From contig JALHLK010000007.1 in the NCBI GenBank assembly GCA_022844565.1, forward strand, positions 12,050-76,049: DNA of 64,000 nucleotides. Direction: 5' to 3'. The notes under the pieces were generated by a model. That model saw only the letters and a program-made list of their open reading frames with translations. It ran no database searches and had not been told where the DNA came from. Source of the stretch: Saprospiraceae bacterium. Its GTDB lineage: Bacteria; Bacteroidota; Bacteroidia; Chitinophagales; Saprospiraceae. The translations under genes and the position numbers were made by a program. Positions 1-64,000 of this stretch are shown piece by piece. Each line of letters begins with the position of its first letter. The first letter of the stretch is position 1.

Positions 1-1419
1 TTTAGTGGTAACTGGCTTCATAAAGGAAATAGATGGAACCCAATAGTAGAAGACGATAGCCTGTTCTATGGAGCACAATCAATTGTTTTTGATTCTATTG
101 GAAATGTGAAGACTGATATTGTTATTGATTTTGATAATAATGGGACAAATGTTGGAGATAAAGGCCAAATCGGTGATGTAGAAATTTTCAGATGTAGATT
201 TATTCAAGGTACTCAATTAGTATCCATAGCTGGAAATGTTGCAACTCCTCAAAATGAAAGTGTAGAAGGGGTAGATATTAACTTATTAGAAAGTAGAAAT
301 GATGGATCAAGAACTCGTCAAGATGGCAACTTTGAAATAAACAATCTACCATCAGGTAGCATTTATACCATAGCTCCTCACAAAGATGATGATGTGACCA
401 ATGGAGTCAATGTTATTGATTTATTACATCTTCAAAGGCATATTCTTGGTACGACAAAATTAAATACAGCTTATAAGCATATCGCTGGTGATGTAAATAA
501 TGACCAAAATATTAATATAAGCGATATTATTGCTTTGAGAAAGGTAATTTTAGGTGTAGAGGACAAGTTTGTTAATAATACTTCATGGAAATTTATTGAT
601 AAGACTCAAGTACTAGATCAAAAGAATCCGTGGACAGAAATGATAAAAGAAAGTATTGAGTTCAATGGTATTAATCAGGCTACTTTCTCTAACTTTATTG
701 GAGTCAAAATAGGTGATTTGGACGCTAATGTGGTTGCTAATACAACTCAATTACAAAATAGAAGTAATTCTAACAAGCATCTAATTGTTGAAAAAACTTC
801 TGGTGAAGGATTGATCAAAGTACCTATATACGGAGATTTTTACTTACACGCTGCCATGGAGCTTTCATTTAGGTTAAAAGGATTCGAATTAAAAGATATT
901 GAATCCGGTCAATTAACAGTTTTAAATGAAAATATTAGTAAAAATGACAACACATTTAAGTTAATATCATGGTCACATACACAGCAAAATATTGATACTG
1001 AAAAACCGCTATTCTATTTAGTGATAAAAGGTAGTTCAACTTTTGAAGGAAGGAATTTGGAGATTATGAATTCTAGCTTCATTTATAGTGATAATGGATT
1101 GGTGAGTAATCTTGAGGTTACTGATAGAAATCGACCAATACAAAACATAACAGATCAAGTAGTTTTACATCAAAATTACCCAAATCCTTGGGAAAATATT
1201 ACAAAAGTCGTTTTTGAAATGCCTAATGCAGGCAAAGTGAACTTTAGAGTATTTGACCTGACTGGTAAACAAATTTTATCAAGATCACTTGAAGCTGAAA
1301 AGGGTAATAATGAGATTAATGTAACAGCGTTGGATTTACCTGCTGAAGGAATGTATACCTATTCTCTTCAAATTGGTCAAACAATTCTTAACAAACGTTT
1401 TATTTTCATAGGAAGGTAA
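1..1419 (+). CDS. 3' part of a large T9SS-secreted surface protein (N-terminus lies upstream of the window)
   Basis: Frame 1 is open from nt 1, with no stop before the GTG listed at 106. It has a dockerin-like Ca-binding pair (DVNNDQNINISDIIALRKVILG). It ends in a Por/T9SS-type C-terminal sorting domain (NYPNPW...VNFRVFDLTGKQI...). It is colinear with the last ~410 aa of the 2388-aa ORF at 26903..34069. Confidence 0.75.
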   Translation, partial: FSGNWLHKGNRWNPIVEDDSLFYGAQSIVFDSIGNVKTDIVIDFDNNGTNVGDKGQIGDVEIFRCRFIQGTQLVSIAGNVATPQNESVEGVDINLLESRNDGSRTRQDGNFEINNLPSGSIYTIAPHKDDDVTNGVNVIDLLHLQRHILGTTKLNTAYKHIAGDVNNDQNINISDIIALRKVILGVEDKFVNNTSWKFIDKTQVLDQKNPWTEMIKESIEFNGINQATFSNFIGVKIGDLDANVVANTTQLQNRSNSNKHLIVEKTSGEGLIKVPIYGDFYLHAAMELSFRLKGFELKDIESGQLTVLNENISKNDNTFKLISWSHTQQNIDTEKPLFYLVIKGSSTFEGRNLEIMNSSFIYSDNGLVSNLEVTDRNRPIQNITDQVVLHQNYPNPWENITKVVFEMPNAGKVNFRVFDLTGKQILSRSLEAEKGNNEINVTALDLPAEGMYTYSLQIGQTILNKRFIFIGR

Positions 1420-1445
1420 TTTTATAACTTTCCAAATATTTTAAA

Positions 1446-1485
1446 GGCGTCAATAATGTGAATGAACATTGTTGACGTCTTTTTA
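1446..1485 (+). terminator. putative rho-independent terminator
   Basis: Imperfect hairpin GGCGTCAATAATG / CATTGTTGACGTC followed by TTTTT, about 27 nt after the stop at 1419. Confidence 0.5.
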
Positions 1486-1954
1486 ATTGGTGGTTTATTG
1501 ATTAACCTGGATTCCGCATTAGAAATGAACTGCCTAAGATAATTTGGGTTAAACCACCTAACTTACAATTGCAATAGCTATGACAGAGCGCCACAGTTCA
1601 AGGATAAATTGACTTGTGGTCAATTTTTAACGTCTTTCTTATCCTCGATGTAGCTTTGGCTACACCTGCAGGATAAAATCTCCGAGTAATGCCAACTATT
1701 TTGTCATATATTCTTTTGAATAAAGTCTAATGAGGAATCTGGGATTAATAAAAATATTATTGCATTCGATGATTAGTGGCAAAACAGAATTAATAAGCTG
1801 ATTCATAGAGGTTTTTTGAAATATTATGATATCTTTTGGAGATTCTACCCAACAAGTTAAAATAAAGTTATTTCATTTAGTTAAATTTTCGATAATAGAA
1901 AATAAAATTTAAATTTGGAGTTGTAAATGAAATTGTTTTTTATAGTTTTACGTC

Positions 1955-2509
1955 ATGGATTTAATTTTTAATAATTTAGCAGCTGAGCAAATCTATATTC
2001 AAGCCTGTATTGACAAAGAGTCTTGGGCTTTGCAAAAATTGTATGAAGAGTTTTATCCGATCATGTATCCGACTTGCTTACGATATGCAAACACTGAAGA
2101 AGACGCTTTAGATATATTGCATGATGGTTTTATAAAAGTATTTAATAATATAGAAAAATATCAAGTAGGCACCTCTTTGGGTGCATGGATCAAAAGAATT
2201 ATCATCAATACTTCTATAGATTATTACAGAAAAGAGTCTAAAAGGCGAACGACTGATATCGAAATGGTTGTGGATGTGGCTCAAAGCGGACCTGATGTAA
2301 TAAGCCAAATATCAGCAGAAGAATTATTAAACGCTTTACAACATCTCACACCTTCTTATAGGTCAGTTTTTAACTTATATGTCATTGAAGGCTATTCTCA
2401 TAGAGAACTGGCTGAAAAGTTGGGAATCACCGAGAGTACTTCGAGATCCAATCTAGTAAAAGCTAGAACAAAATTAAAGGAGATCATATCAACATTTTAC
2501 TTTAGGTAA
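1955..2509 (+). CDS. ECF-type RNA polymerase sigma factor (sigma-70 regions 2 and 4)
   Basis: 184 aa. Region-2-like DILHDGFIKVF...GAWIKRIIINTSIDYYR and a region-4 HTH YVIEGYSHRELAEKLGITESTSRSNLVKARTKLKE. Confidence 0.9.
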   Translation: MDLIFNNLAAEQIYIQACIDKESWALQKLYEEFYPIMYPTCLRYANTEEDALDILHDGFIKVFNNIEKYQVGTSLGAWIKRIIINTSIDYYRKESKRRTTDIEMVVDVAQSGPDVISQISAEELLNALQHLTPSYRSVFNLYVIEGYSHRELAEKLGITESTSRSNLVKARTKLKEIISTFYFR

Positions 2510-2526
2510 TCGTTCTATAAAGACGA

Positions 2527-3978
2527 TTGGATATGACAGACAAAGAATTTGACGATATTATAAAAAACAAATTATCAGCTTTTGAAAATAATTCAAAACC
2601 TGACTGGAATTCTTTTTCTAAAAAACTAGAAGAATCAGAAAAAAGCGAAAAAGAATTTGACGCCCTAATTGCAGCAAAATTAAAAAACTTTACTAAGCCT
2701 GTAAAGTCATCACACTGGGAATTATTAAGAAAACGATTAATCAAGGAGGAGTTTGTTAGACGTAAAGTTTACTCTCTAAAAAGCATAGAATCTTTCTCAC
2801 TACTGCTTTTATTACTAATTACACTTAATAATCAGTATGTAAAATTTGATTTTGCAAAATACACAGATCCCACATTGTATGCAGAATTGTTTAATAGGAA
2901 TGAAGTTCTGCCAAAAAGAATAAATAACCAATTGGTCTTTAATGAAAAAATTAATGTAAGCTCAAGTGAAATTGAGGTTGTAGTCGATGATGAAGTTATT
3001 AAGGAAGAAAATAATGATGTTGTAATAGACCAAAACCTATTTACTGTTCCTTTTCAATCATTAAAATCAGTACCAATTGTAAATGTGTTTAGCACTAAAA
3101 TTCGGGAAATAAACAATACTATAGGTGATGAAATATTGCTAGCAACAGATGGGGAACGAACATCAGTTGAGCCTTTTGATGGCTTGGAACAAATCGTATT
3201 AAAAGACCAAATGAAGTCTCTTTACAAACCATATGTAGATACAAGATTCATTTATAATCCACATATGTATAACAAGGGATTCACCTTTTATGATTTAAGT
3301 ATTTATGGTAACTCTGGGATGGTCCAAGTAAATTCACCATATGACCCAATTTATGACGTGGAGAGCAATAAACGATATGGTAAAGTATCCAAAATTGGAG
3401 TATTATTTGGTGCTGGTACAGAACGATTTAAATTAAAAACAGGTCTAGAATATCAGTCAATAAGTTATAAGCCACAACAAGTAGAAGAGATTTTTGGCTC
3501 GATGTCCAATGGCTTGAAAAAATATAGCCTCGATGGTATTAAGTTTGACATCATAAGTGTCCCAATGAGAGTCAGTGTTAATATGTTAAAATCTGAAAAA
3601 GCTAGTCTTAATCTATTAGCTGGTGTCAATACAAATGCCATCTTTAATGCTGATCATAGGATACAAGAAACGGAATTATCTAGAGAAGAAACGATTAGTT
3701 TAAACAGTGCTTTTCCAACAGGTCAAAGATCTGTAAAACAGGAACCTAAGTTATTTCAAAAGACTTTTTCGAAGGGTGTATTTTCAGAAGGTGGACTTGA
3801 TAACATTTATTTTGATGCAAATGTCGAGGTGGAATATGAGCGAAAAATTAATGATACAAAATCATTCCAGATTGCATTAGGAACATCTCGATTTTTAGGT
3901 TCAAAAGGGGTAGGACCCAATAATGATGCACTGCATGGCGTCTATGCCAGATTAGGGCTATCTTACAAATTGAATTAA
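2527..3978 (+). CDS. membrane protein downstream of the ECF sigma gene; putative anti-sigma factor with a beta-rich C-terminal domain
   Basis: Starts 18 nt after the sigma gene. It has a charged N-terminus, one hydrophobic span (SFSLLLLLLITL) and a long beta-strand-like C-terminus ending GVYARLGLSYKLN. The role is inferred from gene position only. Confidence 0.45.
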   Translation: MDMTDKEFDDIIKNKLSAFENNSKPDWNSFSKKLEESEKSEKEFDALIAAKLKNFTKPVKSSHWELLRKRLIKEEFVRRKVYSLKSIESFSLLLLLLITLNNQYVKFDFAKYTDPTLYAELFNRNEVLPKRINNQLVFNEKINVSSSEIEVVVDDEVIKEENNDVVIDQNLFTVPFQSLKSVPIVNVFSTKIREINNTIGDEILLATDGERTSVEPFDGLEQIVLKDQMKSLYKPYVDTRFIYNPHMYNKGFTFYDLSIYGNSGMVQVNSPYDPIYDVESNKRYGKVSKIGVLFGAGTERFKLKTGLEYQSISYKPQQVEEIFGSMSNGLKKYSLDGIKFDIISVPMRVSVNMLKSEKASLNLLAGVNTNAIFNADHRIQETELSREETISLNSAFPTGQRSVKQEPKLFQKTFSKGVFSEGGLDNIYFDANVEVEYERKINDTKSFQIALGTSRFLGSKGVGPNNDALHGVYARLGLSYKLN

Positions 3979-4041
3979 GGGGGAGTTCTAAAACCTCTAT
4001 TTCTCACAATGAAAATGGGTATTTATAACTACCCTAAAAAA

Positions 4042-5085
4042 TCAACCCATCAACACAGGCTTTTCAATCTTTAGTCTTTGACCAGTTGCATCCATTATTG
4101 CTTGAGCACCAACGGGGATAGTTAAATTGTTAGTAACGTGACCAAATGGTGTACCAGCTAGAATTGGAATATTTAATGGCAAAAGTCTTTCCTTTATGGT
4201 TTCTAATAATGTAAAGGAATTTGATGGGTCCTTAGCTCCGCAATCAGTAAATTGACCAAGTAAGATACCACTTGCTTTTTTTAGATTTGTACCATATATC
4301 AATTGAGTCAGCATTCTATCGACTCTGTAAGGCTCCTCACCTATATCTTCAAAAAAAGCAATCGAATTGCTGAAATCAGGTTCGTAAGGCATACCCACCA
4401 TACTTGTTACAACCGTTAAGTTACCACCAACAAGCTTGCCTGTAGCCACGCCCGGGCGTAAAGTCTCCAGCAGGTCATACTTAGAAGTATCATCTATCAA
4501 AGGCATATTCTTAAAATTGTAATCAACAGCTTTGTTGTCAAAAAATATATTTTGAAAAGATTCCAAAGTTATACCACTCATCATTCTTATCGGGATAGGA
4601 CCATGAAAAGTAATTAATCCCGTTTTTTGTAAAATTGCAATGTGATAAGCACTAATATCGCTATAACCTATGAATGGTTTAGGATTTTTTTTGATTATTT
4701 TATAGTCCAACATATCCAATATCCTTGTAGACCCATATCCACCCCGTCCACACCAAATCGCTTTGATACTTTTATCTGCAAACATAGTATTGATATCTTC
4801 TGCCCTTTCTTCATCTAGTCCTGCTAAAAATCCATTGTGAGCCAAGATATGCTTTGATAAAATGGGTTCCATCCCAAAACCTTTAATTTGTGCAATTGCC
4901 ACATCAATCTGTTCTTGCTTTAACTTAGAAGAAGGGGTAATTATCCCGATCTTATCACCTTTTTTAATTAAATTTGGCATGATCAACTTTTGATTGGCAG
5001 ATGTACTTGCTTGTAATTCATTATTTGTGGTTATTATCCCACCACCTAAAAGTAAACTTGATTTTGCAAATGATCTTCTATTCAT
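4042..5085 (-). CDS. exported LD-carboxypeptidase (peptidase S66, LdcA-like)
   Basis: Signal-like N-terminus MNRRSFAKSSLLLGGG. S66 nucleophile motif FIGYSDISAYH and C-terminal GTPFGH. Confidence 0.85.
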   Translation of the reverse strand: MNRRSFAKSSLLLGGGIITTNNELQASTSANQKLIMPNLIKKGDKIGIITPSSKLKQEQIDVAIAQIKGFGMEPILSKHILAHNGFLAGLDEERAEDINTMFADKSIKAIWCGRGGYGSTRILDMLDYKIIKKNPKPFIGYSDISAYHIAILQKTGLITFHGPIPIRMMSGITLESFQNIFFDNKAVDYNFKNMPLIDDTSKYDLLETLRPGVATGKLVGGNLTVVTSMVGMPYEPDFSNSIAFFEDIGEEPYRVDRMLTQLIYGTNLKKASGILLGQFTDCGAKDPSNSFTLLETIKERLLPLNIPILAGTPFGHVTNNLTIPVGAQAIMDATGQRLKIEKPVLMG

Positions 5086-5092
5086 TTTTTAA

Positions 5093-5935
5093 TTATTTTG
5101 TGACAATATTAGCAACTGTACGTAATACAATCCTCCTAACCTGTCGATGAATTTCTTTTCTAACCTCTTTTAGTACATATTGAAACTTAAAATCAATCAC
5201 ATCTTTAGAGACTTTTAGCAATTTAAGATTGTAAGAATCTGGCACAAGATAGTGTTCCATCGGTTGACAAGCTAAAATTAGCTTCTTTTCCAATTCTTCA
5301 ACACTCCTTATCTTATTGATGTCCATTTGAAAGTCAACTGACATACTTCTGATATTTCTTTTGGTATAATTGACGATGTCTGCATTATAAAATTTAGAGT
5401 TGGCTACATAGAGCACTTCATCGTCCTCTGTAAGAAGCGTAATTTTTTGCAACCCAAGTTCTACAATCTTTCCTTTTTGATCATTGTATTCTACGATATC
5501 ATCTATTTCAATTTTCGAAGAAAATCCATTGATAATGCCGATGATGATTTCTGCAATAAACTCCTTGGTCACAATGGCGATCGCAGCTGCTACGATACTT
5601 AATGATGTGAATACTTGTTTCAAATCCAAGCCCATCAAAGATAAAATGACTAAAAAAATAGACAATACGACAATAATGGTATACAAGTTTTTTAGTCCGA
5701 CGAGTATATTATCTCTGGTTCGATTCTTATTCATCTCTTTGCCTACGATCGTGTAGACGATTGTAATTTCGATAATGGTTCTAATGCTGATTAAAAGGAT
5801 AAGTAGACTCAATATAGTCCTGATTATTGCGGCATTTGTAAGTTTACTATAATACTCAGGATGAGTCCTTAGAAATAGAAAAAAGATCATTAATAAAATA
5901 GATATGATAATTTTTATCATTCGTTCTCTCTTCAT
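5093..5935 (-). CDS. mechanosensitive ion channel family protein (MscS-like)
   Basis: Several N-terminal TM helices, then the MscS beta-domain pattern IEIDDIVEYNDQKGKIVELGLQKITLLTEDDEVLYVANSKFYNADIVNYT. Confidence 0.8.
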   Translation of the reverse strand: MKRERMIKIIISILLMIFFLFLRTHPEYYSKLTNAAIIRTILSLLILLISIRTIIEITIVYTIVGKEMNKNRTRDNILVGLKNLYTIIVVLSIFLVILSLMGLDLKQVFTSLSIVAAAIAIVTKEFIAEIIIGIINGFSSKIEIDDIVEYNDQKGKIVELGLQKITLLTEDDEVLYVANSKFYNADIVNYTKRNIRSMSVDFQMDINKIRSVEELEKKLILACQPMEHYLVPDSYNLKLLKVSKDVIDFKFQYVLKEVRKEIHRQVRRIVLRTVANIVTK

Positions 5936-6407
5936 AGTTTAAGATTAAATTTTGGGCAAAAATAGGGATATTTTTAACATTAATAGGCGTTGTCCTAATA
6001 CTATATACAACCAAAAGGGATTTTAAAAGCTTTTCCCACATTTCATTGCAAAATTTCAAAAAAAAACCAATATCCTCTTGACAGCAACAACAAAAAAGAT
6101 ATATCTTTATAAAAATATTCAAAAATTAGTCCTAAACCGAAGTTTTTTTATAAAACGTGGAATCATTTTTGAATAAAATATGTTAAATTTAAAAATCTAA
6201 AGTGGATTTCCTATTACAGCTCAAAATTACTGCAAAATCAGGTGTTTCACTCACTTGCTTCGCACCATCCCGAAAGCCATCGAGATGATTTGTCGCAAAA
6301 AGTGCTGATTTTATTGTTCTTTTGACCTTCATTACGGAGTCCATTATGGATATTTAGGTTACGAATTAATTGGTATCACATCCTAAACAAGGCATACAAA
6401 ATATAGT

Positions 6408-9400
6408 ATGAGTCAAATAAGCAATTACGAATTACTCTTAAGCAAGCTGGATCAATTTATAAGGAAGTATTATATAAATAATTTATTAAGGGGATTATTG
6501 TATTTTACAGGTGTAGTGGTGGGATTGTTCCTACTTATCAACTTACTAGAAAATAATTTTTACTTCGATAAGTCAGTCCGAAAGGTAATGTTTTATGGAT
6601 TTGTAGGCATATCTATGTTATTGGGATATAAATGGATGGTAGACCCTATATTTCGGTACTTCCATCTAGGCAAGACGATCTCCCATGAGCAAGCTGCGGT
6701 CATCATAGGTGATCATTTTACTGATATTAAAGATCGACTTCTCAATATTTTACAGCTCAAGAAAATGGCAGATGGACAAGACCAATCGAATCTAATCTTA
6801 GCGAGTATCAATCAAAAGACAGAAAAAATCAAATTAATTCCTTTTCAATCAGCCATAGATTTGGGAGGAAATAGAAAATATTTAAAATATGCTGCACCGC
6901 CCTTATTGTGTTTGGTGGCCGTATTATTTATGTCACCTTCTTTGATCAAAGACAGTACTTTTAGATTAATCAATAATGACAAAGATTTTGAGAAGGAAGC
7001 ACCTTTTCAATTTAAGATAGAAAATAAAGACCTAACAGCTGTACAATTTGAAGATTATACGCTTAAGGTAAATGTGGAGGGTAGTATATTACCTGATGAG
7101 GTATTTGTAGAAATCGACGGGTATAATTACAAATTGGAAAAGCAAGGTGCAGATCAATTTGAGTATACTTTTAGAAATGTACAGAAGAATACCAATTTTG
7201 TCATCAACGCAGCACAAGTAAAAGGTTTGCCACAAACCCTTGCAGTAATAGAAAAGCCAAACATTGCTAATTTTGTAACTTCGCTTAGATTTCCTCAATA
7301 CCTTGATCGATCCAATGAAGAATTAGACAACGTAGGTGATCTCATCGTACCTGAAGGAACGGTGATTGACTGGTCTTTCAGTACAAAAGCCACGGAAGAT
7401 GTAAACTTATTATTTGGAGAAAAAGGACCCCTCAAATCAGCAGAGCAAAGAGCAGAAAATCTTTATAATTTCAAAATAAAAGCCAACAATTCAACTCCAT
7501 ATAAAATATACTTGTCCAACCAATTTTTGGCCAATGCAGATTCATTTTTATACAATATTACGGTCATAAAAGATCAATACCCTACTGTATCGGTAGAGCA
7601 ATTGATTGACAGTACCGATAAGTCAGCGATCTTGTTTACAGGTAATGTAGCTGATGATTATGGTGTATCGTCTTTGGTGCTCAATTATACACTATCTGAT
7701 GAAGCAGGAAAGTCAAAGCCAGTTAAAAAGGTAAAAGTTGGTTTGCCAAGCATGGCTAATGAAGCGGGTTTCCAGCATGTATTTAGATTGGAGGAATTAA
7801 ATCTTCAGCCTGGCGACAATCTGAGTTACTACTTTGAGGTATTTGACAATGATGGTGTGAATGGTGCAAAATCTACGAAGTCTCAAGTACTTACTTTCAA
7901 GAAGCCATCTGTATCAGAATTGAAAGAACTAGAAGAAAAGAATGAAGAAGCGATAGAAAAGAACCTTCAAGAGGCGCTCAATAAGTACGACAAGATGGAG
8001 GAGCGCTATAGAAAATTAAAAGAAAAACTTCTTAATAAAAAAGAATTGGACTGGCAAGATCGAAAAGAACTTGAAAAGATCTTAGAAGAGCAAAAGAAAC
8101 TTCAAGAACAAATGAAGCAGTCTAACGAAAAAATGCTGGAGAACATGAAAATGCAAAATGAAATGCAAAACATGGACCAGAAGACTGAAGAGAAGCAAGA
8201 AAAGCTCGAACAAATGATGAAGGAGACCATAAGTGAAGAAAATAAAGAGCTTATGGAAAGAATTCAAGAATTGATGCAAGAATTGGATAAAGAAGACGCG
8301 CTCCGTATTATGGATCAAATGCAAATGGAGAATGAAAACATGGATAAGAAAACTGAGCGTCTAAAAGAACTTTTCGAACAGCTCAAAATGGAAAAAGATA
8401 TTAAAGAGCAAATTGACAAACTGGATAAATTAGCGGATAAGCAAGAAGAGTTGGCTAAAAAAACTGAAAAGCTAGACGAGAAAAATAATAAGGACGATAA
8501 TAAGAAAGAAGGAGATAAAAAAGATTCTGCTCAAGAAGATAAGAAAAAAAGTGAGGAGCTCCAGAAAGAGCAAAATGATATAAAAAAGCAGTTGGAAGAT
8601 ATTCAAAAAGAGCTCAAAAAGCTAGAAGAAGAGAATAAAGAATTGTCTCCACCAAAAGATATGGGGGAAGATAATCAAGAGAAAATGGATGACGCCAAAA
8701 AGGATATGGATAAGGCCGACAAAGAGATGAAAAAAGAAGATAATAAAGCTGCATCGAAAGCTCAAAAGTCTGCTGCCAAGAAGATGAAAGATCAAGCTGG
8801 AGAAATGGGCGAGTCTATGGAAGGTGGAGACCAAGAACAACAAACCGAGGATATTAAAACGATCCGTCAGATATTAGAAAATTTGGTAACTTTATCAGTC
8901 AATCAGGAGGATCTTTTTGGAATGTTTGCAAAAACTCCTTCCACAACGCCTAAGTTTAGAGATCTAGTAAGAGAGCAACTAAAAATCAAGGATGACTTTA
9001 AGATCGTAGAAGATAGTCTCATAGCCTTGAGCAATAGAAATGATCAAATCTCAAGTTTTATCAATGAGAAAGTGACGGAGATTAAGTACAATATGTCAAA
9101 TAGTATTTCATTACTTGAAGAAAGGCAAGTACCTCAGTCTACCGACAAGCAGCGAAGGTCAATGACAAATTTAAATGATTTGGCATTAATGCTTTCCGAA
9201 TCTATGGAAAATATGCAAAAGCAAAAAGCAGGAGGTATGCCAGGAGCCCAAATGTGTCAAAATCCTGGAGGTAAATCAGGTAAAACGGGGAAGGTGCCTA
9301 TGGACAAAATAGGTGAAGGTCAAGATGGAGTAGGCGGCAAGCTTAAAGAATTAAAAGACAAAATGGGCAAAGGTGGTAAAGACGGTCCAAATGCCAAAGA

Positions 9401-9815
9401 TTTTGCAGAAGCTGCGGCCAAGCAAGCTGCTTTGAGAAAAGCACTTCAAGATCTCAAAAAAGAAAAACAAGAGCAAGGCAAAGGTGGTAATCAATTTGAT
9501 GATATCATCGATATGATGGATAAGATGGAAATTGACTTGGTCAACAAAAGATTGAATGGTGAAACTTTAAAAAGACAACAAGATATAAAAACAAGATTAC
9601 TGGAAACAGAAAAAGCTGAAAGACAAAGAGGTGAAGACGAAAAAAGAAAGTCAGAAACCGCTATGGATGTTAAGCAGTCTCTTCCACCTGCATTGCAAGA
9701 CTATTTAAAAAAGAGAAATGCTGAGGTAGAAACGTATAAAACGGTATCACCGGCCTTAAAACCATATTATAGATATTTAGTAGACGAGTATTATAAATCG
9801 TTAAAGGCGAAATAA
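6408..9815 (+). CDS. large membrane-anchored coiled-coil protein (DUF4175-like)
   Basis: 1135 aa with N-terminal TM helices and a central ~350-aa K/E/Q/M-rich coiled coil. The family name is recalled from Bacteroidota annotations and is not verified. Confidence 0.55.
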   Translation: MSQISNYELLLSKLDQFIRKYYINNLLRGLLYFTGVVVGLFLLINLLENNFYFDKSVRKVMFYGFVGISMLLGYKWMVDPIFRYFHLGKTISHEQAAVIIGDHFTDIKDRLLNILQLKKMADGQDQSNLILASINQKTEKIKLIPFQSAIDLGGNRKYLKYAAPPLLCLVAVLFMSPSLIKDSTFRLINNDKDFEKEAPFQFKIENKDLTAVQFEDYTLKVNVEGSILPDEVFVEIDGYNYKLEKQGADQFEYTFRNVQKNTNFVINAAQVKGLPQTLAVIEKPNIANFVTSLRFPQYLDRSNEELDNVGDLIVPEGTVIDWSFSTKATEDVNLLFGEKGPLKSAEQRAENLYNFKIKANNSTPYKIYLSNQFLANADSFLYNITVIKDQYPTVSVEQLIDSTDKSAILFTGNVADDYGVSSLVLNYTLSDEAGKSKPVKKVKVGLPSMANEAGFQHVFRLEELNLQPGDNLSYYFEVFDNDGVNGAKSTKSQVLTFKKPSVSELKELEEKNEEAIEKNLQEALNKYDKMEERYRKLKEKLLNKKELDWQDRKELEKILEEQKKLQEQMKQSNEKMLENMKMQNEMQNMDQKTEEKQEKLEQMMKETISEENKELMERIQELMQELDKEDALRIMDQMQMENENMDKKTERLKELFEQLKMEKDIKEQIDKLDKLADKQEELAKKTEKLDEKNNKDDNKKEGDKKDSAQEDKKKSEELQKEQNDIKKQLEDIQKELKKLEEENKELSPPKDMGEDNQEKMDDAKKDMDKADKEMKKEDNKAASKAQKSAAKKMKDQAGEMGESMEGGDQEQQTEDIKTIRQILENLVTLSVNQEDLFGMFAKTPSTTPKFRDLVREQLKIKDDFKIVEDSLIALSNRNDQISSFINEKVTEIKYNMSNSISLLEERQVPQSTDKQRRSMTNLNDLALMLSESMENMQKQKAGGMPGAQMCQNPGGKSGKTGKVPMDKIGEGQDGVGGKLKELKDKMGKGGKDGPNAKDFAEAAAKQAALRKALQDLKKEKQEQGKGGNQFDDIIDMMDKMEIDLVNKRLNGETLKRQQDIKTRLLETEKAERQRGEDEKRKSETAMDVKQSLPPALQDYLKKRNAEVETYKTVSPALKPYYRYLVDEYYKSLKAK

Positions 9816-9862
9816 TGGTGCGATTTTTGTAATAATAATGATAGGAAATTATAGGATATAAA

Positions 9863-10279
9863 ATGACAGATACGAACGAATTGTATTTAAAATCATCGGC
9901 TCAAAGTATAGTTGAATTAGAAAACTATCTTGAAAGCCTTCTAATAAATAATTATATTTCATCGGACAGGTATGCAGAAATTCTTATTTCTCTTACAGAA
10001 GCAGTGAACAATGCAATTATACATGGGAATAAAAATGATGAGAAGAAGCATGTAGTTGTACAATGTGTAAATAAAAGAACAGGATTTTCATTTATCGTCA
10101 AAGATGAAGGTAGGGGTTTTGATCCTACTAATATTCCTGACCCTACACACCAAGATCAACTGGATTGCTGTGGTGGTAGGGGCGTACATATCATGAAACA
10201 ATTGTCAGATAAAATCGCTTTCAAAAACAAAGGAAGGGTTGTGGAGATGTATTTTGAAAACTGCAAATCTTATGTGTGA
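9863..10279 (+). CDS. GHKL ATPase, RsbW/SpoIIAB-like anti-sigma regulatory kinase
   Basis: 138 aa. N-box EAVNNAIIHGN, G1 DEGRGFD, G2 GGRGVHIMKQL. Its stop overlaps the GTG start of ybeY (GTGA). Confidence 0.75.
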   Translation: MTDTNELYLKSSAQSIVELENYLESLLINNYISSDRYAEILISLTEAVNNAIIHGNKNDEKKHVVVQCVNKRTGFSFIVKDEGRGFDPTNIPDPTHQDQLDCCGGRGVHIMKQLSDKIAFKNKGRVVEMYFENCKSYV

Positions 10280-10713
10280 ACCAGAAAAGTAATATTCATT
10301 TTGAGTATGAAGAAGTTGAGGCTCCAAGCTTTTTGGATCACGAGACTTTGTCTAATTGGTTGATTGAGATAGCGTCAGGTTATCAATCGAAAATAGTCAA
10401 TTTACAATATATTTTTTGCGATGATGAGTACATGCTTGAAGTTAATAGAGAGCACCTCAATCATGATTATTACACAGATATCATCACATTTCCCTACCAA
10501 GAGGGTAAGTTGTTAGAAGCCGATATTTTAATTAGTTTGGATAGCGTGAAGGAAAATGCAGATCATTATAAAGTAACCTATCAAGAAGAATTAATGCGTG
10601 TAATGGTACATGGCTTACTTCACGTAGTAGGCTTTAGTGATAAAACAGAGGAAGAAAGCTTAAAGATGCGAAAGGCAGAAGATGAGGCAATAGATAAAAT
10701 TTTAAAAAAATAG
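10276..10713 (+). CDS. ybeY: rRNA maturation endoribonuclease YbeY
   Basis: 145 aa with the metal-site motif HGLLHVVGFSD. Size and context are typical of YbeY. Confidence 0.9.
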   Translation: MNQKSNIHFEYEEVEAPSFLDHETLSNWLIEIASGYQSKIVNLQYIFCDDEYMLEVNREHLNHDYYTDIITFPYQEGKLLEADILISLDSVKENADHYKVTYQEELMRVMVHGLLHVVGFSDKTEEESLKMRKAEDEAIDKILKK

Positions 10714-10765
10714 TATCTACAATTATTTTCAAAATAATTCTAAAATAATTTCCAATAGACAATAA

Positions 10766-10781
10766 TATATTTGTATATTTG
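10766..10781 (+). promoter_or_regulatory. candidate Bacteroidota -7 boxes (two adjacent TATATTTG = TAnnTTTG) upstream of the tRNA pair
   Basis: TATATTTGTATATTTG lies 43-58 nt upstream of tRNA-Ser. No clear -33 TTTG was seen. Confidence 0.3.
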
Positions 10782-10823
10782 CACTCGCTTTCAAAAAAAG
10801 GCGACCAAAAGTAGAAGTACTTT

Positions 10824-10912
10824 GGTGAGATGGGTGAGTGGCTGAAACCAACGGTTTGCTAAACCGTCGTACCTGTCAAAGGGTACCCCGGGTTCGAATC
10901 CCGGTCTCACCG
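10824..10912 (+). tRNA. tRNA-Ser (anticodon GCT), long variable arm
   Basis: Acceptor GGTGAGA/TCTCACC. Anticodon stem ACGGT/ACCGT with loop TTGCTAA. Long variable arm and T-loop GGTTCGAATCC. Confidence 0.9.
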
Positions 10913-10934
10913 CATTTATGAAAGCTGCTATATT

Positions 10935-11009
10935 CGGGGCGTAGCGCAGCCCGGTTAGCGTACCTGGTTTGGGACCAGGTGGTCGCAGGTTCGAATCCTG
11001 CCGCCCCGA
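10935..11009 (+). tRNA. tRNA-Pro (anticodon TGG)
   Basis: Acceptor CGGGGCG/CGCCCCG. Anticodon stem CCTGG/CCAGG with loop TTTGGGA. T-loop GGTTCGAATCC. Confidence 0.9.
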
Positions 11010-11074
11010 CTTAAAGAGAATTAACATGTATTTGTTGGTTCTCTTTTTTTTGCAGTACAGTAGACCTTCTACGC

Positions 11075-11375
11075 TTAAATCAGTAAGAAAGCACATCCGA
11101 ACTATAGAAAAATATCATAACAATCTGCGAAAATCAGCGGGAAAGTACACCCGAACCATTAACAAGTAGGTATTGCATACTGCGAAAATCAGCGGGAAAC
11201 ACCCCCGAACTATTCAAAATACTCATAGAAATCTGCGAAATTCAGCGGAAAAGCACAAACGAACTTTATGAAATTGTCATTGCACTCAGCGAAAATTAGC
11301 GGGAAGGTACAACTGGACTATGCAAAACATCCATGCAAATCAGCGGCAAAGCATACTCAAACTATACAAAACATG
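11075..11375. repeat. degenerate tandem repeat, about 6 units of 47-55 nt
   Basis: The unit core CTGCGAAAATCAGCGGGAAAG(T)ACACCCGAAC(T/C)AT starts at 11125, 11180 and 11233. More diverged copies lie near 11075, 11285 and 11332. Confidence 0.75.
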
Positions 11376-11599
11376 CTTCTTCGAACATTTTTTATTTACC
11401 CACAGAGTATTTGATATTGGTTGCCATTAAAAATACAATTATTATCGTACTTTTGTTTTTCTCCGTATTAGGTACTGTAAATAGGGAACAATAAAATACA
11501 AGTCAAAATGTATACATCATTTCTTTACAGTTATTTAAGAGGAGCAAGGCATAATTAAACTCATTTTATATTATTTGGTTACAACCTAAATCTTAATCT

Positions 11600-12991
11600 A
11601 TGGCAAATCAAATCACATTTGACAGGCAAACATACATCAATCGCAGACTAAAATTTATCGAAGAAGTAAAAACAGGGATGTATTTTTTTATGGGGAATGA
11701 TGACATAGGGGCAAACTACAAAGACAATGTCTATCCATTTAGACAGGATAGTACATTTTTATATTATTTCGGAATTAATCAGCCAAACCTTTATGGATTA
11801 ATCGATGCAGATACAGGAAAAACTTATATTTTTGGTGACGATATTGGTATAGATCATATCATTTGGATGGGGAAATTACCACTATTAAGCGAATTAGCAG
11901 ATAACGTAGGCATCGATATGGTTCTCCCATTAAGTAAGACGAGGGATTATGTGAGTAGAAATGCACATTACTTGCCACCTTACAGAGGAGATCACTATTT
12001 ATTTTTTAATACGAATCTTGGTATGAACGTTGACGAAACAGATCAACATGTTTCTACCAAAATGATCAAAGCGGTGGTCAAGCAAAGAAGTATAAAGGAG
12101 ACCCAAGAAATAGAAGAGTTGCACAAAGCCGTTAATGCAACAGCAGAAATGCACGGTCATATTTTGAAGAGTGCTAGGCCTGGGTTGAAAGAATATGAAC
12201 TGGTAGGAATGGCTGCGCAAAAGGCTTGGGAACTCGGGTGCACTTGGTCTTTTAATCCAATAATGACTAAAAATGGGCAAACATTGCATAATCATGACTA
12301 CCATAATATGTTGAAAGATGGTCAAATGCTCTTGTTTGATGGAGGGTGTCAAATGCCTAGTCTTTATGCAGGTGATATGACGAGAACGATGCCCGTTGGT
12401 AAGCGATTTGATACTAGGCAAGAAGAAGTGTACCAAATAGTTTTAGCAGCTTTAGATCACAGTGTCTCACTTTTGAAACCTGGTGTCAGATACCTCGATG
12501 TTCACCTTGCAGCGGGACGAGTGCTCTTTGAAGGATTAAAATCTTTAGGAATCACAAAAGGAAATACTGAGGAAGCAGTTAATGCAGGAGCTCACTCCGT
12601 ATTCTTTCAATGTGGTTTGGGGCATATGATGGGATTAGACGTACATGACATGGAAAATCTAGGAGAACCAATCGTTGGTTACCATGAAAATCTTATAAAA
12701 AGTACAGCTTTCGGCCTGAGATCTTTACGCCTTGGTAAGGAATTGGAAGAAGGATTCGTTATTACGGTCGAACCGGGGTTGTATTTCATTCCTGAATTAA
12801 TTGATCTTAGAAGGTCTGAGGGCCAATATAAAGAATTTATTAATTATGATGAACTTGAAAAGTATAAAAACTTTGGTGGAATCCGTATTGAGGATGACTA
12901 TGTAATTTCAAAGGATGGTTATACACTATTAGGGCAACCTTTGGCTAAATCTATAGAAGATATCTATGGCCTGAGAGACCAAGCATTTTAG
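11600..12991 (+). CDS. Xaa-Pro aminopeptidase (M24B, aminopeptidase P family)
   Basis: 463 aa. AMP_N-like YPFRQDSTFLYYFG and the M24 metal-ligand regions LFDGGCQMPSLYAGDMTRT, GLGHMMGLDVHD, VEPGLYF and GGIRIEDD. Confidence 0.85.
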   Translation: MANQITFDRQTYINRRLKFIEEVKTGMYFFMGNDDIGANYKDNVYPFRQDSTFLYYFGINQPNLYGLIDADTGKTYIFGDDIGIDHIIWMGKLPLLSELADNVGIDMVLPLSKTRDYVSRNAHYLPPYRGDHYLFFNTNLGMNVDETDQHVSTKMIKAVVKQRSIKETQEIEELHKAVNATAEMHGHILKSARPGLKEYELVGMAAQKAWELGCTWSFNPIMTKNGQTLHNHDYHNMLKDGQMLLFDGGCQMPSLYAGDMTRTMPVGKRFDTRQEEVYQIVLAALDHSVSLLKPGVRYLDVHLAAGRVLFEGLKSLGITKGNTEEAVNAGAHSVFFQCGLGHMMGLDVHDMENLGEPIVGYHENLIKSTAFGLRSLRLGKELEEGFVITVEPGLYFIPELIDLRRSEGQYKEFINYDELEKYKNFGGIRIEDDYVISKDGYTLLGQPLAKSIEDIYGLRDQAF

Positions 12992-12999
12992 ATTTTAGA

Positions 13000-13350
13000 A
13001 TGAAAACAAAAATTGGAGTAAAAGGGGCAGAGTTTTTTGCTTATCATGGATTCTATGATGAAGAACAGAAGACAGGGCATACTTTTATAGTGGATTTTGA
13101 AGTTTTTTTTGAATACAAAAGTGAAGAAAAAGATCAATTAGAAAATACAGTAAATTATGAGATACTCTATCAAATTTGTAAAGTAGAAATGTATGATGTG
13201 TCACGCTTGATTGAGACTGTAGCATATCGTATCATGAAAAAAGTACAGATTGATTTCCCATATTTGCTTGGTGGAAAGGTGATGATTCAGAAAAAAGGGC
13301 CGCAACTTGGGGGTAAAGTAGATAGAACAGTAATAGAAATGGAATTTTAA
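13000..13350 (+). CDS. folB: dihydroneopterin aldolase
   Basis: 116 aa with the typical FolB N-terminus GAEFFAYHGFYDEEQKTGHTFIVDFEV. Confidence 0.8.
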   Translation: MKTKIGVKGAEFFAYHGFYDEEQKTGHTFIVDFEVFFEYKSEEKDQLENTVNYEILYQICKVEMYDVSRLIETVAYRIMKKVQIDFPYLLGGKVMIQKKGPQLGGKVDRTVIEMEF

Positions 13351-13420
13351 GTATAAATTAAGAACTCCTAAAACATCTTTTTTTGTTACTTTTGCATCTT
13401 TGGAAGTATAAAAGAAAAAC

Positions 13421-14497
13421 ATGAGATTTTTTGTATTCGTATTTTTGATCATTGGTTTGACATCCTGTAGTGAGCAGATGAAAACCAATCTTACTCCAAA
13501 ACCTAAGGCATTTGGTAAAATGAACCAAGTTAACATCATTGCCGATGCCACAATTTATGATAGTCCTGTAAAAGATAGTTTAGAAAATTATTTTGAATCT
13601 GCTTATCCTGTAATGCCCTCTCCTGAGCCTATGTTCGACCTGAGGTACTTTACAATGGAAGATATTCAAGCGGACAAATTAAAGAAGGAACTCCGTTCTT
13701 ATATTATTTTAGTAAATATTGATGATTTAAATAGTCCAATCACTAAGATGCTTCAACAAGATCTTGGTTCGGAAAACTTTAGACAAGTACAAGGAGACAG
13801 TAAAAAGAATAACATAGCTTATGGCTTAGATAAATGGGCACAAGGGCAAATAGTCATTTATCTTATGGGTAGAGGCATGGAGGGTATCACAAGCGCGATA
13901 AGATCGCAGTATCCCAATGTAGCAAAAAGATTTAATGATCATGATGAAGAACAACTTCATGCCAATTTGTATGGTAGTGCAGGTGTAAACAGTGAAGGTA
14001 ATATAGCAATTAAAGATAGTTTTGGAATAGATCTTTCACTTCCTTCTTCATTCAAAAGATCTAAGACAATTGATAATGCTAACTTTATTTGGTTTGTACG
14101 CGATTTAAGAGAGGCCACCCAGCATATCGTAGTTAGAAAATTTCCATATACATCCGATTCTCAGTTTACCAAACAATCAGTGATTGATATGAGAAATGAA
14201 TATGGTGCAAAATATATATCATCACAATCTAAAGGTTCTTATATGGTAACACAAGATAAGTTGTTGCCTGTATTCGAATACAATGCGACAATTGGTAAGG
14301 CATACGCAAAAGAGTTTAGAGGAGTATGGGAGTTAGAAAATGACTTTAAGGGAGGTCCTTTTGTTACTTTCCTTATAAAAAATGAAGCAAAGAAAGAAAT
14401 AATATTTGTAGATTGCTTTGTATATGGACCTGGTTCAGAAAAGCGTGACGCAGTGCAGCAGTTGGCTTATATCGTAAAGAAGGCGAAGTTGATTTAA
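13421..14497 (+). CDS. lipoprotein of unknown function (DUF4837-like)
   Basis: Lipoprotein signal MRFFVFVFLIIGLTSC. The family name is recalled, not verified. Confidence 0.5.
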   Translation: MRFFVFVFLIIGLTSCSEQMKTNLTPKPKAFGKMNQVNIIADATIYDSPVKDSLENYFESAYPVMPSPEPMFDLRYFTMEDIQADKLKKELRSYIILVNIDDLNSPITKMLQQDLGSENFRQVQGDSKKNNIAYGLDKWAQGQIVIYLMGRGMEGITSAIRSQYPNVAKRFNDHDEEQLHANLYGSAGVNSEGNIAIKDSFGIDLSLPSSFKRSKTIDNANFIWFVRDLREATQHIVVRKFPYTSDSQFTKQSVIDMRNEYGAKYISSQSKGSYMVTQDKLLPVFEYNATIGKAYAKEFRGVWELENDFKGGPFVTFLIKNEAKKEIIFVDCFVYGPGSEKRDAVQQLAYIVKKAKLI

Positions 14498-14509
14498 TTT
14501 TTTAATTAT

Positions 14510-14726
14510 CTAATGTTCAAATTTTCTAATTTTCAAATGATCTAATGGTTAAATGATCTAATGATCAAATGGTATAATAATCTATTTTGAAATGATATAA
14601 AGTTCAAATACTTAAATGATTTTATTAACATTTTTGGCTTTTAGACTTTTCGAAGGAGACTTAATTTTTAATGAACTATTTTTTAAAAATTTGAAAATTT
14701 CCAATATTTAAAAATTTGAACATTGG
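14510..14726. repeat. palindromic/MITE-like intergenic element bounded by AATGTTCAAATTTT inverted repeats
   Basis: AATGTTCAAATTTT at 14512..14525 and its reverse complement AAAATTTGAACATT at 14711..14724. Internal copies of (T)CAAATGATCTAATG at 14533 and 14550. The same motifs recur at 34297..34356. Confidence 0.55.
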
Positions 14727-14729
14727 GTT

Positions 14730-16592
14730 TTAGCTTTGCTCTTGTTCTACTAAATCCATCCATTTCATTTCGCGTTCTTCGATTTCGGTATTAATTTCAT
14801 CTAATGTTTTGGAAAGTTTTATGATATCGTTGGTAGACAGTGTTGCGTCTTCAAATTGGAGGGATATGGTCTTTTTTCGTTCTTCTAATTTTTCTATTTG
14901 TTTTTCTATGGACTTGATTTCTTTGCGTAATTCAAAGGTTAATTTTGAGTCTGTGGTAGGTGAGTTGCTTGTGTTAGAATTGTCTTTTTGGCTATTTGCT
15001 TCTTGTTCTTCAGCCAATTTTGCTGTGCGATATTCTGTGTAGGTGCCATTGAAGTCGATGATTTGTCCGCCAGTTTCTACTACGAATATGTGATCCACTA
15101 ATTTATCCATAAAATACCGATCATGAGATACAATAACTAGACACCCAGGGTAATCTTCTAAGTAATCTTCAAGAACATTGAGTGTGATGATATCTAAGTC
15201 ATTCGTAGGTTCATCTAGGATTAAAAAATTTGGGTTTTTAATGAGTACGGTCAATAAATATAATCTTCGCTTTTCTCCACCACTCAATTGAGATACAAAA
15301 ACGCGCTGCTGCGATCTAGGGAATAAAAATTTTTCTAAAAGAGATTCAGCGGTAAGTTTAAGACCTTTCGCTAATGGGATATAGTCAGCAATATCTCTTA
15401 TCACATCAATGACCGTCATGTCGGCCTTCATTTGGAGACCTTCCTGGTCATAATACCCGAATTGGATGGTCTCACCATGGATGATTTTACCTGTAGTAGG
15501 TGGAAACTGCATGGTCAATAATTTGACAAATGAAGATTTTCCAGCACCATTTACTCCCACGATTCCTACTCTTTCACCTTTCTTAAATTTATAGGAAAAA
15601 TTGGACATAACTGTTTTTTCACCAAAAGCTTTTGATACGCTGTGAAACTCGACAATTTTGGAACCGAGGCGAACAGGCTCAATCATGATCTGAACTTGTT
15701 CGTCATTGCGTTTATTTCGCATCTCATTTTTGATGTCGTAAAACTTGTCTATTCTTGATTTTGACTTCGTAGTTCGGGCTTGGGGCATTCTCCGCATCCA
15801 TTCCAATTCACGTTTGAATAGTTGCGTATTTTTTTCATAATTGGCTGCCTCATTTTGCAATCGCGCTTCCTTCTTTTCCAAATATTGGGAGTAATTACCA
15901 CGATATACGTGCATCTTACCTTGATCCAACTCTATGATTTCATTACACACATGCTCCAAAAAGTATCGATCATGGGTCACCATTAATAGGGTAATATTAG
16001 GATTTTGCAAATACTCTTCCAGCCATTCTATCATATCGATATCCAAGTGGTTAGTCGGCTCATCAAGTATTATAAATTCTGGATCTTCGATAATCAATTT
16101 TGCTAAAGCTACTCTTTTACGTTGTCCACCGGAGAGCGAATTGATTTTTTGATCTAGATAATCAATTCTTAATTTGGCTAAGACAGTTTTGACTCTTGCT
16201 TCAATATCCCAAGCTTTGGTGTCGTCCATTAAGAGCGAAGCTTCGTTGATTTCATTTTCATTTCCAAATAAAAGAGCAGATTCATACTTTTGTAACGCTT
16301 TAATTTCAGGCAAGTCAGCATCAAAAACAGCATCAATAGTCCGAGCTTCAGGATCCAAATCAGGTTCTTGGGCTAAATAGGAAATTCTAATGTCTTTTGA
16401 AATATTGATTTTTGCGTTTTCACCTTCTATACCTTCTTCACCACAAATCATCCTCATAATAGTAGTCTTACCACTCCCATTTTTAGCGATGATGGCAATT
16501 CTATCACCTTTGGATATCGATAAATTTAAGTTGTCAACTAATAGTTTTTCACCATAGCTCTTCGAAGCGTTTTCTATAGAAAGGTACTGCAT
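14730..16592 (-). CDS. ABC-F family ATPase (two ABC domains, C-terminal coiled coil; Uup/YbiT-like)
   Basis: 620 aa. Two Walker A motifs (GKNGSGKTT, GVNGAGKSS), two signatures (LSGGQRKR, LSGGEKRR), no TM domain and an acidic coiled-coil tail. Confidence 0.9.
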   Translation of the reverse strand: MQYLSIENASKSYGEKLLVDNLNLSISKGDRIAIIAKNGSGKTTIMRMICGEEGIEGENAKINISKDIRISYLAQEPDLDPEARTIDAVFDADLPEIKALQKYESALLFGNENEINEASLLMDDTKAWDIEARVKTVLAKLRIDYLDQKINSLSGGQRKRVALAKLIIEDPEFIILDEPTNHLDIDMIEWLEEYLQNPNITLLMVTHDRYFLEHVCNEIIELDQGKMHVYRGNYSQYLEKKEARLQNEAANYEKNTQLFKRELEWMRRMPQARTTKSKSRIDKFYDIKNEMRNKRNDEQVQIMIEPVRLGSKIVEFHSVSKAFGEKTVMSNFSYKFKKGERVGIVGVNGAGKSSFVKLLTMQFPPTTGKIIHGETIQFGYYDQEGLQMKADMTVIDVIRDIADYIPLAKGLKLTAESLLEKFLFPRSQQRVFVSQLSGGEKRRLYLLTVLIKNPNFLILDEPTNDLDIITLNVLEDYLEDYPGCLVIVSHDRYFMDKLVDHIFVVETGGQIIDFNGTYTEYRTAKLAEEQEANSQKDNSNTSNSPTTDSKLTFELRKEIKSIEKQIEKLEERKKTISLQFEDATLSTNDIIKLSKTLDEINTEIEEREMKWMDLVEQEQS

Positions 16593-16713
16593 TATCTGAA
16601 TTGAAACAATTTACAAAAGTGCAAAGATAACCAAATGCACGTGTGTGGGAATTATTATCAACACTTTCAGTAATATTTTAAGAATTATCTTTAATAACTA
16701 TTTATGGCATGTT

Positions 16714-17045
16714 GAAAAAGTCATCCAGCCTGTAGAAAGTAAACGTTTAACAATGTATGTTCTTTTGTCTTGATACAAAAGAACCAAAAAATCAAGGCTG
16801 TTAGAAATTTTGCTAAAATCTTTCCTTCAATCCTAAATTCTAAAAACTCGCTTTAACCAATGTACTTCTTTATTCAGTTCAGGTTATGTTTACCTTTACT
16901 CAACTCTATTAAGCAGAATTTGCTCAAACAGTTTAGAATTTTTAACGGATCGAATACAAGATTTCTTAACGCTAAATTTCTAAAGGCCAACCAATAAAAA
17001 AACCAGTATACTCATGTGCAAGTTTATAGGAACAAAGTGTCTCTA
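16714..17045. repeat. copy 1 of a ~290-330-bp direct repeat
   Basis: About 90% identical by eye to 17744..18070. Contains a perfect 10-bp hairpin GTTCTTTTGT-CTTGAT-ACAAAAGAAC (16759..16784). Confidence 0.85.
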
Positions 17046-17175
17046 CTTTTAATATATTTACATGTTAATTATTATATAAACTAAGATCTTTTGTGATGTT
17101 AGGTTTGTATATTACTAACAGACCTATTTTAAGACAAGGAACTGAGTGTGAAATTTTATAACGAAATTTAATTAA

Positions 17176-17745
17176 ATGCAAAAAAATATTTTAAATTTTC
17201 TCATTGTAGTGATTATAAGTTTCATTCCATCGTTGTCGTTTGGGCAATTTAATATTTATAAAACAGTGGAAGAATTTGAAAATAAAAAGCCTTTTAGAGT
17301 CAGTAAAGAAATACAATTTATGATGTTTTCGAAAAAGGTAAAGTTGTACGACTATAGGGGAAAAAGCGAAAAAATACATAGAGACAGTTTGTGGGGATAT
17401 TCACATGAGAAAAAAGGTAATATTAAATATTTTAGAATCTCACAAGGAAGATCTTTTGAAATAGAAGTTATACACGATAAAATAATCATGTATAAGTTTG
17501 TAAACAAAACTGTCACATCTGTAAATAGTTGGGTACTACCAGATAAAGCAATTTCCTATTTTTTTAGCAAAACACTGTATAGTGATCTAAAGAAAATTAC
17601 AGCTGATAATCTCAGGAATGCTTATAAATTTAATAATAGGCAAAATAAAAAATTGATTGAGCTATCTAAAGAAAGAAAGTTGAATAAAAAAAATATAGAG
17701 ACTAATGTTTTTTTCATAATCGAAGAGTTATTTGGGGCTTTCTGA
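17176..17745 (+). CDS. hypothetical exported protein
   Basis: 189 aa with signal peptide MQKNILNFLIVVIISFIPSLSFGQ. No recognisable motif. It lies between the two repeat copies. Confidence 0.5.
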   Translation: MQKNILNFLIVVIISFIPSLSFGQFNIYKTVEEFENKKPFRVSKEIQFMMFSKKVKLYDYRGKSEKIHRDSLWGYSHEKKGNIKYFRISQGRSFEIEVIHDKIIMYKFVNKTVTSVNSWVLPDKAISYFFSKTLYSDLKKITADNLRNAYKFNNRQNKKLIELSKERKLNKKNIETNVFFIIEELFGAF

Positions 17746-18070
17746 AAAAGTCATCAAGCCCACTCTAGAATATACTTATTGTTCTTTTGTCTTGATACAA
17801 AAGAACCAAAAAATCAAGGCTGTTAGAAATTTAGCTAAAATCTTTCCTTCAATCCTAAATTCTAAAAACTCGCTTTAACCAATATACTTCTATATTCATT
17901 TGAGGTTGTATTTGCTTCAACACAACTTTATTAAGCAGAAAGTGCTCAAACAGTTTAGAATTTTTAACGGATTGACTACAAGATTTCTTAACGCTAAATT
18001 CCTAAAGGCCCACCAAGAAAAAGAAAATCCAGTAACCATTTGCAAGGGAAACTAACAAGCGATACTTAAT
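17744..18070. repeat. copy 2 of the ~290-330-bp direct repeat
   Basis: Begins inside the stop codon of the 17176 ORF. Colinear with 16714..17045. Confidence 0.85.
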
Positions 18071-18318
18071 ACCTTGCATATAAATTTTTAAATTAAATAT
18101 AGTTTATTGATTATATTTTTTTCAGCAGTCCCTATTTAGTGATAATATGCAATAAGTTTAAATATTTTTGAAACATGCCATAATGGCAATCTATTTATTA
18201 AATAAGTGTCAATATGGCATTTTTAAAATATTTAAACTGACATAATTACCTGATAGTCAGTAATGGTACATAATTTGAATGTAAATAATCATTATTAACA
18301 AATTCAAATAATTTAAGT

Positions 18319-18729
18319 ATGTATCATAATCATTCAAATGTAGGACCCACCATGTTTAGAGTTTTTAAGCCAGTAATTGATGAGCTATTAAACGAAATCG
18401 AGAATCCAAAGACAACGACTTCCAAAAATGTTTTGGCAAATATTGTTGAGTCAGAAACTGCTTATGAAATTCAGCTATCTGTAAGTGGTCACACCAAAGA
18501 GACTGTTAAAATCAAAATTGAGGATAATGTTTTGAAAGTGGAAGGAACTGCTCAGCCAACTGATGTGAATTTTAAGCTCAAGGAATTTGGTGTTAGATCT
18601 TTTACCAGAAGTTTTAACTTACCTAAAAATATCGACAAGAACCAAATACAAGCTCGATTTGAAAATGGTATTTTGTTAGTGACCATCGCAAAGAGTGCGC
18701 TTGTATCAACCAAAGTAGAAATTATTTAA
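18319..18729 (+). CDS. small heat-shock protein (Hsp20/alpha-crystallin family)
   Basis: Alpha-crystallin domain ANIVESETAYEIQLSVSGHTKETVKIKIEDNVLKVEG...FTRSFNLPKNIDKNQIQARFENGILLVTI. The start could instead be the internal Met (MFRVF). Confidence 0.85.
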   Translation: MYHNHSNVGPTMFRVFKPVIDELLNEIENPKTTTSKNVLANIVESETAYEIQLSVSGHTKETVKIKIEDNVLKVEGTAQPTDVNFKLKEFGVRSFTRSFNLPKNIDKNQIQARFENGILLVTIAKSALVSTKVEII

Positions 18730-18750
18730 TTAACTTTTAATTTTTTAAAA

Positions 18751-19194
18751 ATGAAAACAAACAACATTCAACCGTTTTTTCCATCAAGGAGTATCAATCA
18801 GGTTTTTGACCATTTATTTAATAGGCCATTAACTGATGTAGTTGGATCTGACTTTAGTCATAGTAGTCCAGCTGTTAATATAAAAGAGAATGAAAATGCT
18901 TTCGTTCTCGAACTGGCTGTACCAGGCCTAGACAAGAATAATTTTGATGTAAAAGTAGAAGACAATTTTTTGAAAATCTCCTACGAACACTCAAGTAATG
19001 AAGAAGAGATTAAAGAAAATGTGTATACAAGAAGAGAGTTTAAGTATACTTCATTTAGTAGATCTTTTCAGTTGCCAGAAACAGTGGAAGCGGATCAAAT
19101 AAAAGGAAATTATCAAGATGGTATTTTATCGGTAATTTTGCCTAAAAATAAGCAAATTATCGAAAATAAGGTAAAAACTATTGAGATAGCATAA
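18751..19194 (+). CDS. small heat-shock protein (Hsp20/alpha-crystallin family)
   Basis: PAVNIKENENAFVLELAVPGLDKNNFDVKVEDNFLKIS...FSRSFQLPETVEADQIKGNYQDGILSVILPK. Confidence 0.9.
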   Translation: MKTNNIQPFFPSRSINQVFDHLFNRPLTDVVGSDFSHSSPAVNIKENENAFVLELAVPGLDKNNFDVKVEDNFLKISYEHSSNEEEIKENVYTRREFKYTSFSRSFQLPETVEADQIKGNYQDGILSVILPKNKQIIENKVKTIEIA

Positions 19195-19210
19195 TTAGAA
19201 TTTTTGTTTT

Positions 19211-19262
19211 AAGCCCTCGATATATGGTGGTAATATACTCCCTTTATCGAGGGCTTTTTTTT
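19211..19262 (+). terminator. rho-independent terminator of the hsp20 pair
   Basis: AAGCCCTCGATA ... TATCGAGGGCTT stem followed by a T-run of 8 or more. Confidence 0.8.
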
Positions 19263-19329
19263 ATATATTAGATTTATCTTTTTGAAAATGTACCTTATTT
19301 ATTAAGATTTTGTTCAATTTTATCATTTA

Positions 19330-19975
19330 GGCAAAATGGTTAAGGAGGTGTAGTTTTAAAGTTAAGGAGGTTAAGATTTTAAGTTAAATAAGGTTAAGTT
19401 TACTTGTGCTTCTTGTCATCCTTGACCATCTTAACTTCTCTTAATCTTTTTAACATTAGGACTAAGTGGTTAAGGAGGTCAAATTTTTAAGTTAAGTAAG
19501 GTTAAGTTTTCTTAAACATCTGATCATTCTTAACTATCTTAACTTCTCTTAACCTTTTTAAAATTAGGACCAGGTGGTTAAGGAGGTTAAGTTTTTAAGT
19601 TAAGGAAGGTTAAGTTTTCTTGCACTTCTGGTCATTCTTAACTATCTTAACATCTCTTAACCTTTTTAACACTGGGAAGGTTGAGGAGGTTGAGTTTTGA
19701 TGTACTTCTGGTAATTCTTAACCATTTTAACTCCTTAAAACTTTTTTAACATTGGGAATAGGTGGTTGAGGAGGTTAAGTTTTTAAGTTAAGTAAGGTTA
19801 AGTTTTCTTGCACTTCAGGTCATTCTTAACCATCTTAACTTCTCTTAACCTTTTTAACATTGGGAAGGTTAAGGAGATTAAGTTTTCTTGTGCTTCAGGT
19901 CATTCTTAACCATCTTAACTTCTCTTAACCTTTTTAACATTAGGACTTAGCGGTTGAGGAGGTTAAGTTTTTAAC
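19330..19975 (+). repeat. tandem array of 6 full + 1 partial hairpin-forming units (84-130 nt)
   Basis: Unit = GGTTAAGGAGGTTAAG... arm, ~22-nt loop, then CTTAACCATCTTAACTTCTCTTAACC arm and TTTTTAACA. Unit boundary markers sit near 19447, 19553, 19661, 19741, 19849 and 19929. No ORF of 60 aa or more on either strand. Confidence 0.85.
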
Positions 19976-20098
19976 TATTTACCTTGCAAGAGTACTATTA
20001 AAAAAAATAACATCATCTTAAGACTGGTAAAATTCTTTTTTTATCAGATCCCATTTAACTTTGCTCAATTATAAATCAAAATATTAAAATAAGTTATC

Positions 20099-20947
20099 AT
20101 GACAAAGAACATTTTTACGGTATTAATAGTATTACTCGTTTTTACAATGGGAAATACACAGATTAACACTCCACAAGCAAGTCCATTATCTACCATTACT
20201 CAAAAGGTAGGATTGGCAGATGTAAAAATTGAGTATAGCAGGCCTTCTTTGAAAGGAAGAAAAATGATAGGTAGCACATTAGTACCTTATGGATCCGTAT
20301 GGCGAACGGGAGCAAATGCGATCCCAAAATTAGTGCTTTCACATGATGTGATGATAGGTGGAAAAGATGTACCTGCGGGTACTTATGGATTGATCACTAT
20401 ACCAAATTTAAAAACTTGGACCATTATTATTACAAAAAATGCTGAACAGTGGGGTACATATGGATATAAAGTAGAAGAAGACTTAGTGAGATTTGATGCA
20501 AAAGTAGAGGCTTTAACTAAAAAAGCAGAGAACTTCACGATAGGTCTAACTGACCTAAAGGATGAAAGTGCTAATATCTATATAAAATGGGACATGGTAA
20601 GTGTGAAATTTCCTATAAAACACGACGCTCACAGCATAGTAATGAAAGAAATTGATCAAAAAATGCAAGGAAGTGATATAACTACGGACTCTTATTTTAG
20701 CGCTGCAGATTATTATTTTGATAAAGGTATTGAGTTAGAAAAAGCATTGCAATGGGCTAATAAAGTAGTAGAAGCTGACCAGAAATATTGGACATATTAC
20801 TTAAGAGGTAAAATTGCGGCTAAGCTTGGTAAATGCGATATAGCACTAGAAGATGCTAAAAAAGGAATCGAAATGGCTAAGGCTGAAAAAGATCCTGCAT
20901 ATGTGAAAAACCATCAAAAGGTGATCAATTCTTGTACTAAGAAGTAG
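20099..20947 (+). CDS. exported DUF2911-like protein with a helical (TPR-like) C-terminus
   Basis: Signal peptide, then ASPLSTITQKVGLADVKIEYSRPSLKGRK...VWRTGANAIPKLVLSHDV...GTYGL, recalled as the DUF2911 pattern. Confidence 0.65.
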   Translation: MTKNIFTVLIVLLVFTMGNTQINTPQASPLSTITQKVGLADVKIEYSRPSLKGRKMIGSTLVPYGSVWRTGANAIPKLVLSHDVMIGGKDVPAGTYGLITIPNLKTWTIIITKNAEQWGTYGYKVEEDLVRFDAKVEALTKKAENFTIGLTDLKDESANIYIKWDMVSVKFPIKHDAHSIVMKEIDQKMQGSDITTDSYFSAADYYFDKGIELEKALQWANKVVEADQKYWTYYLRGKIAAKLGKCDIALEDAKKGIEMAKAEKDPAYVKNHQKVINSCTKK

Positions 20948-21336
20948 GAAAGAAGGTAAAAGGCTAAGCCAATTTAAATGATATGGTTACAATAAAAACG
21001 TAGCATATTTTATATTAAATAATATCTTAAAATCTAAAATGGGTTCCAGAGTGAAAGTCTACCAAATAGAATATCATAAAAGGGATAAAAAGTGCAAAAA
21101 GTGAGCCAAACGCCTGATTTTGCAAAAATTTTGGACTGAAAAAGGAAATCCATTTTAGATTTGAAGGTAATACTAATAATGACTACTTCTTAGTTTTTGT
21201 CACCATTTTTGATACAAAAATGTCGCCAAAAGAATTGTGGTTTTTTGTTTTCCACGACCTGAAGGTCGCGGTAACTAAAATTATTGAATTTAACGAAGTA
21301 TAATAAACTCCAATACTGTTAAATAAATTTTTACAC

Positions 21337-21513
21337 ATGAAGGATTCGGAAATAATGAAAAGTGAAAACCAAAATTTGCAAGCTTGGGAAGAACCTGAAC
21401 CCACCAAAGAGGAAATATTAGCAGGTATAAAAGAGGCAATTGAAGAGGTAAAATTAATTAAAGCTGGGAAGTTAAAGGCAAAATCCTTAAGTGATTTGTT
21501 GAATGAGTTATAG
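21337..21513 (+). CDS. small (58 aa) antitoxin-like protein; possible orphan of a type II TA pair
   Basis: This ORF is below the track cutoff: MKDSEIMKSENQNLQAWEEPEPTKEEILAGIKEAIEEVKLIKAGKLKAKSLSDLLNEL. The C-terminal pattern resembles small Bacteroidota antitoxins found upstream of RelE/ParE toxins. Its stop overlaps an ATG that opens only a 9-codon ORF. Confidence 0.35.
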   Translation: MKDSEIMKSENQNLQAWEEPEPTKEEILAGIKEAIEEVKLIKAGKLKAKSLSDLLNEL

Positions 21514-21557
21514 CATTGTTGCAAATAATTAAAGCCTAAAGAAAATACTTCACGACC

Positions 21558-22490
21558 CTATATCCGCTCCGCCACAGAATACTCATTCCTTTCAGTAGCA
21601 TTGCGAGTGATCAATTCTGCTAAAAAGCCAGCTATAAATAATTGAACACCAATAATTATCGACAAAATTCCTAAGTAGAACAGTGGTCTACTTGCAATTT
21701 CAAAAGTAGAAAAGAGTATTTTACTTATCGAAAGATATAACAAGATGCAAAAACCTATGAAACTTAAGATTGTACCGATGGTACCAAAGAAGTGCATTGG
21801 TCTTTTTCCAAACTTACCCATAAACATAATGGAAAAGAGGTCTAAAAAGCCATAAATAAATCTCGATAAACCAAATTTGGTTTTACCATACTTACGTGCT
21901 TGGTGCTGCACCACTTTTTCGCCAATCTTATCGTATCCGCCCCATTTTGCAATGACAGGTATGTAGCGATGCATTTCTCCATACACTTCAATGTTTTTGA
22001 CAACATCACCTCTGTATGCCTTAAGGCCACAGTTCATGTCATGTAGCTTGACATTGGTCAGCCAACCCGTGACACCATTATATATCTTTGTGGGGATCGT
22101 TTTTGAAATAGGGTCAAATCTTTTCTTTTTCCATCCGCTCACGATATGGTATCCATCATTGATGATCATATCGTAGAGTTCAGGGATTTCTTCTGGGCTG
22201 TCTTGAAGGTCAGCATCCATCGTAATGACCACTTTGCCTTCGGTCACTTTAAATCCTTCATTTAAAGCCGCAGATTTACCATAGTTGCGAGCAAACTTAA
22301 TACCTTTAATGTTGGAATGAGAAGACTGGAGCTCTTTGATGACATTCCAAGAGTTGTCTTTACTTCCGTCATCTATAAATACGATTTCAAAACTTTTCTG
22401 CCATTTGTCAAAAACTCTGACTATCCATGCATGGAGTTCTCTCAATGATTCATCTTCGTCTAAAAGTGGTATTACAATTGATACGTCCAT
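21558..22490 (-). CDS. family 2 glycosyltransferase (polyprenol-phosphate sugar transferase-like)
   Basis: 310 aa. N-terminal VSIVIPLLDEDESL, DDGSKD and DADLQD (DxD) motifs, with two C-terminal TM helices. Confidence 0.85.
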   Translation of the reverse strand: MDVSIVIPLLDEDESLRELHAWIVRVFDKWQKSFEIVFIDDGSKDNSWNVIKELQSSHSNIKGIKFARNYGKSAALNEGFKVTEGKVVITMDADLQDSPEEIPELYDMIINDGYHIVSGWKKKRFDPISKTIPTKIYNGVTGWLTNVKLHDMNCGLKAYRGDVVKNIEVYGEMHRYIPVIAKWGGYDKIGEKVVQHQARKYGKTKFGLSRFIYGFLDLFSIMFMGKFGKRPMHFFGTIGTILSFIGFCILLYLSISKILFSTFEIASRPLFYLGILSIIIGVQLFIAGFLAELITRNATERNEYSVAERI

Positions 22491-22498
22491 CTGCTAGC

Positions 22499-23902
22499 TT
22501 AAATATGTAATGCTCTATTGTCCGTTGCAGCCAAAGCCGCTTCTTTTAAGGCTTCTGTGTAGGTAGGGTGGGGGTGGCAGATTCGTGCCATATCTTCGGC
22601 AGAAGCTTTAAACTCCATTAAGGCGACTGCTTCCATGATTACATCAGCTACGCGAGGACCGACCATGTGAACACCTAATAGTTCGTCTGTATCTTTGTGT
22701 GCTAAGACTTTGACCATGCCATCAGTATCCATACTTGCCCGTGCTCTTCCCAAAGCTTTGAAAGGAAATTTACCAACTTTGTAAGGGATACCAGCCTCTT
22801 TGAGCTCTAATTCTGTTTTGCCTACAGCGCTTACTTCTGGCCAAGTGTAGACCACACCAGGTATTAGATTGTAATCAATATGTGGTTTTTGACCTGCTAT
22901 CAGCTCTGCTACAAATACACCTTCTTCTTCTGCTTTGTGTGCTAGCATCGCCCCTTTTACTACGTCTCCTATGGCATATATTCCTTCTACATTGGTCTGT
23001 AGATGATGGTCTACTTCGATTCGACCTTTATCATCCGCTTTTATACCGGCATTTTCGAGTGCCAATCCGTCCGTATATGGTCTTCTTCCTATAGCTATTA
23101 AGCAGTAATCAGCTTTTATTTCTTTAGTCTCTCCACCATCTTTGGATTCAAAACTAACCGTTGCTCCCGTTTTAGATCCTTGGACTCCAGTTACTTTATG
23201 ACCAAAATGAAACTCCATTTCTAGCTTCTTAAGAGACCTTGTCAATTCTTTTGAGCAATCTACATCCATTGTTGGTAAGATTCTATCTTGAAATTCTATC
23301 ACGTGAATTTTTGTACCTAGTCTAGCAAAGACGCTACCCAATTCAAGGCCTATCACGCCACCACCTATGACTACCATACTTTTGGGTACTTTATTGATGA
23401 GTAGGGCTTCTGTGGAAGTAATTACCCTATTTTTATCATAATTCATAGTTTCTGGTGTAATGGGTTTTGACCCTGTGGCTATGATGGTTTTAGCAGTAGT
23501 TATTTCTTTAGTTGTACCATCTGCCGAAGTAACTAAAATCGTATTTTTATCTTTAAAAGAACCGACACCTGTAAAAACTTCGATTTTATTTTTTTTCATT
23601 AAAAATTCTACACCCTTGCATGTTTGATCTACGACTTCATTTTTGCGTTTGATCATCTGTGGCATATTGATTTTTAAGTCCTTAAGCTCTATGCCGTGCT
23701 CTGTAAATGTATGTGCGGCATTATGGTAATGTTCGCTGCTATCGAGTAGAGCCTTAGAAGGGATACATCCCACATTAAGACAGGTACCTCCAAGTGTATT
23801 GTATTTTTCTATTATGGCTGTCTTCAATCCTAACTGGGCACACCGTATAGCAGATACATATCCACCTGGGCCCGAACCTATTACTGTCACATCAAAATTC
23901 AT
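22499..23902 (-). CDS. lpdA: dihydrolipoyl dehydrogenase (E3)
   Basis: 467 aa. FAD motif GSGPGGY, redox-active disulfide GGTCLNVGCIPSK, and a C-terminal HPHPT(Y)TE interface motif. Confidence 0.95.
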   Translation of the reverse strand: MNFDVTVIGSGPGGYVSAIRCAQLGLKTAIIEKYNTLGGTCLNVGCIPSKALLDSSEHYHNAAHTFTEHGIELKDLKINMPQMIKRKNEVVDQTCKGVEFLMKKNKIEVFTGVGSFKDKNTILVTSADGTTKEITTAKTIIATGSKPITPETMNYDKNRVITSTEALLINKVPKSMVVIGGGVIGLELGSVFARLGTKIHVIEFQDRILPTMDVDCSKELTRSLKKLEMEFHFGHKVTGVQGSKTGATVSFESKDGGETKEIKADYCLIAIGRRPYTDGLALENAGIKADDKGRIEVDHHLQTNVEGIYAIGDVVKGAMLAHKAEEEGVFVAELIAGQKPHIDYNLIPGVVYTWPEVSAVGKTELELKEAGIPYKVGKFPFKALGRARASMDTDGMVKVLAHKDTDELLGVHMVGPRVADVIMEAVALMEFKASAEDMARICHPHPTYTEALKEAALAATDNRALHI

Positions 23903-23923
23903 ATTGCTATATTTCTATTATTA

Positions 23924-25501
23924 TTAGTTATTTGATTGATTATTGTTCTTGTTTCTGTTTTTAAACTTATTTTTATTAAACTTCTTCTTTGGACCGCCTG
24001 GTTGAGGAGGTGCCGAAGTGTCTGCATTGTTATTGCCAGTTACTGGAGCAACTTCGTTCGTTTTCTCTGTATTAATGGTTAAGTTTAGGTTCTTTTGCTG
24101 ATTTGGATTATGAGGTTGTTTAGACCCCTTTTGTTGGTTTGGATTGGTATTCTGATTTTCTGGTCTTTGATTAGGGTTGTTAGGCCTTGGCTGTTGATTC
24201 GGATTTGGTGGTCTTTGATTTGGATTATTAGGCCTAGGCTCTTGATTATCTGGAGTCTTTTTCTGATTAGGGTTATTTTGAGGCCTAGTATTCTGATTTT
24301 CTGGTCTCTGATTTGGGTTATTCGGTCTTGGCTGCTGATTTTGATTTCTACCTTGAGATTGGTCAGCAGATTGATTAGATTGAGGGGCTCTATTTTGATT
24401 ATTAGGTTTTTTCTTCTTTTTCTTGTTGCCTGAAGGCAATTCTATCACACCGGTCACATCAGCATATTCAAATTCTTCTTTTTCTGCGGCCTTTACTGGC
24501 ACTCCAAATTGTGATAAATCTTCAGGTTTTATACCTTTAGCATTCATCGCAAGGATTTCTTTTACCCTGTCTTTAGGTAGCGGATGGAATACACCCCTCA
24601 TGCTGATGTCTTCATAGGTATAGTACATGATCCCTCTAAAAATATCAGTTTTGACTAATAAAGCCCTACCTTTTTGGGTCATCAAAAAGTCAGCTCGATT
24701 AGGGAAGTGTTGTATAGCGTCCATATAACTGTCCAATTCATAATTGAGACAACATTTAAGGCGCCCGCATTGCCCCGAGAGTTTAATCTGATTGATCGAG
24801 ATATTTTGGTATCTTGCAGCAGATGTATTGACGGATCTAAAATCGGTCAACCAAGTCGAGCAGCAAAGTTCCCTACCACAACTACCTATTCCTCCAATTC
24901 TCGCGCTTTCTTGCCGTGAGCCAATTTGTCTCATTTCTATTTTGACCTTAAACTCTTTGGCATATTCTTTCACCAACTCTCTAAAGTCTACTCGACCGTG
25001 AGCAGTGTAAAAGAATGTAGCTTTACGCCCATCTCCTTGAAATTGGATATCACTTAACTTCATATCAAGCCCCATTGTATAGGCTATCGCTCTCGCTCTA
25101 ATCAATACTTGGTTTTCATTTTGTCTTAAGTGATCTAGTTTTTCTAAGTCTCTTTCGTTAGCTTTCCGAATTAATTTAGTTGATACACGCTCTGCTGGAA
25201 TTGATTTTTTCTTCAATTGCATTCTCACCAACTCGCCCATCAAACTTATGACACCCACATCATATCCTGTGGCTGCTTCTACCAAAACTGTATCGCCTGT
25301 AGCAAATTGCCCAGGATACTCATTGATATAAAACTCCTTATTGGCTCCATTTTTAAATGAAACCTCTACAAGATGATACTCTGTTGGATCTGATAGCTCC
25401 ATCGCATTGATCCAATCGTACGTATTCATCTTATTACATCCTCCTGTGGCACAATGGCCTTTATCTCCACATCCTCCCGGACTACAACTGGTACACCCCA
25501 T
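23924..25501 (-). CDS. PSP1 domain protein (RicT/YaaT-like) with a long low-complexity tail
   Basis: Cys-rich N-terminus, a PSP1 core (...GSCGRELCCSTWL...GQCGRLKCCLNYE...) and a ~170-aa N/P/Q-rich tail with repeated PRPNNPNQRPENQN units. Confidence 0.8.
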   Translation of the reverse strand: MGCTSCSPGGCGDKGHCATGGCNKMNTYDWINAMELSDPTEYHLVEVSFKNGANKEFYINEYPGQFATGDTVLVEAATGYDVGVISLMGELVRMQLKKKSIPAERVSTKLIRKANERDLEKLDHLRQNENQVLIRARAIAYTMGLDMKLSDIQFQGDGRKATFFYTAHGRVDFRELVKEYAKEFKVKIEMRQIGSRQESARIGGIGSCGRELCCSTWLTDFRSVNTSAARYQNISINQIKLSGQCGRLKCCLNYELDSYMDAIQHFPNRADFLMTQKGRALLVKTDIFRGIMYYTYEDISMRGVFHPLPKDRVKEILAMNAKGIKPEDLSQFGVPVKAAEKEEFEYADVTGVIELPSGNKKKKKKPNNQNRAPQSNQSADQSQGRNQNQQPRPNNPNQRPENQNTRPQNNPNQKKTPDNQEPRPNNPNQRPPNPNQQPRPNNPNQRPENQNTNPNQQKGSKQPHNPNQQKNLNLTINTEKTNEVAPVTGNNNADTSAPPQPGGPKKKFNKNKFKNRNKNNNQSNN

Positions 25502-25508
25502 TTATTTA

Positions 25509-26663
25509 TTATTGAATTGCAAAGTTAATGGTATTCACGTAGTTATTTATATTATTTTTTAAAATATCTCCAATCATTATCGTCTGTGCCATAAAAAGCA
25601 CCTTAAGATTGGCATTCCTACGTACCCCAAAAATCGTATTTTCAATGACTTCTGTAAATTTTTCTATCTTTGAGAAGTCCAAAAATTGCACTAAATTTTT
25701 TGAAACTATTAATTCTTTATCATTCAATCGCGGTCTTTGATTCGTAGCCATATAGTATGAATGTTCTCTTACAAAATGTAGGCAATAATGTAAAAAATCA
25801 TCAATTGTATCTTTATTGAGACCGCTCAATTGATTGACCAATTCCACCATGGCCACCGCATCACCTTTGAAAGCCACTCGTAGCCAATTGATGATCAATT
25901 CTGAGTAATCCGCATCATTACCTTGTACTATTTTTATTGCCTTTGCGAGATTGCCATCACTCAGCCTTACCACTTGATCGAGGTTGGTAATATTTCCAAA
26001 TTTAGTGGTTAGGTAAGCTATGATTTCTTCATCAGAAAATGCATTGACTCTCACCACTTGACATCGCGATAAAATGGTTGGCATAATCATAGATTGGTTT
26101 TCCGTCACTAAAAACAAATGTGTATTGTCCCTAGGCTCCTCGATCAACTTTAGCAATCTATTGCCCTCCTTACCCAAATATTCTGGCAACCAGATAATCA
26201 TAATCTTCGGCCCATCCGAAAACGCTTGCAGTGCCAATTTCCCCGCAATTTCTTGACATTCTCTCACATTGATATTGGGCTTGGTATTGGAGTCCATCGC
26301 CTTTGCCCAATCACCTTCTGTCAAGAAATAATTGTTCAAGATCGCATTCCGAAATTCTGCCATAAACGCATTGCTCGTCGTCTCCTCCCTTTTCAGATCA
26401 CCCTTTTTAGTCACGGGAAATGCAAAATGCAAGTCAGGATGCACCAATTTATGCGATTTGACACAAGCCGGACACACTCCACAACTGTCTTCTTGAGTAC
26501 GATTATTACAAAGCAAATATGATGCATAAGCCAAGGTTAATGGCAAACTAGCATATCCTTCATTGGATAAAAAAAGTTGCGCATGGGGTACCTTATCTTC
26601 TTGGACGAGTTGCCTAAGAAATGTTTTTTCTTTATCGTGACCGGGTATATCTTTGAAGTGCAT
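25509..26663 (-). CDS. holB: DNA polymerase III subunit delta'
   Basis: AAA+-like clamp-loader fold with a Zn module CGVCPACVK, and SRC (TILSRCQ) motif. I place the start at the internal Met (MHFKDIPGHD...) at 26663 because the first 32 codons of the listed ORF look non-protein-like. Confidence 0.8.
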   Translation of the reverse strand: MHFKDIPGHDKEKTFLRQLVQEDKVPHAQLFLSNEGYASLPLTLAYASYLLCNNRTQEDSCGVCPACVKSHKLVHPDLHFAFPVTKKGDLKREETTSNAFMAEFRNAILNNYFLTEGDWAKAMDSNTKPNINVRECQEIAGKLALQAFSDGPKIMIIWLPEYLGKEGNRLLKLIEEPRDNTHLFLVTENQSMIMPTILSRCQVVRVNAFSDEEIIAYLTTKFGNITNLDQVVRLSDGNLAKAIKIVQGNDADYSELIINWLRVAFKGDAVAMVELVNQLSGLNKDTIDDFLHYCLHFVREHSYYMATNQRPRLNDKELIVSKNLVQFLDFSKIEKFTEVIENTIFGVRRNANLKVLFMAQTIMIGDILKNNINNYVNTINFAIQ

Positions 26664-26902
26664 AATTAATGTAATGGTTTGGATTTGCAAAAGTTTTTGA
26701 TTAAAGGTAAATCTTAATTGACAAAGGTAAGGAAAGTTGATAATATGTGTATAAATCATAAAAATGAAAATTTAAACCATTGTAATCAGCTCAAAATTAT
26801 GCTTTGTTGATTTTATGAGTATTTTTTTATTAAAATAGATAAAATATTTATCTTTATGCGAGTAACTATTTTATTGACAATTATTTACGAAATTTTACAC
26901 TA

Positions 26903-29900
26903 ATGAAAAATATTTATCAAATTTTTATAATTATTTTTTCTATCTGTTTTTATTCAATTTCATTTGCACAAATCCAAATAGGCTCTGATATAAATTCAAC
27001 CTCTCCAATTAGCCAACTTGGTACAATTGTTAGAATGCCCGATAAGTTTACAATTGCAGTGGGAGCATTTAATGCAGGATATTGCAGAGTCTATAGATGG
27101 GATGGAATTGATTGGATTCAAAAAGGTATTGATATTCCAGCAAATACGAATGGGTCAGATTCGTATACTGATTATTTAACAATGCCAGATAGTAATACAC
27201 TCGCAGTATCAATTCCAAATGAAAATGGTGTAGGTATAAAAAGAGGCGTAGTTAAAATTTACACGTGGAATGGAAATTCTTGGTCTGCTAAGGGCGATAA
27301 TATTTTTGGTGAATTCGATTACCATCTCTCTGGTAGTTATATTAGTATGCCTGATTCTAATACAATTTCAATTGGATCAAGATATAGTGGAGGAGCAAGA
27401 ATTTTTAAGTGGCAAAATGGAGTTTGGATAAAAAAAGGAAACACAATAGATGTAGATTGGGGACAAACAGTTGATATGCCAGATAGTAATGTCGTAGCTG
27501 TAAGTTCGTACTATGTCTCTAATTTTAATAATTCAGAAGGGAGAACCAAAGTATATATATGGAATGGCAGTGATTGGAGTTTAAAAGGATCTGAAATTAT
27601 TGGCGATCCATATCAAAAAGAATTTGGGAGATCCATTATTATGCCTGATTCAAACACCATTGCCATAAGTTCAATAGCAAATACTCCTACAATTGAGGCT
27701 AGAACCACTATTTTTTATTTTAATGGTTCAAATTGGGTTAAAAAGGGATCTACGATCAACGATGAAGAAATTTATGATTCCTACGTAAATTCTATTTCAA
27801 TGCCGAACAGTAACACTATAGCTATTGGTTCAGATTATAGTTCAGAAGGAGGTTTCGCTAGGGGGCAGGTTAGAATTTTTGAATGGAATGGCTCTTCATG
27901 GGTGAAAAGAGGGAAAGATCTACAAGGTAGACTTGACTATGAAAATTTTGGAAGATCGGTTAGTATGCCAACTAATGATGTTATAGCTGTTGGAGCTTTT
28001 AGAAACTATGAAAGATTCACAGAAGGAGGACAAGTAAAAATTTTTGAATATGGTCTAAATCAACCTCCTCCATCAGGAGAATTATTGGTTATAAACAGCG
28101 AATGTTCTAATTGTAATTTATCAGGAGGAAGTGTAAGCTTGGGGTCAGTTTCCACATTAATGGGCTCAATCGAATTTTCAGATAGTTTGCTTCAATGGTC
28201 GCAATCCCTACCTACTTATTATCAAAATGGAAAGTCTAGAGTTATCTATGCAAGATCAAATTATAATGGTAAATATAGTGATATCGTGAAGGTTGGTTGT
28301 TACGAACCTGGAAGTTGTAGAGTTCCGGAGCCACCTATAGGAGCTTTGGAAACTCAAGACGGTAATTGCATAAATTGTAATTCTATCGATGGATTAGTTG
28401 AGATTGGTACTCTAGTATCAAATGAGGGTATTATTCAATATTCTTTTGACAATGGTAACAACTGGATTAAAAGAATACCTAAATATGAGGAATTAATAAA
28501 ATATGAAAATATTATTGCATCTGTTGTTGATTCTTTTTCGAACTGCATTTCAGAACCTTTAATTGTAGCAAGTAAATTTCAAATTAATCGAAAAGGCAAT
28601 GAATTAACAAGTTTTTTTTATGATAAAAAATTTGGGGAAGTGGTTGAATTTCCTGATAAAAATACTTTAGCAATTACAACCCCTGGATTAAATAAAACGA
28701 CAGTTTATAAATTTGTAAATAATGAATGGATTCAAAAAGGTTCTGATTTCTATGGGAATACTTATATTTCGATGCCAGATTCGAATACAATTTCAGTCGG
28801 AAATAGTGTTTTTATTTGGAATGGTGAATTTTGGGTACAAAAAGGTAATCAAATTGATTTATTAAATTATGGGTACACATTTTCAGAAATGCCAGATTCG
28901 AATACCATTGCTTTTACCATTTTTTACTATAATTTTGAGATTGGAGATTTTAGTCGTGAAATAAAAGTTTACAAATGGGTTAACAACGAGTGGATTCAAA
29001 AAGGAAATAAAATTCACTTAAGTAAATCAGGAAACTATAGAAGTGTTATTACTATGCCAGATTCAAATACCATTGCGATTGGTATTTCTGGTAATTCAGA
29101 ATATTTTTATTATGGTGGTTTAGTAAGAGTTTACATTTGGAACGGAATTGAATGGGTTCAAAAAGGTTCTGATTTATACGGAGTTTCAAATGAAAGCCTC
29201 GGCAGGTCCATAGATATGCCAAACAAAAATATTCTAGCAATATCAGGAGGTGGAAATGTAGGTCAATCTACTCCCTCTACTTATATTAAAATTTTATACT
29301 GGAATGGTTTTGAATGGATTTCACAAGGAAATATAAACGGTCGTAAAGAATTAGAATACTTTTCGGCTGACGAAAGTGGTAGCTCCACATTGAGCATGCC
29401 CAACGAAAATATTATTTCCTTCACTTCTAGGCATAAAAACGGATCAAGTATTTATTTATATCGATATAACAAAAATAATTTCATTTGGGAGCAATTTGGA
29501 ATTGATAATTTAGGAATTGATATTGAAGTTGATAACGTTTTAATTTCAGACGATTTAAATATTGCTGTAGGGTCTCATAGAATTAAAGTTGATTTTGGAG
29601 AAATTGGGAAGGTAAATGTTTATAGTATAGATGAACTTGGTACTTGTCCCGACACCTGCTCACAAGATACCATCTCTCAACTCACCTGCCAAGCCGAAAT
29701 CAACCTAAGCCTAGATTCCACATGCAGAATTTCAAATATAGAAAATATTTTTCTCACGAGCCAAGGATATTTACCTTCTACACATTCGTTATCCTTTTCT
29801 ACTTTGAACGATGAGGTTGTTAATAGATATGACTTAAGCTCATATTTAGGTCGAAAAATTAAATACACCATCACCCATCTTCCAAGTAATAATTCTTGTT

Positions 29901-32900
29901 GGGGATATATCAACATAGAAGACAAGTTAGGACCGAAACTAGATGCACCGAAGGACACATGTGTATACTGTGTAGAAAGTACCTTGCCAACAAGAACAGG
30001 CCAAGCTACAGCAACGGACTGTGGTAGCACACCGAAGGTAGAGTACAGAGATGTAGTTGCTGCCTTTGCATGTAAAAAAGATGGAGATACAATACAAATC
30101 ATAACAAGAACATGGTTTGCAACAGATGATAAAGGAAATACGACAACAAGTGTACAGAAAATCTATGTAAAAGCCCTATCAAGCGATAGCATCAAGGCTC
30201 CAGTAGCACTTGTGACATTAGCATGTACAGACGCCTATACACCAGAAGCGATAGCGAGTAATTTAGGAGTAAGCTATGGATATCCACACTTTATCAGCCC
30301 AGTGACAGGCTTACCAGTAGCAATTACAAGAGGTAGCTCATGCCACTTTGAAGCAGATTATGTAGATAAGCCGATCATAGAAGAGACATGCAAAGCAAAC
30401 TGTAAGAGTACACAGAAAATACTACGAACATGGAATGTATTAAATTGGTGTACAGGCAAGGCTGAGAAATATCTGCAAGTGATCAAGTTGGAAGATAATG
30501 TAGCACCAACAATCAGAGTTACTAGCCCAAGCGAGACATATAGCGTGAATGCATGGGGATGTGATGTAGACATTACAATGCCAAATGCAACGGTACGAGA
30601 CGCATGCGATGCAGATGCTACAGTAGTAAGTATCCAAGGTCCAGTAGGAGTGAGTGTGGTGAAGAGAGGCAACACATGGGTAGCATTAAATGTACCAAGT
30701 GGCACACATACCTTCACATATTTTGCAAGTGACTGTTGTGGTAATGAAAGTACTGCAACGATCACAGTGAAAGTGGTAGACAGAGTGGCCCCAGTAGCGA
30801 CAGTGAAGGAGTTTATCACAGTGAGCTTGGTGCGAAGTGGTGATGAGAATATCTTAGGTATAGCAAAACTATTTGTAGACCAAGTAGACAATGGAAGTTA
30901 TGATAATTGTACGAAAGTTTACAGAGAGATTAGAAGAGAAGATGATGCACCTGGATGTCTAAATGCTGGAGATTTATGGGACCATGACAATAATCCGAGT
31001 ACACCTCGCATCCCATCATGGAACAATAATAGAACATACAATAACGACGGACATCTACAAGATAATCCAGAAGATACAGACAAAGGACAATTCGTCAAAT
31101 TCTGTTGTGAAGACATCGGAAAAGAAGTAAAAGTGTGGTTGCGCGTATGGGATGATGCGAATGGCTCAGGAATCTATGGTGACGTGGTAGATGGGTTATC
31201 AGACAATTACAATGAGACCTGGTCAAATGTAAAAGTAGAAGACAAGACGGTACCGAAGATCACTTGTAAGCCAGATGTGACGATCAATTGTTCAAGAGAT
31301 ACAGGAGCGGTGACAGAATACAACTTCTCACGCACGTGGATAAGCACTGTGGGTAAAGTACCAGCGCGAATGTTACCAGGAACAGAAGGTACATGTGGAG
31401 TGTATGAGTTTGAATTCAGAGATGAAGGAAGTTTGAATACATGTAATGTAGGCACATTCATAAGAGAATATCGAGTGAAAGCTCACCCAAGCGTGGTGTG
31501 CACAATGCGAATAGTAGTAGATAATACGACATCAAGTCCAGTGTTAGAATGGCCAATCGACTTACATGAGTGGTCAAGTTGTACATTGACAGAAGCAGAT
31601 ATATACGCTAATACAGTGAGAGCAATAAGAGCTGAGCAACTTAATGGATGTGGAGTAACGGGCACAGATCAGTGGATGTGTGAAGGCTTAACGGGCACAG
31701 AGTTAGCAAATTGTAGAAGAGCTCAAGCAACAAATGGGTTCACACCAAACTCAGGACCATTAGGATCAAGCTTGAGAGATAGAGTAAGGTTTAATTCAAA
31801 CTACAAGAATGTAGGCTGCGCAGTATTTGGCAAGAAATTGACAATAGAGGAGTATGCTGTAGGTGAAGGATGTAAGAAGTGGGTAGTAAGATGGGATTAC
31901 ATCAACTGGTGTGATAACAGTAATGCAGGCTGTAGAACAACGATCTACAAATACGAAGACACGACAGCCCCAGTGATCACAAGCTGCCCAGGAGCAGATG
32001 AGGATATCGAAGATGCGACATGTACGTTCCCAATCGTATTGAGACCAACAGCTACAGACGCTGGAGGATGCGATGCGGCATTGACATGGAGAGCACGAGT
32101 ATATGAAGGAACGAACATTGGTATCAATCCAATAGGAGCAGTCTTACGCACAGGTACAGGAGTAGGTACAAATCCGACGATTAGCTTTACAGGAGCCAAT
32201 GCCCTAGAAGCAGGTACGTACACGGTGAGATACTTTGTGACGGACGGATGTGGTAATGTAAGCGAGTGTGATGCGACAATCGGTATCTGGCCAAAAGCAG
32301 CGACACCATATTGTGTAAGCTTGAGCAGCGCAGTAATGAAGAATGGTTTAGTAGAATTGTGGGCAAGAGACTTTGACAGAGGAAGTTTCACAAATTGTGG
32401 ATCAGGAGTAATGTTATTCACGTTCAATAGAGGTGGAGTAGCAGAACATCCAGCACCAGCACAATTAGACAGCCAACACTACTTCAATGGTACGGGCAAC
32501 TTCTTAGCATTCAAAACAGATGCAGGAAATGCAACAGGTGAAGCAGCAGCAAGATCACTGTACAATGAAGGAAAGGCACAATTATGGTTACCAGATGTGA
32601 CGGTAAGACCGAGACCAACTTTACCAAACGGAACAGCACAAGATCCAGAAAGAATCGTAACAGGAGGCACATCAGGAATGAACTTTGGATGTAAAGCAGG
32701 TAATACGATCGGAGTGCCAATCACGGTAGAGATGCGAGTATGGGATAGAAGAAGCTTCAAAGCAGGAAGTACCCAAGGAAGTGACTTCTGCCAGACACGA
32801 TTGACCTTGATAGACAATCAAGGTGGCTGTGGAGCAAGTACACTGGTGCCAGTGGGCGGAACAGTACAGACCGAAGGAGTAGAGATGATGAACGAAGTAG

Positions 32901-34069
32901 AGGTAAGCTTACAAGCAGAATTGCCAGAATATCCTATAGCTACGAAGACAGACAAAGATGGTAAATACACATTTAGCAACTTACCAATCGGAGTAAACTA
33001 CACGATCGAAGCTAAGAAAGGAGATGACTACATCAATGGAGTGAATACATTAGACCTAGTACAGATTCAAAGACATATCTTAGGTATTAAGAAGTTAGAC
33101 AATCCGTACAAGTTGATAACAGCAGACGCAGATGGCGACAAAGCGATCCGGGTGAACGATATCGTGACATTGAGAAAAATGATCTTGGGTATTACAGACA
33201 AAATCGAAGATATGCCAAGCTGGAGATTTATCGATGCAAGTGATAGGATGGAGAACGGTCCATGGCCATTCCGAGAAGTGATAAGCCACGGAGCATTGAC
33301 GGAGACCACTATTAATAACAACTTCATAGGCGTAAAACTTGGTGATGTAGACGGTACAGCGAGTGCCAATACAGTAAGCAAATCTACACAACCTAGAAAC
33401 ACAGGTGTGAGATTGAGTGTAGAAGACAGAGCAATGAAAGCAGGTGAAGAGGTAGAAATATCATTGACAGCAGAACAGTTCAACGAAGTACACGGTATGC
33501 AGCTGACCCTAAGCCATGAAGGAATGGAGTTAATAAGCATAGACGGTAGAGCGATAGAAATGACAGCAGACCAGGTAGGAAAAGTAAGCAAAGACAAGAC
33601 TACGATGAGCTGGGCATCTGCAAATGGCACAACAGTAGCCCAAGGCAGTGAAGTAATGCGAATGAGATTCAGAGCTACGAAAGCACAGCAATTATCAAAT
33701 GCATTATCGATTACAAGCGAAGTGACAGGAGCAGAAGCATATGTAGGTACAGACATGGAGCGAAGCGCAATCGTATTGGAAATACGCAACGATGTTCGGC
33801 CGAACGTCTTCGACGTAGCTCAAAATGAGCCAAACCCATGGAAGACAAGCACTGTGATCAACTACACATTGCCACAAGCAGGTGCCGTGAAATTGACTGT
33901 CCTAGACATAACCGGAAAAGTCATACGGACGTATAATTCAAAAGGCGAAGTCGGGCAGAATCAAACAACGATCACACGTGAGCAATTGAACGGAGCAGCA
34001 GGAATCCTAATCTACAAGGTAGAGTCAGGAGCCTTCAGCGCACAGAGAAAGATGTTGGTGATAGAATAA
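26903..34069 (+). CDS. giant (2388 aa) T9SS-secreted adhesin-like protein
   Basis: Signal peptide, then two blocks of seven (M/F)PD(S/K)NT(I/L)A(V/I)-type blades (two predicted 7-bladed propellers). Next come Cys-rich HYR-like modules (e.g. DCCGNESTATITVKVVDRVAPV), a CarboxypepD_reg-like domain, a dockerin-like pair (DADGDKAIRVNDIVTLRKMILG), a cohesin-like region and a T9SS CTD (NEPNPW...VKLTVLDITGKVI...). Confidence 0.85.
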   Translation: MKNIYQIFIIIFSICFYSISFAQIQIGSDINSTSPISQLGTIVRMPDKFTIAVGAFNAGYCRVYRWDGIDWIQKGIDIPANTNGSDSYTDYLTMPDSNTLAVSIPNENGVGIKRGVVKIYTWNGNSWSAKGDNIFGEFDYHLSGSYISMPDSNTISIGSRYSGGARIFKWQNGVWIKKGNTIDVDWGQTVDMPDSNVVAVSSYYVSNFNNSEGRTKVYIWNGSDWSLKGSEIIGDPYQKEFGRSIIMPDSNTIAISSIANTPTIEARTTIFYFNGSNWVKKGSTINDEEIYDSYVNSISMPNSNTIAIGSDYSSEGGFARGQVRIFEWNGSSWVKRGKDLQGRLDYENFGRSVSMPTNDVIAVGAFRNYERFTEGGQVKIFEYGLNQPPPSGELLVINSECSNCNLSGGSVSLGSVSTLMGSIEFSDSLLQWSQSLPTYYQNGKSRVIYARSNYNGKYSDIVKVGCYEPGSCRVPEPPIGALETQDGNCINCNSIDGLVEIGTLVSNEGIIQYSFDNGNNWIKRIPKYEELIKYENIIASVVDSFSNCISEPLIVASKFQINRKGNELTSFFYDKKFGEVVEFPDKNTLAITTPGLNKTTVYKFVNNEWIQKGSDFYGNTYISMPDSNTISVGNSVFIWNGEFWVQKGNQIDLLNYGYTFSEMPDSNTIAFTIFYYNFEIGDFSREIKVYKWVNNEWIQKGNKIHLSKSGNYRSVITMPDSNTIAIGISGNSEYFYYGGLVRVYIWNGIEWVQKGSDLYGVSNESLGRSIDMPNKNILAISGGGNVGQSTPSTYIKILYWNGFEWISQGNINGRKELEYFSADESGSSTLSMPNENIISFTSRHKNGSSIYLYRYNKNNFIWEQFGIDNLGIDIEVDNVLISDDLNIAVGSHRIKVDFGEIGKVNVYSIDELGTCPDTCSQDTISQLTCQAEINLSLDSTCRISNIENIFLTSQGYLPSTHSLSFSTLNDEVVNRYDLSSYLGRKIKYTITHLPSNNSCWGYINIEDKLGPKLDAPKDTCVYCVESTLPTRTGQATATDCGSTPKVEYRDVVAAFACKKDGDTIQIITRTWFATDDKGNTTTSVQKIYVKALSSDSIKAPVALVTLACTDAYTPEAIASNLGVSYGYPHFISPVTGLPVAITRGSSCHFEADYVDKPIIEETCKANCKSTQKILRTWNVLNWCTGKAEKYLQVIKLEDNVAPTIRVTSPSETYSVNAWGCDVDITMPNATVRDACDADATVVSIQGPVGVSVVKRGNTWVALNVPSGTHTFTYFASDCCGNESTATITVKVVDRVAPVATVKEFITVSLVRSGDENILGIAKLFVDQVDNGSYDNCTKVYREIRREDDAPGCLNAGDLWDHDNNPSTPRIPSWNNNRTYNNDGHLQDNPEDTDKGQFVKFCCEDIGKEVKVWLRVWDDANGSGIYGDVVDGLSDNYNETWSNVKVEDKTVPKITCKPDVTINCSRDTGAVTEYNFSRTWISTVGKVPARMLPGTEGTCGVYEFEFRDEGSLNTCNVGTFIREYRVKAHPSVVCTMRIVVDNTTSSPVLEWPIDLHEWSSCTLTEADIYANTVRAIRAEQLNGCGVTGTDQWMCEGLTGTELANCRRAQATNGFTPNSGPLGSSLRDRVRFNSNYKNVGCAVFGKKLTIEEYAVGEGCKKWVVRWDYINWCDNSNAGCRTTIYKYEDTTAPVITSCPGADEDIEDATCTFPIVLRPTATDAGGCDAALTWRARVYEGTNIGINPIGAVLRTGTGVGTNPTISFTGANALEAGTYTVRYFVTDGCGNVSECDATIGIWPKAATPYCVSLSSAVMKNGLVELWARDFDRGSFTNCGSGVMLFTFNRGGVAEHPAPAQLDSQHYFNGTGNFLAFKTDAGNATGEAAARSLYNEGKAQLWLPDVTVRPRPTLPNGTAQDPERIVTGGTSGMNFGCKAGNTIGVPITVEMRVWDRRSFKAGSTQGSDFCQTRLTLIDNQGGCGASTLVPVGGTVQTEGVEMMNEVEVSLQAELPEYPIATKTDKDGKYTFSNLPIGVNYTIEAKKGDDYINGVNTLDLVQIQRHILGIKKLDNPYKLITADADGDKAIRVNDIVTLRKMILGITDKIEDMPSWRFIDASDRMENGPWPFREVISHGALTETTINNNFIGVKLGDVDGTASANTVSKSTQPRNTGVRLSVEDRAMKAGEEVEISLTAEQFNEVHGMQLTLSHEGMELISIDGRAIEMTADQVGKVSKDKTTMSWASANGTTVAQGSEVMRMRFRATKAQQLSNALSITSEVTGAEAYVGTDMERSAIVLEIRNDVRPNVFDVAQNEPNPWKTSTVINYTLPQAGAVKLTVLDITGKVIRTYNSKGEVGQNQTTITREQLNGAAGILIYKVESGAFSAQRKMLVIE

Positions 34070-34535
34070 GCTGTGAGCTTTGAGCGATGAGCTGTTAGCT
34101 AGATCAACGTAAATAAATGAGTCTCGGTTTCAATAAAATGAAATCGGGGCTTTTTGTTTTATAGCCCAGATTGAGTGACGACAAGCTCCTAATGGCTTGC
34201 CAAATTTATTTGGCAAAATATGAATCCAAATTTCTTTGGTTTGCCATTAAGAAAATAATACAAATACGGCAATGGGGTAAATTGAAAAATTGGTTAATGT
34301 TCAAATGATCTATAGTTGAAAATGTTCAAATTAACCAATGTTCAAATGATCTAATGTTGAAAATGTATAGATATAGAAAAGGCATCAACGACGTAAGTTT
34401 TTGTTGCCTTTTTTAAGTGCCATTTGTTTGTACCCATACCTATAAAGTACCAAAATTACTGCCACTTTCTTCATTTTTTTGGGTTTCTCAAAATAATTTA
34501 CTTATTTTTATGATGGTCAAGCATTTGTACAAAGC

Positions 34536-36053
34536 TTACCTTACCATGCTCCCCACAAAAACGGGTGGATTCTTTTTATCCGTCATCATATGTTCATACT
34601 TTACGCTGATATTTTCTTTGTCAAAAGTGCAAAGGATATTTTCTGTATGAGGACCTTCTATGTATTTAATGGCTAGTTTTAACTCCGTGTCGGAGATCCA
34701 AGTACAAGAGCCGAAAGTCTCAAAAGGAGCAAGGCCTTCTTGACTGTTTTTGGCTTGACCAGCTAAGTTGGGGCCTTTTCGATCGGTTATGGTTTTTGTC
34801 CATTTATTTTTGCCAAGGGTGTATGAGTGTGTTTTGCCTTTTTGCTCGAGTACTATTTTGCAACTTTTTTTGTCATCAGAGATGGTGATGGATTCGAAGG
34901 GCATCATGGCTTTGGATTCCAATTTGTATTGCTTTGGTGTGGTACCACTGTATGATTTTGAAGAAGGGGTAGTATTCAAGGGGGCTATGTGTAAGGAAGC
35001 TAATTTTTTGGTCAATTTTTTAGTTTCTCCAGATTTAGGTAGTGGTGTGTTACTTTTGAATGCGGGTATGAGGTGGTCCCAAACGAGTTTCATGCCTTTG
35101 CCCATGTCATTCATTTCAGATGTGATGACGATAACAGCGTTTTGGTCTGCTAATTGGATGATGTATTGACCAAATGCTCCATCTGCGCGATAATGATTGT
35201 GGCTTCCTCTCCACATTTGATAGCCGTAACCTTGCTCCCATTCGTTTCTGTTTTCAGTTTTGGAAGGGTTTTGGAATATTTGAGCTTTGGTGGCTTCAGC
35301 AATCCAGGATTGAGGCACAATTTGTTTGCCATTCCACAGGCCTTTTTGCAAGAAAAGTTGCCCAAATTTAGCCATATCTTCCGTTTTGATGCGCAATCCC
35401 CAGCCGCCTACATTGATACCCATTGGATCAGACTCCCAGTCCATGCCTTTGATACCAAGTGGATCAAAAAGTCGGGGTTTTAGGTAGTCTATCAATTTTT
35501 GACCCGTTACTTTTTGGACAATGGCAGAGAGCATATACGTAGCAGCCGAATTGTACAAAAAGCGTGAACCTGGTTCGTAATCATAGGTCGAAGCTAAAAA
35601 GCCTTTTACCCAATCGTCACCCACCATAGATAGACCAGGCTCTTTTGCCATCCCTACACTCATTGTCAATAGGTGATGGATAGAAAGTTTTGATAAGTTT
35701 TCAGACACATTTTCGGGTAATTTGTCTGGGAAGAAGGATATGACTTTGTCTTTTACGTTGATTTTACCCTCTTCTTGTAATAAACCTATTGCAGTAGCAG
35801 TAAAACTCTTGCTCACAGAGTACATTGTGTGTTTTAAGTTTGGTCCGTATGGAGACCACCATCCTTCTGCTATTTTTTTCCCATTTTTCAAAATCATCAG
35901 ACTGTGAAATTCCAAGCCACTGCTGTTTGCAGCATCGATGAAGTTACTAATTTGTGACGAAGAGACACCTTCTGCTTCAGGTGTACTTTTCGGAAAAGTG
36001 CCTTGGCCGTAAAGCGATGCTGTAAGGAAAACGAGTAAAAGAATTCTTACCAT
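34536..36053 (-). CDS. exported serine hydrolase (beta-lactamase / class C-like family)
   Basis: 505 aa with a signal peptide, the S-x-x-K motif SVSKSF, and a C-terminal extra domain. Confidence 0.85.
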   Translation of the reverse strand: MVRILLLVFLTASLYGQGTFPKSTPEAEGVSSSQISNFIDAANSSGLEFHSLMILKNGKKIAEGWWSPYGPNLKHTMYSVSKSFTATAIGLLQEEGKINVKDKVISFFPDKLPENVSENLSKLSIHHLLTMSVGMAKEPGLSMVGDDWVKGFLASTYDYEPGSRFLYNSAATYMLSAIVQKVTGQKLIDYLKPRLFDPLGIKGMDWESDPMGINVGGWGLRIKTEDMAKFGQLFLQKGLWNGKQIVPQSWIAEATKAQIFQNPSKTENRNEWEQGYGYQMWRGSHNHYRADGAFGQYIIQLADQNAVIVITSEMNDMGKGMKLVWDHLIPAFKSNTPLPKSGETKKLTKKLASLHIAPLNTTPSSKSYSGTTPKQYKLESKAMMPFESITISDDKKSCKIVLEQKGKTHSYTLGKNKWTKTITDRKGPNLAGQAKNSQEGLAPFETFGSCTWISDTELKLAIKYIEGPHTENILCTFDKENISVKYEHMMTDKKNPPVFVGSMVR

Positions 36054-36055
36054 GA

Positions 36056-37072
36056 TTATTGTTTTTTAAATGGATAAATGACTTTTGTCACATATTTAGA
36101 CGGATCTTTCTCTTGTATAGGATCGGTGATGTATTCTTCTATAGCAGGACCATTTTTTACTAAACTTCTATCCATCATGTAGGTTTTGATGGCTTCGTGT
36201 ACGAGATCAAGCGTTTTGTAATCACCTTTATGTTCTACTTCAATGGCCGTCTGAGGAGGAATATTTAAGTAAGAAAGGTCCTTTATTTCACGAGCTATAT
36301 TGATGGGTACACCTGCTGCCATATCGGTTTCTAATTTCAGTTGATCGTAGTAGAAGTAAAGTGCTACTGGTTTTCCAGTCATAGTGAGGCCTTCACTTTG
36401 TATTTTTTGAAAAATGGGACCTAAGCTTTGTGCATAGAAGCCTCTCACTTCAGCAGCTTTGACAGTTTTCCTATTCATTGCATATTTTCTATCAGATAGC
36501 AAGGTTTCGTTGATCTTAAATCCATTGTATATTTGCTCACTCATCCTTTGTAACGCTATCTTTTCGATATTATCGAGCCCCTTTTTATAGCTTTTTCCGA
36601 TCATATATTTAAAAAAAGGTGCCATCACATTGAAAGGGAACTCCAATCGAGTGTCCATGGTCCAAGTCACATTGGTTTCATTGCCTTTTGGCTCGAATTT
36701 GAAGGCATATTTAGACCCTTTTTGACCCTCAAAAGCGATATCTGACTCTATCAAATCGTTAGTGACGGATTTGGTATATATATTAGATCCATTACCTACT
36801 ACTTCTGAGGTCCAGGAAGACGCTGCACCTATACCTTCCCACTTTTTACCTACTTCGAAATTGATTTTCGGATCTTCCATTATAAAGGGATTCCATTGTC
36901 GACTATCCTTAAGATTATTAGCTAAGTTGAATACATAAGTGACGGGAGCTTTGATCAATTTAGATCGGCTAACAGTTACATTTTTAGGCATAAATATTCC
37001 TAAGATGAGGAATAAAACCAAAATAATAGCTAAAACAATTGCTACTTTTTTCCACCATGGCATTTTTGTCAT
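36056..37072 (-). CDS. membrane-anchored SRPBCC-like + GyrI-like (effector-binding) two-domain protein
   Basis: 338 aa with an N-terminal TM anchor. The domain calls are by pattern similarity only. Confidence 0.5.
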   Translation of the reverse strand: MTKMPWWKKVAIVLAIILVLFLILGIFMPKNVTVSRSKLIKAPVTYVFNLANNLKDSRQWNPFIMEDPKINFEVGKKWEGIGAASSWTSEVVGNGSNIYTKSVTNDLIESDIAFEGQKGSKYAFKFEPKGNETNVTWTMDTRLEFPFNVMAPFFKYMIGKSYKKGLDNIEKIALQRMSEQIYNGFKINETLLSDRKYAMNRKTVKAAEVRGFYAQSLGPIFQKIQSEGLTMTGKPVALYFYYDQLKLETDMAAGVPINIAREIKDLSYLNIPPQTAIEVEHKGDYKTLDLVHEAIKTYMMDRSLVKNGPAIEEYITDPIQEKDPSKYVTKVIYPFKKQ

Positions 37073-37304
37073 TTTTCCTTATTGATTAATGTTGAAAATC
37101 AAAAATAGGTAAATTATTTTAAGATCTGATTGTTCTGGTTTTAAAAAAGAAAAATCGAATAAATTTTTTCAAAAGTAGATCTTATAAATTTTTGAAAAAT
37201 GAGAAACTCCTGAAGTGTGTATTAATGCCCCTTTTCATTCAAATCCTTGTTTAAAGTAGTAAAACTTAATCCATTCATTTAGTTTTTGAACAAGCAAATG
37301 TACT

Positions 37305-37595
37305 TTAATACTTAGGTTTGCTTTGAATGGAGATATCTCCTTTTGTTTTTCTGGTAGAACTCACCGTAATGACCCTAAAAGTATGAGAATTTATTGTGAT
37401 TGTGATCTTATTTTCAGGGTTAGAAACATAATAATTTTTGCCAATTTTTACAAAATACTGATCTTCGGTTTGAGATAAAGTTGTGAATATCAATTTTTCT
37501 ATCTCCGGTCTTTCTAATTGAGTCTGAAGCTTTTTATTAATTCTTAAGTATACTAAGTCTGTATAACAAATATTTTTTAAAATAGTCTCTTTCAT
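37305..37595 (-). CDS. DUF3781-like small protein
   Basis: Motifs ICYTDLVYLRINKKL and IGKNYYV...ITINSHTFRVITV resemble DUF3781. I place the start at the internal Met (MKETILKN) because the listed start at 37724 overlaps rluF by 83 nt. Confidence 0.45.
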   Translation of the reverse strand: MKETILKNICYTDLVYLRINKKLQTQLERPEIEKLIFTTLSQTEDQYFVKIGKNYYVSNPENKITITINSHTFRVITVSSTRKTKGDISIQSKPKY

Positions 37596-37641
37596 ACTTT
37601 TTGATACAACGAAATGTCCAATTAAAACGTAGCAAATAGGC

Positions 37642-38655
37642 TTATTTTGATCTCCTATTGTCAACTTTAGGTCGAGACTTTCCAATTCTTTTTCCACTGG
37701 GTGGTTTAGGAAATTTTGAATCATTTGCCTTTTTAGATCTACTCAAGGTTGATTTTTTATCTTTAGTTTTTTCATCAGTTTTTTCTTTTGAAGCAGTAGG
37801 GGATTTTTTGTCAGAAAATTTATCCTTATGGAAGGAAGATTGAGTTGATTGTCCATCTTGAATAAATTTTTTGAAAGGTTTTTTGCCAAATTTCTTCTTC
37901 TTTTGGATTTCTTTTGATTCGTCTTTTGGTAAATACTCAGAAGATGACCCTTTGGTAAGTTGATGTATTTCTTCCATCTCCTCGTCTGTTAAATCTCGCC
38001 ACTCTCCCAAAGGAATACCCTTGAGTCTAATATTCATTATGCGTATTCGTTCGAGCTTCACAACTTCGTAACCAAAGTATTCGCACATTCTTCTGATTTG
38101 TCTATTGAGACCTTGTATGAGTGTTATTCTAAAGGATTTTACTCCCTCTCGAGTTACTTTACATTTTTTTGTGACAGTGCCCATGATCGGTACTCCCTTA
38201 GACAAACCGCTTATCACAACATCAGTAAGTGCTTTATCAACAGTGACGATGTATTCCTTTTCGTGATTATTTCCTGCTCTGAGTATTTTATTGACGAGAT
38301 CACCATTATTGGTTAAGAAGATAAGACCTTGGGAATCTTTGTCTAATCTACCAATGGGGAATATCCGATCTGGATGGTTGACAAACTGAACGATATTGTC
38401 TCTGACATTTTCAGTAGTTGATACAATCCCAACAGGCTTATTTAAAGCTATAAAAATTACTTCCTCCTCTAATCTTGATTTTAGAAGCTTGCCATTTATT
38501 CTTACTTTATCACCTCGTTTGATTTCATCACCTTTATTGGCAATTGTCCCATTTATAGTAACTTGACCATCAATAATAAGTTTGTCTGCCTCTCTTCGGG
38601 AGCAAAATCCACTTTCACTGATGAATTTATTTAACCAGATTGTTTCGTCCGCCAT
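37642..38655 (-). CDS. rluF: 23S rRNA pseudouridine synthase (RsuA/RluF type) with a Lys-rich tail
   Basis: S4 domain [20 protein letters not shown], catalytic motif [12 protein letters not shown], and a basic C-terminal extension. Confidence 0.85.
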
Positions 38656-38728
38656 AATTAGATACTATAAATTTTAAGACACAAAGCTAGTGTTTATCAT
38701 GCTGTAAACCCCAAAGATGTGGATAATT

Positions 38729-39547
38729 TTATCCGATCTCCAATTTATACCCCACCCCATGGACATTTGATATCTTAATCTTATCGTCATGGATCAATTT
38801 TTTTCGCAACTTAGAAACCAACACATCCAAGTTTTTTGAAACAACTAATACACCACTTTCTGCCCAAATCTCATTCATTAAAAAATCCCTATTAAGAATT
38901 TCGTCTTTTTGATTTAAAAAAATGGTTAGTAACTTTGCTTCTTTTTCTGTTAAAACTTCATTTTGATTTTCAAAAAATAAGACTTTTTTCTTAGGATCAA
39001 AGGAATAGGTACCTATAGAAAATAATTCCTCTGAACTCTTGACATCTATATCTTTAAATTTATGTCTAAACAAAAACAATGGAACCAAAACAATAGGAAA
39101 AATAAACATAACCAACCACAGTCTATTTTGATCTTTTAAAATGGTAATTTCGATGGTGTAACATCCTTCTGGTAAATCTCTACCAGCACATGGTGTGATA
39201 CTGTCTTTTGATGGATTAAACATAAAAGATAAGTATACATCTTTAGATTTACATTCTTTGAGTTCTGAAATAAACTCTGTTATGCCAATTCTACCCAATT
39301 CAAATGCAATGATCTTATACAGTGAGTCCGCCTTGACATATAAAGGCTTATCAAATGAAATAGCATATAGATTGTCATCTAAAGTCTGTATCGGCAACAC
39401 TCTGGTAGAAGAGTCATTGCTAGAAAGTAATAACCGATGGCCAATTTGTCTAAAAACCACTTCGCGCTCTTTATGCATTGGAGAGCAAAATAGATATGAT
39501 GACATCATACCTATGAAACAAAATATTAAAATTATTTTTCTTAGCAT
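38729..39547 (-). CDS. membrane-anchored one-component regulator: exported N-terminal domain, TM helix, C-terminal OmpR/PhoB-type winged helix
   Basis: 272 aa. N-terminal hydrophobic signal, mid-protein TM LWLVMFIFPIVLVPLFLF, and a C-terminal trans_reg_C pattern LTEKEAKLLTIFL...ILNRDFLMNEIW...SKNLDVLVSKLRKKL...IKISNVHGVGYKL. Confidence 0.75.
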   Translation of the reverse strand: MLRKIILIFCFIGMMSSYLFCSPMHKEREVVFRQIGHRLLLSSNDSSTRVLPIQTLDDNLYAISFDKPLYVKADSLYKIIAFELGRIGITEFISELKECKSKDVYLSFMFNPSKDSITPCAGRDLPEGCYTIEITILKDQNRLWLVMFIFPIVLVPLFLFRHKFKDIDVKSSEELFSIGTYSFDPKKKVLFFENQNEVLTEKEAKLLTIFLNQKDEILNRDFLMNEIWAESGVLVVSKNLDVLVSKLRKKLIHDDKIKISNVHGVGYKLEIG

Positions 39548-39587
39548 GGTGCAAATTTAGATCAAAAAACAAATGCTTTGTGCTAGA

Positions 39588-39655
39588 TTTACTAAAATTT
39601 ACTCTTTTTTTACAAGTAAAACCTATATTATCAACCATTAGTACCACTACATTTG
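39588..39655 (+). promoter_or_regulatory. candidate promoter/operator: three phased TTTAC(T/A) direct repeats plus a TACATTTG -7 box
   Basis: TTTACT 39588, TTTACT 39598, TTTACA 39609 (10- and 11-nt spacing); TACATTTG at 39648..39655. The same architecture occurs at 41285..41352. Confidence 0.4.
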
Positions 39656-39669
39656 TGTATTCTTAAAAA

Positions 39670-39833
39670 GTAACTATTCAGGACCCCGACTGTTCAACCA
39701 AAAAATTTTCATTTTAAGTGATCCATCGGCTTTATTTTTTCATCAATAGCGATGCTATTAATTCAAAAAAGAGCCTCGTCTGACATAAAATGTCCTTATT
39801 TTTATGATTTGAACGGGGGGCCTGAATAGTTAC
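39670..39833. mobile_element. 164-bp MITE-like insertion with 8-bp target-site duplication
   Basis: Terminal inverted repeats GTAACTATTCAGG(A)CCCC / GGGG(GG)CCTGAATAGTTAC, flanked by direct CTTAAAAA (39662..39669 and 39834..39841). The paralogous upstream region at 41353..41394 lacks this element. Confidence 0.75.
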
Positions 39834-39862
39834 CTTAAAAATTTTACCTAAATTTTTTCAAA

Positions 39863-41074
39863 ATGAAAGTAATGATGAGCTTTTTACTTGTTATCATAAT
39901 GTTGACGAACTGTGTCATGACGGATCACAAAAAAGAAATCATTAAGTCAACTGCAAAGTCTTCAAAATTAGAAGAGGGCAAAGTGACTTCTAATGATTTT
40001 GGGAAAACATGGGCAACAGTGAATTCAATCCCAACCTCAAGCAATGAATACACAATAACAAAAGCTGAACAAAATCCAAATATTGTTCGGACTATGGGCA
40101 CACAATCAGAGAATGTAATTTGTCAGCTTCTTGATAGAGACGGCAACATATGGTTTAGTATCCATGGGGAAGGTGCCTATTGTTACGACGGAAAATCATT
40201 TACCAACTTCACCACTAAAAATGGTTTGTGTAATAATAATGTAGGGTCAATTATTCAGGATAAAGAAGGTAATATTCTCTTTGGTACAAAAAATGGCATA
40301 TGCAAGTATGATGGTCAAAAATTTACTAAATACCCTGCGACAGACACATTGAATATTAAATGTATGTTAGAAGACAGAGATGGAAACTTATGGTTTGGTG
40401 CGATGAATAAAGGAGTATATCGGTATGACGGAAAGAATCTAACTAATATTCTTTATCAATACAAGCATCCCAAATTTGGTGTTAAGTATGAGAAAATGAT
40501 CAATGATATTATGCAAGACAAAAAGGGGAACATCTGGTTCTGCTCATGGAATCGTGGAGGTGCATGGAGATACGATGGAACAATCCTTACTCACTTTCTT
40601 CCTTCTGATGATTATTATTCATACTTTGAAGATGAACGAAGTAATGCTTATTCTTCTAACGTAACAAAATACGTTCATTCTCCAGACTATATTACAGATG
40701 ATATGATTTTTTCTATCTCGGAAGACAGAGCAGGCAATATTTGGTTTGCCACCCGAAGACACGGGGCTTGCATTTTTAATGGGAAATCCTTTACCAGTTT
40801 CAGCGAAAATAAACGTTTTGGCCAAGATCAAGGATTTTATACCATTCTTGAAGATAGAAAAGGAAATATTTGGTTTTCCACGGACAAGAATGGAGTATAC
40901 TGTTATGATGGCAAAACATTAAAAAAATATACAGAAAATGATGGACTTGTAAATAATGCAGTAGTAAGTATTATGGAAGACAAAAGCGGCAATTTGTGGT
41001 TTGGAACAAAATGGGTTGGCTTGAGTCGCTTTGATGGTAAAAGTTTTACTACTTTCTCACAATCTGACAATTAA
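39863..41074 (+). CDS. lipoprotein made of two-component-regulator-propeller (Reg_prop-like) repeats
   Basis: Lipobox LTNC. Repeated D(R/K)(D/E/K)GN(I/L)WF(G/S)T...G(V/A)Y(R/C)YDGK(S/N)FT units. Confidence 0.75.
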   Translation: MKVMMSFLLVIIMLTNCVMTDHKKEIIKSTAKSSKLEEGKVTSNDFGKTWATVNSIPTSSNEYTITKAEQNPNIVRTMGTQSENVICQLLDRDGNIWFSIHGEGAYCYDGKSFTNFTTKNGLCNNNVGSIIQDKEGNILFGTKNGICKYDGQKFTKYPATDTLNIKCMLEDRDGNLWFGAMNKGVYRYDGKNLTNILYQYKHPKFGVKYEKMINDIMQDKKGNIWFCSWNRGGAWRYDGTILTHFLPSDDYYSYFEDERSNAYSSNVTKYVHSPDYITDDMIFSISEDRAGNIWFATRRHGACIFNGKSFTSFSENKRFGQDQGFYTILEDRKGNIWFSTDKNGVYCYDGKTLKKYTENDGLVNNAVVSIMEDKSGNLWFGTKWVGLSRFDGKSFTTFSQSDN

Positions 41075-41284
41075 ACCGATAGACTAATATGACAAAAAAA
41101 AATAAAAATATTAGCTAATAATTATGGCTTTGAACGGCAAGAAAGGGCTATTGAACAAATGCATAATAATCTACCCTTAAAAATCAAGTCGATTCCTAAA
41201 AGTCTAAAAGTAAAAAATTCACAAATTATATTAATCCAAAACAAGTCTTTTTAGCGCCCTCAAAAACAATCATTTTAACCTTAA

Positions 41285-41352
41285 TTTACCAAAATTTACC
41301 CATTTTTTACCTGCAAAACCTATATTATCAACCCTTAGTAGCGTTACATTTG
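41285..41352 (+). promoter_or_regulatory. candidate promoter/operator, paralogue of 39588..39655
   Basis: TTTACC at 41285, 41295 and 41306; TACATTTG at 41345..41352. The spacing from repeat 3 to the -7 box (39 nt) is identical to the first copy. Confidence 0.4.
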
Positions 41353-41394
41353 TATATTCTTAAAATTTTATTCATAATTTATTAATTTTTCAAA

Positions 41395-42483
41395 ATGAAA
41401 GTAATGATAAGCACTTTATTATTTATACTGTTTTTTTCGAATTGTGTTATGACAGATCACAATACAGAAATCGTTAAGACCTCTGCAGAACCTACAAAAT
41501 TTGAAGGGAAAATGGTAATTTCTGATGATTTTGGAAAAACATGGACATCAATTGAGCCCAAAATCACCAATGACTTAGAAATAGCCACTGTCTCTTTCGA
41601 TGAAAAAAATATTTATATTGGTGCTGAGAAAGGTCAAGTAATCAGTATTGATCTTAAAGACAATAAAAATATAAAGCAAGAAAATACAATGACTGCAATA
41701 TTGAACAAAACCCCTGAAATGGGTAATAGAGTATATTCGATATTTTCTTGTCCATCGGGTCAATATGCTTTTACCGCTAATGCTGGTTTGTCTAGGAAGG
41801 CGAATAATGGAACCATTTGGCAACCTATTTCATTACCTGTTGGTGTTTATGATCTCAATGGTGTGGTAGAAGACACTAATGGAAATACATTTATATCTAC
41901 TAGTTTCGGAATATATCGTACCGACCAAATTGCAAAGAACTGGGTGAAAGTGTATAACTATGGGTTGACGAAGCAAATGTTTATTGCAAACGATAAAATT
42001 ATCGTAAATGGTTTAAATGGGATTTACCAATCTGAAAATGGAGGTAAAGACTGGGGTCCAATAGCGAATTTTAATGAAAAGTTTGGTGTAAATTCAAATA
42101 CTACTACCACTACATTATTTAAAAATGGTGAAAATCTTTACGTTTTCGGAAAAAACGAGGACAGTATGAACAATGCAATTCAAAATGGATCTTTGATTCA
42201 ACATTTACAAGGTAATAAATTATTATTTTCTAAAGATTTTGGAGCAACATGGGCAAGTCATCCCGCTGAACATTATTTGAAAGGTCAAAATAATCTACAG
42301 TCTATCGCAATAGATGGGGATAAAATTTACTGTGTTGTAGATAATGAATTGAAAATTTCAAAAGATAATGGCTCAAATTGGGAAACCATTTTAACAATGG
42401 ATAAAAGAGAGCAAAATGAGTCATTCAGACTTTTTGTAGCTGAGGGTAGATTAATTTGTTTTAAGACATTGGCTGGCTGTTAA
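41395..42483 (+). CDS. lipoprotein with BNR/Asp-box repeats (sortilin/Ycf48-like beta-propeller)
   Basis: Lipobox FSNC. Asp-boxes DDFGKTW, ENGGKDW, KDFGATW and KDNGSNW. Confidence 0.7.
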   Translation: MKVMISTLLFILFFSNCVMTDHNTEIVKTSAEPTKFEGKMVISDDFGKTWTSIEPKITNDLEIATVSFDEKNIYIGAEKGQVISIDLKDNKNIKQENTMTAILNKTPEMGNRVYSIFSCPSGQYAFTANAGLSRKANNGTIWQPISLPVGVYDLNGVVEDTNGNTFISTSFGIYRTDQIAKNWVKVYNYGLTKQMFIANDKIIVNGLNGIYQSENGGKDWGPIANFNEKFGVNSNTTTTTLFKNGENLYVFGKNEDSMNNAIQNGSLIQHLQGNKLLFSKDFGATWASHPAEHYLKGQNNLQSIAIDGDKIYCVVDNELKISKDNGSNWETILTMDKREQNESFRLFVAEGRLICFKTLAGC

Positions 42484-42595
42484 TATACTTTCGATCGTAA
42501 AGAAAGTTTGAGGTCATTGCAGAGCGACGCTCAATCCGACAAATATAAAATAAAACCTCAAAGAAAGTATAAACCATAAAAGCAAATTCTGACAA

Positions 42596-43636
42596 ATGCA
42601 AGTTTTTACTTTTCTGACAATACTACTTTTGGGGACTGCCTGCAATGGACGAGTTAAAAAAGATTTGCCAAAAGAAAAGTATGATTCAAAGCTAATAGAA
42701 AGTATAGAAAATGGCATTGTTCAACGTTTCCTACAGGACAAATCTGGTAACCTTTGGTTCGGAACCACAGATAATGGACTTTATAAGTATGACGGAAAAT
42801 CTTTTAACCAATTTACAACAAAAGATGGGCTAGATTGTAATAAAATTTATTGCATTTTGGAAGATAAAGATGGTAAAATTTGGGTGGGTACTGAAGTAGG
42901 GCTTTGTCTTTACGATGGAAAGGCATTTTCCAAAATTCAGATTCCTTTACCAAAAAATCTGCCTCCTAATATGAACCCTTACTATCAAACCCACTGGGTA
43001 TACAATATGTTACAAGCAAAAAACGGGAAACTATGGTTTGTAACTATTGATGGTGTCTATATTTACGATGGCAAATCTTTTACACATTTCCCAATTAATG
43101 AAGCTCCAAATGGCTTTTTGACCAGTAATGATAAGGTGGAACGCATTTTAGAAGATAATGCAGGTAACATTTGGCTAGGTGGACGAACGAATGAAGGTGT
43201 TTTTCATTACGATGGAAAATCTGTAACCAACCTCAAACCAATGGATTTATTTCAAGATGGACCAAAGCCAAAAGCTCATAATTGGGGGTGGCCTCAATTG
43301 CAAGACAAAAACGGAAATCTTTGGTTTAGCAATTGGGGTGGTGCCTACCGTTATGATGGAAAAACATTTACAAGTTTTACAACAAAAGATGGGTTGCCAA
43401 GCGAAGTTACCCGAATTATTGAAGACAAAAAGGGAAATCTATGGTTTGGTGCTAGTGATGGACTTAGACGGTACGATGGTAAAACTTTTACCTACTTTAA
43501 AGATGGGCTAATCAATCCCTGGATTTGGGAAATCTTGGAAGATAAAAATGGAAATCTTTGGGTGGGGACTAGAGAATCAGGTCTCTACTTTTTCGATGGA
43601 AAAGTATTTATTAGTTATTCAGAATATAAACAATAG
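42596..43636 (+). CDS. lipoprotein made of Reg_prop-like repeats
   Basis: Lipobox GTAC. Repeated DK(S/D/N)GN(L/I)W(F/V)GT...GL(Y/C)(K/L)YDGK(S/A)F units. Confidence 0.75.
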   Translation: MQVFTFLTILLLGTACNGRVKKDLPKEKYDSKLIESIENGIVQRFLQDKSGNLWFGTTDNGLYKYDGKSFNQFTTKDGLDCNKIYCILEDKDGKIWVGTEVGLCLYDGKAFSKIQIPLPKNLPPNMNPYYQTHWVYNMLQAKNGKLWFVTIDGVYIYDGKSFTHFPINEAPNGFLTSNDKVERILEDNAGNIWLGGRTNEGVFHYDGKSVTNLKPMDLFQDGPKPKAHNWGWPQLQDKNGNLWFSNWGGAYRYDGKTFTSFTTKDGLPSEVTRIIEDKKGNLWFGASDGLRRYDGKTFTYFKDGLINPWIWEILEDKNGNLWVGTRESGLYFFDGKVFISYSEYKQ

Positions 43637-43929
43637 CCTTCAATGAACTAACAAACAAAATTTGCAACAACAAAAAAAGTGAATAAAAGTAACGAACAGC
43701 TAAGATGAAAATTGCTGCAAGCGTAGCTGAATGCGATTATCTTTGGTTGTACTTCTAAAGCAGTAGCAGTTACGGAGGACGGAATTCAGTAGAACTTTTT
43801 GTTCTTATCTTGTGCTTTAAAATCTTTATTGAACAACAATTTCAGGCCAGACATAATTTATTCCACAACTGTTTAACAATAATTGGACGTTAATTTTTTA
43901 AAATACAAAGACAAAAAAACTAATTTAAT

Positions 43930-44892
43930 TTGAAATTAATAATAAACATAAAAGTAGGTTTGATAAGCTTATTTATCATAGGAATGGGTTATCCAACTTT
44001 TGCCCAACAAAATAGTAAAAAAGAAATTCTTTGGACTGCAGATTGGAGTCCTGATAATAGGTACATCGCTGTAGGAGGAGATATCGGTGTATTAAACATT
44101 TACAAAGCAAAGGATCTCCAATTATTCAAAATTGTGCCTATTCACAATACTTTAACTCGTATCAAATGGCATCCAACTAAGAATATCCTAGCTATTGCGA
44201 CACAAAATTCACTAGATAAATGTCACCTACTCAATTTGGATACGAATGAAAAAATAGAATTGAGTGATATTGCACCTGAAGGAGCAAGAAGTATAGATTG
44301 GAACCACACTGGCGAATATGTAGCAGTAGGGGATAATGATGGTCAAATCAAAGTTTTTGATGTGTCTGGTAAACTGATAACTTCCATTCCAAAAGTTAGC
44401 AAGAGTATCACTGCACTTGCCTGGCATCCAAAGAAAAATTTGTTTGTTATCGTGTCTAATGAAATCCAAATTTTTGATATTAAGGGAAAACATATCAAAA
44501 CCATAATACATAGGCCAGAAGATGTATTAATCTTAAGCGTTGTTTGGCATAAAACTGGTAATTTTTTTGTGACAGGCGATTATGGATATGAAAATATAAA
44601 GTCTAAATTGCAATATTGGTCAGAAGATGGAAAACTTCTACATACTTCTGATATCAGTAAAGGTGAATACCGTAATTTAAGTTGGAATCGTGAAGGAACA
44701 AAACTAGCCTCAGCAAGCGATGCACTAAGAATTTGGGATAAGAAAGGAAATCTACTCAATGAAAATGGTATAAATGAATATTTGTGGGGCGTTGCATGGA
44801 ATAAAAAAGGAAATCGAATTATCACATCTAGCATAGCTCAGCGTATAACTTTATGGAATGAGAGGGCTAAAATTTTACAAAATATTAAGTGA
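43930..44892 (+). CDS. exported WD40-like beta-propeller protein
   Basis: TTG start with signal peptide ...YPTFAQQ. Recurrent W(S/H/N)P...(I/V)A(V/I)G...(I/L)(K/R)(V/I)(F/W)D blades. Confidence 0.65.
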   Translation: MKLIINIKVGLISLFIIGMGYPTFAQQNSKKEILWTADWSPDNRYIAVGGDIGVLNIYKAKDLQLFKIVPIHNTLTRIKWHPTKNILAIATQNSLDKCHLLNLDTNEKIELSDIAPEGARSIDWNHTGEYVAVGDNDGQIKVFDVSGKLITSIPKVSKSITALAWHPKKNLFVIVSNEIQIFDIKGKHIKTIIHRPEDVLILSVVWHKTGNFFVTGDYGYENIKSKLQYWSEDGKLLHTSDISKGEYRNLSWNREGTKLASASDALRIWDKKGNLLNENGINEYLWGVAWNKKGNRIITSSIAQRITLWNERAKILQNIK

Positions 44893-45001
44893 GATGTTTA
44901 GTGGTCCCTTCTTTTAAAAATGTAACAGTTGTTCTGAAGGAAAAATGATTTGTATTTGCTGAAGGATAGGGTTTTAAAAGTACAGAAAAAATAAAGGAAA
45001 A

Positions 45002-45605
45002 ATGATTTCAAAAGTTTTAAAGAGTTTAATGATTTACAAAAGAATACAAATTTTTTTGTGTTTTACACTTTTCTTAGGTTGCACAAATAAAGTTATCTCT
45101 ACAAATTCAGGATTAAAATATACAATTTTGACAAAAGGTACTGGGCTAAAAGCTAAATCTGGTGATGAAGTCTACATATTTGAAACAACATCCTACCGAA
45201 ATGGTACTGAGCTATATTCAAATTTTAACTCTAAAACTCCGGTTAAACCCAAATTGGTCATTAGAACTTTGTCATGAGGGGTTAAAGTGCAATAAAATAA
45301 GACATTTTACCGACTGAAGCATAGCATCGCTATGGTAAAGGAGGAAAATGGAGTGAAACGCCTTATTTTGAAGCAATTTAACTCCGTAATAAATTTTCTA
45401 ATGACCAATTTGGGTTAAAGTACTCATAGGTGGAAATCAGGCCACAACAGCAGTAGATGAAGGTCTAAGGGGTATGCGAATAGGTGAAGTTAGAGAGCTT
45501 TTTGCACCATCATATTTAGTAAAAAGGAAAGGTTATCCTCCAAATGTTTCTCCTGACTCGAGTTTAGTCATTAAAATTAGACTTACAGGTATTGTAAGAA
45601 GTTGA
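45002..45605 (+). pseudogene. FKBP-type peptidyl-prolyl isomerase lipoprotein gene interrupted by a MITE
   Basis: Removing 45248..45419 restores one ORF: ...NSKTPVK|VLIGGNQATTAVDEGLRGMRIGEVRELFAPSYL...SLVIKIRLTGIVRS*. Both halves are in phase (45420 to the stop at 45603..45605 is 61 codons). Confidence 0.8.
45248..45414. mobile_element. 167-bp MITE-like insertion with TTAA(A) target-site duplication
   Basis: 19-nt perfect terminal inverted repeats CCCAAATTGGTCATTAGAA / TTCTAATGACCAATTTGGG, flanked by TTAAA at 45243..45247 and 45415..45419. The interior is largely self-complementary. Confidence 0.8.
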
Positions 45606-45675
45606 CTATATCTTGGCCGTAGAAAGTCCATTTTGATCAATTTAATTTTTTGACACAGGTTTTATGCCAAAATTA

Positions 45676-47205
45676 TCAAAAATCAGTACTTAAAATCCCC
45701 ATTAACATTTTAACTCCATTCACATAATTGCCTAATCTCAGGTTTTCATCAAATGAATGTTGGTTGTTATCAGAATTGACAGTTGGGAGTGTAATGGCTT
45801 CAACCTTTAATAAAGAAACAAACGGAGAAATAGGAAGTGAGCCGCCCATTAAAGGCAGTTTAAGAACTTTTTCGGTTGAAGTCTTGGAAATTGCTTTTTC
45901 TAGCCATTTTGCCATTGGTCCATTAACATCTGAGCTGAATGCACCATACGGAGGTCTAACATTTAAACTAATGATTTTATCATATTTTGCTCGTTGCTCA
46001 GGGGTTGGGTCTCCATCTATAATGTGATATCCTTGATTTGTAATATGGGATTTCAACTTCCGAAGGAGAGAATCGGGGTGTGATTGGGTGACCGTACGTA
46101 TATCAATTTCAGTTATTGCACGTTCAGGTACGATCGTTCCGGCTTTATCAGCTACTCCACCTGATTTAAGTCCTCTTATGTTGAGGCTAGGATACATCAG
46201 TGCTTCTCGGTAGGAGTCTCCGACTTTATCAGTAGCTTTAATGCCTAATCTTTTATGAAGCTCAGGAATATTGTCAGGTATTGATTTTAAATATGCTTTA
46301 GTTGATTTATCGATGTTGATACCATCATAAAAACCTTTAAGAAGTACTTTGCCATCTTCTGATTTCATGGTAGATAACAGTTTGACCATATTCCAAGCAG
46401 GATTTGGCACATAATTGCCATAATGCCCACTATGCAAATCACTGTATGCACCAAAAGTAGTAAGTGTGACAGTCAGTATACCTCTAGCACCAAAAGATAA
46501 TGTCGGCAAATTGGAGTCATGAGCTGGACCATCAAGTATTAAAAGTAGATCAGACTTAAGGACTTCTTTGTTTTCTTTTATGATAGAAGGCAAATTGACC
46601 GAACCTTTTTCTTCTTCAAAATCTACGAGTATCTTAATATGGTAGTTGGCGTTGATATTTTGACTTTTTAGTGCGTCGATTGCAGTCATTAGCATGATAC
46701 CTGGGCTTTTATCATCTGAAGCTGCTCTTGCGAAAATCCTCCATTCAGGGTTAAAATCATTTTGAAGTGACTCAAATGGTATTTCTTTCCATTCTTTTGT
46801 CTTTGGATCTTGGGCTTTTAGCACAGGAGTGAATGGATCTGCTTGCTTCCATTCAGAAGCATTGACAGGTTGCCCATCGGAGTGAAAATAAAACATGATG
46901 GTCTTTGCTGATGGATTGGAAGAAGTCTTTTGTAATAAAAGTACGGGGATGGTGGAAGTTTCAAGCCTTTTAGTCGAAAAGCCTCTTGTGGCAAATTGAC
47001 GCTCTACCCAATCTACATTTTTTAAAATATCTTCTTTAAAATTGGCATCGCAGGGTAAGGAAAGGTATTCTCTTAATGTCGGGATTGACTTTAATGCAAA
47101 TTCTTTTGAAATTTTATCATAATTAAGCTGTTGAGCTGGTAACCATACGAATCCTAACATAAAAAAAAGAAAGAGATAGAGATGGTTTAATTGTAACCTT
47201 TTCAT
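45676..47205 (-). CDS. exported M20-family metallopeptidase (dipeptidase-like)
   Basis: 509 aa. Signal peptide, then FYFHSDGQP and ARAASDDKSPG motifs typical of M20/M25/M40 enzymes. Confidence 0.8.
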   Translation of the reverse strand: MKRLQLNHLYLFLFFMLGFVWLPAQQLNYDKISKEFALKSIPTLREYLSLPCDANFKEDILKNVDWVERQFATRGFSTKRLETSTIPVLLLQKTSSNPSAKTIMFYFHSDGQPVNASEWKQADPFTPVLKAQDPKTKEWKEIPFESLQNDFNPEWRIFARAASDDKSPGIMLMTAIDALKSQNINANYHIKILVDFEEEKGSVNLPSIIKENKEVLKSDLLLILDGPAHDSNLPTLSFGARGILTVTLTTFGAYSDLHSGHYGNYVPNPAWNMVKLLSTMKSEDGKVLLKGFYDGINIDKSTKAYLKSIPDNIPELHKRLGIKATDKVGDSYREALMYPSLNIRGLKSGGVADKAGTIVPERAITEIDIRTVTQSHPDSLLRKLKSHITNQGYHIIDGDPTPEQRAKYDKIISLNVRPPYGAFSSDVNGPMAKWLEKAISKTSTEKVLKLPLMGGSLPISPFVSLLKVEAITLPTVNSDNNQHSFDENLRLGNYVNGVKMLMGILSTDF

Positions 47206-47238
47206 TAATAAGTTTTAAATAGATTATGAGAAAGGGGC

Positions 47239-47277
47239 AAAAAAAAAACAGGATGCAGAATAAATTCCGCACCCTGC
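47239..47277 (-). terminator. putative rho-independent terminator of ftsH
   Basis: On the minus strand, an imperfect stem GCAGGGTGCGG/CTGCATCCTG is followed by a 10-nt U-run (plus-strand A-run 47239..47248). Confidence 0.6.
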
Positions 47278-47401
47278 ATAACCCCAAAAAACCAATTGAA
47301 AATTGTCTCTTTATGTTTTCGGTACTGCAAATGTACTATATAAATTAGGTTATATCCAAACTTTTTTGTGTGTATTTACAAATTATTAACAAATATATAA
47401 C

Positions 47402-49324
47402 CTAAAGTGTTGAAATCGGAACATGATGGTCTAAAATAGGGAATGGTCTTGGACCAATAAGCTTCTCTACGTCACTTTTTAAGAGCACTTCTTTCTCAAT
47501 CAATGTGTGTGCAAGTTGGCTTAACTCTTCTCTTCTCTCCATCAATAATTCTTGAGCACGTAAATACTGAGACTCTATTAACTTCCTTACTTCTTCATCA
47601 ATTAATGTGGCTGTATTATCAGAAAATGGTTTTTGGAAAGAATCTTGTGACAATCCATGAAAAGATACATTTCCTACTTTTTCATTCATACCAAATATAG
47701 ATATCATACTGTATGCCATTTTTGTCACTTGGTCAAGGTCACTTTGAGCACCTGTGGATATTTTATTGAATATAATTTTTTCTGCAGCTCTACCACCTAA
47801 AGTCATACACATTCGATCAAGGAGCTGTTCAGTCCGTGTGATATACTCTTCTTTAGGTAAATACTGTGCATAGCCCAAAGTCCCTACACCTCTTGGTACG
47901 ATGGTAACTTTAACAAGTGGACTAGCAAATTCCAAAAACCAACCACACACTGCATGGCCTGCTTCATGGTAGGCAATGATTTCTTTTTCTCGTGGTGAGA
48001 TCAGTTTATTCTTCTTCTCTAGACCACCGATTACTCTATCTAAAGCAAAATTGAAGTCATCCATCTCAACCGCAGTTTTGCCTCTTCTCGCTGCAACTAA
48101 AGCTGCCTCATTACATACGTTGGCAATTTCTGCACCCGCAAAACCAGGAGTCATTTCTGCCAATATTCTTGGATCCATATCGGGACCAACGGTAATACCT
48201 TTCAAATGTACTTTAAATATAGCTTCTCTTCCGATGATGTCAGGTCGATCTACCGATATCAATCTATCAAATCTTCCTGGACGCATTAAAGCACTGTCCA
48301 AAACATCAGCACGGTTTGTGGCTGCCATCAAGATTACACCTTTATCTGTGCTAAAACCATCCATTTCAACCAATAATTGGTTAAGTGTATTTTCTCTTTC
48401 ATCATTACCTCCTTGTAAAGCGTTTTTGCCTCTTGCTCGCCCGATTGCATCAATTTCGTCAATAAACACAATACAAGGGGCTTTATCTCTTGCTTGCTTA
48501 AACAAATCTCTCACTCTAGAAGCGCCTACTCCTACAAACATCTCAACAAAGTCCGAACCTGATATGGAGAAAAAAGGTACGCCTGCTTCACCAGCTACCG
48601 CTTTAGCAAGCAATGTCTTACCTGTTCCCGGAGGGCCAACAAGAAGTACTCCTTTTGGGATCTTACCACCAAGAGTTGTATATTTTTTAGGGTTCTTGAG
48701 GAAATCAACTACTTCAACTACCTCTTCTTTTGCTTCGTCAAGGCCTGCAACATCTTTAAAAGTTACATTTACCTTGCTTGTGTCAAATAAGGTAGCCTTT
48801 GATTTTCCAATATTAAATATTTGACCACCAGGTCCACCACCTCCAGGTCCACCCATTCTTCTCATGATCAAAATCCATATACCTACAAGAAAGATGATAG
48901 GTAATAAATTCCAAAATAGGTTTCGGAAAAGGGAATTGCTTTCCTTTACTTCAATTCTAAAATCATTTTTTGATTTTAGATCTCTTAAGCTTTGGTCAAA
49001 ATTTTCTGGAGACAACAGTTTAAATTTATACTGCGGTACTGTCTTAGCGATGGTCTTGTCTTTAAATGTAGTTAGGTAAGGTTCTCTTTTTAATGCTTCA
49101 TCTTTTAAGTAAACTTGCACTAAGTTTTTATCCAATATCTCTATTCTATCAACGGCACTGTCAGCAGCCATTTTTTCAAACTCAGCTTCTGTGATGTCAA
49201 CAGTTGTTCCGCCTGTCATCCAGGTAATTAGCTGAAGTGCTATAATAATTGTGAGAAAAATAGCATAAATCCAGTAAGAATTCTTTTGGAATTTCTTTGG
49301 TTTATTTTCATTATTATTTTCCAT
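47402..49324 (-). CDS. ftsH: ATP-dependent zinc metalloprotease FtsH
   Basis: 640 aa with two TM helices, Walker A GPPGTGKTLLAKA, Walker B IVFIDEID, SRH, and the Zn motif HEAGH. Confidence 0.95.
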   Translation of the reverse strand: MENNNENKPKKFQKNSYWIYAIFLTIIIALQLITWMTGGTTVDITEAEFEKMAADSAVDRIEILDKNLVQVYLKDEALKREPYLTTFKDKTIAKTVPQYKFKLLSPENFDQSLRDLKSKNDFRIEVKESNSLFRNLFWNLLPIIFLVGIWILIMRRMGGPGGGGPGGQIFNIGKSKATLFDTSKVNVTFKDVAGLDEAKEEVVEVVDFLKNPKKYTTLGGKIPKGVLLVGPPGTGKTLLAKAVAGEAGVPFFSISGSDFVEMFVGVGASRVRDLFKQARDKAPCIVFIDEIDAIGRARGKNALQGGNDERENTLNQLLVEMDGFSTDKGVILMAATNRADVLDSALMRPGRFDRLISVDRPDIIGREAIFKVHLKGITVGPDMDPRILAEMTPGFAGAEIANVCNEAALVAARRGKTAVEMDDFNFALDRVIGGLEKKNKLISPREKEIIAYHEAGHAVCGWFLEFASPLVKVTIVPRGVGTLGYAQYLPKEEYITRTEQLLDRMCMTLGGRAAEKIIFNKISTGAQSDLDQVTKMAYSMISIFGMNEKVGNVSFHGLSQDSFQKPFSDNTATLIDEEVRKLIESQYLRAQELLMERREELSQLAHTLIEKEVLLKSDVEKLIGPRPFPILDHHVPISTL

Positions 49325-49372
49325 TATTTTTTTCTAGTTAGTGTATTTTTTTGTAAAATTACAAGGTAAGGT

Positions 49373-49837
49373 TTATAAATTATTGTAAGTAGTAACACGA
49401 GCATCACTCCAAAGTTCTTCAAGACCGTAATGTTCTCTTGATTCTGGATAAAAGACGTGGACGATTGTATCAAAATAATCTACTAAAACCCACTTACAAG
49501 AAGCGAGCCCCTCTACATGGTTAGGATGAACATTTAGTGTATCTCTAACCTTTCTTTTTATACTTTCTGAAATAGCTCTTATCTGTGTAGTAGAATCACC
49601 TTCACAAATAATAAAACAAGATGTTGGTGCATCATCTAGGTATTTTAAATCGAGCTTGATTATATTTTTACCTTTTATGTCTTGGATTGCATCGATAATT
49701 AGGTTATTTAATATCTCTGCTTGTGTTAAATTAGTTATTCTTAATTTTGATGTCAAATTTATAATCTTTAAATTAATGTCTATAAGTATTCTTGGGTAGT
49801 CTTTTATGTTTTGTGACTCAAAGATACAATTTTTCAA
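49373..49837 (-). CDS. rsfS: ribosome silencing factor RsfS
   Basis: Core ...IIKLDLKYLDDAPTSCFIICEGDSTTQIRAI...WVLVDYFDTIVHVFYPESREHYGLEELW. The ORF contains no ATG codon at all. Candidate starts are TTG at 49837 (154 aa) or TTG at 49756 (127 aa, a more typical length). Confidence 0.85.
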   Translation of the reverse strand: MKNCIFESQNIKDYPRILIDINLKIINLTSKLRITNLTQAEILNNLIIDAIQDIKGKNIIKLDLKYLDDAPTSCFIICEGDSTTQIRAISESIKRKVRDTLNVHPNHVEGLASCKWVLVDYFDTIVHVFYPESREHYGLEELWSDARVTTYNNL

Positions 49838-50007
49838 GTTTTTTTATTAATTAATTGTATTTAGCATTGTTTTGTTGTAGATTTTCATTTAAATATAGTA
49901 TAAGAAACATAAATTTACAACCTATTTCATACTCAATTTCATTCATTTTATCCTCAAGTTAGCAATACGATATCAAAACTTATTTAAAAAATCAATAAAA
50001 ATTTTAT

Positions 50008-50751
50008 ATGTCCACTTTTGGGAAAATTCATTTTCACTTCGAAACGATTACCTCCACTAATGACTATGCTATCCAACTATTATCAAAAACCTCTCCAATC
50101 GAAGGTACTGCCATTTCTGCAGATTTTCAGTCCCATGGCAAAGGTCAATTTGACAGAAAGTGGGAAGGAAACAAGCGCGAAAATATTGCAGTGACAGTTG
50201 TCCTCAAGCCACAATACTTAGCGATACAAGAGCAATATTTTCTAAATAAAGCTATTGCCCTATCTGTTTATCAAACAATATCGTCTTTTATTCCTGCAAA
50301 TGTTATCAAAATCAAATGGCCAAATGATATTTTTGTGGAAGATAAAAAAATAGCAGGAATATTGATCCAAAATATTATTCAAGGTGCAAATTTTAAATAT
50401 TCAATTGTTGGCATGGGGATCAATGTTTTACAAATGAAATGGGATACGGTAGAAAATGAACCTACTTCGATCAAATTGTATAATACTTCTATTGAAAATC
50501 CTCATGAGTTATTTCAAATTCTTTTTAATCACCTAGATTTTTATGTCAACCAAGTAAAGCAAAAGGAATATGATGTATTGGAAAGAGAATATAACGAAAA
50601 GCTTTATTTAAAAGGGGAAACGGCCATGTTTTTGGTAGACAATAAACAGATGGAAGGGATTATCAAAAGTGTAAATAGTTTTGGACAACTATGTTTAGAA
50701 ATAGAAAGTGAAATTCACTTTATTGACCATGGGACCATAAAATATCTATGA
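50008..50751 (+). CDS. birA: biotin--[acetyl-CoA-carboxylase] ligase (class I, no HTH domain)
   Basis: 247 aa. GKGQFDRKWEG (GRGRxGRxW-type motif) and KWPNDIFVEDKKIAGILI. Confidence 0.85.
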   Translation: MSTFGKIHFHFETITSTNDYAIQLLSKTSPIEGTAISADFQSHGKGQFDRKWEGNKRENIAVTVVLKPQYLAIQEQYFLNKAIALSVYQTISSFIPANVIKIKWPNDIFVEDKKIAGILIQNIIQGANFKYSIVGMGINVLQMKWDTVENEPTSIKLYNTSIENPHELFQILFNHLDFYVNQVKQKEYDVLEREYNEKLYLKGETAMFLVDNKQMEGIIKSVNSFGQLCLEIESEIHFIDHGTIKYL

Positions 50752-51057
50752 GATTCAATTTTTTTTATAATAATTACTAAAATTAGTCTAATTTTGCATA
50801 ACATCTATAGTGCTCTTTCATGATTAAGACTTAAAACTAAAATGGGAGTAATTTTTTTCAAATGTCAAGATGAAGAGCGTTAAGAAATCGTCTCAAATGA
50901 TTTTAGCTCGGAACTTTGGCCTCGTGCCACCGCTACTTCAATGATAGCTCCGCTACGATGAGAGTTTTTAACGCAGAGATTTGGAAAGAATGACATTTAA
51001 TTAAGATTTTTATCTTGACAAAGTACTAGTATTTTTTCAAAAGAATAATTCAATAAA

Positions 51058-52494
51058 ATGAAGATCAAAAACAAGCTGGTAATAAGTTTAATGGTAATAT
51101 CATTATTCCAATGTACTCCAAAAGTTGCTGAAGTAATAGAAGAAGAAAAAGATACTTTTATTTTAGTTGATACATCAAAACCGTGTAGGACCTTAGATGA
51201 CCTACCTCCACAATATAAAGAAGAGGCTGAAAATGCATTTGTCTTGTATAAAGATCAAATGAAGCAAAAGAGATGGTCAGAAGCACTAAATATCTGGAAA
51301 ATGGCTTATCAACTTGCTCCTGGCTCAAATGGCAAGGTCATGGGACATTTTGGAGATGGGGTCACCATATATAGTGAATTGTCTAAACAAACAGATCAAC
51401 TATTTCTTAAACAAAGATATCTTGATACAATTTACATGATCAATAAAAAATTTGACGAGTGTTTTAATGTGGACGCAGAACGCATGGCAAAGCGAGCATT
51501 TGATTATTATTACAATTTTGGTGATATCATTCCAGAAGAAGAACAGTGGAAGACCTTTACAAAAGCCATTGATATGAATAATGGTAAAATGTTATATTTC
51601 GTTGTCAACCCATTTACTAAAATGTTGTATGATAGAGTAACTGAAGAAAGAATATCGCTGGAAGAAGGAAGAAAATGGGCTAATCTAATATTTAAATCTA
51701 TAGAAGATGGTACTAAAAATTGTAAAGGCCAAGAGTGTGAAAGTTGGGATGTCGTAAATAGTTATGCTCCAGATAGACTAGATGCATTGGAAGCTGTAGA
51801 TGACTTTTATGATTGCATGTATTATACAAAAAAATATTACGCCCTTTATAAATTATCTCCTGATAGCTGTGATGTGATCAATAGAGCTTATGCAAGAATA
51901 CTTAGAGGCAAATGTCCAACGGATAATCCGATTTTAATGGAAATCAGAGAAGTGAGAAATCAAAAATGTGTTGCAAAAGCTATACCTGTGGCTCCTGGTC
52001 CACTCAGATTAGCATTTGATGCTTATGGTGAGGGTAGATACAAAGAGGCTATTGCACAATTTGAAAATTTCATAAGTACTTCTACCGATGATACCAATAG
52101 ATTCAAATATGCCATGCTAATTGCTAAAATATATTATGGTGATTTACGTAACTTCCCTTTGTCTCGTAGATGGGCTACTGAAGCGAAGAAATACAATAAA
52201 AGATCAGGAGAGCCTGATTTACACATTGGTAAATTATATGCATCAAGTGGTCCATTATGTGGTCCAGGGCGTGGATTTGAAAGTCAGAAAGTAACTTGGG
52301 TAGCTATTGACAGATTTGTAGCTGCCAGAAATCTCGATTCATCCGTAGCCGCAGAAGCGAATGGTTTGATAGCTCAATATTCTAAATACATGCCATCTAG
52401 TGAAGACGTATTCTCAAGGACATTGAAAAAAGGATCGTCATATGTTGTAGGTTGCTGGATCAATGAAACTACAACTATTAGGACGGCTGATTAA
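51058..52494 (+). CDS. lipoprotein of unknown function (helical/TPR-like)
   Basis: 478 aa with lipobox LFQC. No diagnostic motif recognised. Confidence 0.5.
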   Translation: MKIKNKLVISLMVISLFQCTPKVAEVIEEEKDTFILVDTSKPCRTLDDLPPQYKEEAENAFVLYKDQMKQKRWSEALNIWKMAYQLAPGSNGKVMGHFGDGVTIYSELSKQTDQLFLKQRYLDTIYMINKKFDECFNVDAERMAKRAFDYYYNFGDIIPEEEQWKTFTKAIDMNNGKMLYFVVNPFTKMLYDRVTEERISLEEGRKWANLIFKSIEDGTKNCKGQECESWDVVNSYAPDRLDALEAVDDFYDCMYYTKKYYALYKLSPDSCDVINRAYARILRGKCPTDNPILMEIREVRNQKCVAKAIPVAPGPLRLAFDAYGEGRYKEAIAQFENFISTSTDDTNRFKYAMLIAKIYYGDLRNFPLSRRWATEAKKYNKRSGEPDLHIGKLYASSGPLCGPGRGFESQKVTWVAIDRFVAARNLDSSVAAEANGLIAQYSKYMPSSEDVFSRTLKKGSSYVVGCWINETTTIRTAD

Positions 52495-52522
52495 CATTGA
52501 TGTTCGATCAAGTTAACTCAGA

Positions 52523-53473
52523 TTATTCATATGCCATCCAAATGAGTTTTGGATTTTCGCTCCAACCTGAATTTGGTTGGTCTAATCTTCGAACGGATAA
52601 TGTAACTTGTGAATTGGTTAAAGACTTAATAGTGACCGTATAATCATTATTGGTGCCAGGTAATTCATTTTGTACAATAGCCTGAAATTTAGGTATTGAA
52701 TTAAAAGCAGTTTGAAAATCTATTGTGATAAGTTTTGTCGAAATAGCGATCGGTTGATTACCGACAGATTGAATTCCATCCAAAATTTTATTGAGTGTTA
52801 TGCCATTGCCTATTTTTAAGTTAGAAACTTTCACAGCATCTTTATCCACTCTAAAAATTTCACTGCTGCTGACCAGCATGTGGGTTATAAAACCAAAATC
52901 AACTGCTTCTCCAAAAAAACTTAATCCTTCAGGATATGCAGAATTAGGTGAAAAAACCCAACCAGAAAAATTACTTAGGTGAATAGTATACTTTTGTCCT
53001 TGCGTCAAGGGAATATCTAATGCAGGAGATTTAATCGGAAGTTGAGATGTATTAACAGCTGGTACTGTCCAAGAAACTTGGGCCAAGACATTTCCATTTA
53101 TGCCCTCTCCTTCATATATAGTTAGTATTTTCTGCGAAGAGGTTATTAAATTTAGAAAAAAGCAGGAGACATTTTTTAAGATCCCAGTAGAACCGGATGT
53201 GAAGGATTGCCAAGCGGGGGTACTTACAGCAGTAGCCACACTATTAGCTGTTTTCAGACTTTGATCTTCAATATCTACGAAACTTAGTACCTTGATAGCT
53301 GCACCTCCTTGGCTACCTTGCTCAATCACAAGACTATCTGCTTTTATACCCCCATTTACATCAAATGTAGTACTAGGATTAGATTTGCCAATACCAACGT
53401 TTTGACCATTAATCTTTACTACACAAAGAAAAAGTACAAAATAACAACAGAAATATTTTGGTCCTAAGATCAT
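52523..53473 (-). CDS. exported protein with a C-terminal H-type-lectin-like domain
   Basis: The C-terminus ITIDFQTAFNSIPKFQAIV...YTVTIKSLTNSQVTLSVRRLDQPNSGWSENPKLIWMAYE resembles the H_lectin pattern. This is tentative. Confidence 0.45.
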   Translation of the reverse strand: MILGPKYFCCYFVLFLCVVKINGQNVGIGKSNPSTTFDVNGGIKADSLVIEQGSQGGAAIKVLSFVDIEDQSLKTANSVATAVSTPAWQSFTSGSTGILKNVSCFFLNLITSSQKILTIYEGEGINGNVLAQVSWTVPAVNTSQLPIKSPALDIPLTQGQKYTIHLSNFSGWVFSPNSAYPEGLSFFGEAVDFGFITHMLVSSSEIFRVDKDAVKVSNLKIGNGITLNKILDGIQSVGNQPIAISTKLITIDFQTAFNSIPKFQAIVQNELPGTNNDYTVTIKSLTNSQVTLSVRRLDQPNSGWSENPKLIWMAYE

Positions 53474-53617
53474 TGATTATGGTATTAAATCATTCAAAAG
53501 TATGCCAAATATACGAATTTAAGAAGCATATTGTTGCAAATCTATTTTCTAATTTACTCTACTTTAATGGTTTACCCTTGTTTGTAAGTGTTTTCATGGG
53601 TATAGATATTCCTTCAT

Positions 53618-54319
53618 TCACTCAATCGCTTTAGTCAATTTCAGGATGTAATCTTGTATGTACTGATCTTTTTGCTTGAGTTTATACTGCATAATGTACC
53701 TAGGATGTTCCAAAGGGATAAGTTGGTCAAAGAGCTTTTCCTTCTTATTTAGGTCATTGAGAAATTTGTAATTCTTACCAGTTCCAAGGCAGTATGCTAT
53801 GTCTGTATGTAATCCAAAAGATATTTGCGTTTTTAAATGTTTTGTTATGTGAGGTGCTATAATATCTTGGAGGGGCTTCTCGTCATAATAATTATAGTTT
53901 ACTTCTTTGCCGAGATCATTTGTTTTTGTAAAACCAAGAGGGAATGCTGAAGTAATGTAAAAGAATTTATAAAAATCTAGTGGATTAGAGAATATGTTGA
54001 TCATGTCATATATAAATACGGATGATGGTTCGTGGGTAGTTTTTTCGCCTGCATTGATTTGACAATATTTTTCTAATCTTTTGGTATCGGTAAAAGGGAT
54101 ACCTGTAGCTCCTGCTCCTAATCGACCTGGATTAATGCCTATGATGGTCCACCTTTTTGTATTGTCACCATAATATTTATCATAAAAAAGTCGATTGATT
54201 TGCCTTATTTCCTCAGAATCTCTGTATGGATTCATGATACTTATTTGATTTGGAATTTTTAAATTGGTAAAATCCAATTCTTCCATATACTTTAATATTT
54301 TATCAGCCCAGGTGTTCAA
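53618..54319 (-). CDS. uracil-DNA glycosylase superfamily protein (SMUG2/DUF4918-like)
   Basis: Motif 1-like GINPGRLGAGATGIPFTD and motif 2-like LEHPRYIM. Confidence 0.6.
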   Translation of the reverse strand: MNTWADKILKYMEELDFTNLKIPNQISIMNPYRDSEEIRQINRLFYDKYYGDNTKRWTIIGINPGRLGAGATGIPFTDTKRLEKYCQINAGEKTTHEPSSVFIYDMINIFSNPLDFYKFFYITSAFPLGFTKTNDLGKEVNYNYYDEKPLQDIIAPHITKHLKTQISFGLHTDIAYCLGTGKNYKFLNDLNKKEKLFDQLIPLEHPRYIMQYKLKQKDQYIQDYILKLTKAIE

Positions 54320-54322
54320 ATA

Positions 54323-55138
54323 TTACAATTCAATTTTATGCGCTTGTAATACCTCTCTATTGGATTGAGCGCTTACAGCAATAACTATCGTAAGATTATC
54401 TAAATTATATATAGGAGGAACTGTGTAGGAAAATGTTTTATTAATCAAATCTCCTTTTTGTAAATTTTGACCTAATACATCACCATCCCAAGCGGTCATC
54501 ATGTGTCTTAGTACATAATCATGGACGTAATCCTTAATGACCGTACCCACAGATTCTTGTGGATCAATGATTCCACTTTCTGTTACATAGACACTTACTT
54601 TATAAGCTCCCGAAAGTATTTCAGAGGCTTGAACACCTATATTTAGGTCTAATTTCCTAGTTAATCTATTTAAAGAGTGGTCTGAGACGATACTGACTTT
54701 CGGTTTTTTTGAAATCTCATCAGTGATATAGGCAGGCCATAAATCAGGGAAGTCTGCAGCTAAGTTAGGCTCATCAGGAAATTTAATCCTATTGATCATT
54801 GAAGCTGGCTTACCGATAAAAGGTCTATAAGACTCTTCTAATTGTCTGGAAAAATCATTCCTGAAGTCAAACTTACTGGTAGAGAGTGGCTCCGTAAGGA
54901 ATCTGCCATGTATGCCGACTATGACCATATTTTTTGGAAATTTATCTTTGACACCTTTTAAAATAGTGGACCCTTTCGGGCAATTAGGACATTTTACACC
55001 TGTGAGATACTCGACCAATACGACTCTTTCGGTTGACGCTACTTGAAACTCTGGGATAGTAACAGGCGTCTCTTGGCAACCTAACAAAAGTGCAATAATA
55101 GATAGCAAAATAATATGAAACGAACCTTTCTTAATCAT
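54323..55138 (-). CDS. Omp28-related lipoprotein (thioredoxin-like fold)
   Basis: Lipobox LLGC. VLVEYLTGVKCPNCPKG is typical of Omp28-related proteins. Confidence 0.6.
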   Translation of the reverse strand: MIKKGSFHIILLSIIALLLGCQETPVTIPEFQVASTERVVLVEYLTGVKCPNCPKGSTILKGVKDKFPKNMVIVGIHGRFLTEPLSTSKFDFRNDFSRQLEESYRPFIGKPASMINRIKFPDEPNLAADFPDLWPAYITDEISKKPKVSIVSDHSLNRLTRKLDLNIGVQASEILSGAYKVSVYVTESGIIDPQESVGTVIKDYVHDYVLRHMMTAWDGDVLGQNLQKGDLINKTFSYTVPPIYNLDNLTIVIAVSAQSNREVLQAHKIEL

Positions 55139-55141
55139 GCT

Positions 55142-56827
55142 TTAAAACTGTGAATTTAAAGAAAAACGAATACCACTAAAAGCTGGCTCTAATCTACAAA
55201 TACCCCCACTACATACGATACCCTCTACCTGCTTAACATAACGTAATTGAAGGCGATTTTGTCCTGCAATGTGGGTAACTCCAAATGATGGATAAGCAAT
55301 TTTTTCGGGCTCGGTAGCACCGATCAATGTCCGCTTAGGTACGGTATTATACATAACAGAAGCTTCAAAAAACCATTGAGGAGCAATTGTGTATTCAGCC
55401 AAAGAATGGATCCAACTACCAAAATCTTGTTGTGTAAACATATATTGAGTTTCGAATCTGATAGATTTTTTTCTATTTATTTTATACAATATATCCGTAA
55501 AAGGCACATAAGTATTGACTATTGGAACGCCTGGTTTCTCTTCGTAGATTTCTTGATTGTATTGCACATGTTGGAATCCACCTGTGATATTCCAAGCAGT
55601 ATTAGGTTTGTAATTGAAGTCTCCATAGATTTCGCGGTAGAGTTTTTGCCCTTCTTTTGTGTTCATCCATGACAAATTAATATTATGATTGAGCTTTTTA
55701 GACCATCGATGTTTGTAGTCTAATTGGAAGGCAAGTTCTGATATTTCTTGGGTAAAAGGAGAATATCTTGCGGTCAAGCGATAGGTATTTTGTCGGTTCA
55801 TTGGTGGTAAATAGGTGATATATCCTCTTAATAGTCTTTGAGTTGGGTCTGTTCTGAAAACAAAATTTTCTGTACGCTTAGCTTCTAAAGTTAAACCCAC
55901 AACATCACCTGCGTAGCCAATGGTAGTGTATAGTACAGATCCACTTGCATTTTGAAATTTACCTCTTGTGGTGGCTCCACTAGCTTCTGATTTTTGAGCA
56001 AAATTATTGAAATAAATGTCGTCTTTCTTCAAAGAGCCCTCTAAATACCATGAAATATTTTTGTAAGTTAAGGTATTATAGGCTGTAAATGCATAACTAT
56101 TAAATACGGGGCCAAATCGATCTACGGGTAAGTAAGATGACAATGCCCTTACCACTTTATCCATAATCTCATCAGATAAAGTTTTATTTACAAACCCAAG
56201 TCCTGGTGCCAAAGTAAGTGGCGATTCTTCTCCTTTTGATAAGAAATAATCGACATTGATACCTTTGATACTTCCACTGTATATGTCAAATGCATTTTTT
56301 TGTTGACCACCAAGCGCTTTAATGGTTAAGTTGTCAAATAATTGGAATTTTAAGCTCACTCCTAATAAAGCATTATCAATAAATAAAGGTCTAGATTCGT
56401 AAGCTCTATAGATGATGCCACTACCTATTTGATCATATAAATATCCTACATTGACGTCTATTTTATCAAATTTTTTACTAATATACCATCTACCTATTCC
56501 ATTTTGGGTGAATGAGTTGTTTGGATCTGGTATATTGGAGTTTAGGAAGAAGTCATAACGTATACCCGCACTCAATGACCCATAATCATATCTCAAATTC
56601 AACCAAGATTCCCCTCCAAAAAATTGTTTTTCATATTGGGGTATGTTAAAGGCATTAATAGAGCTATCTTTCAAAAATACATTGGCATTGAGATCCAAAC
56701 TACCAGAGAGAATACCCTTTGGTTCAGAAGTAGATTGAGCTAAACTTTCTAAGCAAATCACTATTAGTATTAAGCTGCAGAATATTTTTAAAGATGTATA
56801 TTTCAAGACGATATAAAATTTAGTCAC
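55142..56827 (-). CDS. outer-membrane beta-barrel protein (DUF6029-like)
   Basis: 561 aa with a signal peptide, alternating beta-strand pattern and a C-terminal ...RFSLNSQF (terminal Phe). Confidence 0.55.
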   Translation of the reverse strand: MTKFYIVLKYTSLKIFCSLILIVICLESLAQSTSEPKGILSGSLDLNANVFLKDSSINAFNIPQYEKQFFGGESWLNLRYDYGSLSAGIRYDFFLNSNIPDPNNSFTQNGIGRWYISKKFDKIDVNVGYLYDQIGSGIIYRAYESRPLFIDNALLGVSLKFQLFDNLTIKALGGQQKNAFDIYSGSIKGINVDYFLSKGEESPLTLAPGLGFVNKTLSDEIMDKVVRALSSYLPVDRFGPVFNSYAFTAYNTLTYKNISWYLEGSLKKDDIYFNNFAQKSEASGATTRGKFQNASGSVLYTTIGYAGDVVGLTLEAKRTENFVFRTDPTQRLLRGYITYLPPMNRQNTYRLTARYSPFTQEISELAFQLDYKHRWSKKLNHNINLSWMNTKEGQKLYREIYGDFNYKPNTAWNITGGFQHVQYNQEIYEEKPGVPIVNTYVPFTDILYKINRKKSIRFETQYMFTQQDFGSWIHSLAEYTIAPQWFFEASVMYNTVPKRTLIGATEPEKIAYPSFGVTHIAGQNRLQLRYVKQVEGIVCSGGICRLEPAFSGIRFSLNSQF

Positions 56828-57037
56828 AAATGTAGGTCTGATATATCATAAATTTATAACAAATTTGATCAAAATTGATACTTTTGTAAACACATAATCG
56901 TTTTATTTGTGATTTGTAATAATTTAGGACTATAACAATTCAATCAAAAAATATCCTTAATATTATGATTTGAACACATATTCATAAATAGTTACAGTGA
57001 TTTTAAACAAAACGATACTTTAAATTTTAATAATAAA

Positions 57038-57526
57038 ATGAGAAAAAGTTTGATGTCTTTAGGAATGGTAGTTTTACTTTCTGCCATAGCATTTGCACAA
57101 GATGGTAAAAAATTTCCTGATGTACAGTTAAAAACGATGGATGGCAAAACCGTAAATACTGCCGATATCATAGGTAAAAATAAGTATACGTTTGTATCTT
57201 TTTGGGCTACATGGTGCGGACCTTGTAAGAGGGAAATGGATGCCATTTCTGAAGTCTACACAAGCTGGAAAAATGACTATGGTCTTGAAGTGATAGCTAT
57301 CTCTATAGATGATGTGAGAGGTGCAGCTAAAATCCCTGCATTGGTAAAACAAAAAGCTTGGGAATACACCATTTTGATAGATGGAAATGCTAGTTTACAA
57401 CAGATTTTAAATTTTAGTAGTATACCACAATCTTATTTGTTGGATCAGAATGGTAATATTATTTATGCACATTCAGGATATAGCCCAGGTGATGAATTTC
57501 AGATAGAGGATAAGATCAAGAAATAG
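57038..57526 (+). CDS. TlpA-family thiol:disulfide oxidoreductase
   Basis: Signal peptide plus the WATWCGPC active site. Confidence 0.85.
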   Translation: MRKSLMSLGMVVLLSAIAFAQDGKKFPDVQLKTMDGKTVNTADIIGKNKYTFVSFWATWCGPCKREMDAISEVYTSWKNDYGLEVIAISIDDVRGAAKIPALVKQKAWEYTILIDGNASLQQILNFSSIPQSYLLDQNGNIIYAHSGYSPGDEFQIEDKIKK

Positions 57527-57646
57527 AAAATCTCTATATACCTTTGATAAGTTTTGCTATTATTAATTGATATGGAAATATATAGTTTCTGCCTTTCCTA
57601 TCTAAAATATTTTATACCTTCGCTTAAATAATACAATCTTAGAATT

Positions 57647-58660
57647 ATGGACACACTTGCTAAAGCAGTAGAAAAGTTAGATCGTAAAGGATATCTTGAC
57701 ATCGATATAGATCCTAATATGGACTTAGTGGCAGAGATCAATAAGCTCAAAAAGGAAAAAAATGCCATCATACTTGCGCATTATTATCAAGAGTCAGAGA
57801 TCCAAGATATAGCTGATTATATAGGTGACAGTTTAGGATTGGCACAAATGGCCGAAGCTACAGATGCTGATATGATTGTTTTTGCAGGTGTACATTTTAT
57901 GGCAGAAACAGCAAAAATGCTAAATCCACGAAAGAAAGTGGTCTTACCAGATTTGAAAGCAGGGTGCTCTTTGTCTGACTCATGTCCCGCTCCTTTGTTT
58001 AAGCAATTTAAAGAGCAATATCCGGATCATGTGGTGGTGTCTTATATCAATTGTACCGCTGCACTTAAGACTGTGACAGATATCTGCTGTACTTCCTCTA
58101 ATGCAGAAGTCATCATCAACAGCATACCCAAAGAAAAAGGGATCATCTTCGCTCCTGATAAAAATCTCGGAGCATACCTTCAGAAAAAAACGGGTCGAGA
58201 CAATATGATTTTGTGGAATGGTGCATGTATGGTCCATGAAATCTTCTCTCATGAAAAGATTACTAAACTCATGGTCGAACACCCCGATGCCAAGTTCATC
58301 GCTCACCCTGAGTGCGAAGCCCATATATTGGATAAAGCTGATTTTATTGGTTCTACAAGCCAATTATTGAAATATACCAAAGACAATGAAGCTCAAAAAT
58401 TTATTGTAGCTACAGAATCTGGGATACTACATCAGATGGAGTTAGCTTCTCCATCAAAAGTATTCATTCCTGCACCACCTAACAATACGTGTGCGTGTAA
58501 TGATTGTCCACACATGAAGCGCAATACAATGGAAAAATTGTACCTCTGTATGAAATACGAGCAACCCGAAGTGATCTTGGATCAAAATGTGATTGACCAA
58601 GGAAGGGTTTGTATCGATAGGATGATGGAGATCAGTAAGGCAGCGGGGTTTAAGGCGTAG
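57647..58660 (+). CDS. nadA: quinolinate synthase
   Basis: 337 aa. ILAHYYQ, GDSLGL, FAGVHFMAETAK and the Cys ligands; C-terminal ...CACNDCPHMK. Confidence 0.95.
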   Translation: MDTLAKAVEKLDRKGYLDIDIDPNMDLVAEINKLKKEKNAIILAHYYQESEIQDIADYIGDSLGLAQMAEATDADMIVFAGVHFMAETAKMLNPRKKVVLPDLKAGCSLSDSCPAPLFKQFKEQYPDHVVVSYINCTAALKTVTDICCTSSNAEVIINSIPKEKGIIFAPDKNLGAYLQKKTGRDNMILWNGACMVHEIFSHEKITKLMVEHPDAKFIAHPECEAHILDKADFIGSTSQLLKYTKDNEAQKFIVATESGILHQMELASPSKVFIPAPPNNTCACNDCPHMKRNTMEKLYLCMKYEQPEVILDQNVIDQGRVCIDRMMEISKAAGFKA

Positions 58661-58743
58661 AAATCAACTTTATTGTATTCCAATTAAATTATTGCTTTTG
58701 ATTTATTATTTTTGATATTTGTTAATCTCTAACCTATATTAAA

Positions 58744-59208
58744 ATGGAAGAAAATACAAATCTTTATTCTGACAACACTAATCAATTGCAAGTAGAAGAA
58801 AACGCCAAGTCTTATTTAGTTGAAACCGCTAAATGGGCAAAGTTCCTTTCAATTGTTGGATTTATTGGAATTGGTCTAATGATCATTATGGGTATATTCA
58901 TGGGGGCATTTATTTTTAAATATGCAGGTGCAATATTGATCCCAGGATTAAGTCTAGGCACATTAAGTTTTGTTTCCTTCATTTATATAGTGATCGCACT
59001 ATTATACATTTACCCCATATTAAAGCTTTACCAATTTGCAGATTTGTCAAAGAAAGCTTTAACCACTAATGATTCCGCTATTTTGACCAAGGCTTTAGAA
59101 GCTCAAAAATCCATGTTTAAGTTTATGGGTATATGGGTCGTAGTAGTGCTTTTTATTTACGTTATCATAGTTGTTGTTGCTTTAATAGGTATTGTGTTAA
59201 ATTATTAA
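58744..59208 (+). CDS. small integral membrane protein (DUF5362-like)
   Basis: 154 aa with three or four TM helices. The family name is recalled, not verified. Confidence 0.5.
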   Translation: MEENTNLYSDNTNQLQVEENAKSYLVETAKWAKFLSIVGFIGIGLMIIMGIFMGAFIFKYAGAILIPGLSLGTLSFVSFIYIVIALLYIYPILKLYQFADLSKKALTTNDSAILTKALEAQKSMFKFMGIWVVVVLFIYVIIVVVALIGIVLNY

Positions 59209-59382
59209 TGATTTTTTTGATTTGAAGAGATCGATAAACCAATCGATTATTAAAGATACCTTTTGCTTTAAATCTTTTCCAATTATCTTTTTTACACTGT
59301 AGTCTATCCACAATAATGGAGAAAACAGAAAAATTGACACCCATTCCGATTTGACTGCTCCGTACTTCTATATTTTAGATGT

Positions 59383-59757
59383 GATGCCAAGTTCATCGCT
59401 CACCCTGAGTGCGAAGCCCATATATTGGATAAAGCTGATTTTATTGGTTCTACAAGCCAATTATTGAAATATACCAAAGACAACGAAGCTCAGAAATTCA
59501 TTGTAGCTACCGAGTCAGGTATTCTTCACCAAATGGAGTTAGCTTCTCCATCAAAAGTATTCATTCCTGCACCACCTAACAATACGTGTGCGTGTAATGA
59601 TTGTCCACACATGAAGCGCAATACAATGGAAAAATTGTACCTCTGTATGAAATACGAGCAACCCGAAGTGATCTTGGATCAAGATGTGATTGACCAAGGA
59701 AGGGTTTGTATCGATAGGATGATGGAAATAAGTAAGGCTGCGGGGTTTAAGGCATAG
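59383..59757 (+). pseudogene. orphan duplicate of the last 124 codons of nadA
   Basis: Colinear with 58286..58660 at a constant offset of 1097 nt with no indels. There are 16 substitutions. No ATG or GTG lies upstream in frame. Confidence 0.85.
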
Positions 59758-60071
59758 GCAGAATCTTTAGATAATCTTCATCTCACGCACCCGAAAATGC
59801 CTCTTTAATAGTGCCACATACTATGGGTAATACCGTATCACAATTTTGGGAAAGGTGATTTTTGATTAAAGAATTGATTATAGTTTTAGGAAACTAAATG
59901 ATGACCATATTTGACATAAAAAAATGGCGTCATCTTTCTTTTATAAATTAATTTCTTGATAATGTGGACTTACTGTACAATTTAATTTTTATATAATTTT
60001 TGGTAAGAATCCAAATCCTTAAAATATAATATAGATCATCACGCTAGATGATATTCATCACCTTTGCTCTG

Positions 60072-60091
60072 TTTATGATTAAAGTCATAAA
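60072..60091. promoter_or_regulatory. perfect 7-6-7 palindrome TTTATGA-N6-TCATAAA; candidate Crp/Fnr-family operator of the nos cluster
   Basis: Contains the TGA-N6-TCA core of Crp/Fnr boxes. It is centred about 75 nt upstream of the cytochrome c start codon. Confidence 0.4.
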
Positions 60092-60155
60092 TTTTGGATA
60101 GCTAGTGAATGTAGTTTTGATGAATTATTAAGTAACACATCAAAATTATATAACA

Positions 60156-60632
60156 ATGAAATTTTTTCTAAAGAGTATAACACTCCTATTTTTTTTGACT
60201 TGCATTATTACCTCGTGTAGTGATAAAAAGAGTAGCGCAACTCCTACAATGGGAGAAAATGCTGTTCCAGCTACGGATGATTATGACCCTAATCGTGGTG
60301 AAGGTAAATTTAATGAGTCAAATCTTAGTTTAGATGGATTTGATATGGCGATGGCAGAAAAGGGAGAAAGCATTTCAAATACCAAATGTGCTTCTTGTCA
60401 CAAGATAACTGATGAAAGATTAGTAGGACCTGGTTGGGCAGGTGTCACTCAACGACGACAAGCTCCGTGGGTGTTAAACTTTATCACAAATCCTGATCCG
60501 ATGATCGACAAAGACCCTGAATTACAATCACAACTCGAACTATGCTTGGTAAGGATGCCCAATCAAAATTTATCAGAAGATGATGCAAGGTCTATCTATG
60601 AATATATGCGTAAGATAGACGGAGCTAAATAA
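60156..60632 (+). CDS. lipoprotein c-type cytochrome of the nos cluster
   Basis: Lipobox ITSC. Single heme motif CASCH with a distal Met region (LVRMPNQ). Confidence 0.85.
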   Translation: MKFFLKSITLLFFLTCIITSCSDKKSSATPTMGENAVPATDDYDPNRGEGKFNESNLSLDGFDMAMAEKGESISNTKCASCHKITDERLVGPGWAGVTQRRQAPWVLNFITNPDPMIDKDPELQSQLELCLVRMPNQNLSEDDARSIYEYMRKIDGAK

Positions 60633-60655
60633 GAAATGAATAAAATATATTAAAT

Positions 60656-62620
60656 ATGAGAAATCAAGTATTATTTTTAACAGCACTAATTTTTATAATT
60701 TCATCGGGATGTAAGCCAAGAAATGCTGCTACGGCTGTAAGTGGTGATATGGCTGCAAAGGCTTATGTAGCACCTGGCCAACATGATGAGTTTTATAATT
60801 TTGTTTCTGGCGGCTTTAGTGGTCAAATGAGTGTCTATGGTCTCCCGAGTGGAAGACTTTTTAGAGTTATTCCCATTTTTTCTGTTGATCCTGAGAAGGG
60901 TTATGGATACAGTGAAGAAACAAAACCGATGTTGAATACAAGTCACGGTTTTGTGCCATGGGATGATTTACATCACGTAGAGTCATCTCAAACCAATGGT
61001 GTAATAGATGGTAAATGGGTATTTGGAAATGCTAACAATACTCCCAGAATAGCTAGGGTAGATTTAAAAACATTTAGAACTGCCGAAATCATCGAGTTAC
61101 CAAATAGCGGTGGAAATCACAGTTCCCCATTTGGAACAGAAAACACAGAATACATCGTAGCAGGAACACGTTTTAGTGTACCTTCGGATTATGCTGAAAC
61201 AGATATTCCAATATCTTCTTACAAAGAAAATTTCAAAGGTCACATTAGTTTTGTGAGTGTTGACAAAACTTCAGGTGAAATGGATATTTCTTTCCAAATA
61301 AGAACTCCTGGTGTAAATTTTGACTTGGCAAGGAGCGGACGAGCCAAATCTCACGGATGGTTTTTCTTTAGTTGTTATAACTCAGAGCAAGCCAATACAC
61401 TTTTAGAGGTAAATGCTTCTCAAAAGGATAAAGACTTTATCATGGCCGTAAACTGGAAAAAAGCAGAAGAGTACTTGAAGGCAGGAAAAGGTCAAAAGCA
61501 AAAAGTTAAATATGCTCACAATAGATTCAATGAAGAAACCCATACAGCTGAGTCTACGATTAAAACTGAAGTAACAGTATTAGATGCGAATGAACTGAAA
61601 GATATCTGTTATTTTATACCTTGCCCTAAGTCTCCACATGGATGCGATGTAGATCCGACAGGTGAGTATATTGTAGGTTCGGGTAAACTTGCAGCTGTGA
61701 TTCCTGTTTTTAGCTTTGATAAAATGATAAAAGCTATTGCAGATAAATCATATGAGGGAGATTACCAAGGCATACCCGTTATTAAATATGAATCTGCTTT
61801 GTATGGTGAGGTAAAAAAACCAGGTTTGGGTCCATTACATACAGAATTTGATGGTAAAGGCAATGCATATACTTCATTTTTCGTGTCATCAGAAGTGGTA
61901 AAATGGAATATTAAAGACTTAAAAGTATTGGATAGAGTGCCAACGTATTATTCTGTAGGACACTTATGCATACCAGGTGGAAATACGCGCAACCCATATC
62001 CTAAATATCTAATAGCGTACAATAAAATAACAAAGGATAGGTATTTGCCTACTGGTCCAGAATTGACTCAAAGCGCTCAAATATATGACATTTCAGGAGA
62101 AAAAATGCAGATGATTTTAGATTTTCCTACCATTGGTGAGCCCCACTATGCACAAGCTGCTCCTGCCGAATTAATTAAGAACAATGGACAGGTCAAAATA
62201 TATAAAATTGAAGATAATAAGCATCCTTATGCAACCAAAAGCGAGTCCGAGGCTAGAGTAGTGAGACAAGGTAATAAAGTCCATGTCTACATGACATCCA
62301 TAAGGTCACATTTTGCTCCAGATAACATTGAAGGAATACAAATGGGGGATGAGGTTTACTTCCATGTTACCAATTTAGAGCAAGATTGGGATGTGCCACA
62401 CGGCTTCGCTGTAAAAGGTGCCGCAAATGCTGAACTTTTAATCATGCCAGGTGAGACCACAACATTAAAATGGGAACCAGATAGAACTGGTATTTTTCCG
62501 ATGTATTGTACAGATTTTTGTAGTGCTTTACACCAAGAAATGCAAGGTTATCTGAGAGTTTCTCCAAAAGGAAGTAAAGTTCCTATTCGGTTTAGTCTTG
62601 GTAAAAATGTTGAAAACTAG
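60656..62620 (+). CDS. nosZ: nitrous-oxide reductase, clade II (Sec/lipoprotein-type signal)
   Basis: 654 aa. N-terminus MRNQVLFLTALIFIISSGC has no twin-arginine motif. There is a propeller region and a CuA site CTDFCSALHQEM. Confidence 0.95.
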   Translation: MRNQVLFLTALIFIISSGCKPRNAATAVSGDMAAKAYVAPGQHDEFYNFVSGGFSGQMSVYGLPSGRLFRVIPIFSVDPEKGYGYSEETKPMLNTSHGFVPWDDLHHVESSQTNGVIDGKWVFGNANNTPRIARVDLKTFRTAEIIELPNSGGNHSSPFGTENTEYIVAGTRFSVPSDYAETDIPISSYKENFKGHISFVSVDKTSGEMDISFQIRTPGVNFDLARSGRAKSHGWFFFSCYNSEQANTLLEVNASQKDKDFIMAVNWKKAEEYLKAGKGQKQKVKYAHNRFNEETHTAESTIKTEVTVLDANELKDICYFIPCPKSPHGCDVDPTGEYIVGSGKLAAVIPVFSFDKMIKAIADKSYEGDYQGIPVIKYESALYGEVKKPGLGPLHTEFDGKGNAYTSFFVSSEVVKWNIKDLKVLDRVPTYYSVGHLCIPGGNTRNPYPKYLIAYNKITKDRYLPTGPELTQSAQIYDISGEKMQMILDFPTIGEPHYAQAAPAELIKNNGQVKIYKIEDNKHPYATKSESEARVVRQGNKVHVYMTSIRSHFAPDNIEGIQMGDEVYFHVTNLEQDWDVPHGFAVKGAANAELLIMPGETTTLKWEPDRTGIFPMYCTDFCSALHQEMQGYLRVSPKGSKVPIRFSLGKNVEN

Positions 62621-62684
62621 CGCTATAAATCATCAGAGGTTAATAAGACATAATTTCTAAAGTTTTCATGAACATAACTTTCTG

Positions 62685-62717
62685 AAGGGGGATTGATCTT
62701 AAAAAAACAATCCCCTT
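62685..62717 (+). terminator. hairpin between nosZ and the next gene (possible partial terminator)
   Basis: AAGGGGGATTG ... CAATCCCCTT followed by ATGTTTT. The U-tract is weak. Confidence 0.35.
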
Positions 62718-62758
62718 ATGTTTTAAAATAACTAATATTTTTAAAAAATTTATGACTT

Positions 62759-63787
62759 ATGGATCAAAAATTATCTAACTTACACAGATCGCTCATAGTT
62801 GTTTCAGGTTTAGTTTTATTAATATCCATTTTTGTTCCCATTTGGAGAATTGAATTAGACGCTCCGCAATACCCTGAAGGGTTAAAACTTCAGATCTTTG
62901 CAAATAAAATAGGTGGAGATGTAGATATAATTAATGGGTTAAACCATTACATAGGTATGGATACCCTTCACACAGAAAATTTTATAGAATTTACCCTTTT
63001 ACCTTATATTATTTCAGCTTTTGCGGTGATTTTTATTTTTGTTGGGTTTTTAGGCAGACCAAAATATCTGGTATTTATCATTCTTCTTTTTATCCTTTTT
63101 GGGGTCGTATCGATGATTGATTTTTATAGATGGAACTATAACTATGGGCACAATTTGGATCCCAATGCAGCGATCATAGTACCTGGTATGGCCTATCAAC
63201 CGCCACTTATTGGGTATAAAAAATTATTAAATTTTGGAGCATATTCTGTACCGGACATAGGTGGGTGGCTTATAATACTTTCTGGATTAATGCTGGTATC
63301 AGTGTATGGATCATATAAAAACTGGGCTTCAAAAATATTTAGAAAAAGGGAGCCCAAAATAAAATTAATTGGCCTCTTGTGTTTTGCTGTTTTGCAAAGT
63401 TGTGGAGTGCCAGAAAGTCCAGAGCCTATTTTACTGCATGCTGATATGTGTCATTTTTGTAAAATGAAAATTTCTGATGCAAAGTTTGGAGCAGAAATTA
63501 TAACGGCAAAAGGGCGCATTCAAAAATATGATGATATAGCGTGTGTTTTAGAAGAGATAAAAGAACAACCTGATATTGAAATAGCTTCGTTTTGGGTATC
63601 TGATTATTTAGGTGAAAACGAGTTAGTAAAAGTAACCGATGCATTTTTCTTAATCGCTGAAGATTTTCGCAGCCCGATGAGGGGTGATATCGCTGCTTTT
63701 AAAAGTGAAGTAGAAGTAAATAATTATGCTAAAAAATTTAATACAAAAGTATTGTCTTGGGAAGAGCTTTTAATGATGGAACGATGA
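62759..63787 (+). CDS. nosL: fusion of a NosB-like polytopic membrane domain and a NosL copper-chaperone domain
   Basis: Residues 1-190: four TM helices with APQYPEGL...LNHYIGM. Residues 200-215: lipoprotein-signal-like KIKLIGLLCFAVLQSC. C-terminus: NosL pattern CHFCKMKISDAKFGAEI...KYDDIACVL. Confidence 0.75.
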   Translation: MDQKLSNLHRSLIVVSGLVLLISIFVPIWRIELDAPQYPEGLKLQIFANKIGGDVDIINGLNHYIGMDTLHTENFIEFTLLPYIISAFAVIFIFVGFLGRPKYLVFIILLFILFGVVSMIDFYRWNYNYGHNLDPNAAIIVPGMAYQPPLIGYKKLLNFGAYSVPDIGGWLIILSGLMLVSVYGSYKNWASKIFRKREPKIKLIGLLCFAVLQSCGVPESPEPILLHADMCHFCKMKISDAKFGAEIITAKGRIQKYDDIACVLEEIKEQPDIEIASFWVSDYLGENELVKVTDAFFLIAEDFRSPMRGDIAAFKSEVEVNNYAKKFNTKVLSWEELLMMER

Positions 63788-64000
63788 GATTTGAAATTGC
63801 TTTTGTAATTTTAATCTTAGTGCCTTTTAAGATTTGGGCTGCAAAATACTATACTGTTGCAAACTCTTCGTCAAGTGATATAATCAATACTTTAAAAAAA
63901 GTAAAGGATTACGATACCATCTATATTAAAAAGGGCCATTATAAAGAAGGAAATATTAAAATTTCCAGACCCCTTACTATTATCGGTTTGAATTATCCAA
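63784..64000 (+). CDS. nosD: NosD (periplasmic beta-helix accessory protein), 5' part; continues beyond the window
   Basis: The ATG at 63784 overlaps the previous stop (ATGA). Translation MRFEIAFVILILVPFKIWAAKYYTVANSSSSDIINTLKKVKDYDTIYIKKGHYKEGNIKISRPLTIIGLNYP matches the usual NosD N-terminus. The frame is open to the window end. Confidence 0.7.
   Translation, partial: MRFEIAFVILILVPFKIWAAKYYTVANSSSSDIINTLKKVKDYDTIYIKKGHYKEGNIKISRPLTIIGLNYP

Follow-up and report, generated by a model that had tools for sequence, protein, structure and literature searches.

A tandem array of hairpin-forming repeats between the hsp20 and DUF2911 genes of a Saprospiraceae bacterium: sequence analysis suggests a young non-coding minisatellite

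The hsp20-DUF2911 spacer and the structure of the array

In the analysed stretch of Saprospiraceae DNA (64,000 nucleotides, 35% G+C; hereafter, the window), a pair of Hsp20/alpha-crystallin genes and a DUF2911 gene are both located on the plus strand and are separated by a spacer of 905 nt (Table 1). The closest proteins are found in Saprospiraceae MAGs. The terminator of the hsp20 pair forms the upstream edge of the spacer; its hairpin occupies positions 19211-19256, and a run of eight T follows directly. The first-pass annotation had placed a repeat array between this terminator and a plus-strand gene. Both landmarks are indeed present, the DUF2911 gene being the downstream one. Comparing the motif list with the ORF starts by eye, we found the TAnnTTTG box tens of nucleotides (up to ~150) 5' of many start codons in the window. 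An exact box of this kind lies between the array and the DUF2911 gene, which places the promoter of this gene downstream of the array. A motif scan of the window revealed no exact TAnnTTTG box within or just before the array. The site at 19281-19312 is a near-match with an inexact TAnnTTTG box, and would be a weak promoter candidate.

Table 1. Features of the hsp20-DUF2911 region (positions in the window)
Feature	Position	Strand	Description
Hsp20/alpha-crystallin gene pair	18319-18729 and 18751-19194	+	Pfam PF00011
Intrinsic terminator of the hsp20 pair	19211-19264	+	AAGCCCTCGAT...ATCGAGGGCTT then T8; from inverted repeat, terminator scan and sequence
Near-match to the Bacteroidota promoter	19281-19312	+	TTTG-N18-TAAGATTTTG; 26 nt 5' of the array
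Unit 1 (U1)	19338-19467	+	130 nt; three 5' subrepeats, two GGAGG cores, loop, 3' arm, linker
Unit 2 (U2)	19468-19575	+	108 nt; two subrepeats
Unit 3 (U3)	19576-19678	+	103 nt; two subrepeats; long half of the first 188-nt higher-order repeat
Unit 4 (U4)	19679-19763	+	85 nt; one subrepeat; 5' arm GGTTGAGGAGGTTGAG
Unit 5 (U5)	19764-19866	+	103 nt; two subrepeats; cleanest hairpin
Unit 6 (U6)	19867-19951	+	85 nt; one subrepeat; GGAGA replaces GGAGG
Partial unit 7 (U7)	19952-19989	+	one 5' subrepeat, without 3' arm
Exact Bacteroidota -7 box	20056-20063	+	TAACTTTG; 36 nt 5' of the DUF2911 start codon; kept in the related loci L049 and L057
DUF2911 gene with signal peptide	20099-20947	+	Pfam PF11138, E = 1.9e-50; downstream of the array

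The array spans positions 19338-19989 and consists of six full head-to-tail units and a partial seventh, all on the plus strand. This organization, described already in the first-pass annotation, was confirmed by TRF, by a repeat search and by unit splitting. TRF gave periods of 108, 80 and 188 nt with scores of 475, 275 and 715, respectively, and the repeat search of the window gave unit-to-unit spacings of 108, 108, 80, 108 and 80. The unit boundaries were set by splitting the sequence at GGTT[AG]AGGAG. The 188-nt period corresponds to a higher-order repeat made of one long and one short unit, and the alternation of short and long units, previously taken as a sign of higher-order duplication, is therefore real.

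The 5' part of each unit contains one to three copies of a purine-rich subrepeat of 22-23 nt (GGTTAAGGAGGTTAAGTTTTTAA). According to the unit alignment, there are 3, 2, 2, 1, 2, 1 and 1 copies in U1 to U7, and it is this variation in copy number that produces the length classes of the units. At the U7 position, the strains of L057 and L049 have two subrepeats versus one in the window. The remaining parts of the unit are invariant: a 34-nt 3' arm (CTTAACCATCTTAACTTCTCTTAACCTTTTTAAC), a loop of ~18-22 nt and a linker of 8-13 nt. U4 is the most diverged unit; A-to-G changes in its 5' arm yield G·U pairs. In the 5' arm, the hexamer GTTAAG recurs in phase every 9-13 nt, and the 3' arm carries its complement CTTAAC. 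Since one arm repeats the hexamer and the other its complement, pairing is possible in any register, and this accounts for the hairpin potential of the units.

The largest ORF inside the array encodes 33 amino acids and is the only one of at least 30 amino acids, in agreement with the earlier statement that no ORF reaches 60 amino acids. We rejected a coding region or micro-ORFs as an explanation, as neither strand has a conserved ORF. The ATG after the core of U4 and an 11-codon ORF on the minus strand are not conserved between the units. A CRISPR array was also rejected: the whole unit is repeated, with the loop and the linker included, so there are no unique spacers. The only Rfam CRISPR match was below the threshold (16.9 bits versus 48) and fell on the hsp20 terminator. 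As a candidate replication origin (oriC) the region failed too, with no DnaA box of one mismatch or fewer between positions 18519 and 21656.

It turned out that 19 of the 23 perfect heptamers GGTTAAG/CTTAACC of the window are located inside the 650-bp array, and that they stand 9-13 bp apart, which is near one helical turn. Both this concentration and this spacing would suit a platform for protein binding to DNA 5' of the DUF2911 promoter, where the heptamer, present in both orientations, might work like an operator or iteron and recruit a DNA-binding protein in many copies. We consider such a platform improbable. Duplication alone explains the enrichment of the heptamers, and in the unit alignment, inspected by eye, the conservation of the hexamers does not exceed that of the linkers. 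The neighbours scanned with Pfam include no gene of a DNA-binding protein; the motif is missing both 5' of the DUF2911 orthologue and 3' of the hsp20 orthologues, and the lack of a DnaA-box cluster argues against an origin.

Folding of the units and strand asymmetry

It had been proposed that each unit folds into a hairpin of about 25 bp. For the plus-strand RNA, the prediction bears this out in the long units, which form ~30 bp in three helices, but in the short units only ~15 bp form and half of the 3' arm stays unpaired. The predicted hairpin of U5 has helices of 15, 8 and 7 bp and an energy of -34.6 kcal/mol; in it, the pairing of GUUAAGGAGGUUAAG with CUUAACCUUUUUAAC uses two G·U pairs. 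The predicted RNA hairpin of U1 has an energy of -35.3 kcal/mol on the plus strand versus -19.9 kcal/mol on the minus strand. The same asymmetry was obtained for the RNA of the whole array: -202.6 kcal/mol (z = -8.4 relative to dinucleotide shuffles) for the plus strand and -134.6 kcal/mol (z = -3.7) for the minus strand. The DNA fold of the whole array gave -73.4 kcal/mol for the plus strand and -67.4 kcal/mol for the minus strand. When the 5' arm was compared with the reverse-complemented 3' arm, there were 20 G·U-type mismatches on the plus strand versus 5 on the minus strand. Such a bias of 20 to 5 would be the expected product of selection on the plus-strand RNA.

The main rival to the minisatellite reading set out below is thus a functional structured RNA of the plus strand. 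It would arise by read-through from hsp20 or start from the weak promoter-like sequence (19281-19312), and would have a modest role, such as a stack of hairpins that guards the hsp20 transcript at its 3' end or insulates DUF2911 from heat-induced read-through. We regard this RNA as unlikely. The strong strand asymmetry of the fold energy and the G·U bias point to it. It is also consistent with eight one-sided changes (A-to-G and C-to-T) that keep the pairing as G·U, with the plus-strand orientation of both flanking genes and with the perfect conservation of the 60 nt directly 5' of the array, where the window and L057 share 100% identity. The value of the G·U bias as evidence for selection on RNA is lessened, because the units are copies of each other and the strand contains 59% G+T. 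In addition, by our reading of the unit alignment, ~6-8 of the unit-specific transitions in the stems are favourable to plus-strand pairing versus 4 unfavourable. A split this close to even implies that the G·U bias is mostly inherited from the consensus, and this too speaks against the RNA.

Covariation was assessed by counting the U5 structure over all units. In 89% of the cells the bases pair, and compensatory pairs are absent across the units; the covariation score was equalled in 500 of 500 shuffles. Thus, the covariation analysis of the units that the first-pass annotation had suggested came out negative, which argues against a functional RNA, as do the neutral-like divergence of the array and its absence from close relatives (see below). 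The strain of L057 can apparently do without all but one unit. A strong terminator lies 5' of the array, the exact -7 box is absent, and the units have no flagged U-tract terminators. The earlier idea of a structured non-coding RNA retains one line of support: the plus-strand RNA folds far better than the minus-strand RNA, with G·U-type mismatches at 20 to 5 in its favour, but an exact promoter motif is lacking.

Other RNA-level candidates were rejected using the same scans, which flagged neither terminator-like nor sigma-70-like sites inside the array. A tandem array of small RNA genes (NsiR1-like) does not fit units that have no TAnnTTTG box, sigma-70-like site or terminator-like site, and stacked intrinsic terminators do not fit an array in which no terminator-like site was flagged. 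At the gathering threshold, Rfam detected only two tRNAs in the window; at a permissive threshold, the best match in the array scored 23 bits versus a threshold of 60.

The GGAGG cores and translation initiation

The array contains seven copies of GGAGG, all on the plus strand, at positions 19344, 19366, 19474, 19582, 19685, 19770 and 19958. The count and the strand reported in the first-pass annotation were correct, but the last core starts at 19958 and not at 19957. The remaining 63 kb of the window contain 30 further plus-strand copies. A core in each unit, as had been claimed, was not found: U1 has two, and U6 has GGAGA. In the inner subrepeats, GTAAGG, GGAAGG or ATAAGG stands where the core would be. 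In the outer subrepeat, GGAGG has been kept against A+T pressure in six of the seven units. The seven GGAGG are copies made by duplication and not seven independent events. The motif arises as a side product of the GGTTAAGGA periodicity and lies hidden in the predicted stems.

In the predicted pairing, the cores face a CCUUUUU run. For six of the seven cores, the predicted pairing amounts to 95-100% at 37-45 °C (with a probability of 0.95-0.99 at 45 °C), and it is still 88-96% at 55 °C. This arrangement resembles fourU RNA thermometers, for example that of agsA in Salmonella, in which the Shine-Dalgarno (SD) sequence is paired by a U run. As in fourU elements, an AGGAGG-like sequence stands opposite a U run in a stem rich in A-U and G·U pairs, near a gene of a small heat-shock protein. 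Unlike them, the array is located 3' of hsp20 instead of within a 5' UTR, the cores are not followed by a start codon, and the stems are far longer and predicted to stay closed at 45-55 °C, in a host without SD use. A fourU or other SD-sequestering thermometer was rejected on two points: the cores are not 5-12 nt before a start codon, and the stem is predicted to be closed in the heat range. Inspection of the array sequence revealed no conserved start codon 3' of the cores, and the nearest gene start lies 141 nt past the last core.

We also assessed the start codons of the window. An SD-like motif of 4 nt precedes 2 of the 44 start codons, GGAGG precedes none of them, and the leaders are A/T-rich. 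This agrees with the earlier description of A/T-rich leaders without GGAGG. On this evidence, the organism does not use SD sequences. Ribosomes of Bacteroidia are reported to be SD-blind, the anti-SD being sequestered by bS21, bS18 and bS6 (PMC13000453, PMC9976891, PMC7797042). A strong SD in Flavobacterium johnsoniae is reported for a single gene, rpsU (PMC13000453, PMC9976891, PMC7797042), and the anti-SD is described as functional for rpsU (PMC13000453).

The first-pass annotation had raised the possibility of an anti-SD decoy. In its fullest form, the cores would titrate the 3' tail of 16S rRNA, or bS21-free ribosomes, when the hairpins melt upon heat shock, so that the array would act as a decoy or as a fourU-like series of thermosensors. 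Seven copies of (A/G)AGGAGGT on one strand would be in line with this, and so would the pairing of each core with a CCUUUUU run in the manner of the SD in fourU thermometers, the adjoining hsp20 genes and the anti-SD reported as functional for rpsU in F. johnsoniae (PMC13000453). We give this combined model hardly any credence, and a decoy role is very unlikely because the cores are predicted to be paired, have no start codons and are degenerate inside the units, while SD sequences are unused in the genome and Bacteroidia ribosomes are reported to be SD-blind (PMC13000453). The cores are predicted to remain paired at the temperatures given above, U6 has GGAGA instead of the core, the inner subrepeats have lost it, no promoter is present, and the L057 strain apparently manages with one unit. 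The main value of the analysis is negative: a conspicuous SD-like run in an SD-less organism is a side effect of a low-complexity repeat and not a decoy.

Distribution, origin and relation to known repeats

A BLAST search with the unit found matches confined to the array, with no second copy in the 64-kb window. No unit match was found by BLAST in the plasmid and phage collections. In an exact-pattern scan of metagenome contigs, a 20-mer of the 3' arm gave two single matches, which we read as chance. Among 185,579 species genomes, a 20-mer of the 5' arm (GGTTRAGGAGGTTRAGTTTT) gave nine single matches, none of them with an array unit; five were read as chance or coding sequence and four as low-complexity repeats or hairpins of similar style. 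Scans of viral contigs gave only chance-like single matches or repeats mostly of the coding type.

We compared the locus with those of close strains. In the contig of the same strain (L048), the array is 100% identical over 904 nt. Directly after the hsp20 stop codon, this contig has an extra insertion of 167 nt with terminal inverted repeats, and its spacer is 905 nt once the insertion is removed. L057 has the same hsp20-to-DUF2911 arrangement, with flanks ~95-98% identical and hsp20 98% identical to those of the window. Its assembled array consists of one full unit and a terminal partial unit with two subrepeats. The spacer thus measures 905 nt in the window and L048, ~635 nt in an ENA contig (270 nt shorter than in the window) and 441 nt in L057, all of these being short-read assemblies, which can collapse repeats. 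The contig L049 starts inside the array. Apparently, the array breaks or collapses short-read assemblies: L049 ends in it and L057 seems to skip through it. If the length differences are genuine, the locus could be used as a VNTR strain marker for this uncultured Saprospiraceae-like lineage.

U1 and its counterpart in L057 differ at 7 of 130 positions (5.4%). In the same comparison, the difference amounts to 4-13% at third codon positions and 3.5-9% in the flanking intergenic DNA. As the value for U1 falls within both ranges, the array diverges approximately neutrally. In relatives with ~80% protein identity, synteny is broken: an ABC transporter comes after the hsp20 pair, and LolA precedes DUF2911. 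Neither of the two spacers in these relatives contains clusters of GTTNAG/CTNAAC, and the array is absent. A possible relic of the array upstream of DUF2911 in L001 (ACAATCTTAATTACTCTTAA) was rejected as not significant, since 9 of 200 shuffles scored as high.

The position of the array exactly at the synteny breakpoint brings to mind a mobile element. Foldback elements have inverted arms made of subrepeats, and the arms of the units are built likewise. Possibly, the array is what is left of a foldback-type element (MITE) that inserted at the hsp20/DUF2911 rearrangement or mediated it and was then amplified by duplication in place. In L048, the same spacer took up the 167-nt insertion bounded by inverted repeats, which is consistent with such a history. 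We find this origin rather improbable: there are no further copies in the 64 kb or in the related loci examined, no target-site duplication is evident in the flanks by eye, and the Pfam scan of the neighbours revealed no adjacent transposase gene.

Taken together, the data suggest that the array is a non-coding minisatellite of recent origin, confined to a single locus of one Saprospiraceae-like species and possibly variable in copy number. This reading follows from the tandem hierarchy, the single locus, the species-level age, the synteny breakpoint, the differences in assembly length, the neutral-like divergence, the lack of covariation and the lack of a promoter. The units are arranged head to tail and fall in the ~10-150 nt range of minisatellites (TRF periods of 80, 108 and 188; six full units); the array is non-coding (a 33-aa ORF at most) and is absent beyond close relatives (relatives with ~80% identity have no array). 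Specifically, we consider it fairly probable that it is a lineage-specific, non-coding foldback minisatellite (VNTR) driven by slippage or recombination. Both this mechanism and the lack of function are inferred. Among the candidate roles named in the first-pass annotation, only the satellite is favoured by the data, with a single locus in the window, one species-level lineage, three assembly lengths (from short reads), approximately neutral divergence and no compensatory changes; the anti-SD decoy did not. Several observations run counter to the minisatellite: the strand-asymmetric fold, the G·U bias, the conserved 60 nt with the near-promoter and the persistence of GGAGG.

According to the minisatellite reading, the array would grow and shrink by slipped-strand mispairing or unequal recombination at three nested levels, namely the 22-23-nt subrepeat (1-3 per unit), the 85-130-nt unit and the 188-nt double unit. 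It would fill a spacer created when the DUF2911 gene came to adjoin the hsp20 operon, and it probably has no sequence-specific function. Read-through from hsp20, if any, would yield a plus-strand RNA folded into long A-U/G·U hairpins stacked one after another, and these may serve at most as a structural buffer between two transcription units.

The four sequences of similar style among the nine 5'-arm matches come from L007 (Saprospiraceae), L009 and L002 (Chitinophagaceae) and L010, a sample that is biased since the search pattern contained the motif. In these loci, repeats of ~9 nt, GGTT(A/G/T)AGGA, begin directly after a stop codon. In L007, L009 and L010, all of them Bacteroidota MAGs, a complementary arm of CTNAACC repeats completes a hairpin of ~30-40 bp (judged by eye from the predicted folds); L002 has tandem repeats only. 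As in the array, the G-rich 5' arm comes first in the sense orientation, and the CT(T/C/A)AACC 3' arm often places U opposite G; unlike the array, these are single hairpins. The same 9-mer in tandem in viral contigs is mostly a coding repeat. These matches hint at a recurrent low-complexity hairpin type at the 3' ends of Bacteroidota genes. They also lend some support to the plus-strand RNA, as the loosely similar GGTTNAG hairpins of L007 and L009 start in the sense orientation right after the stop codon, and the purine-rich repeats of L002 are placed after the stop codon and before a canonical terminator. It is possible to go further and regard the array as the amplified form of an undescribed class of plus-strand hairpins in Saprospiraceae/Chitinophagales, with a GGAGG-rich (GGTTNAGGA)n 5' arm and a U-rich 3' arm at gene 3' ends, which would exert their effect as RNA, for example by terminating transcription in an unconventional way or by protecting 3' ends. 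We consider this quite improbable. Next to hsp20, a member of such a class might keep SD-like sequence in a heat-labile reserve that is visible only to ribosomes without bS21. If there is a transcribed stack of plus-strand hairpins akin to the GGTTNAG hairpins near stop codons, it would point to a kind of 3'-end RNA element so far undescribed in the phylum.

Among known repeats, the minisatellite has its counterpart in the MIRU of Mycobacterium tuberculosis, which are bacterial intergenic minisatellite/VNTR loci. In both, a non-coding spacer that separates genes of the same strand is occupied by units of tens to ~100 nt repeated head to tail, and conservation ends at the species. The copy number of MIRUs varies between close strains, and that of the array may do so as well, judging from short-read contigs of different length. 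In contrast to the array, which is known at one locus, MIRUs are dispersed over many loci and contain short overlapping ORFs. Another difference is that each unit of the array forms a long, imperfect hairpin and contains nested subrepeats, with a 188-nt repeat at a higher order.

BOX elements of Streptococcus pneumoniae have a variable boxB module and more than 100 dispersed copies per genome. The array is likewise modular, with a varying copy number of an internal module, and the whole element folds as a stable stem-loop. However, BOX elements are dispersed, whereas amplification of the array unit took place in tandem at a single site. REP/BIME elements and the array are both extragenic hairpin repeats; the former can cluster 3' of genes, with a presumed effect on the ends of mRNAs. 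Successive copies in BIMEs point in alternate directions. REPs are described as sequences of 20-40 bp with a high copy number and GTAG or CGTC tags (PMC3733652). The array units differ in that they are 85-130 nt long, have a single orientation and occupy one locus, with no second copy in the 64-kb window.

TAACTGA repeats are lineage-specific intergenic short tandem repeats of Bacteroidetes, Cyanobacteria and Beggiatoaceae (PMC4679880). They share with the array intergenic direct repetition, a patchy strain-specific spread and indels of whole units, and their closest relatives keep the neighbourhood without the repeats (PMC4679880). The difference is that their units are of 7 nt and are found at many loci, mostly just 5' of start codons, whereas the array units are of 85-130 nt, self-complementary and restricted to one locus. 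Compared with all these systems, the array is a bacterial intergenic minisatellite, a known kind of repeat, whose units happen to be hairpins.

Expression signals and the region upstream of hsp20

Many start codons in the window are preceded by a promoter-like TAnnTTTG box, which lies tens of nucleotides (at most ~150) upstream, and a 4-nt Shine-Dalgarno-like motif was found in just 2 of the 44 leaders. These two observations confirm that the expression signals of the window are of the Bacteroidota type. The TAnnTTTG box at 18163 is overlapped by nested inverted repeats, which consist of the pairs AGTTTAAATATTTTTGAAA / TTTTTAAAATATTTAAACT and TGCCATAATGGCA / TGTCAATATGGCA. These repeats may be a heat-shock operator that differs from CIRCE.

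Repeats and an insertion in the window and in other contigs

Features identified in the window and in other contigs
Feature	Contig	Position	Location
Second tandem array	window	11087-11340	just 3' of two tRNA genes (10824-11009)
16-nt tandem repeat AATGATCTAATGTTCA, 4-5 copies	window	14490-14584	spacer between two convergent genes
Nested inverted repeats	window	18155-18238	upstream of the hsp20 pair
167-nt insertion	L048	3505-3671 (window 19194/19195)	exactly 3' of the hsp20 stop codon
GGTT(A/G/T)AGGA-repeat element	L007 (Saprospiraceae)	3753-3840	
GGTT(A/G/T)AGGA-repeat element	L009 (Chitinophagaceae)	6539-6664	
GGTT(A/G/T)AGGA-repeat element	L010 (Bacteroidota)	2708-2791	
GGTT(A/G/T)AGGA-repeat element	L002 (Chitinophagaceae)	177-250	
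Palindromic repeats GCCTTCGAGAGCCTCAGGCACCGG, dispersed	L009 (Chitinophagaceae)	5411-5626, 7676-7764	

Apart from the insertion, the same-strain contig L048 is 100% identical to the window over the hsp20-to-DUF2911 spacer and the hairpin array. The insertion is bounded by terminal inverted repeats of ~21 nt (ATGAGTCCATTCCGAAAAGTC ... GACACTTTTCGGATTGGACTCAT) and looks like a MITE-type presence/absence polymorphism. The second tandem array of the window has a period of 108 with 2.3 copies according to TRF, and it is built of ~54-nt units, each of which contains CTGCGAAAATCAGCGG.

Related elements in other contigs

In the four contigs of other Bacteroidota MAGs found with a 20-mer from the 5' arm of the hairpin array, each GGTT(A/G/T)AGGA element is either one long hairpin or a tandem series of purine-rich repeats, built of this motif in both cases. 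The elements are located immediately 3' of a stop codon, and in the sense orientation their G-rich arm comes first. Such elements may represent a recurrent 3'-end element. Separately, an identical segment that carries GAGAGGTTAAGGAGGTTAAGGAGGTTAAG and, ~40 nt downstream, CTCAACCTTCTTAACCTCC occurs in four viral contigs (L062, L073, L080 and L083). The two sequences together form a hairpin in the style of the GGTTNAG-type hairpins, and its surroundings are G+C-rich and phage-like. As for known systems, the dispersed palindromes of the Chitinophagaceae contig L009 are similar to REP elements.
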